In this document: piece after piece, positions 1 through 64,000 of the stretch
Position numbering within the stretch: position 1 is the stretch's first letter
Layout: every line of letters starts with the position of its first letter
Assembly (NCBI RefSeq): GCF_009914755.1
Contig: NC_060930.1
Source of the DNA: the human T2T-CHM13v2.0 reference genome, Homo sapiens
Reading direction: 5' to 3' (one strand)
DNA length: 64,000 nucleotides
Notes under the pieces: generated by a model
The model's input: only the letters and a program-made list of their open reading frames with translations
Database searches by the model: none
Told to the model about the DNA's origin: nothing
Made by a program: the position numbers and the translations under genes

Positions 1-126
1 TCCCAGGGCTGGTGACATTTAAGCTGGACTTTTACCAAGACAAGCAAAGGAAGGAAGGACATTCTAGGCCGAGTGAACAGAGGACATAGGATACAAGGGA
101 GTGGCAAGGGCTGAGTGTGGCAGTGA

Positions 127-1288
<1,162 letters not shown>

Positions 1289-1647
1289 TGATACCAGTTT
1301 CTGAAGCATCCTCTAGAGGCAGTCTGTGCATATCCAGCAAATACGGACACATTTTTCCCTTTTTTTATACATGAATGGTAGCATACTGCATAAGCTCTTC
1401 TGCACTTGCTTCTTTCCCCACTTACTATCTCTTGGAGGTCACTCCTGATATGTAAAGAACTTCCTCATTTGTTTTGATGGCTGCAGAGTGTTCCATTGTA
1501 TGTCTTATCCTAACTTATGACCGGTTTTCTATTTAGAGAAATTGAGACTATTTCCAGCAAACAATGCTGCGCTGACATGATGCTCGTTCGTTGGGGTATC
1601 TGCAGGCCAACTTCCTAGAAGCAGAATTCCCAGCCTGTGTTGGTAGC

Positions 1648-2423
<776 letters not shown>

Positions 2424-2961
2424 GCAGCTATTGCCAAATGCTCTCCATAGAGGCCATGCCAATGTCACCTTCCTCCGGAAAAACAGCCCATTTCCCTACA
2501 CCCTAGCCAACGCCATGTGTTTTACACTTTTGCCAATCTGATAAGTGAAAAGTGCTTTTTCGGAATAGCCTTCGCTTGAATTTCTGTTATTATGATTGAG
2601 GTGAGCTTTTCCATATTGTGATTTTGAAATACGGTGTCCTCATCGGTAAGTGTGGCTGAGGAGAGAGCCAAGAAGTTCTGAACAGAATGTGGCTTTCTCT
2701 CCTGTGCCGGGAGCACCGTGGCCACCACGTGTTTTCAGTTCAGGGATTGTCCTCCAGGGGTGCACATGTGTGAGGTGAGCAACTCCTTCAGGAACTCTGA
2801 GTTCTCCTGGGGAGAAACAAACCTTTTAAATCATCACAAGCAGCTCCCCTGATCTGCGGCACCCCCTCTCCAATGCCAGAAGCTGCCCCCTCTTCCACCA
2901 CCCTCTCCTGACAATCCAAATAGAATGAGCAAAGCGGTTTTTTTCACCCTACGTTCCTCAG

Positions 2962-2977
2962 GCCAGATACATTCTAG
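2962..2977 (+). CDS. TAF8: Probable alternative terminal coding exon of TAF8 (..K-P-D-T-F-stop)
   Basis: Strong acceptor ttttttcaccctacgttcctcag|G CCA GAT ACA TTC TAG; TAF8 is the recalled convergent neighbour of C6orf132 and I recall an isoform ending KKPDTF; upstream exons lie outside the window. Confidence 0.65.
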
Positions 2978-3647
2978 AGAATTGTGAGACTTTGCCCTAA
3001 GCTGCCAAGTGCTCCCCAAGGAGATCGGTCACCAGGAGAGCAGCCACAAAGGTCAAGAAAGACACACACGGAAGCAAACCCAGGCTCTGTGCTCCTTCCA
3101 GCCCTTGCTGGTGCAGATGCTACCCCACAAGCTTGTCAGATCGCCCAGGTGACGGGCCAGGCGCAGCCATCGGGAAGGTCATTCAGCCAACCCAGAGGAT
3201 GTAGACCCTGTCCTCAAGAAGTGCAGGGCGAGTTCTGCCGTGCCCTCTGAAATACTCTCCCTTCTCTCAGAGCCCTCCCTCGAGAGCCTGAGTGCACCAT
3301 GTCTTGTGGCCTCGCCTGAAGCCTTCCTCTGGCTTCACAGAATGCTCTGGAACTCTGGGGTCTGGTCAGGGAGTGTGTCCTCAGCTTGTCTGGAGGAGGC
3401 CTGCATCCCTCCTGAGCTCTTGGAGGTGCCCAGGAACCCTGCTTCTCCTCACAGGGCCTGGCCATATAGCCAGCTCCAACCCAAAGCCCTGCACAGTGCC
3501 TCACCCACTCCCTTCTCCTGGTCTCTCCTCAAAAGAATTTTACATGATTTTAAAATAATAATAGCTTTCATTTACATAGTGCTTACATTTATATAGCACT
3601 TAACTATGTGCGATGTACTAATTTAAGTACTTTATATTAACTCATAT

Positions 3648-3692
3648 AATAAATGGACACAACACAAAACTCAAAAGGTACAAAAGAATAAA
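3648..3692 (+). terminator. TAF8: Tandem polyadenylation signals closing the putative TAF8 terminal exon
   Basis: AATAAA at 3648-3653 and 3687-3692, upstream TGTA, downstream T/C-rich tract (~3710-3735). Confidence 0.55.
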
Positions 3693-4130
3693 ACAGTTAA
3701 AAACTATGCCTTCTTCCTTCTCATTCCATTTCTTCAGTCACCCCATTCCCCACTCCAGAAACAGCTACTATCACTGGTCTTATGTGCGCCTTCAAAGCCA
3801 TTCTAGGAATATATAAGCACACAGATATCTATTCTTTCGTTATTACACAAGGGGTGGCTTATGAAATGCATGTTCCGTATCCTTGTTTAAGTTTTCCTGG
3901 TTTTCTTTTTCACTCCCCTGAAATTCTTACCCCCTTTCCCACCCCTAAACTCTGAGCACGGTGACAGGGAGGAAAGATGCCTGGCAGGTCTGTGGCCAGT
4001 CCCTACCTGACAGCTCAGTTAGCTGCAAGTGACCAAATTGCTCTGAGTCTCACCTTCCTCATCGATAAAGCAGGCTCGTAATGCCTCAAAGGTGTCATGG
4101 AGAGATGTGGTATTAGAGATGACAAGTGTG

Positions 4131-4466
<336 letters not shown>

Positions 4467-4835
4467 TTAATTGACATTCTTCCCAGGCAAGCTTCCTCCC
4501 TCCCCAGAGATGTCGTCACCTGATGGGTGGGCAGGGGCTGGGCTATGGACCAAGCACACCCTCCTGAGAGTGCAAGTGACATGCAGGAATGGGAAGTGTT
4601 GCACTGTGGTTCATAGGTGCCTCAGCGGGGAGGGAGAGAAGGTGACCTAGGAGGGCTGCATTCTTGGCCTGTGATTCAGATGTTGGCACTGATGAGTTGG
4701 TAGCTCTGCCCTCTTTTGGAAGATTGGATGGGCACCCTCCCCACCTCCAGGAAAGCCCTGCCCCAGAAATAGCCTGGGCCCTCCAGCCCCCTTCACTGCA
4801 GAGCTTTCTACGGCACAGAAGAGATCCAAGCCTGA

Positions 4836-5288
<453 letters not shown>

Positions 5289-5373
5289 ACACCATCTTCT
5301 TTCTTCTTCCATCTGATTGTGTTCAGAAGTGTAAGGCCCATGGTTACATTCAGCCTGGTGGGAACTAAGCTTA

Positions 5374-5742
<369 letters not shown>

Positions 5743-6331
5743 TCACTGAGCTACTGTAATAGGTGCCAGAGCTGGGACTAGAACTCAAGACTCCGGCGAG
5801 GCCCTACCCAGATCCAGCCAATTCACTTGCCCAAAGGAAAGGATGTTTCCAGTCCCTCCTGGCCAACTCCCAACCGTGGGTGAAGGTCCCTGAGGCGTGG
5901 GTGGACAGGGAGCCCTGGGACTCCACATCAGTAGCATTTTACATGGAACACATTATTGGTGGGGTTATTTTTACTGGAAAATTTTGAGGAGAAGTTTTAT
6001 AACTGAATACATGTAAATATATTAGGAAATATAGTGTAGAATGCCCATGAAAAGTAAAGTCTCAAGGACATTTTGCTTTTTTAGTGGCAGCTTCAGGCTT
6101 CTCTCCTAAAGCTCGAGGGGGTGGGAGGGCATGTCTATTTGCTCCTTTTTTTGTTTGTTTTGACAATCTGGGAGGAAAAATATTAGAAGCACTGGTCTAA
6201 TTAATGGTTCTGCCTTAAGCCGGGTGATAATGATCTGGTTCCTTTGTTACATATCTTTTTATTCCATAATGGATTAGAAACAGCTTATAACAAAAACAAT
6301 AAATAACAACAATCTATGAAATTAAAAAGCA

Positions 6332-6757
<426 letters not shown>

Positions 6758-6807
6758 TTAAGCAGGGTAACGAGAATAGAGGGTGTGGAGGAGGAAGGGC
6801 ATTGCCA

Positions 6808-7162
<355 letters not shown>

Positions 7163-7450
7163 TGACATTTGAATTGAGACCAATGGAAAAGAGCATTGGG
7201 TGACACAGGAATAGCCAGTGCAAAGGCCCTGAGGCAAGAGTGGGCTTAGCGTATTTAAGGAGTTCAGTGTGGCCAGCATGGAGTGGTAAGGGGCAGGAGT
7301 AAGAGAGCGTTGGAGCATGTGGGGTCTTGTGGGCATCCTAATGATAACAGTGTTTACCATGAAGGGGTGGGCCAAACAGAGGAGTGAGATCACCTGACTT
7401 AGGTTTAACAAGCTCATCCTGGACGCTGTGTTAAGAATTGACTTCCATCA

Positions 7451-7876
<426 letters not shown>

Positions 7877-8499
7877 GTCAGAAATGGTGGGTGTATCTTA
7901 AAGTTAAACTGACAAGATTTGCCAAGGGATTGGAAGTGGTGTGTGAAGAGTGGTCAGGGAAGAATGCGGCTCTGCGCCCTGAGGTGGAGAAGGCTCTGGG
8001 TGTGGGAGGCCAGGCGGGACTCAGGTGCTCGCTCAGCTGTGCACCTGTTAAGTGCGAGATGCCATTAGGCAGCCAAGTGGAAACACTGAGTTGGTAGCTG
8101 GCTCCATGAGTGGCATTCGGGGGAGGGCTGGAAGTCATCAGGGTGGGTGAGAGTTGAGGACGTCATGTCTGTTATCCCAGGCTTACCTCTCGATAGATCC
8201 AAGGAAAGAACCCATCTAGAATACTTGGAAGGATTGTTGGGCTGCAGTTCCCTGCCTTCCCGAACAGCTTGATCCCATCTGGTGGTTGTGTTCTCTTTGT
8301 TTTTGTCATATTGTTTTATTTTGTTTTGTTCCGCAGTGGGCCACTATTCCCTGCCCCCTCTTAGCTGCCCTAGACAAATGTACCATGTGGTAGGGAAGTA
8401 GTGAACTGACTGTTTAAGGTGGTATTCCTTGGTAAGGCCTGGGCATGCAGGGGCTCAGAACACTCACCTCTAGCCATGCTGTGTAGACATAGAATAAGA

Positions 8500-8505
8500 T
8501 TTATT
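8500..8505 (-). terminator. Candidate distal AATAAA of a long C6orf132 3' UTR
   Basis: AATAAA in non-repetitive sequence on the minus strand, with GT-rich sequence further downstream (gtgagtgttctg); other AATAAA at 9898 and inside Alus. Confidence 0.35.
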
Positions 8506-8660
8506 AGAGAAACTTGTGGGCAGAAAAACAGCAAAGTGACTGGGTTCTCTGAACCCTCCTTATCTCATAGAGGTGGAATTGGCCAGACTGAGCTGGAAGC
8601 ACCAAGATAAGCGCTTAGGGAGGAGGATCCCCCACAACCCCCTGCCCATTCTAGGTTATT

Positions 8661-9046
<386 letters not shown>

Positions 9047-9319
9047 TAGGAGCTTCCTGGTCGAGGAAAAGGGGTGCCTTCAGAGCTCAGCCACTGCTAT
9101 TAACCAGAAGCTCTGTGTGATCTTCCCTTGAACTAACTTGGGATAATATTTGTCCTTCAAGGATCATGAAATCCTTGGAGGTTTGCCCTCCAAACCTTCT
9201 CTCCACTCCCATGCTCAAGTATCTCTCACCACCTTCACCAAAGTCCACTCCCAAGCAGTCATCACACTGGGACTCCTTCAGGGTAAAACCAGCCAGGACA
9301 CCAGGCTTCCAGCTAGAGC

Positions 9320-9534
9320 ACAGGGTTTCTCAACCTCAGTACTACCGACATTTAGCTAGATTTGTTGTGGGAGGCTGCCCTGTACATTGTAGGACATTTA
9401 GTAGCACCCTTGGCCTCTACCTGCTGAATGCCCTTACTATCCCCCTAGGATGTCAATGAAAAAATGTCTCCAGATCTTCCAGATATCACCAAATATCCTC
9501 TGGGAAGCAAAATTGGCCCTGGATAAGAACCATT
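9320..9534. mobile_element. MER20 (hAT-Charlie) DNA transposon
   Basis: cagggtttctcaacctcag...ctgtacattgtaggacatttag...aaaaatgtctccaga...aagaaccat matches recalled MER20. Confidence 0.7.
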
Positions 9535-9610
9535 AAAGTCAACTAAGACACCAGGGGGCTGCATATTCAGAAACTAAAGTGAGACTGGTAGAAAACTGGG
9601 GCAACAGAGA

Positions 9611-9892
<282 letters not shown>

Positions 9893-10174
9893 TGAGATTT
9901 ATTCCCCCCTCAAATCAGAATACATCTTCACTGTTTCTTCTGTCTAATTTCCTCAAGCTAGACTATAGGAATTAAGACAGTGTTGTAACATTTCAGAGCC
10001 CCGGAGCCCAACTCCCTGCATGACAACCCTGGCTCTCTGGCTTGCTAGCTCTGTGACCTTGGACAAGTTACATAGCCTTTGATAATAAAAGTGCCTGCCT
10101 CTTGGGGTTGTTGGGAGGATAGTATGAAATAATATGCGTAAAGTGCCTAGGATCGTGCCTGGTACCTAATAAGC

Positions 10175-10530
10175 TGTTGCAGGACAGGCTCCCCAGGAGA
10201 CTGAGGTTTGTGTGCAGCAAGTTTGCTGGGAGTGCCCTCAAGACGCACACTGGCATGGGAGAGGGAGAAGTGAGCACAGGGAAAAGCTGGGCTGCCTGCA
10301 CTTGCAATGGAGGGGCGCCCTGGTCTGCAAGGACCTTCAGAGTTGTCCCGCATTGAGGGGAGGGACTTAGTGAATGTGAGCTGCCTCTAGGGTGTGGGCG
10401 TGACCTTGGGTGAGGTGGCTCTCCCGGGAAGGACAGTTCCTGGGGAGGGACTGCCAGCTGCTGGCTGGGGGTGTGAAAGCTTCAGTCCTGGAAAGGGAGA
10501 GGGTCAGGGAGACAGTGTAGCACCCATTGT
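10175..10530. mobile_element. ERVL-type LTR fragment (LTR16/LTR33-like)
   Basis: gagactgaggtttgtgtgcagcaagtttgctgggagtgccctc resembles ERVL LTR consensus. Confidence 0.4.
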
Positions 10531-10577
10531 GAGTGCTTGCTGACCAGTATCATGAGGCTTGATTGAAACAGAAGCAA

Positions 10578-11087
10578 GCCTGAGCAACACAGCGACACCC
10601 CATCTTTTTTTTTTTTTTTTTTTTGAGATGGAGTCTCACTCTGTCGCCAGGCTGGAGTGCAGTGGCGCAATCTCGGCTTACTGAAACCTCCGCCTCCTGG
10701 GTTCAAGTGATTCTCCTGCCTCAGCCTCCCGAATAGCTGAGACTACAGGTGCGCGTGACCACGCCCAGCTAATTTTTGTATTTTCAGTAGAGATGGGGTT
10801 TCACCATGTTGGCCAGGCTGGTCTCGATCTTTTGACCTCGTAATCTGCCCACCTCAACCTCTCAAAGTGCTGGGATTACAGGCGTGAGCCACCGTGCCCG
10901 GCCTACACCCCATCTTTAAAAAAAAAAATGTTTTTAATTAGTGAGGCATGGTGGTGTGCACCTGTAGTCCCAGCTACTCAGGAGGCTGAGTGGGAGGATC
11001 ACTTGAGTCCAGGAGTTCAAGGATTCAGTGAGCCATGGTCATGCCACTGCACAGCAGCCTGGGCAACACAGTAAGACCCGGTCTCTA
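10578..11087. mobile_element. Antisense Alu (10605-10903) nested in an older + strand AluJ
   Basis: TSD acaccccatcttt at 10595-10607 and 10905-10917; host Alu sequence resumes after it. Confidence 0.85.
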
Positions 11088-11094
11088 AGATAGG

Positions 11095-11138
<44 letters not shown>
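11088..11138 (+). repeat. (GATA)n tetranucleotide microsatellite
   Basis: About 12 tandem TAGA units at the Alu tail. Confidence 0.95.
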
Positions 11139-11619
11139 AGCAAAAGTATCTTATTTTTATTTTTAAATATTTTTTGAGATGAGGTCTCACTATGTTGCCT
11201 AGGCCAGTCTCAAACTCCTGGGCTCAAGCAAGCCTCTCAAGTAGCTGGGGCTACAGGCATGCACCACTGTGCCTTGCTGAAAGTGTCTTTAAAACATTAT
11301 GGCCACCCAAGGAATGACTGTTAGCCTAACAGTGACTCTATGACCACCTCCCAGTACTGCTTACCCCAAGCCTGCCCTCTCTACTTACTGCCCTCTCTGG
11401 AACAAAAATTTGGAGAGATGCTGTCACACCCACCCCAGCCACATTGCCCTGGGGGCAAAAGGCAGTGCAGCAGGTGCAGTTTGGCTCCCTAGCACCCTCC
11501 AGCTGTGTGGCCTTGGCAAGGTCACTTGGCCTGTGGAGGCTGTAGTTTCTTCTTTGGTAAGCTGGGAGTGGCACTATCTGCCCTAAGGGAGATGAGGTGA
11601 TGACACATGACACTGCACA

Positions 11620-12294
<675 letters not shown>

Positions 12295-13014
12295 CTAAGA
12301 CTGCGGTGCTGGACACCAGGGTAAATTACACAGGTGCCTTCTGGCACTCCCCTCTCCTCTCCCTGGAGAATCCAGTTAAAGTGAATGTCAAGGGCAGCTT
12401 TAAATGGCCAAGAGAGGTCACCGAAAGACCACAACTCACTCTGTAGGAAAAATAAGCACACAAAGGGCATCCCTCATTCCTCTGCCCAGCTCATGCACGT
12501 GCTCCCACAAGGGTCACAGGCCAGCAAGAGAGGACACCCACAAGGACAACCCAACAGTGCCCCATGTGGTCCCGTGCTCTCTTGGGCCACCGGGCTCTCC
12601 TGGGTGGAAGAGCTTTGCATTCTCCTGCTCCATAGTCCAGTTATTTGTGTGTACGTCTGTCTTCCACACTCAACTGTGAGCCTCTTGCGAGGTTCCTTGG
12701 CTTGTACTGAGTGGCGCCCCCTCGCAGTGTTGAATTGCATTGGTGGAATTCTGTGCTGCCCTTAGCTATTAGAACAAATGCTGGAAAGTTGTGAACCAAA
12801 AGGCAGGAAGATGACAGATGGGGTAGCCCAGAGAGAGACAGAGAAAGTAGGAGCCTACCAAACCCTCTTGAATGGCTCAGAAAATAAACTAAGGCAACAA
12901 TGAAAAGCGGCAGGAGATGCTTCTCTGCAGTGAGGAAAGCTGAAAGGAGTCAGAAGGCTCAGTCTGTAGAAGACAAGACTGAAAATATTCCATTTTCAAG
13001 AATGAGAAGGGAGT

Positions 13015-13620
13015 ATAAGTGCGGTGGCTCTTGCCCGTAATCCCAGCACTTTGGGAGGCTGAGGCAGAAGGATTGCTTGAGCCCAAGAGTTCAAGACCAG
13101 CCTGGGCAACCTAACGAGACCGTGTCTCTACAAAAAATAAAGACAAAAATTAGGAAGAGCACGGTGGCTCACGCCTGTAATCCCAGCACTTTGGGAGGCC
13201 GAGGCGGGTGGATCACAAGGTCAGGAGTTCAAGACCAGCCTGGCCAAGATGGTGAAATCCTGTTTCTACTAAAAATACAAAAATTAGCCAGGTGTGGTGG
13301 CGGGCGCCTGTAATCCTAGCTACTCAGGAGGCTGAGGCAGAGAATTGCTTGAACATGGGGGGTGGAGGTTGCAGTGAGCCGATCTCACACCACTGCACTC
13401 CAGCCTGGGTGACAAGGCAAGACTCCATCTCAAAAAAAAAAAAAAAATTAGCCAGGCCTGGTGGTGAATGCCTGTAGTCCCAGCTACCAGGAAGGCTGAG
13501 GTGGATCACTTGAGCTCTGGAGGCTGTGACCTATGATGGCACTATTGCACTCCAGCCTGGGCGACAGAGCAAGACCCTGCCTCAGGAAAAAAAAAAAAAG
13601 AAAGAAAGAAAGAAAAGAAA
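13015..13620 (+). mobile_element. Alu nested in the middle A-tract of an older AluJ
   Basis: AluJ left arm, complete Alu, then AluJ right arm. Confidence 0.8.
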
Positions 13621-14297
13621 ATGAGAAGCCAGTGTCCCACTTCTGAGAGTAGCATTAGGGCTAATGATCCTATGCTGAGATGGAAGAGATTCAAAACAGC
13701 AAGTCTACTGGGTCCCCACTCTGTGCTTAGACCCCTGCTAGGCCCTCAAAACCTTGTGCAGGGAGCTCACTCCTTAATAAAAACCAAACCTAGAACTGTA
13801 AGGCTTTCCTCTTGAAGGTGGGCTCTGCAGGTGGGGAGGGCTGGTGAACAGGTCGGACCTGGCTGGCTTCTGCCACCCTGGCCCCCAGAGGTGCTTTCCT
13901 TCTCAATTCTCCCGCCCACATGTAATGGAAACTTTACCCTTGGTCCACAGCTGAGATAGGCTGTGGCACCAAGTAAGTTTGCTGAAGACCAAAGGAGCTC
14001 AAAAGGGAAAAAGCAACAGAGTGCAAGTCACTTGGATTGTTGGAGCTGGCCGCCCCTGTGGCTGGCTCACTGGTGGGGTGTAGAGGGCTGCCTGAGATCC
14101 TTTGAGGACCAGGACTCCCTCACCTGGTGCCATAACATCCTAGCTCATGTCTCTACTTAGAGGATGCAGTATCTCAGCCCACCAGGCAGGAGCCACTCCA
14201 AGGCATCTGGACACCTTTATGATGAGACCTTAGAGACTCATCCCTAAAACTAAACCTTCCCTCAGCCTGATAACCTCAGCATTAGATTAAGTTCCAC

Positions 14298-14523
14298 ACT
14301 GCAACTTCCACCTCCCAGATTCAAGCAATTCTCCTGCCTCAGCCTCCTGAGTAGCTGGGATTACAGGCGTGTACCACCACGCCTGGCTAATTTTTTTGTA
14401 TTTTTAGTAGAGACAGGGTTTCACCATGTTGGTCAGGCTGGTCTTGAACTCCTGACCTCGTGATCCATCCCTCTCGACCTTCCCAAAGTGCTGGGATTAC
14501 AGGTGTCAGCCACCGCGCCCAGC
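14298..14523 (-). mobile_element. Truncated Alu
   Basis: Antisense Alu lacking its 3' end. Confidence 0.85.
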
Positions 14524-17038
14524 CAAGGAACTTACACAGTGCTTGATGATATTTGATTAAGTACTAACTTGTATTCATCAATAAACTCAATATAGTGAGC
14601 ACCTGCTGGTGCCAGGAGCAGCACCAGATGCTGGGGATACTGTGATGAGTGAGGCGTCCTTACGTTGTGGAGCTTACAAGTTGCTGGGAGAGAGATGTAG
14701 ACCAAGTAACACTAGGTGCGGGGAGGGAGAGCAGCAGGGACTGTGGGAAGCTTTGCAGGAGCTGCTGTGGCCTAGCAGGTGAGGGATGTCTGAGCTGAAG
14801 CCTGAGGATAAAGAAGAGCCTGCCACAGAAGTGGGAGAGGTAGGTATGGAGGAGGAAGAGGTCTCCGAGCAGAGCAGGGCTGGGGAAGGCTTCCTGTAGG
14901 AGCTCCGATCCAAGCTGGGCCTTGAGTGTGAGCTGGCCTAGGGGAAGCCAAGGGGGCCCAAGCAGTGAGGCGGGGATGAGTATTTGGGGGTAGTTTGGAG
15001 CCATTGGTCCGGCTACTCTGGCCACACAATTGTGTGAGAAGGAAGTAGGGGAGAATCATTCCTTTTGGAGAGGCTGGATTTGAGTGGATGGCCAGGCAAC
15101 CACATGGACATGTCCAGGAGGCACTTGCAAAGTTAGAAATATGGACCCCTGGTACAGGTGAGCATGAGGGGCGACACTGTCTTCTGAGGAAGAAACTACA
15201 GAAGGAGGACTGGAGAGCCGACGACAGGGTGGACAGGGAGACAGTTGTGGGGAGGAAAGGAAGCCAGTGTGCAAGATAGAGGATCGGAGCACCTTGTTCT
15301 GCACAGGCTCAGAGAACGATTCTCAAGGGGAAGGAGGGAGGAGTGGCTCATCTGTGCCAAATGTGAATGAAGTTTCCAGAGGTGCGGGAATTGGGCAGAG
15401 GAGCACAGGATTATCCATACAACGGGGAGCATTCATAATAAATTGCCTGGGCTCTTCCTCTCTCCCAGAAGAGCACCTTTTCTCACATTGCTGGCAAAAA
15501 GCATCCCAGAGGCCCCAACAGCAGGGCTCAGACTCTGGCCATCCCTGGGGCTTCGGAGGGAGGGGGCCCAGGCTCTCTGATGGGTGCCAGTGTCCACCCT
15601 TCCCATACAGCTGACTGATGATGGGGCATGAGCATGGCCTTTGAGCTGCTGAAAGGGAAGTGGCCACAGTCTGCCTGGGTAGGCAGGTGGGGGCAGGCCT
15701 GCCTGACAGCTCAGCAGCGAGGTGGCCTCTGCCTCACCCCTCCAGGTTCCGGAGTCACCTCTGTCCTACAGCTTTGCACAGAAGGGCTCACCGGGAGTGA
15801 GGGGAAGCCTCTCTCCTTGAACAAGCCTGGCCGTGACAAAAGCTGAGCTTGACCTTTTTCACGACAGGCCCCTTTATATATTGCTGGCGCCAGGCCCCAG
15901 GCTTCCAGCTCAGCTTTTCCCGGGACCTGTCCTAGCTGTTGCTTTCGGCCAGGCTGGGCTTCACAAGAGAGGTGGGGTGGAGTTCTGGCCCAGGGAACAG
16001 TGAAACGGCTTCAGAAACCAAGGTGTGGCTAATCTGATCCAGGAACATCTGCCCCGCCCATGCCCATTAACCTTTTTTGGCACCAGGGTAGCTTTAGCCT
16101 ACTCAGCCTCTTCTCCACCACTCTAATAGAGGTAAAGTTTGGGGAGTACAACCGGGAGAGGATAAGTGGGTGGGGAGAGTGGTTACAGCTATAAGGGAGG
16201 CAGCTGTGATGATTCACGCAGAAAGAACAGGGTTTCCAGTCAGAGGGGCCATTCTGAGCAACTCACGTCTCTTCCCGGGGCCTTCATTTCCTCAACAACA
16301 AAATGCAATTAGGAGTATTACACGGCTGGCACATTTTAGAGGACTGTCACAGGTAAACGAGAGAGAGAAGGAACTTTGCAAACTGTCAAGGTTAAATAAG
16401 TGTTGGTGGGTACCTTGACCACTGTCACTTAAGGAGTTTTCAACATGAAGCCTGTGGAGCCTGAATCTGGGGGATCTGTGGGGTGCCTGAAATAGTGTGT
16501 AAAATGCACTTGCGGCCTCTTGAGAAGCATGCATCAGTTTCTCAAAGAGGTCAGGGACCCAACAAAGTTTAATATCCAGACACGGCCCAAGTCCGTCCTC
16601 CTCACTTCTCCGATGAGTCAGCTGATACCCAAGGTCACACAGCTTGTCAGAGGCAGAGCCAGGATGTGGGGCCCTTATTCTCTGCCCTCCCTCCTGGGTT
16701 AACCATTGCCCCTTCCATGTCAGATGAGGGAGAAAATGTTAGAAGGGAGCAAGTGTGGGGAGAAAAGCCAGACGAAGGGCCCAAGCCACTATCCCTGCTC
16801 GGGGTTTCCAGAATGAGGACATCATGGTAGAGGTGGGGGGACAGTGAGAGACAGGAGAATGAGGAGGCTCCAAGGATGGGAGAGGCCCTTCCTGGAAGCC
16901 CAGATTTCAGAGTAAGTGAGTCATCCTCCCTTTCCCATAAAGCCCCCACAAAAGACTCAGAGGAGGAAACACAACGCTTTCTCTAACACTGTCTTGAGAT
17001 GACTTTTCTGGTTACTTTTTTGGAAAAAAAAAATTGGG

Positions 17039-17340
<302 letters not shown>

Positions 17341-17926
17341 TTCTAAAAGTATGACGTCAAGATGGCCTTAAAAAAAAAAGCTTTATGGAAAACTGTGACA
17401 GGCCATATACAAATGTGAGGTATTCATCACCCAAAGATGCCATTTGCTGAGCAACTACTAAGCGCTAGGCACGTGCTGGATGCTTTGCCTAAATCAGTAT
17501 GTCACCACCACAAGAGGCCTTCCCTGACTACCCTGTTAAAGTAAATCCACTCCTCTCCCCACTCGCTAGTTATTCTCTCACGTTCCCTGTTTTTTCCTTC
17601 TTACTACTCCTTGTAATTTATGATGTTTTTGTGTGCTTTTTCAATCCTCTTCCACCAGACAGACTATTAGCTTGCCATGAACAGGAGTCATGTGGGTGAG
17701 CTGATGGCAGTCTATCCATACTAAGCACAGTGGCTTGTATCCAGTAGTTACCCAAATCCTTGTTAGACAAACACAGCCACGGAGCTGGAGGCCAGTCCAA
17801 ACTGGCCTGTTTATCTTCCAAGTCAAGTGAGACTCAGCCTTCCCTGCCCACCCCAGAGCAATATACAGCTGAGAGTCTACGCCCCACCCCTCGAGCCTTA
17901 ACATAGCAGATAAATTAATGATCTCT

Positions 17927-17960
17927 TTTATAAAACATTGTACAGGGAAAATACATACAT
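17927..17960 (-). terminator. Candidate proximal non-canonical poly(A) signal of C6orf132 (TATAAA with three upstream TGTA)
   Basis: Minus strand reads tgtatgtattttccctgtacaatgttttataaaag. Confidence 0.3.
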
Positions 17961-18366
17961 AGAGAGCTAGTGCTGGGGCTGGGGTGGGATTTGCTTCTTG
18001 AACACAGATAACCAGACCCTACCCCATCAGGGTGGCTGGCCTTGGTAATCTGGGCATCCACCCACCCCTGCACTTTCTTCCCTAAAGTGGCTCACCTGCT
18101 GTCCTGACAACCAGCCTCGGCTGGTTACCACAAATAATAAAGGTCCAACATCTTCCCCCCAAAGGGAACTACTTTCTGGCTGGCCCCCACCAGCCTGCTC
18201 CTCTGAAATGGGCACTCTCCAGTCCTTCCTTCTTACTGAGGCAGCCCACCTTGACCTGGTCCCAGGAATTTGGCCCACCAGTACCTGAAGATAGGGAAGC
18301 AAGACCAAGGAATATTGTTTCCTGATATGTTTGGTGATCACAGCATCTAAACCAGGACTTTTTTGA

Positions 18367-18768
<402 letters not shown>

Positions 18769-18804
18769 GTCTCCCCTGCTCTTAACTGGCCCAATCCTAG
18801 CACT

Positions 18805-18948
18805 CTTTTTTTTTTTTTTCCGTATTTTTAGTAGAGATGGGGTTTCACCATTTGGGCAGGCTGGTCTCGAACTTCTGACCTCAAGTGATCCACCGGCCTC
18901 GGCCTCCCAAAGTGCTGGGATTACAGGTGTGAGCCACCGCGCCCAGCC
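18805..18948 (-). mobile_element. Alu left-arm monomer with its own TSD
   Basis: Flanked by ccaatcctagcactctt / ccaatcctaccactctt. Confidence 0.8.
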
Positions 18949-20001
18949 AACCAATCCTACCACTCTTGACTTTCCCAAACACATTCCCCAACAGCAGCAA
19001 GCTTCTTCAGACCTCCATTCCCATCTCTGCTGCCTCCACTCTCCAAGGCTTTCTAGCATCTTAAGGCATCAAGAGTATTGGTGACTTGTAGTATCAGTGT
19101 TAGGAAAAATGCCTTCTCCAAATCCCATATGAGACCTGGCCATGTAAGGCCCCTAGTGTCAAGCCTAAGACTCATGGCTCCTTGGGCCCAGTCCCCAAAA
19201 TCAGGGCTGCACAGGTCTGAATAGCAAAGCCAGGCTTAACCTTGTTTCCCATCCTAAACTTGCCAAGTGTCCTCTCTCTAGGCCTCCCTGTAGCTAAGGG
19301 CTAGGGCCAAGGAAAAATGAACCATCAATCTCCCACCTCTGCCCTTGGCCAATGCAAAGGGCTTCCATTCCACATGTGGGAGCTTCACTCCCCACCCCAC
19401 ACATGGTCCTTCTCCACATGTTATACATACACATTCCTGGTCCCACCTCAATGCGGCTAGGAACCCCAGGTGTCCACTCTTGCTTGGGATGGCAGGTGAT
19501 GGAGGCTAAAGATCTCCCTTCGGTGCCCTGCACACCCACCAGACAGAGCTGGGCCTCAGCCCTTTGCAAGGGCCTGACAGGCAATCACAGCTATCTCGAT
19601 GGGTTCCAGTTCAGTCAGTGCCCCACCCCTTGCTTTCAGAACCTGCTCAGTAGGCCGTGCTTGTAAAACTGTTTTAAATAACTCTTGCTAAAGCAGATAG
19701 TACCAGAGAGCAGAAACTCAGCGCCCAGGTCCTTAATGGTTCCTTCTCTCTACCCTCCTTCCCCTCCCACCCCCCACGTGTAAACAGTCCACAGTCACAC
19801 CAGCGCTTTGGGAAACAGAAGCCCACTCTCGGTCTTCCTGGGCCACTGCTTCTCATCGTTGGTCTTTGGGGATCAAAGACTCCTCTGTGTCTGAGTCAGG
19901 TCGCCCAACACCTGCTGTGTACCTCCCACCCCCCACAAGAAACAAGTGCCCAGATCCTTAAAGACACAGTTTGTTGGAGTAGAGCTAAGAGAACCCCTGG
20001 C

Positions 20002-20119
20002 TCAGGAGGTGGCTTTCCGATGGGCCCCTGAGCAGACATAGGAGATGGGATGGCGGGTCCCAGGCCTCACGGTGAACGTGTTGATGGGGCTTCCATAGCG
20101 GGTGGTGGTGTAGGGAGAC
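20002..20119 (-). CDS. C6orf132: C6orf132 last coding exon (SPYTTTRYGSPINTFTVRPGTRHPISYVCSGAHRKATS*)
   Basis: Acceptor ctcttgctctcccccag|G, phase 2; TGA at 20004-20002; total spliced CDS 3567 nt = 1188 aa + stop. Confidence 0.92.
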
Positions 20120-20459
20120 CTGGGGGAGAGCAAGAGATGTGAGGTGAATATCTGCAGCTGGTTAGCCAACACGTCTCTCATCTCCCCGAGGGACCGAGAG
20201 GAAAAGATGCTGCTCATACTTCTGTATTTGCCCCGACAAGCCCTGGGCTTATCGACCCCAGGGAGGGACCGCAGACATCACAAACAGGGCTCCCATTCTG
20301 GTCTGGGCCCTGCTGGCCGGAGAACATGCCTAACAGCCTTTCACTCAGAACTCTTTCACTCCTGGCCTGTGTCGGGATCCAACTCTGTGTTGGGAAATCC
20401 CTCCACCCAAGGGCCACTCAGATCTCTCCCCGCCCCACACTTAGCCTGACCTCTGGGAT

Positions 20460-21210
20460 CTAGCGGGCGGGAGAGAGACAGACGAGAGGAGCTGGTGGGG
20501 AAAGAGAAGGGAGGTCAGGAGGGAGGTCAGGAAGGCGCCAACAGCGCCCTCTCCCGGTAAGTGGGCCTCCCTCCCGCGTTCTACCTGCAAGGCCGAAGGG
20601 AGAAAACCAAATGTTTTCTCTTGACGGATGGCCGGGACTCCTTGGCCCTCGCCTGGCTTTCCACCCCTCCTGGCTTCCCGCACCAGCCGGGCCCGCAGCT
20701 CACCTGCCGGCAGCTGGGGCGAAGCCGTAGTCGGCGCTGCCGGGCGCTTTGTGCTTGGCCTCCGCGGCGCCCCGGGCGGCGCCCTCCAGGGACAGCCTCG
20801 GCGCGTGCAGGCCTCCGGGGGGCGCGCGACCCGCCGAGTTCACGCGCCGCATCTCGGGGCCTCCGGGCTGCGGCCCGAAGCAGTTGGGAGAGCTCAGGCT
20901 GCGGCCGGTGCCACCGTGGGGTAGCCCTGGGCCTCGGTGCGGCTCCCCGACGTACAGGCGCTTCTTTATGAGCGAGCGGCCCCCTCCCGAGAAGCGCTCC
21001 AGGCCCCCAGCCCCGGCGTAGCGCGCGCCCGCGGGAAAGCGCGAGAAGCCGAGAGCCGGGGGCGCCCCGGGGCCAGCGTTCGGGAGCTGCCTCAAGTCTG
21101 AGTAGTTGTTCCGGGGAGGGGAGCTCTGGCGGCCCAGATACTGGAGGGCCGGGGCCGGGGGCTCAGGGTCATTGCTGAACTCTGGCGGCGGTGGTATGAC
21201 CTCGAAGTTG
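20460..21210. promoter_or_regulatory. Intragenic CpG island over the 3' end of exon 4 and intron 4
   Basis: Sharp local rise in CpG (cgcg, gcgcgcg runs) compared with the CpG-poor remainder of exon 4. Confidence 0.75.
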
Positions 21211-23824
21211 AACTCCTCCTCCTCCTCCTCCCTCTTGTTCGAAGGAGAAGGTGGGGAGGAGAAGGACTTGGGCAGCGGGTGGCCCTGGGGGAGGTTGGAG
21301 GGAGCTACTCTTTCCCAGGCCACAGGGGCCTGGGGCTCTGGCTTTGTCCAGTTGTGCCTGCGGCTCAGCTCTGTGCCCTCTGCGTCTCTTCCCAGCCGCG
21401 GCCCCCACTTATTGGGTATTTCGGTCGTCAGCGGGGAGTCCTTCTCAGCCTCCTTGGGTAACTTGGGCACCACAGTGAAGGAGTTGGGCGTGCCCTGGCT
21501 GTGGAAGATGCTGTCAGAGCTGGCCTCGGCTTGGTGGCTGTGGTCACGGAGACTTCCTGGCAGAGAGGACCGACCCAGGGCAGCCCCTACAGACCTTCCC
21601 TTCTGAGCCCTCTGCCTGGCCGCCAGGAGCAGGGCCATCGGCGAGCCCCGCTCCACCACCTCCCCAGTCACCGGGTGCCTGAGGAGTTCATCAGTGGGCT
21701 GGGCCGAGGCAGGAGGCTTGGCTGGCAGCCCTGGGGGCTCCTTCACCTCCACGGGCTCCCCTGGCCCTGCAGCCCCTCCTCTGGCCAGGGTGGGCATCAC
21801 CACAGCAACCTCACGGCTGAGGCTGCTCTGGTGGCAGTGGGGCTTGTAGAGACATGGCACCTCTCCTCCACCAGGAGATGTCTTTGGTGGGAAGGCTGCA
21901 GATGAGCGGGCTCCCTGTGTGGGCAGCCTAGTGGCCTCTGAGGGGGACCCCTCTCCCCTTGCCTGGGAGGGAGTGGAAACTTCTTGAGATGCTGGCTTCT
22001 CTGGCTGGCCAGCTGGGCCTGAGTCCTTCTCTGCCATCAGTTGGGATGTGGTGGTGGGCAGAGTTGTGGCTGTAGATGCTATGGCAGGGCCAGATGTGGC
22101 CTTGAGTGGTGTGGTTGGCCCAGATGTGGCCTTGAGTGGTGTGGCTGGCCCAAGTGTGGCCTTGGGTGGTGTGGCTGGCCAAAGTGTAGCCTTGGGTGGT
22201 ATGGCTGGCTCAGGTGTGGCCTTGGGTGGTATGGCTGGTCCCAACATAGCCTTGGGCTGGAGTGATGTAGTTGGCAGCAGGGTGGTGGATTGAGGTGGCA
22301 GATTCTTGGCCACAGGCTTGGAGAGTTTGTCATCATCAGCCCCGTTTTCACAAATTCTTCCCCCTTCTAGCCGAGGCTTAGGGGGCAGAGATCCTATGCT
22401 GGGCTTAGCCTCCTTCTCTGCTGCTGAGGAGAGCCGGGCCTCCAGCTCATTCCGGATCTGCCGCACACTGGGAGTTGGAGAGTCTTGGGGAATGTAGTCC
22501 ACAGAGGGCAGGGTCAGGCTGGGGGCAGCCTCTGTCTCTGTCAGGCTGCTGCCGCCAAGACTCTTTTCAGGAACACCTGGGGGAGTGTCCTTTGCTGGCA
22601 GGCTCAGGGGAGTCTCCTTCTCAGGCAGGCGGGGGCCCTTCTTGCCCTCCTTGCTCTGAGGGGCCACTGTTGGGCCTGGCCTGTGACTGAGGAATCGGTC
22701 CTCTCTCCTGGAGCCACAGAGATAGGCTGCCAGCTCGTTCCGCAGCTTTTCCATCTGGCTGGGGTCCCTCCAGTCCACAGGTGCTGAAGACGCTGTGTTC
22801 TCTGGGCTGGGGGGGTTGGGTTTGGGTTTGAGAGCAGGAGAGCTGGATTTAGGGGTTTTTGTAAACCCAGCAGGTGGATGGGCTGCCTTCTGAGCACAGG
22901 GCAAAGGAGGTGCAGCTGGGGGAAGTGGGGGTGCTGGGGGAGGGAGGGGGGGTGCAGGAGGGGGCAGGGGAGGGGCTGGAGGCGGAGTCCCAGCTCGTTC
23001 ATCTGCTTGGGACTGGGACTGGCCAAGCCTTGGGCTGGCTGGTGCTGTGGCCTTGAGCTCCCCAGGGCAGTCTGGCTCGGGGGCCCTGTCTGGGTAGACC
23101 TGGGAGGCGGGGCGGATGTGGAAGCTGGGAGGCAGTGGGAGTCGGCTGGGAGCCTTCTTGGTGGCCCCCTCTTCCTTTCGGGGAGCCTCTTGTGCTTCCT
23201 GAACTGGGATGGACGAAGTCCTGACTGGGGTTGGGGGAGGCACTTTGAAAGAACGGGGGAAGGTGAGATGGGGCTCTGGGTTAGGTCCCAGGGCGCTCCC
23301 CTTTGGCTCAGCAGGGCTTCTCGGGGGGCTGGCTCTGGTGGCCTCTGCCTGCCTGCCATTCAGTGCTACATCTGATTTCCACTTGGTGACACCCCCAGGG
23401 GGAAAGAGACGAGTCCCCACTGTGTGAGGAGATGCTGGAGCTGGGGGTGCTGGGGCTGGCACAGGAGGCGGTGGGGGGGCTAGAAAGGCCAAGGGTGGGG
23501 CAGGGGGAATGAAGTCAGGAGGGGTGGGTATGGATGGGGAGGAAAGAGTGTGTGGTGGGGATAGGGCCTCCAATACTGGGGGTGGAGGTGGGGCCATGCT
23601 GGGCGGGGGTGGGGGTTCCAGCAGCAGGGGAGGTGGTGGGGGTGCTGTGGAAGGTGGAGATGGCAGTGGCGACCCCCCTGGAGGTTCTGAAATGTCCTGA
23701 GGGGGCCCTGGGGCTGGGCCTGGGGGAGGTGGGGGGATGAGTAGATCCTGGCCATATTGTCCAGGCCTCAGGTCACCCACAGAGCTGTACAGTCGGAGGT
23801 TGCCATTGACTAGTGAGCTGGTAC
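20704..23824 (-). CDS. C6orf132: C6orf132 coding exon 4 (3121-nt internal exon, proline-rich disordered region)
   Basis: Lies in the 1060-aa ORF 20700..23882; acceptor ctccttctttcag|GT at 23824; donor GGCAG|gtgagc at 20704; phases match both neighbours. Confidence 0.95.
22074..22253 (-). repeat. Coding 30-bp tandem repeat, 6 units (KAT[L/S]GPA[T/I]P[P/L] decapeptide)
   Basis: KAMLGPAIPP/KATPEPAIPP/KATLWPATPP/KATLGPATPL/KATSGPTTPL/KATSGPAIAS; 30-nt periodicity visible in the DNA. Confidence 0.9.
22899..22985 (-). repeat. Coding polyproline heptad repeat (PPPAPPL)x4
   Basis: Translation PPPAPPLPPPAPPLPPPAPPLPPAAPPLP; G-run-rich on the + strand. Confidence 0.85.
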
Positions 23825-25393
23825 CTGAAAGAAGGAGAGGCAAAGATGGGGGGCAGGAACAAGGCAGACTAGCCCTGCCCATTTCTGTTTACCCAGGGCA
23901 GGGGCAGGGGTGGGCACCCAAGAGAATGACTGGATCATTTTCTCCTGAACACCAAGAGAGGGAACAGCCCTGTGTCCAGTCTCCTGAGCTGTCCTGGGGG
24001 TGTCCCCCCTTCTTTCTAGGGAGCATCTCCTGCCTGTCCCTGGCACAGCCTTTGAAGCCTGTATGGAATTACCTCCATTTGCCTCCCCAGAGTCACCCTC
24101 TAACCTGTGCCGGGACTCCCTTGCCCCCTGAGATGGGGGGTGGGGACAAGAGGGCCAGGGCACTGATTCCTCTGGCTGCCTCCTGGCTGCGTCACAGGTT
24201 GGCAGCAGCTGTCTTTCCTGCCCCGCAGACACAGGTCCTGTCGGGGTGTCCCTCTCCCACTATGTTCAGTCCCTGGGTGTCACTGTCCCCAGGAGACAAG
24301 AGTCGCCTAACCAAGCTCACACTCTGGTATACTGTCCCTTTACTCAACTCTCTTCAGTTATCCCCTTTGAGTGCGCCATCTGTTTCTTGCTGGGACCTTG
24401 ACCTTGGCCAAGCCAGAAAGTCCAGGGTTCAAATCCCAGCTCTACCACTTACTAGATGAGTGACCTTGAACACACTAATTAACCTTGCTGAGCCTCAGTT
24501 TCCTCATCTGTCAAAGGGGCATGATGTCAGTGCTCGCTTCTTACAGCTGTTGTGAGGATTAAATGAGAGAATCCATGCAAATACACAGAAAGGGCTTGTC
24601 ATGGTGCCAGGCCTCCAGTAGGCATTTAATAAAATGGAACCACTTTGATTCCTACCATCTGTGCTTAACTTTTCAGACTGTGTGAGACAGGGAAGGTGGG
24701 AAAGAGATAGGAAGTCATGGGGCAGGGGCGAGAGACCTCCTCAGTGAGGAAGGCTGGGTGAGAGACCCGCAGGAGGGAGCAATTTGCACAAACTACTCCT
24801 GCTTTCTAAAGACCCTGAAACTATTAAGAACCCAGCTGTCCACTTCATAGAGAATGGAGGCAGATTCTGGACTGCAGAATAGAACAGGGGTGTGCAGAAG
24901 GAAGGTGGCCTGGACAATCTGGGTGCTAAAGAGATGCTGAGAGCCCCTGGCCCCAGCAGCGCACATCCCTCTCTTGTCCTCGGACCAGGTCCCCAGCCCC
25001 TCTCCCAGAGTCTACTTCCTTCTTAGGGGCACCCATCCTTTGCTCCCCTCCTCTCAGTCCCTAACAGTGTGGCGAACCTGGGGAGTGTGCGGCTCTGAAG
25101 GGCTCCTCCCAGCTGCCTGACTTCAAACTGAAGAAACCAAGAGTGGGGAAGGGGAAAACTAACATTCACTGAGCACCCAACTGTCAGGCAGGAGTTAGGA
25201 GCTGGGGTACAGCAGCAAAAAAACCAACAAAACAAAAAACAGACAAACACTGGTCCTCCTAGGGAGCTTACGCTTGAACGGGACAATGAACATAATGTGT
25301 GAGTACATTATTATCACATTAGAGGATGAGTGCGATGGGAAAAAACACCAGCAGGGGAGGGGTGCAGCAGGTGCAATTTAAATAGGGCAGTCC

Positions 25394-25697
25394 GGCCGGG
25401 TGCGGTGGCTCACACCTGTAATCCGAGCACTTTAGGAGGCTGAGGCAGGTGGATCACGAGGTCAAGAGATAGAGACCATCCTGGCCAACATGGTGAAACA
25501 CTGTCTCTACTAAAAATACAAAAATTAGCTGGGCATGGTGGTGTGCACCTATGGTCCCAGCTACTCAGAGGCTGAGGTGGGAGAACTGCTTGAACCCGGG
25601 AGGCAGAGGTTGCAGTGAGCTGAGATCACACCACTGCCCTCCAGCCTGGCAACAGAGCGAGACTCCATCTCAAATAAATAAATAAATAAATAAATAA
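25394..25697 (+). mobile_element. Alu with (AAAT)n tail inside an L2 remnant
   Basis: Alu consensus; L2-like flanks. Confidence 0.88.
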
Positions 25698-26456
25698 AGC
25701 AGTCTGAGAAGGCCTCGCAGAGAAGGTGACATTTGAGCAAAGAAGGGAGGAGTGAGGGAGACGGCCACACAGATGCCTCGCAGAAGAGCATTCTAACCTG
25801 AGAGGTCTGCAGTGCAAAGACCCCAAGGCGGAAATGTGCCTGGGGTATTTCAGGAGCAACAGGAGATGCTGTGGCCGGGGCAGTGTGGGAGGGGAAAGCA
25901 AGCAAGCAAAGTGGCCAGACTCCGGTCAGACTCCAGCAGTCCTTGCAAGAACCTTTTCTCTGAGTGACACGGGAAGCCATTAGTGAGTTTGAAGCACCTC
26001 TGAGAGGTGTGACAGACATGACATACATCCCATCCACCACTTCATTTACTCCTCCAAACTGAACTGTTGTTCCCATCGTTCGTTGGAAGATACAGAGGTA
26101 GGAGGGGTGAAGTGTCTTGCCCAAGGGAGCAAAGTGAATATGTGGGGAGCTGGGATTCAAAGCCAGGCCCTTCTTCCACTTTATGCTGCACTTGTTCCTG
26201 CTCTGGCTTTGTCCCCTTGCCATCCTTCCCCCGCCAGAAAGGGGCCTTCACTGACCGTGGCTCTCCTCAACTCCCAGCCCCACTGCCCTAGCCCACTGCG
26301 GCCAGTAATCAAGATGACTGAGGATGGCGAGAGTGGCTGTGCCTGAGGACTCTGGCTTTGTCACCAGCTGTGGAGATGAGCAGATGCTTAGCTTTTGAAC
26401 TCAGGGCCCTAGGAGGAAAGAAAGATGGACAAGCCCCAAGCCCAGGGTTCACTTAC

Positions 26457-26532
26457 CTGTCACTTCTTTGTCTGCAAAATCATCTGGAACCGAGGGGGTG
26501 GGCACAGCCAGCCCATGGTTTTCCTGGGCATT
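26457..26532 (-). CDS. C6orf132: C6orf132 coding exon 3 (NAQENHGLAVPTPSVPDDFADKEVT, 76 nt)
   Basis: Acceptor ctctttcag|AAT and donor ACAG|gtaagt; phase 0 in, phase 1 out. Confidence 0.9.
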
Positions 26533-26708
26533 CTGAAAGAGACCAGAAAGAAATCAGGGGACAGGGAAAGATGGACAGATAATTCTCAAACTGCTGCTCT
26601 TTGAGGCCATTTTACTGCTTGAAAATCTGCAGTGACGGTCATGGTTGCATAACCTTGTGCATATACCAAAATATAAAAGGCTGATTTTAAAAAGTGAATC
26701 TTGTGGTA

Positions 26709-27199
26709 CAGTCAACCAATCATCACTATTTGTCATAGTTATGTTCTATAAAGTTGCAATGAACATAGTATTAGTAAATATTGACCCGTTGCTCCTAGGG
26801 GAAATACAGGGTTAGGTTCCTATGAGCCTCTGGTCACAAGATTTTTGTCAACTGATCAATACATAACCATAACCTTGTTTTAGCTGTGTTTCTGCCTAAA
26901 GACATTTTAATATATTTTGTTGGTTGGTTAACATTGAACTCATGGCCGATAGCACTATAACACATGACACTAAACAGAAAAAGACACTTGTTTTTGTATG
27001 ACAGCTAAAACAAGAAGGCATAGAATCCTCTTGTTCAGCTGGGAACATGTGCATTGAGCAACTCAAAATTTTCACTGCTCTGTGCATGTCTGCAAATGAC
27101 CACAGAAGCAACACAAGCATTGATTCTGGGGTTACAAATACGTTTTAGCCACTAAGCAAATTTGCAAATACAGAATCCACAAATAGGGAGGATTGACTG
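26709..27199. mobile_element. MER82-like (TcMar-Tigger) DNA transposon
   Basis: TA|cagtcaa...ttgactg|TA inverted termini with TA TSD; internal ttgctcctaggggaaatacagggttaggttcct matches recalled MER82. Confidence 0.7.
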
Positions 27200-27364
27200 T
27201 ATATGAATTCCATCTTGATGAAAAAGACAAAACAAACAAATAGAATCTGCATTGACTCTCCATGGAGGTCCACAGGTGAAAAGCCAAACTCCTCAGCCTG
27301 GCCTCCTGTGTGTTCTTAGTTTTCATTAGGTGTTTACAGAAAAATAAAAAGTGATGAACTTGAA

Positions 27365-27981
<617 letters not shown>

Positions 27982-29753
27982 TAGCTCTACAGATGCCCTT
28001 CTGATCGCTAAGCTTAAGAGGCTATAATATTTTTACACAGCTGTCAGTTTGTACATACTATTTTGCATTCTATTTTTTTTTTCCAAACACACATTTCCAT
28101 ATGTCAACAAAGTCCACACACCTGCTGTTTTGAAGAGCTGTAGAGCATTTTAGGGTAGTTTTCAAGGTCCCCAATGACCTGGCCTCATGCTTCCCAGCCA
28201 ACTGTTATTTCCCACTCACCTATTACACCCATCCCACATTGTAGCTTCACCGACTCCCTGCCACCTTTTCAACCACCCCATATAGTCTGTGTTCATCCAT
28301 GATGCTGGGCATTGGTCAGCTGTACCTGTCATTCCCACTCTCCATTTATAACAATAATCATAGTCATAATACTCCTTGCACTGTGCTCTAACTAAACACA
28401 TTATCTCAGTCACACCACTCTGTATAGAAGAGGATGTCATCATTTACCAGATGAAGAAACTGAGGCTCAAAGACCTTTGGTAAGTTGTCTAAAGTCACAC
28501 AACCAGTACTACCAAACCCAGGTCTGTGGAGCTCCCACTCCTTAGTATTTTGCCTCCCTAAAATCCCTTATCCTTCAAGGATTAGCTGAGCCCCTCTAGG
28601 ATGATGGAACAGGGGTAGGGGATAAGAGCATTGGCTCTGGCTTTCCAGCCTGTCTGGATTTGAATATCAGATCTGCTACCTATTAGGTGTATGACTATGC
28701 AAGTTACTTAATCTCCCTGTGTCTCAGTTTCCCCATCTGGGAAATGGTGATAACAATACAATTACCCATTGTAGGGAAGCTGTGAGGACTAAATGATGCA
28801 ATGCACAAAAAGCACTTGGGAGCCATCCCCTGTCCGCACCACACTGACTCACTGCTACCCAGAGCAACCCACAGCCAAGCTCCCAAAAGAGGGGAGACAC
28901 TTGTTTGCACTCCAGATTGTCCTCTAGTTCCTTCAGTGAGATCTGGGAGCTCCTTGGAGCCCAGGGACCATGTCTTATGGTATCCCCCAAAGCTGGATGC
29001 ATAGTGAGCCCAGTTGTTAGTGATGGGCTGATGGTACTAACCCTCTGGACTTAATATACAAGAAGGGCACTCAAGGTCGATGTTACAGAAATATCTATGA
29101 GACCCTGGGTTACCAAGGGCCATCTCAGAATTACTCTGGTCACTTGGGATCAGCAAACCACTCATCTTGTTCTTGAAGAATTCTGAAGCTGGAATGGCCT
29201 TGAGCCATCAACTTGTCTTTTTTTTTTCCTGCCTTTACTTGATTTGCATGGCCAACAACATACCTGTTCTCAACTTTTCTCAAACCCAGTGATTGGGAAC
29301 CAGGGGCAGGTATAGGGACCCAGCCCATCAGAAGTGTGTCTCCCATGACATCCTGAGATGTGCCACACACACATGCAAATCACTGACATTCTAATAACCT
29401 CCATCAAGTACACACACTCTGATTTTGATGAGATGGAGGCCAGGCCTTCAAAAGCCAGGGTTGAGATCTCTGATTAATTTCAACATAATTGAAAAGCGGA
29501 AAGGCTGGGGACTTAGCATCAAAAGTCTTGGGTTCCATTCATGCTCAGGCTTGCCAGCAGTGTAGCCTTGGATGAGCAGTGGAGATGTGGGATGGGGACA
29601 GTGATGTTGAGCCATTGTCCAGGCTCCTCCTGTGCAATAGCCCTATACTAAGAGTGTGACCGGTGTCACCTCAAATCCCTTCACAGAGCCAGGGTGCAAA
29701 CCTAGGCTTTCCACCTTACCTTTTCTACAGATCACTGAGACCCATTTTCTTCA

Positions 29754-30088
<335 letters not shown>

Positions 30089-30906
30089 AATTGAGCCAAT
30101 AGTTCCTACTTTGCAGGGCTATTATGAGAATCAAATGAGATAATATCCCTAACCCAGGAAACCAATGCTAGTTGAAGGATTATATCTTGTAATCCTCTAT
30201 TCCAGAAAAGTGAAAAAATCGTGAACAATCAAAGCTAAGCTCCCTGTAAGTCTAGTAGCACCTTCTGGGTTACCCTGAATGCTTAATGGTGTGTGTGGGA
30301 GGAAGACGGATAGACTTTATAGGCCTAAGGTAATATTACTCACTATGCCCTTTGATCTTAAAGCACTTAGAAAACACATTAGACTCCCAAGACCACAGGG
30401 CAAAAATCCATCTCTGGAGCGGCTTGTAACAACAGCTCAGTCCAAGCCCTGGCTTCTTAGGTCCCTATTCTGACACAAGGGGATCCCACAGCACCCCCAC
30501 CACCTCACCACCATGCTTGCGGTGCTGTGACACACCATGGTCTGCCCTTGGAGCAAGTCCCAAAGGCCAGCCTCATCCCTTCAGAAGCTTCCAGTATTGA
30601 ACTGAACATAGTCTCTCTGGCTCTCCAAGCCCCTGTCTGGCCCTTTTCTTTCCCACTTGGGCCCACATGGGCTCCTGTGGCTTACTTAGCTGTCCCTTTC
30701 ACTGATGTTTTTTCAGGGAAGGCAAATGCAAACTCATTTTAATCTTAGTCCCATAAAAACAGACTCAGAAGGTAAATTGCTTCCCACCCAGGCAGCTGGC
30801 ATCAAGTGCACTGGCGTGGATGGTGACATATTTCAGTGTGCAAATGCACAGGTGTGGACAGCATCCATCTCCATGGGTGCTGAATTTCCTAACCTGCCTC
30901 TCTTCA

Positions 30907-31935
<1,029 letters not shown>

Positions 31936-32124
31936 TTATAATAAAAAAGTTAAACAAAACAGAAGACAAGAAATCAAAAGAAAAAGTGTTGGGGGCAACT
32001 TAGAATGTGTGTAACCTCTAGACATCACCTCTTTCTTCCATCCCCTAAACTCCCAATCTTAACAGTAGGAACAACAGCTGCTACTTGGCCAGCACTTATT
32101 CTGTATCAGGTACTCTTTCAGCAC

Positions 32125-32453
32125 TTTCTTTTTTTTTTTTTCTTTTTTCTTTTTCTTTTTCTTTTTTTTTTTTTTTGAGATGGTCTCGCTGTGTCGCCCA
32201 GGCTGGAGTGCAGTGGCAAGATCTCGGCTCACTGCAACCTTTGACTCCCGGGTTCCAGCGATTCTCCTGACTCAGCCTCCCAAGTAGCTGGGAGTACAGG
32301 GACCTGCCACCACACCCGGCTAATTTTTGTATTTTTGGTGGAGACGGGGTTTCACTATGTTGGCCAGGCTGGTCTTGAACTCCTGAGCTTGTGATCCGCC
32401 CGCCGTGGCCTCCCAAAGTGCTGGGATTACAGGCATGAGCCACTGTGCCCAGC
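32125..32453 (-). mobile_element. Alu
   Basis: TSD tctttcagcactttct. Confidence 0.9.
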
Positions 32454-33742
32454 CTCTTTCAGCACTTTCTATCACTTAACTCATTTGCTTTTCACAACAG
32501 CCCAATGAGACAGGTGCTGTCATTGCTACCGCCATTTTCCAGATGAGGAAATGGAGGCTCAGAGAGATTCAGTGACATGCCCAAGGTCCCACAGCGAGTT
32601 ATGGATCACTGTCTTTTCGGGCACCTTGCAAACCCAGCTGGTCATCCAGTTCTGCCCATCACTTCCTGAATCCTTCCTTCCTGCTGCCCCTCCACCTCAG
32701 CCCTTCCTCAGTCCTCACCATCCCTCACCCAGATGAACAGACTCCCTTTGATGCCAGATACTTTCCCAGTCTCCGCCTCACTCCACTCTCCAAAGCTGCC
32801 ACGGGGATATTCTTTCCCAAAAGTATCTCAGAGCAGCTTACTTTCTGGCTCAGAATCCTTCCATTGGTCCAGAGGAAGAAATTCAAACACCTTCACATGG
32901 CCTGTGAGAACTTTCATAAGTTGGACCTCTGCAGCTCCTACCATCTTCTCCCCACCTACTCCACAAACCCTGGGCTCCCACTGGTGGTTCTTGTCTTTTT
33001 CCTACCCCACTGTAGCTGGGGGAACCTGACCGACTCATGAACAAGTGTGCTCCCTGCAGCAGGGGTCCTCAGTGGGGCACAAAAACCACCTGTTGGAGGA
33101 ATTGTGCAGAGGTTTCAGAGGTCCCAGGGGCAGATGGGTAGCTTGAAAAGCCCTCTAGATGATCCAGCTACATCTGCCTCTCCCAACCCCCGAAAGTCAC
33201 TGCTCCCACTTGCGATCCATTTCCACACCTCAAGCTTCCGCAGACTTGTTCTTGTTCTTACTCTGCCTAGGATTCTCTTCTTTTCCTGGCAAACTCCTAG
33301 GTATCCTTTAAGCCCCAGATTAAATGCCCTTCCTCTGTGAAGTCCTTCTTGGCAACCCCAGCCAGAGTTAATTCTCCTCCCTGTGTGATCCTCAGCCTCT
33401 GTGTGCATTATTATTGCAGCTGACATTTATTAGGCATCTACTAGGTGCAAGGCACTGTTCTGAGTACTTCACATATAGCAACCCAGTCTTACTGTTAGTT
33501 TTCACAGTAACCCTAAGAGACAAGTTATTATTTTTATTTTATAGATGAGAAAACTGAAGCACAGAGGGCTAAGTACATTGCCCAAGGTCACACAGCTAGT
33601 AAGTGCCAGGGCCAATATTGGGACCTGACAGCCTGCTTCCTTTGCCAGTACAGTGTTTGCTCTCATACTTTCCCTCTAACACAACTCTATGTCTATAGAC
33701 ATAGAGTTGATGATTGTAGTCCCTGCTGCCCAGCCCAGTCTA

Positions 33743-34177
<435 letters not shown>

Positions 34178-35094
34178 AGAATATGGGACAAAGAGGCAGA
34201 AAACCTGTGTTATGGCTCTAGCTCTGCTACCAATTAACTTGGAGCAAAGTAACTTCTCACTCTGGTCTCAGTTTTCTGCCCCTTCTGTAAATACTCTCCA
34301 AGGATCACTTTGACTACAGCGTTCTGTCAGTCCATAAAGTGTCCCTTCTGTGAGTCAGCTCACCTGCGTCGTGTGGGCAGTGACCTGGACACTCAGGGTC
34401 ACCCCTCGATGACAGGGTGTTGGGACAGACAACTGTATTGCCTCGAGGTTGTCCTCTGACTCCAGAGATGCCAAAGGGGCAGCAGGGTAGAGGCAGGAGT
34501 AGCTGGGAGGGAGAGTTCTCAAAGTTCTTTTCCAGGAGCCCCAGACCAGGCAGGCAGGGCTGGGCTTGAGGTCACTGTTGGCCTCAGACACAGGGCTCTG
34601 ACTGCTGCAGTCAGCTGGGGAGCCTGCTGTGTCCCAACCTGACACTGCTCCACCCTTGGCATCAGGAAAATTACAGACTTAGGAGCCCAGGGTGCTGCCA
34701 GCAGGGGTTGCCATGTGCCTCAAACATTCTCAGGGGAGTGGAGTGCATGGCCCTCCGAGTGTGGCAGCCCACATCGAAAGGGGCAGACCAATCTGTGTAC
34801 AGTGAAGCAAAGAACATGCAAAAGAGCATCTGAGCGTGCTCCTGGTGGGCCTGGCTGCAGCACCTCCCTCTTTGGGCCAGCCTGGGCAGCCGGCCACAGC
34901 CACTCCCTGCACTGTGGCTGCCTGGGGCAGAGTCCAGCCCTGGCTCTACCAGCTTGGGAACTCCACGAAACTGGGCCTCAGCACTTCCTCGTCCTCACAC
35001 CCAGACAACACCCAGAAGCTAAGACCATCGGTCACTTCACTTACTTCACAGAGGTGTACAAGCCAGCAACTCAGTTCAGTTGAAGCAGCCCTTT

Positions 35095-37148
<2,054 letters not shown>

Positions 37149-39327
37149 TAGTTTTCTTTTTAATTATTGTGATTGAGTGGAAAAAACATCAACTTAGGAG
37201 TCAGGCAGACCAGATTTGCAATCTTAACTGACTTATCTAAAAGGAGTCAGAGATAGTAGCTGACATATAGATGGTGCTCAAGAAGTGTGTCCCTTTCTTG
37301 CCTTCTGAGGCTCAGCTTTCTCATCTGTAAAATGGGAATAATCCCACCTCCCTTAGGTTTGCTGTGATACCAGAGGCCACTGCACACCTTAAGAGGTCCT
37401 GCAGAGTAGTGCTCAAGAAAGTTTATTTCCCCTGGATTCTAATCAAGGACTTGGGCCACTGCTCCGGGCACAGCCTTCAGGGTGTGTCTCTCTGGTTGCA
37501 TCTGAGGAAATGGGTTCTTCCCCATGGTCAGGGACAGGTCACCAGGAATCCCCTATTGCCCTCTTGACTGCTAACATTTCAGAGTTGAGAAGGAGGAAGA
37601 AAGGGAGGGAAGAAGGCAGGGAAGAAAACACTCGCTATTCAAGGATGAGGCTAGTTTCCCTTTGCAGTTTTGTGGGGGCTGGGGCCCACTGCTCACCTGT
37701 TGCACCCCTGAGAGTTCAGGAGGGCAGGGCTTACCCACTGATGGCCCCAGTCCACCCCACTGGCCTCCTCATGCCTGGGACACACACATCCTCATGCCTG
37801 GGATTCCTCAGAGCTCAGCCAAGTCTCAAGGGTGGGTCACCAGGGGCTGGGCCAGTGGGCAATGCATGGTTGACCCTGGGTAGCAGCCAGCTCGGAGTCT
37901 TAGCTACGCATCGTGGAATGCAAACTTCCTCACCAGACTCCTCCTGGAGCCTGGTCTGGGGCACTGGCCCTGTGGGGCGGGGTGTGGAGTTGCAGAGTGG
38001 GAGGGAGATGACCCTGAACCTGAGTTAGAGGCAGGCATGGTTGGGGGCACCACTGCAGGCTGTGAGAAAAGGAAGCTGGGAGCCCCCACCCCTGCCCTAG
38101 AGCAAGAGCTACACAGAAACCCCTCCAGGCACCCAACATACCCAACTAGATGAAGCCCAGCCAGTTGTTTTCCTGGCTTAGGGGTGCAGTATGGGGGTGC
38201 TGGCCTGGTGGACGTGGTAGAGGATCAAGGATGGAGAAAGGCTGTGTGTATCCTGCAGAGCAGCTGTGAAGTTGGGAGCCAGTGAACAGTTTATAAAGGA
38301 GAAGGATGGTTTCCCCAACACAGCCCCACACTGTGCCACAGCTCAGACCCCTCCTGGGGGCCAGAAAAGAGTGTCCACCCATGAAGCATCTTCCTCTGGA
38401 CCTATCTACCATCTGAGAACCACCCTTAGACCCAGGTTACCACAGCTTCTGCCCTCCACCAGGTATTATGGCGGGCCCAGGTCTGCTCTCTCTCTGGGGC
38501 AAGAAGTCAGTAGGATCAAGGGGACATGCCCTCAGAGGGCGCACCACGTCCCTGGAGACCCTGCCTAAATGGCCCTGAGCCCACTTCAAGGGCTTCTTCT
38601 CTGGCCAGTCTTCCTGAGGGGGCACACATCTGTGAGTCCATGGGGACAAAGAGGCGGCTGTTTATGGGCCAGGATGAAGGATGGAGGTTTATGGGCCTAG
38701 ATGGAGCTTTGGAGGTTCAGGCTGAGGTCCTTACTGAGAGGGAAGGAACCAGGTGGGTAGAGAAGGGGGTGTGGAGCTCCATTTGCACTCTCGTGGCAGG
38801 CCTAACACCCCACACCCCTCAACCCTTTGGCCTAACATCATCCACACAAACCAGCTAAAAGCCAATCATGGCTGCCTTGCCTGGCTCACCCTACAGAGCT
38901 CAGATTCCAGCCCCAAAAGGTGCCTAGGCCTTGAGTTTAGAGAAAAGCTCCTGCAGCAGCGGGGTGGGTGGAAAGGAGAGATGGGGCTGACTCCAGCTGC
39001 CTCTTCAGCAGCAAGGACTAAGGGAGGGGTGCAGGGCAGGCGAGGCCTCCTGCCTGAGCCTAGGGATGCCTCCTCTGGCAGAGCCAGGCCTGTCTGACTC
39101 AGAGGGTGGGGTGACCCAGGCAGCTCTCACCGCCCAGGGCACCCCTGGGGACCTGTTGGGCCAGTTTTCCCATACTTGCCACACTGGCATTTAATTTTTA
39201 ATTCCTCATATGCATCACCCTGGCGATGGCTTGATTCAGACTGGGGAGGGCAAGAGAGAACCCCAGAAAACACAACCTTACTGCCACCCACTGTTCTATG
39301 GACCCAGCTCTCAGACGCAGAGGGACA

Positions 39328-39882
<555 letters not shown>

Positions 39883-42269
39883 TCACCCCTCACTCAGCCA
39901 GGCCTCCAATGTTGTACCCGGGACCAGCCTGGGGAGAAGGCCTGGCTCCTATCCCTGCTTCTATCGAGCCCAGTGGCCTGGACAGGGCCCTCCCCTCCCC
40001 AGGCCGCAGTATTCTCATCTTGACAACTGCTGTAGTCCTACCCCCTCTGAAGTTTGGTGGCTCAAATCCAGCTCCTCACGGCTCCCCAAGCTGGAAGGTG
40101 GGGTTGCACCAGTAGCTGGAAAACCTCCCTTTCCAGAGGCGGAAGCAGAGCTCAAGGAGGGGTCCATGTGTCATTAGGGCCTGGCTTCTCCGGTGGCCCT
40201 CCAGGGAGCTGACCACACCATCTACCCTTCCGTTAGGAAGTCATTTTAACACAGAAAGTCGTGGCTGGGGAGACCCTTGAGGACTATGCAGTGTGACCCC
40301 CACTGTTGGGTGAGGAGCCAGAGGCCCAGGGAGAGGAAGGGACTGGCCTGCAGCCACCCCGCATCCCAGCAGCAGAGCTGGGACTGGTGTCAGCTGCTGG
40401 AGTATTAGCCCCTGGTCCCATCCCAGCCACTGAGGGATCCCGAGGTCCTTTTCCTAGCTGGCCTTTGGCTGCTGGATGCCTGATAAACACTTCGTAATTC
40501 CCAGCACCCACAGCACACAGAACAAGGGAACTCTGGGGAAGGGGGCAGAAGCGCCTGTTGCTGCCTTGTCTCCTTCTCTCTAGCTCTGTCCCCTGGCAGG
40601 CTCCTGTAGGGCACTGACAGGGAGGGTAGGCTCAGAAGATGGCCCAGGCCTGGAGAGAGCTCACAGGCCCTCGAGGGGCCTGTCACCTGACTTCTTGGGC
40701 ACTGCTACCTCGTACCTCCCCTACCCACTGGGCAGCCTGGCCTGGGAGGTGCCTCTGAATGTGGGAAGGGAGGACAGGGAGGGGTGGAGGCCTGGCCGGC
40801 TGGGACAGTGTCAGGCAGGGCTAGGCACCGGCCCAGCTCCCCACCCACCCTGACTTGGTGGGGCTGGGGGATGGGGTGTGTGCGTGTGCATGTGTGTGTG
40901 AGCCCACACCCACACAGAGCTTGTCCTCCCTCTTCTCCCCATCCTTCTGGCCTTCTGTCCCTGCTGAAAGAAAGCAAAGGACCTGGCTAGGGCCTACAGG
41001 AGAGGAGTCAGAAGCTCAGACAGGAGAGAATTAAGCCGCCAGCCGGATTCCCCTCCACCCGGGAGCAAGCGACGAACGACATGGAAGCTGCCCTATCTTG
41101 TGACCTGAGTGAGGAGCACAGAAGAGTCCCTGTGATGTGGGCCACTGGGCCAAGGGTTCCTAATCTAAAGGCATATCATGGGTGGGCTTCAGTCCCCTGC
41201 TGAAATTGTAAGCAAAACTAGATGTATGTGGCTCACAGCCTCATCATGGCGTCAAAAGCATCTATGAGCCAAAAGTGGCAAGAGGCCTGGTGCCCAGCAG
41301 GCCCAGGCTGCTGGACAGGGATTCAGAGAGGCAGGCAAGGGAGGTGGGAGTGGTTTTGCCGCCTGGTCCTGGAAGGAGAAGGAAAAAGCTTCTATGTAGC
41401 AGGTGGAGGGAGAGTAGAACGGTCTGAATAGAACTTGGACCCTGGAGCCTGGCTTCAGGGATTCCAGTCGCGCTCTGCCACTTAGCCGCAATACCTTAAG
41501 CAAGTTACGCCACCCTGTGCCTCAGTTTCCCTGCCTGTAACATGGGGATTAATGACAGCACCTTGCTCGGAGGGTGGCTTTGTTAACACACATGGTCCAC
41601 GTGGAATGGTGCCTGGCACACAGTGAGTGCTCAGCATACGGTGGCCACGATCACAGGCCGTGCCACTGGATGGGGTTGGCAAGTGGCTCCATCTGCCTTT
41701 CCCCGGTTAGCCAGCACCGAGGGAACGAGTGAACTTCCCCTTCCTGGTTCAGTTCCTGCCTCTGTAAAATGAGGCCCCTTTCAGCCGTCGGTTCACCATG
41801 TGTCCATTCTTTCACCCTCACCAGTGAGGGGGTGTGAGTTTTTAGGGAGAAGCCCCCATTTCCTGGGACTGGTTCTGAGGCTTGCCCAAAAGAACTGCTC
41901 CCAGGAAGTATTTCCCCAGGACAGCCTGGAACTCAGGCCTGACCAGCCAGCCCAGCCCACTCCAGGGGCCCCAGAGCCTTTGGCCAGGTCTGCCTGGGGT
42001 CTATGCAGCCCCTGAGTCATGTTCTGCCCAGACCAGATCCAAACCAGAGCCAGAGAGGGCTGGAAGGTGAGGATTTGCTCTGGTCTTTGAGGGGCCCATA
42101 GCAGATAGCTGGGGGGAGATAAGGATGCCCACCAATCAGAACGAACTCAGCTGGGCCCACATTAACTCTTTAGTTGCTGCTTTTGGGGGTGGTCCAGATC
42201 TAGGCGAGGGGCAGGACAGCAGGAGCCACTCCAGGGGCAACATCCGTTTCTACTGTGTAGAGAAGTATT

Positions 42270-43437
<1,168 letters not shown>

Positions 43438-43949
43438 CTGACTTATTTGATTTATACCTTGTTGGTGGTGGTGTTGCACTTTCTATATTTATCTATAATA
43501 TCCACGAACTGCTTTTATAAGCAGAAAATTAATTATTTAAAGTTGTATTCCCAGAGAGCTGTGTGCTCAGCTCTCCACAGAGAGGACTTAGAGATGCACC
43601 AAGGAGAATGTAAGACTGCCTCTGTCCCATCTAGAATCTTAGGTCTGATTGTTGAAGTTGGACATAGCAGAAAAAAACCGGTGATGGGGAGAGGAAGGTG
43701 GTTGTGCCAGGCAGGCAGTGCTAGGCAGCAGGTATGGGGACCCAGGACCAATGTGTGGGGTGCCATGAAGTCTAACAGGCCCCTGAGAGCTCAGACCAGG
43801 GCAAGGGGCCTTTCAGTCCAGGCAATACTAAACCCTCATGGAGGCAAGAGGATGCCGTGACCCCAGTGACAGCATTGTGCCACCCATGACCCAGCTCCGA
43901 CAGACAGGAGTGAGCCTTAAATCTAGGAGCCTGGCTGTTTAGGCCTGGG

Positions 43950-44470
<521 letters not shown>

Positions 44471-44875
44471 TTGTCTCCTGCAGTGGGCAGGGAGCTCCTT
44501 GAGAACAGCAAGGCTGGCCCAGTCATCTCTGTATCCAGCACCTAATGCAGGGCCTGGCACAAAGCAGACAGTCATCTGTGACTGTGGAAAATGAACCCTG
44601 CTTGGCTGAGGGTACCCACTGCTGTATCACTCCTGCACACAAGTTCTCCATAACTTCTCCTTGGGCTTGGCCCTGAACGAGCTGGCATTCCTAATCCTAG
44701 ACTTCCTACCATGAGCCTCGACCATGCCTCCTTCCAGTAGCCCCCCTTCCCGCCGGGTCAGCATCAGGAAGGAAGGGGTGGACAGAGGGTGCAGCTGATG
44801 TCCACTCGGGCTAGGGCAGCCTTGGTGTCCCCAGCCAGAGCAGACTCTCCAACCTCAGAGCAGAACCGTACTCAC

Positions 44876-44982
44876 CAGCGGAAGGAAGGTCAGCAGGGGC
44901 CGGACTCTTGGCCGAGCTTTCAGCGTGGCTGTTCCTGACTCGCTCACTGTGTTAAACCGATTGTCTCCATAATAGATGCCAT
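44876..44982 (-). CDS. C6orf132: C6orf132 coding exon 2 (DGIYYGDNRFNTVSESGTATLKARPRVRPLLTFLPL, 107 nt)
   Basis: Acceptor ttctctag|AT and donor CTG|gtgagt; phase 1 in, phase 0 out; not in the ORF track, found by reading. Confidence 0.9.
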
Positions 44983-46954
44983 CTAGAGAACACAAGTGAG
45001 GGGACACCATAAGCTGGAGATCCAAGGCATCCGGCCACCCAAGTTTAATCTGCCCTTCAGCTCCCAGTGAGGAAAGCCAGGGCCTGCGTGTCTCCCAGTG
45101 TTGGATTCAGCTAAGCGCCTCTAACATAATCAGATCTTATGGATGAGATGTGCACTAATGGGGCCAGCTGAGGTGGCGCTGGGTGAGGGACTCGGTGTTC
45201 GTGGGGCTTTCAGCCCTCTGCAGCCATCTCTCTCCCAATCCATAACCACCACGCTGTACCGTCCTGAGCCTTCTCTCCCACAGCAATGGTCCCTCGTTTT
45301 TGGAGCCCAGGAAGCCCGGCTAAGGGCCCAGCTGAAGCTTATCTCAGAGAGGGAGGAAAACAAGCTGGCTTTTCCCTCGAGTGTTTGAATTTCTAATCTG
45401 AAACATGCAGAGCAGATGAGGCCACCTGCTGTCCGCAGTGGCCAATATCCCATCATCTGGACTCCCTAACTCAAGATTTCCCTGACCACCAAACCACAGA
45501 TGGTTATGTACATGGCTTGCTTTAATGCACCCTTGAGGGCAGAGCAGAAAAAACGGGACAGTAGGGTCAGTGTGACCTGGTTAAAAAATCCCAGCTCTGC
45601 CACTGACTGCCCATGTGGCTTAACCTCTCTGGGCCTCAGTTTTTCCCATCCGTACAGTGGGAGTGATGATAGTGCCGTATAGCACTGTTGTGAGGAGTGA
45701 GTGTGGCCAGGGCATAGTAAGTGCTCAGCAAACATGGTTGCTTCCCCTGTAGGAAGATGATATGAAGGACCTTCCTCTTCCTCCAGTTACTGAGTCTGTG
45801 CTCCATGCTGCTCTATGGCAGTGGGAGGATGTGAGGGGCCACTCACATCACATCACATCCCTTTCTCAACTCCCTCATGACCCTTGATACACACTGACAA
45901 GAAATTCACACTCCCTTGGCAGGGATCGCTGTGGCCCTCCTGCTATGTGGCTCATGAGCAAAGAGGGCTTTCTTCCATTTAACGAAGTGTGGAGGACTTT
46001 CCTCGATAGCCAAAGAGGAGAGAAGAAAGGTTAGAATCCCAGTTAGCCAGAAGTCTGCTAACTGGGACATTGAGCTAATCATGATTACTTTTCTCCTTGT
46101 ACATGACTTTAGGAGAAAATTGCAAGAAAGCCAAATGATTTATTCAAGAGACTGGGCTTGTCAGGAAGATCCTGGGATCAGACTACATCCATCCCAAATC
46201 CCCACACCGATAGCCGCAGCACCCCATGCGAGCATCTGGGCTTTGGATGTGACAGGGAGGCTCCTGGGAGCGCCCCAGCAGCTGGAGGTGGTGTCCTCCG
46301 TGTGCTGCCCTCCCAAGGCAGGAAGCTGGCTGGGACACTCAAGCTTCTCCACATCTCAAAAGGGGCCCGAACGTCGGGTTCTCCGTGTGCTCCGCACGTC
46401 CCTGGAAACTCCAGTTCCCAGCACTGCCCTGCCCCATGCACTCTGGGCAAATATGATTTTCCAGTCCCAGTTGCCAGTCTCCATGCCTGAGGCTGCAGAC
46501 CAAGATCAGACAGGGCATGCGGGAGGGGAGCTGTAAGATCTGACTCAATGGGAAACAACAGAAGTAGCTCACACCCAACAGCCACCACGAAAGCCCCCAA
46601 TTCCCTCACTTCCGAGAGTCTGCGTGTTGACACTAGGATCTCCTGGGGCATTTTCTAGAGAGTGCTGTGTGGATGCCAAGGCCCTAGACCTGACGTGATG
46701 TGGCTACCTGGACCCTTAACAGGACTGGGGTGGGGCGGGGATTGCCACAGGGACTGCACGACAGCCACGCTCCTAGGCAAGGCCCTAATCATTTCATCTC
46801 TGCACCGATGTTGGGATCTAGGGAGCCTCCTTCCTACAGTTGTTATTGTCATATTAATGGCTACTCTTATTGGGTGCCTAGGAGCTTTAGAAGTGTTATA
46901 CCTGAGCAACTTGGCAAGCATGATAACTGTAATAGTAATAATAATAAAAGGTAA

Positions 46955-47522
<568 letters not shown>

Positions 47523-48139
47523 CTACTGAGCACCTTTAATGCTCTGGGCACTGTTCTGAGCATCTTACACATTATTAATTCATTTAATTCTCAAAACAGC
47601 CCCATGCAAATTGGTAGTCATTATCCCTGTTTTACAGATGAGGAAACTGAGGCACAAGGAGGTCAAATAACTTGCCCAAAGACTCACAGTAAGTGTTGAA
47701 GCCAGGGTCTCCCTAAAGGGCCTGACTTCTAAACTACCATACATACACCCCTAAAGGGAAGAGCCATAATCCCACCATGTACGGGGGTGAGGAAGGCTCG
47801 GCTCGGCTCTGGCCAAGGAGCAGCTCTGGGAAGCAACGGGAGGTGAGGCAGCTTGTTCGAAGCCTGCTGGTCAGGATGGAGTCGGATCTGAACTGTGGCC
47901 GTCTGACCCCCAAGCAGGCGCTCTAACTGCCTCACAGATCCCATGACTCAGCCCTGACTCTGAGCCATTGTTGTTTTGCTTGCTTTGTGGTTGTTTTAAG
48001 CAGTGAAATCCTTTCTAAGAACATAATTGTTCTCTGTAAAACATATAGAAGGGTAGTGGCTGTAGTTGAGGCCGGGTTGGAAGGCCCAGGTGGCTCCTCT
48101 CGCTACCAGGCACCTCTGGAAAATCGGATTTGATTTCCC

Positions 48140-48420
48140 AGTCTGAAGAGGAGTGGGTAGGGGTCAGAGAGGGAAACGTGATACGGGAGCAGAGGTGGGG
48201 TGATGCGCTGTGAGAGGGGCTCAGCTGCCATGGCTGGCTTTGAAGATGGAAGGAGGCTACTGGCCAAGGACTGTGGGCTGCCTCTAGCAGCCAGAACAGG
48301 CAAGGAAACAGACTCTCCTGGAGCCTCCAGAGGAACAAAGTCTTGCCAACACCTTAATTGAGCCCACAGAGACCTGTGTCAGAGTTCTGACACGCAGAAT
48401 TGTAAGATAGTAAATTTGTT
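48140..48420 (+). mobile_element. MLT1 (MaLR LTR) fragment
   Basis: ggctttgaagatggaagga...aggcaaggaaacagactctcc...agcctccagagga...gaattgtaagata. Confidence 0.7.
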
Positions 48421-48437
48421 ATCAAAATAAAAAAAGG

Positions 48438-49135
<698 letters not shown>

Positions 49136-50020
49136 TCAGACCTGGCCTAGCTCCTGCTGGGTGGAGGCACAGCATGAGGTGAGGCGCGTGTGTCTATCTC
49201 CATCAGCTAGATCCTCAAAGCATTCAAGGTCAGAACTGGGGTCTTCCCAGCCTCAAGGTCAAGGCCCAAAACTAAACAAAGACAACAGAGCTCAACCTTG
49301 GGGAATTTCCTATTGGAAGTGATGAACTTTGCTCAGATCACAGGTCAGGGATGCTGAGGCCTTCCTGAGAAGCAGCTCCCTCCTCAGTCGAGGAGCTAAA
49401 GGAGGGCTAGGAACATCCTGGTTTCCCTTGAGGAAGGAGGGGCGAGGAGGAGGTGAAGGGGGTGCCTGGAGAGGAGGCTGGATGATTTGCTCTCGGAACA
49501 AGACTGCAGTGAGAAAGAGGGGCACAGCCCCGTGTCTCATCCACTCTGAAACTTGCAAACTCCCTTGGTGTCTGGCTTTTTCTGGAAAAGTCCTTCGGGA
49601 TCTCAGAGGTTTTATGCTTGCCACATGCATGGACCACAGAGGCAGCATTGGAACATCCAGGTGGGATTCAGAAAGCTGGAAAAGGAAGGGAGATGCCCCT
49701 GGACCCAGGAGCTTCCAGAGAAAGAGAGTCCTGGGGCAATTCCAGCAGCCAGGAAGCCTTGTGAGACCCCAGCAGCAGGTTCTGAGCAAGGCCTGAGCCC
49801 CAGATGGACCACAGTCCTGTCAAGATACAAACTTCTGACAAACTCACATGCAAATAATGCAGTGATAAAATAGGGGTAAATCCAGGTCTGCCTCCATTGA
49901 CCCAAACCTGATCTTTAAATGAACCAAATTTCCCCCCAAATGGAATCCTATTTATGACAAGATTATGCATAGGATTACTTTAGAGTTTCTCCCTAACAAT
50001 TTCTCCCTCATAGAAGGAGA

Positions 50021-50061
50021 CAGGGGCGGGGGCGGGGCGGGGCGGGGCGGGGGAGGTGGAT
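50021..50061 (+). repeat. (GGGGC)n array, G-quadruplex/GC-box
   Basis: caggggcgggggcggggcggggcggggcgggggaggtggat. Confidence 0.9.
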
Positions 50062-50621
50062 TTACACTCCCTCAAGGATTTGAGTTGACATAAATATTAA
50101 TACCATCTAACATCCAAAAACCTGTTCCAAAAACAATTCCTGGTGCCAAGCAGGAGACTTCACCCCAGATTTCAACCTGGGTACAGGCAGCTCCCCTCCT
50201 GCCCCTTCTCCCTCAGGAGAACCTGGCTCTGCCATGGGCCAGAGGGCAGCAGAGTTGTGGCTGAGGCTGCCTGGGCTGTGAGGAGACCATGGCTGAGGTT
50301 CTGCCCTGGCCGGAAACACCCAGTAGTCGAACAGCTCCTGGCTGGGACGGGAGGCAGGACCTTATGGGGTCAAGGCTATGGGTTTAGAGCCCAGCTGAAC
50401 TTGGGTTCCAGTTCCGGCTCCAACACTTAACTGTGGGATCCTGGGAGCCTCACTGGTCTCTCTGAGGCTGTCTCTTTATCTTTGTACATGTGAACAGTGG
50501 TCCCTGCTGGGCAGGCTGATGTGAGGTTGAGTGAGAGAAAGTGTGCAAAAGTCATCAGCACAGTGCCTAGCAGATATTTATGCTCAATAATTGGGAGGGT
50601 TGGCTGGGAGTGGTGGCTCAC

Positions 50622-51236
<615 letters not shown>

Positions 51237-52227
51237 TTATTGTTGTGATCGTCATTTTCTCTCTGCTCCACCTTACTTCCTTCCACCAAGAGTTTGGGCT
51301 GTGAGCTTGAGCTGGGCTGTGTCACTTGCAAATCATGGTGACACCTGTCCCCACTGGGGAGAGCCACCGGGAGGCAGGCGGCCCTTTGGGCCCTTTGCTT
51401 TCTTGTTCGGGTTCACTCTGAGTCCTGATGCCTGGGGCTGAATAGCCCTCTTTGCAGCAACCCAGAGTGGGAGAGGCTGGATCAAGGTTGCCTAGCAGGG
51501 GTCAAACATGGCCCCTGACTTGCACTGCCTTACGCATGGCAGGGCACGTGGCTCCCTGCCTCTCCCCAACAGGCAGACCTGGCTCTCTCAGCCTGGGCTG
51601 GGGTACGTGTTAAATGTGGCGGGTGGGCCAGCTCCGGGCGAGCTGAGAGCTAGGTACATGCTGCCACAGGACGCCCAGCCCTTCTTTTCTCCCTTGCTCC
51701 CCGAGCGGAGGAGCCTCACTGAGTCTTCTGCATTTCTTTGCTCACAGAGTTCAGGGTTGGAAGGAATGTTCTTCCTCCCTCAGCCCCAAAGCTGCTCATG
51801 GATCTCCATGGAAGCTGAGGTCAGAAAGATTCTGGGACAGTTATTTAGTTCTTTCCCCACATTCTAGCTAGGTCCAAACTAGAGAGAAAATTAATTTGAT
51901 TAATTAAATACTTAAATGTCTAACATCTATTAAGCCTGTGTTATGAGCAAGGCACTATTCTAAGCCCTCACCACCCCATGGGGGAAGTACCCTTATTATT
52001 CCCAATTTGCAGTTGAGGAAACTGAGGCTCAGAGAGGTTAAGTCCCTTGCCCAAGTTCCCACAGCTGGTGAGTCAAAGGGGCCGGGATTCCAGGCCAGGC
52101 AACATGACTCTAGACTCTGATTCCCTCATGTCATAGCCAGCATGGCAGGGAAGGAATGTAGGGATTCAGCGTCTCTCCCCTCCATCTCTTGTTTTTCCTG
52201 AATGAGACTTGAAAGTTGGTAAGGCCT

Positions 52228-52378
52228 AATGGGTGCAGCACACCAGCATGGCACATGTATACATATGTAACTAACCTGCACATTGTGCACATGTACCCTA
52301 AAACTTAAAGTATAATAATAATAAAAATAATAAAAAAAAAATAAAAACTTACCTGTAAGCCATCCAAAAAAAAAAAAA
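52228..52378 (+). mobile_element. Severely 5'-truncated young L1 (L1PA2/3-like 3' end) with a 3' transduced tag
   Basis: gggtgcagcacaccagcatggcacatg...actaacctgcacattgtgcacatgtaccctaaaacttaaagtataat; 17-bp TSD gaaagttggtaaggcct at 52211-52227 and 52379-52395. Confidence 0.9.
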
Positions 52379-53959
52379 GAAAGTTGGTAAGGCCTGGAGG
52401 GGAGGAAATGGGCCTAGGAATCATATCTGGATTCACATCCATATAATACCTGAGGACACTGAACACTTTGTCGGGCTGTTTCCCCACCTGTAAAATGAGG
52501 ATGATACTTTTCCGGAAGCCTCCCAAAATCAGGAGAGGGAAGGAAGCTAGCCGGAGTGAGAGGAGGGCTGGGGCCCCAAATTGCCAGGAGCCCCTAAATG
52601 ACTTCAGGAGCACCGGCTACAGATCTAATTGGATTCCTGGGGCTTAGGAGGATTCGGGCCTTAGCTTGGGGAGTTTTTGCCTTGACTAAGAGTAACCCAG
52701 AATCCCAAAACAGACCTCTTTCTACTTCTCCCTCACCGTAGATATAGAATGGGGGTGCTGGACAGTGAAGTATGAAGTGTGGCATCCAATCATCGGCCAC
52801 TAGGGGACCCCCTGCCTTTCAGGGAAGCAGCGGGGGCGGCCCCATGTGAATGTAACTCACAGATGGCTTTAATGAGGCCTTTCCTTGCTAATTAGCAAGT
52901 CCACAGGACAGGAGCCTAAAAAGGCCAGTCTTTCCCAGCAAGTCCCAGCAGGCCTGACCTGAGGACCAGAGAGAGGCCTTTGTCCAAGGGCAGAGGGGAT
53001 GCTGAAGATTCGACTGGAGTGGAGGGGAGGAGGGGCAGGGAGCCACAAAGTAGAGGAGGACGGAACAGAAACGGAACAGAATGGCGCCGCCCCCCCAGCC
53101 CTGCAGGTGGGACTAAGGGGGAGGAGCAGAGTGAACAGGGCCCTCGGCTTCCAAGCTAGGACTCGCCACTCAGTGTGCAGACCCCAGAACTTGTGAGAAA
53201 TGCTGACTCTCCCTTCATCCCGAAACTACCGAAACAAATCTAATCTTAACAAGATTCCAGATGACTGGGTGCACTTTGATGTTTGAGCTACCCCGGACTG
53301 GAATGGCTGAGTCATTTCACCTATCTGAGCCTTGCTTCTGAGTCTGTTTCCTCAATTGAGAAGACATTCAAAGCTTTTAGTCCAGAGCCTGGTGACAATA
53401 ATTACATTACTGTCATTACTCTATTGGCTAGGAGAGAAGGGGCACCTTGTAGCTGGTCTGTAGGGGTCAAGGGCAGGCCTGGCTTTCTGGAGTTGAACTA
53501 GAGTGACAAGAGAAGCTTATACAATGGGGCGGCGGAGGGTGTATATGTGTGCACTGGACTGCCGGCAAACCACAGCACACCTCCAGGGAACAGGAGTAAA
53601 CAAAAGTTGGTAGGCTGGTGCCAGCCTGGCCCTGGTTGGAAATATATGCTCAGCTCCTGACTCCCGGGGTAGGAGGTGGGAGTTTCCCACTCTTTAGCCG
53701 GGCCTGAAACAAAGGGTCAGGAGACCCAGGGAACAGGAACACCAGAACCTGCAGCCACACCAGAGGGCACGAGGGTCCTCCTGATAAGGAGCTGGTGACA
53801 TTCTTTCCATATTTATGTAGAACCTACCATGTGCCCTGCAGGGAGTCCTAAAGGGAAAGAGAATAGCCTTGCTCCATGTGGGGAAGGAAATACCAGGATT
53901 CTCATATCTTCCCACACAAAACAATTCCCCTGGAGCTGGTTAAAAACCCAGAGCCCAAA

Positions 53960-54260
53960 GGCTGGGCGCGGTGGCTCACGCCTGTAAATCCCAGCACTTT
54001 GGGAGGCCGAGGCAGGGGCAGGGGCGGGGCGGGGCGGGGCGGGGGAGGTGGATCACGAGGTCAGGAGATCGAGACCATCCTGGCCAACATGGTGAAACCC
54101 CGTCTCTACTAAAAATACAAAAATAGCCATGTGTGGTGGCGCAGGCCGGGGAGGCTGAGGCAGCAGAATCGCTTGAACCCGGGAGGTAGAAGGTTGCAGT
54201 GAGCCGAGATCGTGCCACTGCACTCCAGCCTGGCAACGGATCGAGACTCCGTCTCAAAAA
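53960..54260 (+). mobile_element. Alu with a GGGGC-array insertion and a right-arm deletion
   Basis: Alu consensus interrupted at ~54013-54048; TSD-like aaaaaccc..agagccca. Confidence 0.85.
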
Positions 54261-54282
54261 ACCCCCAGAGCCCAGACCCTAG

Positions 54283-54782
<500 letters not shown>

Positions 54783-55046
54783 CAGAATCTGCATTTCAAA
54801 TAAATGTCTGAGGTAGCTGTGAGCTGTCCCATTTAGAGGAACGGGGTAGGAAAGAGAGTCCTCTAGCAAACAAGGGTGTCCCATTGCTGGTGGCGGGTGC
54901 AGCGGTGGTAGATAAAGAATCTTGGCTCAGTTAATCCAAGATGCAAGGGAGGAGTCCTGAGTGACTGGCAGCTTTGTCTCCAGTAACAGCCCAGTCCTTT
55001 ATCTTGGGATTTGCGAAGATCCACATCTCTGCTTTCTCATGCATTT

Positions 55047-55048
<2 letters not shown>

Positions 55049-55092
<44 letters not shown>
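55049..55092 (+). repeat. (AC)n microsatellite
   Basis: About 21 perfect AC units. Confidence 0.95.
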
Positions 55093-55094
<2 letters not shown>

Positions 55095-55611
55095 GTGTGG
55101 CCTTGCTTGGGCTGGGAGAGGGCAGAAGACTTTGTTAGGATTGCAAATGCATTCAGTGAAGCCCTCCTAATTGCTGGAATACATATTAGAGAAATTCTGT
55201 AAAGAAAATTTTTTTGCTCATCACCACTCTCACATGACTGTTTGCATTTACCCGCTGTACCCAGCCTACCCTTGTGCAAACAGATTTTTACATGGCTGCA
55301 ACCACAGAGCAAACAGTTGATTACTCCTTAATTCCCTTACACATCCCTACATTGATTTTCCTCCCTTCCATTCCACCGCCTGTTCTCTAAGGGCTGGATA
55401 TCGCCAGCATCTCACCCCAGGCTTGAGGGGAATGTCACAGACTCAGGGGCCCTATGGAACTCTAATCCCACTCTCTCTGAGACTTTGAAATAGTCTTTTC
55501 ATGGCTTAGTTTCCTCTATTCTACAGCAGTGTTAGGAAGAGGAGCTGAAGCAGGCAAGGGCAGGAAGTGCTCCATGCTGGGAACGATCCAATAATAAATC
55601 ATGCCTTAGAG

Positions 55612-55818
55612 GAGGGGCCAGTAAACTTTTTCTGTACAGGGCCAGATAGTAAATATGTTAGCCTTTGCAGGCCATAAGGTCTCTTTTGTAGCTACTCAAC
55701 TCTAGCCATAGACCATATGTAAATGAGGGGCATAGTTGGTTATGTTCTAATAAAACTTTATTCCTCAAAGCAGGCCATGGGCCAGAATGGAGCCAGGACT
55801 GTAGTTTGCCAATCCTTG
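55612..55818. mobile_element. MER58A-like hAT element
   Basis: aaactttttctgtacagggccagatagtaaata...gtagtttgcc. Confidence 0.7.
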
Positions 55819-55826
55819 CTTTAGAG

Positions 55827-56018
55827 CAAGCTTGTCCAACCCATGGCCCAACACAAATTAGTGAACTTTCTTAAAATATTATGAGGGGTTTTTTTTTGCG
55901 TTTTTTTGTTTTGTTTCTTAGCTCATCAGCTATTGTTAGTGTCAGTGTATTTTATGTGTGGCCCAAGACAATTCTTCTTCCAATGTGACCCAGGGAAGCC
56001 AAAAGATTGGACACCCTG
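55827..56018 (-). mobile_element. MER30 hAT element
   Basis: caagcttgtccaacc...gggaagccaaaagattggacaccctg; tttagag on both flanks. Confidence 0.75.
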
Positions 56019-58204
56019 TTTAGAGCTTTTTGTTTTAATGCTCTTCAAAGCACTACCATAAATACCGCTTCAGGCAGTTACCCTGCAGGCAGCCTGGACA
56101 CTATCCCCTTTAACAGAAGAAAAAATTGAGGCCCAGAGAGTGCTTAGCCCTATGTATTGACAGAGACAGGATGCCAAGGCAGGGCTGCACCTGCATCCCA
56201 TCACAGAATCCCCAACACTGGTCCCTCCTCTCCCTAACTCCAAGCAGAGCAGGGAGGACTTCTGCCACGCCCAGTGGCACCCCAGGGAACACCCCGGAAA
56301 CACTGAGGCGCTGTTCTGCTGGGTGCATGATGTTTTCCATGGCTCCTTGTGCAGGCAAGACCAAGCTGAGTCAGCTGGAGGCCCAGCCCTGCCTTGAGGA
56401 ACGGGAGGAGCTGTCCTTTGGACTCCAGCTCTGCCCAGGCTGATGAGGGCAGCAGCTGGCTGGAGATGACAGGGCACCAGGCCCTCTTCCCTCACCAGAG
56501 GTGCTGATGCCCACTAGCAGCCTGCACAGCCTAGGCAAAATGCAGAAGTGGCTGAGAGGCGTGGCTGAGAGGCATGGCTGAGGTCTCCCCTTGAGGGAGG
56601 AAGGGTGTGTGTGTGTGTATGTGTGTGGTATTTTCCAGGCAGATGCCCCTCAAGTAAACTTGGATCGCCTTCCTCTGCAGAGTTAATTCAGCAAACCCGC
56701 TAAGAGTGTGATCTCTGGAGCCTGACTGCCTGGATTCAAATACTAGTTCTGCCTCACAAGGGAGATTTTGGAGGTCATCGAAATGTTCTAAAACCAGATG
56801 GTGGTGATAATGGCACAACTCTGTGTAAATGGTCTACTAAAAATCATTGAATTGTGGACTTAGAAAAATGCTGCCTCCAGCATTGAAAGCTGTATGATCT
56901 TGGGCATATTACTTAACCTCCCTGTGCCTCAGTCTCCTCATCTGTCAAACAGGAATGACAATAATAGTGCCTGACTCTAGATGAGATTTCAATGAATCAG
57001 TAACACAAAGATTTTAGAATGGCATCTTGCACCTAAGAAGGGATTAATAAATGGTCTTTCCATGGTGCCTCCGTTGAGAGGGAAAGAAGTGTCCTGGCTC
57101 ACAGGCACTTGCCTGCACACCTGTGTCTGGGAGTGCCTACACCATGCCTCCACTTGCCCTGCTCCTCCTGGTCTTTGCTTCTACTGTTTGTTTTGCCAGG
57201 AATGCCCTCTCCTGTCAGCTCGAATGCTAGTTCCACTCAGAGGTCATCTCTCTTCTTTGCTTTTATGCTTAATAATCATTTACAGCAAAGGCTCAGAAAG
57301 GGCTAAATGGCATATGGTTAGTTCTGTTCACCCCCTGATCTGATATCTTTGTGCCAGGAAGAGGCGACACTTTGTCCGTCCTGCTCCTATCCATGGTGCC
57401 TTGTGTCCTGGCTGTGGCAACCTGCATGCTGAACTGAGTCCAACAGCAGGCACCAAGGCTATGACATCCACTGTGGGTCCCAGCACAGTGGCTATAAAGA
57501 TCAGTGAAGATAATATGGTGAGAATGAAGGCAGGCAAGCTAAAGCAGTGATGGGTGACCTTCCTTGGGCCCAGAAGCCCCCTGCCCCCCCAACCTGGGCG
57601 TTCCAGAGCCACATGTCATACACAAGAAATGGATTTCTGTCTCCAGCCGCTGGCTTCCCCTAGTTATAGAGAATACAAATTGCAAAACGATGCAATGATA
57701 AGATGACCCACAGCCAGAGCCTGGGGATGAGCCAAGGCGGTGCTTTTAGAGGCCTGCAGAGACACACCAGTCTGATTCCAGGGTCAGCGGCAGCTGGCAG
57801 TCAGGGAGAGGGTTCCTTGGCCTCCACTGTCCCATTTCTGGCTCCTCGGTCTTAGCCCAGAGACAGCCCAGGTCCCAGGTTGAACTGGCAGGAGCCTGTG
57901 GCCCCAATAAGTGACTTGGTGTCACAAACAGGCTGGTAACCTGGTAGCAGCTGCGCCTGTTGTTTTTTCCTGGGCCTCACCTAGCCAGAGCCAAGTTTGT
58001 GAGCACCCAGATAGCAGGCCCCTCTCTGCCACGTGGGCTTGGGAAACAGGGAGTGCAAAGGGTGAGGGAGGAGTTCTTAGCCCCTTAGCCCCCAGTTCTT
58101 CAGGAACACTTTTGCTTCAGCCAGAATGGGGGTGTAGCGGTGGGGGTCGGGGGAGATATCGCAAACCTCCGGAAGCCTTTCCGCTAACAGTAACACAAGC
58201 ATAG

Positions 58205-59713
<1,509 letters not shown>

Positions 59714-60382
59714 CCACATTCTTTTTTTTCTGTGAAGTTAAGTGAATATAATTTTTGAAAACCTAAAGTGGGTAGAGCCCACTTAGGGTTGGGTTCACTC
59801 TCCAGGGAGACAAACAGTGGTACTTTAAGGCACTTAGGGTAACATCCTAGCCAAGCCAGGGGTGGCTATCCACGGGGGAAATTTCCTCCGATGAGGAGGG
59901 GGAGAGCCTGCGTGAAGATGCTGAGAGCAGAGGTGCAGGCCAAGTGGGTGGAGTTTGATGTTTTCTGGGCAGCAGGGGGCATAGGCTGGTGCAAGTTGCC
60001 ATTTCTGCTGAGCTTCCGGGGGACAGGGCCCACTGCCACATTTCCCCTCAGTTTCCCCCAGATCTTACACCAAAGGCGTTTTCCCTCAACTTTTCACTCT
60101 GAAACATTTCAAACCTTCAGAGAACTTACAAGAATTGTACAATGACCACCTGTGTACCCTTCTCCCTGGATTCACCAATTGTTAACTCATTGCTAAATTC
60201 ATCCCTCTCTCTCTCTGTCTCTCTCTCTCCCGGATTCTTTTCCTTTTCATTTTGCTGAAGCTTGGAAGTTGTAGATACCGTGGCCCATTTCTTAGCCTCC
60301 CCCAGTACTTCAGCATCGATGTCTAAGAGTAGGAACATTCTCCTACATGGCCACAATACAACTGTCACACTCAGGAGATCTA

Positions 60383-64000
<3,618 letters not shown>

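What the first reader, a model, noticed from the sequence alone, without database searches (positions are those of the whole stretch)
21606..21677. C6orf132 carries a SHANK-family signature motif (HPxTG-x6-SPxALxLAARxRA)
Seen: residues ~826-849 read HPVTGEVVERGSPMALLLAARQRA, a low-proline island in a disordered region. Recalled: SHANK1/2/3 share a conserved block in their proline-rich region, approximately HPLTGKPLDPSSPLALALAARERA in SHANK3. It aligns without gaps and with about 14/24 identities. Inference: this uncharacterised protein shares a binding module with SHANK scaffolds and may be a SHANK-tail relative lacking ANK/SH3/PDZ/SAM. I am not aware of this being described.
Basis: partly seen in the sequence, partly recalled or inferred. 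Interest (0 to 1): 0.9.

Follow-up and report, generated by a model that had tools for sequence, protein, structure and literature searches.

The report
C6orf132 shares SHANK tail motifs
The uncharacterised human protein C6orf132 carries the same short, deeply conserved turn-plus-helix element as the three SHANK synaptic scaffold proteins, followed in the same order by a SHANK-like Homer-type docking motif, so it looks like a domain-less relative of the SHANK tail.

Summary
Window 21606-21677 (-) encodes C6orf132 residues 826-849, HPVTGEVVERGSPMALLLAARQRA (14 of 24 identical to SHANK3, no gaps). A profile built only from SHANK sequences, run on the six-frame human genome, finds SHANK2, SHANK3 and SHANK1, then C6orf132 (E=0.0029, 28.9 bits), then noise (E>=2.15). 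None of 5000 shuffles of C6orf132 reaches its score. A combined profile finds these four loci and nothing else.

The block is present in 118 of 120 mammalian entries, 4 of 4 sauropsid entries and 120 of 120 SHANK entries. A second block follows in the same order (EFNFEVIPPPPEFSN against SHANK EF.F.EPLPPPLEF[SA]N, the Homer-type PPxxF site). Family-against-family hhalign joins both blocks (95.4%, E=1.8e-8). With block 1 removed, block 2 still aligns (P=0.0018).

The large exons share intron phases (1 in, 2 out). Synteny is suggestive only. AlphaFold2 predicts the same confident turn-plus-helix in both families within otherwise disordered sequence. C6orf132 has no ANK, SH3, PDZ or SAM domain.

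Binding itself and the partner are untested. No paper I could search describes this link.

The parts
21606..21677 (-). Block 1 as flagged: C6orf132 residues 826-849, HPVTGEVVERGSPMALLLAARQRA
   Evidence: The SHANK-only profile matches residues 826-851 at 22.4 bits. Genome-wide E=0.0029.
21600..21695 (-). Full predicted structured element, residues about 820-851: a turn around HPVTG (beta-bridge between R825 and V832), then an S837-P838-capped amphipathic basic helix at 838-851
   Evidence: AlphaFold2 on a 22-sequence alignment: pLDDT 77/88/88 for segment residues 31-60, helix at 49-62, bridges at 36 and 43. SHANK3 gives the same pattern at the same alignment positions.
21165..21215 (-). Block 2: residues 980-996, EFNFEVIPPPPEFSNDP. 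It contains a PPxxF core (P988-F992, window 21177-21191) with SHANK-like flanks
   Evidence: Conservation 0.91 across all orthologues and 0.98 in marsupials. It is aligned to the SHANK PPxxF site in one collinear hhalign alignment, and alone after block 1 was removed, P=0.0018. The mixed SHANK profile gives only 3.5 bits, which 32-41 of 5000 shuffles reach. It was not retrieved genome-wide.
20704..23824 (-). Large coding exon of C6orf132 (3121 nt) that holds both blocks. It is entered in intron phase 1 and left in phase 2
   Evidence: Annotation given with the finding, plus arithmetic (328 nt of CDS before the exon, 3449 nt after it). The SHANK1 and SHANK3 large proline-rich exons have the same phases.

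Best explanation
The large exon of C6orf132 is a diverged homologue of the proline-rich 'tail' exon of the SHANK genes, probably an old vertebrate paralogue that kept none of the folded SHANK domains. Two short functional elements survive in the same order inside otherwise unalignable disordered sequence. (1) A roughly 30-residue element with the pattern hydrophobic-H-P-[VL]-T-G, six residues, S-P-[ML]-[AG]-L-x-L-[AS]-A-[RKQ]-x-R-A. It is predicted to form a tight turn followed by a Ser-Pro-capped helix that is hydrophobic at its start and basic at its end. I read it as a docking element that is preformed or folds on binding, for a partner that SHANK proteins and C6orf132 share and that is not yet known. 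(2) About 160 residues downstream (about 210 in SHANK) lies a PPxxF motif with SHANK-type flanks. In SHANK this is the Homer EVH1 docking site (established knowledge, recalled). C6orf132 would then work as a domain-less, SHANK-tail-like adaptor. In epithelial cells it would bring Homer, the unknown block-1 partner and binders of its long poly-proline tracts together at the cell cortex. The epithelial setting is suggested by passages that list E-cadherin and ezrin as interactors or co-expressed genes. SHOWN: the shared blocks, their significance, order, conservation, predicted local structure and matching exon phases. INFERRED: common descent, docking function, Homer binding and site of action.
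For: Specificity of block 1: the SHANK-only profile gives E=0.0029 and rank 4 of 11 hits from 65 scored candidates, with the next hit at E=2.15. The other hits are off-strand or intergenic. 0 of 5000 shuffles reach the real score under each of three nulls. The combined profile finds only SHANK1-3 and C6orf132 (E<=5e-17), then E=0.75. Conservation: block 1 is in 118 of 120 mammalian entries, 4 of 4 sauropsid entries and 120 of 120 SHANK entries from sharks to mammals. Sauropsid C6orf132 reads LIHPVTG, closer to SHANK [FL]IHPLTG. Collinearity: hhalign family against family gives one alignment from block 1 to block 2, probability 95.4%, E=1.8e-8, 155 columns. With block 1 cut away, the top alignment is block 2, P=0.0018. 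Both blocks occur in order in 111 of 120 mammalian, 4 of 4 sauropsid and 65 of 120 SHANK entries by strict regex. Most SHANK misses are the spelling PPPLQFAN. Gene structure: phase 1 in and phase 2 out for the large exons of SHANK1, SHANK3 and C6orf132. Structure: block 1 is the only confident segment in both AlphaFold2 models, with an identical DSSP pattern. No folded domain: Pfam returns 0 families at E<=1. Synteny: CCND3-TAF8-C6orf132 against CCND1...CTTN-SHANK2. At +/-100 genes there are 13 shared small families against a null mean of 2.9 (54 of 3000 random neighbourhoods reach 13).
Against: Outside the two blocks nothing aligns. The best upstream match is a poly-proline stretch at P=0.035. 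Block 2 alone is weak. It was not retrieved from the genome by the SHANK block-2 profile (7 hits at E<=10 from 29 candidates, none in C6orf132). It scores 3.5 bits, which 32-41 of 5000 shuffles reach. PPxxF-type motifs are short and can arise independently. Synteny is not robust: 295 of 3000 random neighbourhoods reach the count at +/-50 genes and 242 of 3000 at +/-150 genes, and families were defined only by name stems. Matching phases have a chance of roughly 0.07, using phase frequencies I recalled. High pLDDT partly reflects conservation in the alignment. No partner is known. Pfam and PDB searches gave nothing, and the Atlas search gave only its own clusters and generic disordered proteins below 0.9. 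I could not read fish or frog C6orf132 or any invertebrate Shank sequence, so the age and direction of the relationship are open.
Confidence: 0.7

Rival explanations
1. Convergence: C6orf132 and SHANK are unrelated disordered proteins that independently evolved the same docking motifs because they use the same partners.
For: Nothing outside the two blocks aligns. No shared folded domain exists. Block 2 is a short motif and weak on its own. Synteny support depends on window size.
Against: Block 1 is 24 residues long, gapless, with 14 identities and conservative changes elsewhere, which is far more than convergent short motifs usually share. The blocks share order and similar spacing: median 163 residues in C6orf132 and 213 in SHANK. 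The exon phases are the same. The flanks of block 2 are shared as well (EF.F.E before the prolines, [SA]N after the Phe).
Confidence: 0.2
2. Chance resemblance between two low-complexity, proline- and alanine-rich disordered regions.
For: Individual six-frame E-values with the single C6orf132 query were only 0.12-0.22. BLASTP against the SHANK3 exon did not give a significant block-1 alignment.
Against: All three non-self hits are SHANK paralogues. The SHANK-only profile gives E=0.0029 with a 9-bit gap to noise. 0 of 5000 composition-preserving shuffles reach the real score. hhalign gives E=1.8e-8. The block is the most conserved island of the C-terminal half in both families.
Confidence: 0.03
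3. Block 1 is not a protein-docking site. It is a membrane-binding or actin-binding amphipathic helix (WH2 or Ena/VASP-GAB-like), or an intramolecular element.
For: The helix is hydrophobic at its N-terminal end and basic at its C-terminal end. C6orf132 has long poly-proline tracts like actin regulators. SHANK1 and SHANK2 end the helix with L/M-K-E-S, loosely like a recalled WH2 'LKKV'.
Against: Pfam gave no WH2 match, even for the bare 41-residue blocks at E<=10. The real VASP G-actin-binding helix scores at noise against both block profiles: -1.1 bits (420 of 2000 shuffles reach it) and -2.1 bits (1051 of 2000). The LK-type ending is absent from SHANK3 and C6orf132. The invariant HPxTG turn has no counterpart in WH2.
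Confidence: 0.1

Closest known systems
SHANK1, SHANK2 and SHANK3 (ProSAP) postsynaptic scaffold proteins, specifically their large proline-rich exon
   Same: Block 1 (HPxTG-x6-SPxxLxLxAxxRA) and the PPxxF block with its flanks, in the same order. Both sit in one very large exon with intron phases 1 and 2. The same turn-plus-helix is predicted. The surrounding sequence is disordered and proline-rich.
   Different: C6orf132 has no ANK repeats, SH3, PDZ or SAM domain (Pfam: 0 families). It has an unrelated, well conserved N-terminus. No cortactin-type motif was found by hhalign. Its C-terminal islands (RPLIKKRLYV, NTFTVRPGTR) have no SHANK counterpart. The few passages that mention it place it with E-cadherin and ezrin, not with synapses.
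Homer EVH1 ligands (PPxxF class; consensus recalled, not from a call)
   Same: C6orf132 P988-P-P-E-F992 fits PPxxF. It also shares the SHANK-specific flanks, and PPPPEF is invariant from human to gecko and birds.
   Different: Binding to Homer was not tested. The two-protein predictor is off, and no paper I could search links C6orf132 and Homer (8 co-mentions, judged from their titles and abstract starts to be gene lists or the HOMER software).
Conditionally folding recognition elements (MoRFs) in disordered scaffold proteins
   Same: An isolated island of high conservation and high local AlphaFold2 confidence in a disordered chain.
   Different: This is a descriptive class, not a family. The partner here is unknown.

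Membership tests
SHANK family (SH3 and multiple ankyrin repeat domains) | Ankyrin repeat region | tested here: not met
   Pfam scan of the 1188-residue protein returned 0 families at E<=1.
SHANK family (SH3 and multiple ankyrin repeat domains) | SH3 and PDZ domains | tested here: not met
   Pfam returned 0 families. The SHANK entries carry PF00595, PF17820, PF00018 and PF07653; C6orf132 entries carry none.
SHANK family (SH3 and multiple ankyrin repeat domains) | C-terminal SAM domain | tested here: not met
   Pfam returned 0 families. The last exon encodes only 39 residues.
SHANK family (SH3 and multiple ankyrin repeat domains) | Conserved HPLTG...SPLxLALAARERA block in the proline-rich region (present in 120 of 120 SHANK entries seen) | tested here: met
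SHANK family (SH3 and multiple ankyrin repeat domains) | Homer-binding PPxxF site with EF.F...PPP.EF[SA]N flanks, downstream of the block | tested here: met
   Met at the sequence level only. It is weak as a stand-alone genome-wide signal.
SHANK family (SH3 and multiple ankyrin repeat domains) | Cortactin-binding proline motif downstream of the Homer site (feature recalled) | tested here: inconclusive
   hhalign of the downstream regions found only block 2; the next alignment had P=0.91. No dedicated motif search was run.
SHANK family (SH3 and multiple ankyrin repeat domains) | Large proline-rich exon flanked by phase-1 and phase-2 introns | tested here: met
   SHANK1 and SHANK3 junctions were read. 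C6orf132 phases come from the annotation. The SHANK2 junctions were not read.
Homer EVH1 ligands | PPxxF core | tested here: met
   PPPEF at residues 988-992. I197-P-P-P-P-E-F203 of the segment is invariant in 22 aligned sequences.
Homer EVH1 ligands | Physical binding to a Homer EVH1 domain | not testable with these tools
   The two-protein predictor is off. No solved structure matches.
WH2 / Ena-VASP G-actin-binding helices | Match to the WH2 profile or to the VASP GAB helix | tested here: not met
   No Pfam WH2 hit. VASP scores at noise against the block profiles.
Pfam PF08793 2C_adapt (2-cysteine adaptor domain) | Score above the gathering cutoff of 22 bits | tested here: not met
   SHANK blocks score 12.7-15.2 bits. 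C6orf132 has no match.

The most novel reading that the evidence does not exclude
C6orf132 is the fourth vertebrate ohnologue of the SHANK genes. It would be a 'SHANK4' that kept only the proline-rich tail exon (as the short internal-promoter SHANK isoforms do, from recall), gained a new N-terminus and moved to epithelia. Block 1 would be a new class of turn-plus-helix recognition module. Its still unknown partner would be a core, overlooked component of both the postsynaptic density and the epithelial cortex. The schizophrenia-linked SHANK3 R1117X truncation would cut inside this module.
Probability: 0.3. Interest if true: 0.8.

Novelty: new variant of a known kind. Interest (0 to 1): 0.62.

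Why it matters
SHANK3 is one of the best established single-gene causes of autism and Phelan-McDermid syndrome. Its proline-rich region is understood only through a few mapped docking sites. The block studied here is among the most conserved parts of that region: it is nearly invariant from sharks to humans in the 120 SHANK entries I saw. I found no paper that names it or gives it a partner. Finding the same element in one other human gene gives two independent baits for partner discovery and an evolutionary comparison. It also gives a first functional hypothesis for a 'dark' human protein: a Homer-linked, SHANK-tail-like adaptor in epithelia.

Tried and rejected
A third shared block. C6orf132 'RPLIKKRLYVSEP' against SHANK 'PLVKQ..VE..P' gave BLASTP E=0.40 and is not collinear. 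It was not among the top hhalign alignments of the C6orf132 downstream region against the SHANK upstream region (best P=0.12 for a different pair). Rejected.

Upstream similarity. The best match is a poly-proline stretch at P=0.035, and 'LTFPRSFKVP' against 'MKFSRSLSVP' gave P=0.29. Not supported.

WH2 or VASP-like actin-binding helix. Rejected.

Tankyrase-binding reading of mammalian 'RHPVTGE' (consensus recalled). The Arg is Ile in sauropsid C6orf132 and Ile or Val in the SHANKs. Rejected as the conserved function.

Pfam, PDB and ESM Atlas. No family, no solved relative and no useful look-alike. The Atlas hits below 0.9 are its own clusters plus generic disordered proteins.

Structure-library search of the two models. 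Not run, because both models are mostly disordered (mean pLDDT 57.2 and 50.6) and the tool warns that such models give meaningless matches.

Synteny. Three window sizes were tried, and only the middle one stands out. I report all three and treat it as suggestive.

Literature. 'C6orf132' appears in 68 papers, of which 30 were listed. C6orf132 with Shank gives 4, with Homer 8 and with BioID 0. Judged from titles and abstract starts, these are gene lists or unrelated. Peptide strings of the SHANK block appear in 4 unrelated papers. A broad SHANK motif search found 1 unrelated paper. I read passages only of PMC10298883, 10.64898/2026.01.14.699493, 10.1101/844811 and PMC12335487. All other papers I saw only as search listings. 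Supplementary tables are closed and could hold interaction data that bear on the partner question.

Fish and amphibian C6orf132 and invertebrate Shank sequences were therefore not examined. One search listed only the best 120 of 250 hits, and the best 120 of 345.
Full report
OBSERVATION. Window 21606-21677 on the minus strand translates to HPVTGEVVERGSPMALLLAARQRA. Splicing the annotated coding exons gives a 1188-residue protein in which this is residues 826-849.

IS THE SHANK RESEMBLANCE REAL? I did not rely on recalled SHANK sequence. A six-frame search of the whole reference genome with C6orf132 residues 810-870 returned 4 matches from 6 candidates. These were the query's own locus and three others, which lie inside SHANK1 (chr19), SHANK3 (chr22) and SHANK2 (chr11), with E 0.12-0.22 each (gene coordinates). 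BLASTP of the large exons gave E=4e-5 against SHANK1 and 1e-4 against SHANK2. Against SHANK3 the block came out only as a truncated, non-significant alignment.

I collected SHANK proteins with a region-restricted search; 120 of 345 hits were listed, and they are SHANK1 and SHANK3 from sharks to mammals. All 120 carry the block: 111 by a strict pattern and 9 with one Ala-to-Val change. A 15-sequence, 41-column profile made only of SHANK sequences was run on the six-frame genome. SHANK2, SHANK3 and SHANK1 scored E about 1e-19 to 1e-17. C6orf132 came fourth at E=0.0029 (28.9 bits). The next hit was E=2.15 (19.7 bits), with 11 hits from 65 scored candidates. The remaining hits are intergenic or on the wrong strand of a gene. 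Locally the profile scores 22.4 bits at residues 826-851. None of 5000 shuffles reached this under global, 100-residue-window or 40-residue-window shuffling; the highest null score was 11.0. A combined SHANK plus C6orf132 profile finds four loci at E<=5e-17 and then E=0.75. Within the limits of that search, which scores only its best candidates, the element occurs in four human genes.

CONSERVATION IN ORTHOLOGUES. A search whose words came from the first 500 residues of the exon, and so did not depend on the block, listed 120 of 250 hits, all mammalian C6orf132. In an alignment of the 97 entries of 1000 residues or more, all 97 show the block without internal gaps. A relaxed pattern finds it in 118 of all 120; the two misses are 981 and 611 residues long. 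Identity to human averages 0.96 over residues 827-849, against 0.69 for the whole protein. In marsupials the figure is 0.93 there, against 0.05-0.35 in the 150 residues upstream. A 560-residue C-terminal query was chosen so that the tool's length window would leave out most full-length mammalian entries. It brought in four sauropsid proteins, two geckos and two birds. All four carry LIHPVTGE.VERGSPMALLLAA[RQ]QRAQRGR. The Ile before the His matches SHANK ([FL]IHPLTG) better than mammalian C6orf132 does. Passages in two preprints show that a gene or protein annotated as c6orf132 exists in a mormyrid fish and in Xenopus. I could not see those sequences.

A SECOND, COLLINEAR BLOCK. C6orf132 residues 980-996, EFNFEVIPPPPEFSNDP, resemble SHANK1 EFLFVEPLPPPLEFSNS, SHANK2 DFIFTEPLPPPLEFANS and SHANK3 LVPPPEEFAN. 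From established knowledge (recalled), this PPxxF site in SHANK is the Homer EVH1 docking site. It is a conservation island in C6orf132, at 0.91 across all orthologues and 0.98 in marsupials, and PPPPEF is invariant from human to gecko and birds. The evidence is mixed and I report both sides. On one side, a SHANK-only profile of this block did not retrieve C6orf132 from the genome (7 hits at E<=10 from 29 candidates). Locally it scores only 3.5 bits, which 32-41 of 5000 shuffles reach. On the other side, hhalign of a 16-sequence C6orf132 alignment against a 15-sequence SHANK alignment gives a single local alignment running from block 1 to block 2: probability 95.4%, E=1.8e-8, 155 columns. When block 1 is cut away from both families, the best alignment of the downstream regions is exactly block 2 (P=0.0018, 37 columns). 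By strict pattern, both blocks occur in this order in 111 of 120 mammalian, 4 of 4 sauropsid and 65 of 120 SHANK entries. Of the 55 SHANK misses, 46 have a PPxxF motif in the expected stretch, nearly all with the teleost spelling EFVFADPLPPPLQFAN, and 9 have none, at least three of these being models that end within 220 residues of block 1. The median spacing is 163 residues in C6orf132 and 213 in SHANK.

DESCENT OR CONVERGENCE. Two further lines were tested. (i) Gene structure. tblastn of SHANK proteins on 10-kb genomic stretches, followed by reading the junctions, shows that the large proline-rich exons of SHANK1 and SHANK3 are entered in intron phase 1 (...KS[IV]G split after its first base) and left in phase 2. 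The 3121-nt C6orf132 exon also has phase 1 in (328 nt of CDS before it) and phase 2 out (3449 nt). With recalled phase frequencies, the chance of this match is about 0.07. (ii) Paralogous neighbourhoods. CCND3-TAF8-C6orf132 on chr6 mirrors CCND1...PPFIA1-CTTN-SHANK2 on chr11. I counted small name-stem families shared between the C6orf132 neighbourhood and the three SHANK neighbourhoods. At +/-50 genes there are 3 (295 of 3000 random neighbourhoods reach this). At +/-100 genes there are 13, against a null mean of 2.9 (54 of 3000). At +/-150 genes there are 16 (242 of 3000). This is suggestive but not robust. Outside the two blocks, nothing convincing aligns. I judge common descent of the exon more likely than convergence, at roughly 0.7 to 0.2. 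The main reason is that a gapless 24-residue match with 14 identities, a second block in order, and matching phases together are hard to obtain independently.

WHAT THE ELEMENT LOOKS LIKE. AlphaFold2 was run on C6orf132 residues 790-1010 with a 22-sequence alignment. The model is disordered overall (mean pLDDT 57.2) except for block 1: pLDDT is 77, 88 and 88 for segment residues 31-60, with a beta-bridge between the residue before the His and the second residue after the Gly, and a helix at 838-851 that starts at the Pro of the invariant Ser-Pro. The equivalent SHANK3 segment, with a 17-sequence alignment, gives the same pattern at the same alignment positions, with pLDDT 77, 90 and 89. Columns invariant across both families are H, P, T, G, S, P, L, L, A and R. 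The helix is hydrophobic at its start and basic at its end. This is the signature of a recognition element that is preformed or folds on binding. High pLDDT also partly reflects conservation, so this supports the reading but does not prove it.

HOW IT MOST LIKELY WORKS. The blocks, their specificity, order, conservation, predicted local structure and exon phases are shown. The rest is inferred. Block 1 would dock a partner common to SHANK proteins and C6orf132. The PPxxF block would dock Homer. C6orf132, which has no Pfam domain, would act as a SHANK-tail-like adaptor. The only contextual clue is from passages in PMC10298883, which list E-cadherin, ezrin and ESR1 in its sub-interactome and report strong co-expression with E-cadherin and ezrin in colon. 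I could not identify the partner. A WH2 or VASP-like actin-binding reading was tested and rejected. A sub-threshold Pfam match of the SHANK blocks to 2C_adapt (12.7-15.2 bits, cutoff 22) is absent from C6orf132. PDB and Atlas searches gave nothing.

COMPARISON WITH WHAT IS KNOWN, AND NOVELTY. C6orf132 fails four defining SHANK features (ANK, SH3, PDZ, SAM), so it is not a SHANK family member in the domain sense. It shares the tail's two most conserved linear elements and the exon architecture. I therefore file it as a new variant of a known kind. In the searchable library, C6orf132 appears in 68 papers, none about its protein function as far as the listing of 30 shows. The 4 co-mentions with Shank and the 8 with Homer are gene lists or unrelated, judged from titles and abstract starts. 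The peptide strings of the block are not in print in this context. Subscription journals and supplementary tables were not searchable.

VERDICT. Interest is 0.62. It gives a concrete, testable handle on an orphan, deeply conserved element of a major autism gene, and a first hypothesis for an uncharacterised human protein. The function itself remains inferred.

Noticed in passing
L003:1591-1599 (SHANK3 block, chr22); not in the window: The published SHANK3 nonsense variant R1117X lies in exon 21 (passages of PMC12335487). If the recalled Homer-site proline P1311 is the middle Pro of LVPPPEEF, the numbering offset puts R1117 at the first Arg of AARERA, inside block 1. Both Arg codons there are CGA in the reference. 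A second recalled landmark, A1227, fits an offset two residues smaller, which would make it the second Arg. This is unverified, and because the variant is a truncation its position says little about the block's function.
   Followed up: partly
window about 22083-22235 (-), C6orf132 residues about 640-690: About five tandem ten-residue units of the type A-[IT]-P-[PL]-K-A-T-x-x-P. They are very poorly conserved, with 0.05-0.14 identity to human in marsupials. This looks like a recent repeat expansion.
   Followed up: no
window 21465-21488 (-) (residues 889-896) and 20002-20119 (-) (last exon, residues about 1162-1170): There are two copies of an N-[ST]-F-T-V-x-P motif (NSFTVVP and NTFTVRPGTR). 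Both are conserved from human to birds and geckos. The first has the third-highest local pLDDT, about 67, in the model. It loosely recalls a WAVE-complex WIRS motif (consensus recalled), but the hydrophobic first position is not conserved.
   Followed up: no
window 58510-58654, 44876-44982, 26457-26532 (-) and the start of the large exon (residues 1-128): The N-terminal 128 residues are strongly conserved from human to birds: a polybasic start MKK..QGTFS.LFGK, then NPPWIFTQE, then YYGDNRF..SGTATLK.RPRVRPLLTFLPLNAQE. They have no Pfam match. This region is unrelated to SHANK and may be the membrane- or cortex-targeting part.
   Followed up: no
window about 20937-20978 (-), residues about 1059-1072; and residues 1084-1089: A conserved island [RP]-L-I-K-K-R-L-Y-V-x-E-P runs from human to gecko and is not significantly SHANK-like. 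Nearby, R-S-L-S-S-P fits a recalled 14-3-3 mode-1 consensus.
   Followed up: partly
SHANK loci L002-L004 (blocks): The SHANK blocks, but not the C6orf132 block, give a sub-threshold match to Pfam PF08793 2C_adapt, a small viral adaptor domain with an NPxTGRxI-type turn (E 0.025-0.15, 12.7-15.2 bits, cutoff 22). It may be only a shared turn motif.
   Followed up: no
window 42133-43033 (-): This is an annotated C6orf132 exon with no coding part, so it is an alternative or non-coding exon. Several listed papers concern a circular RNA from this gene, circC6orf132 (listing only). I did not examine it.
   Followed up: no
window 23100-23500 and 22580-22660 (-), residues about 140-235 and 391-416: Long poly-proline tracts and APPLPPP repeats, of the kind that bind profilin, Ena/VASP EVH1 or SH3 domains (class knowledge, recalled). 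They are partly conserved in marsupials and in one bird entry.
   Followed up: no
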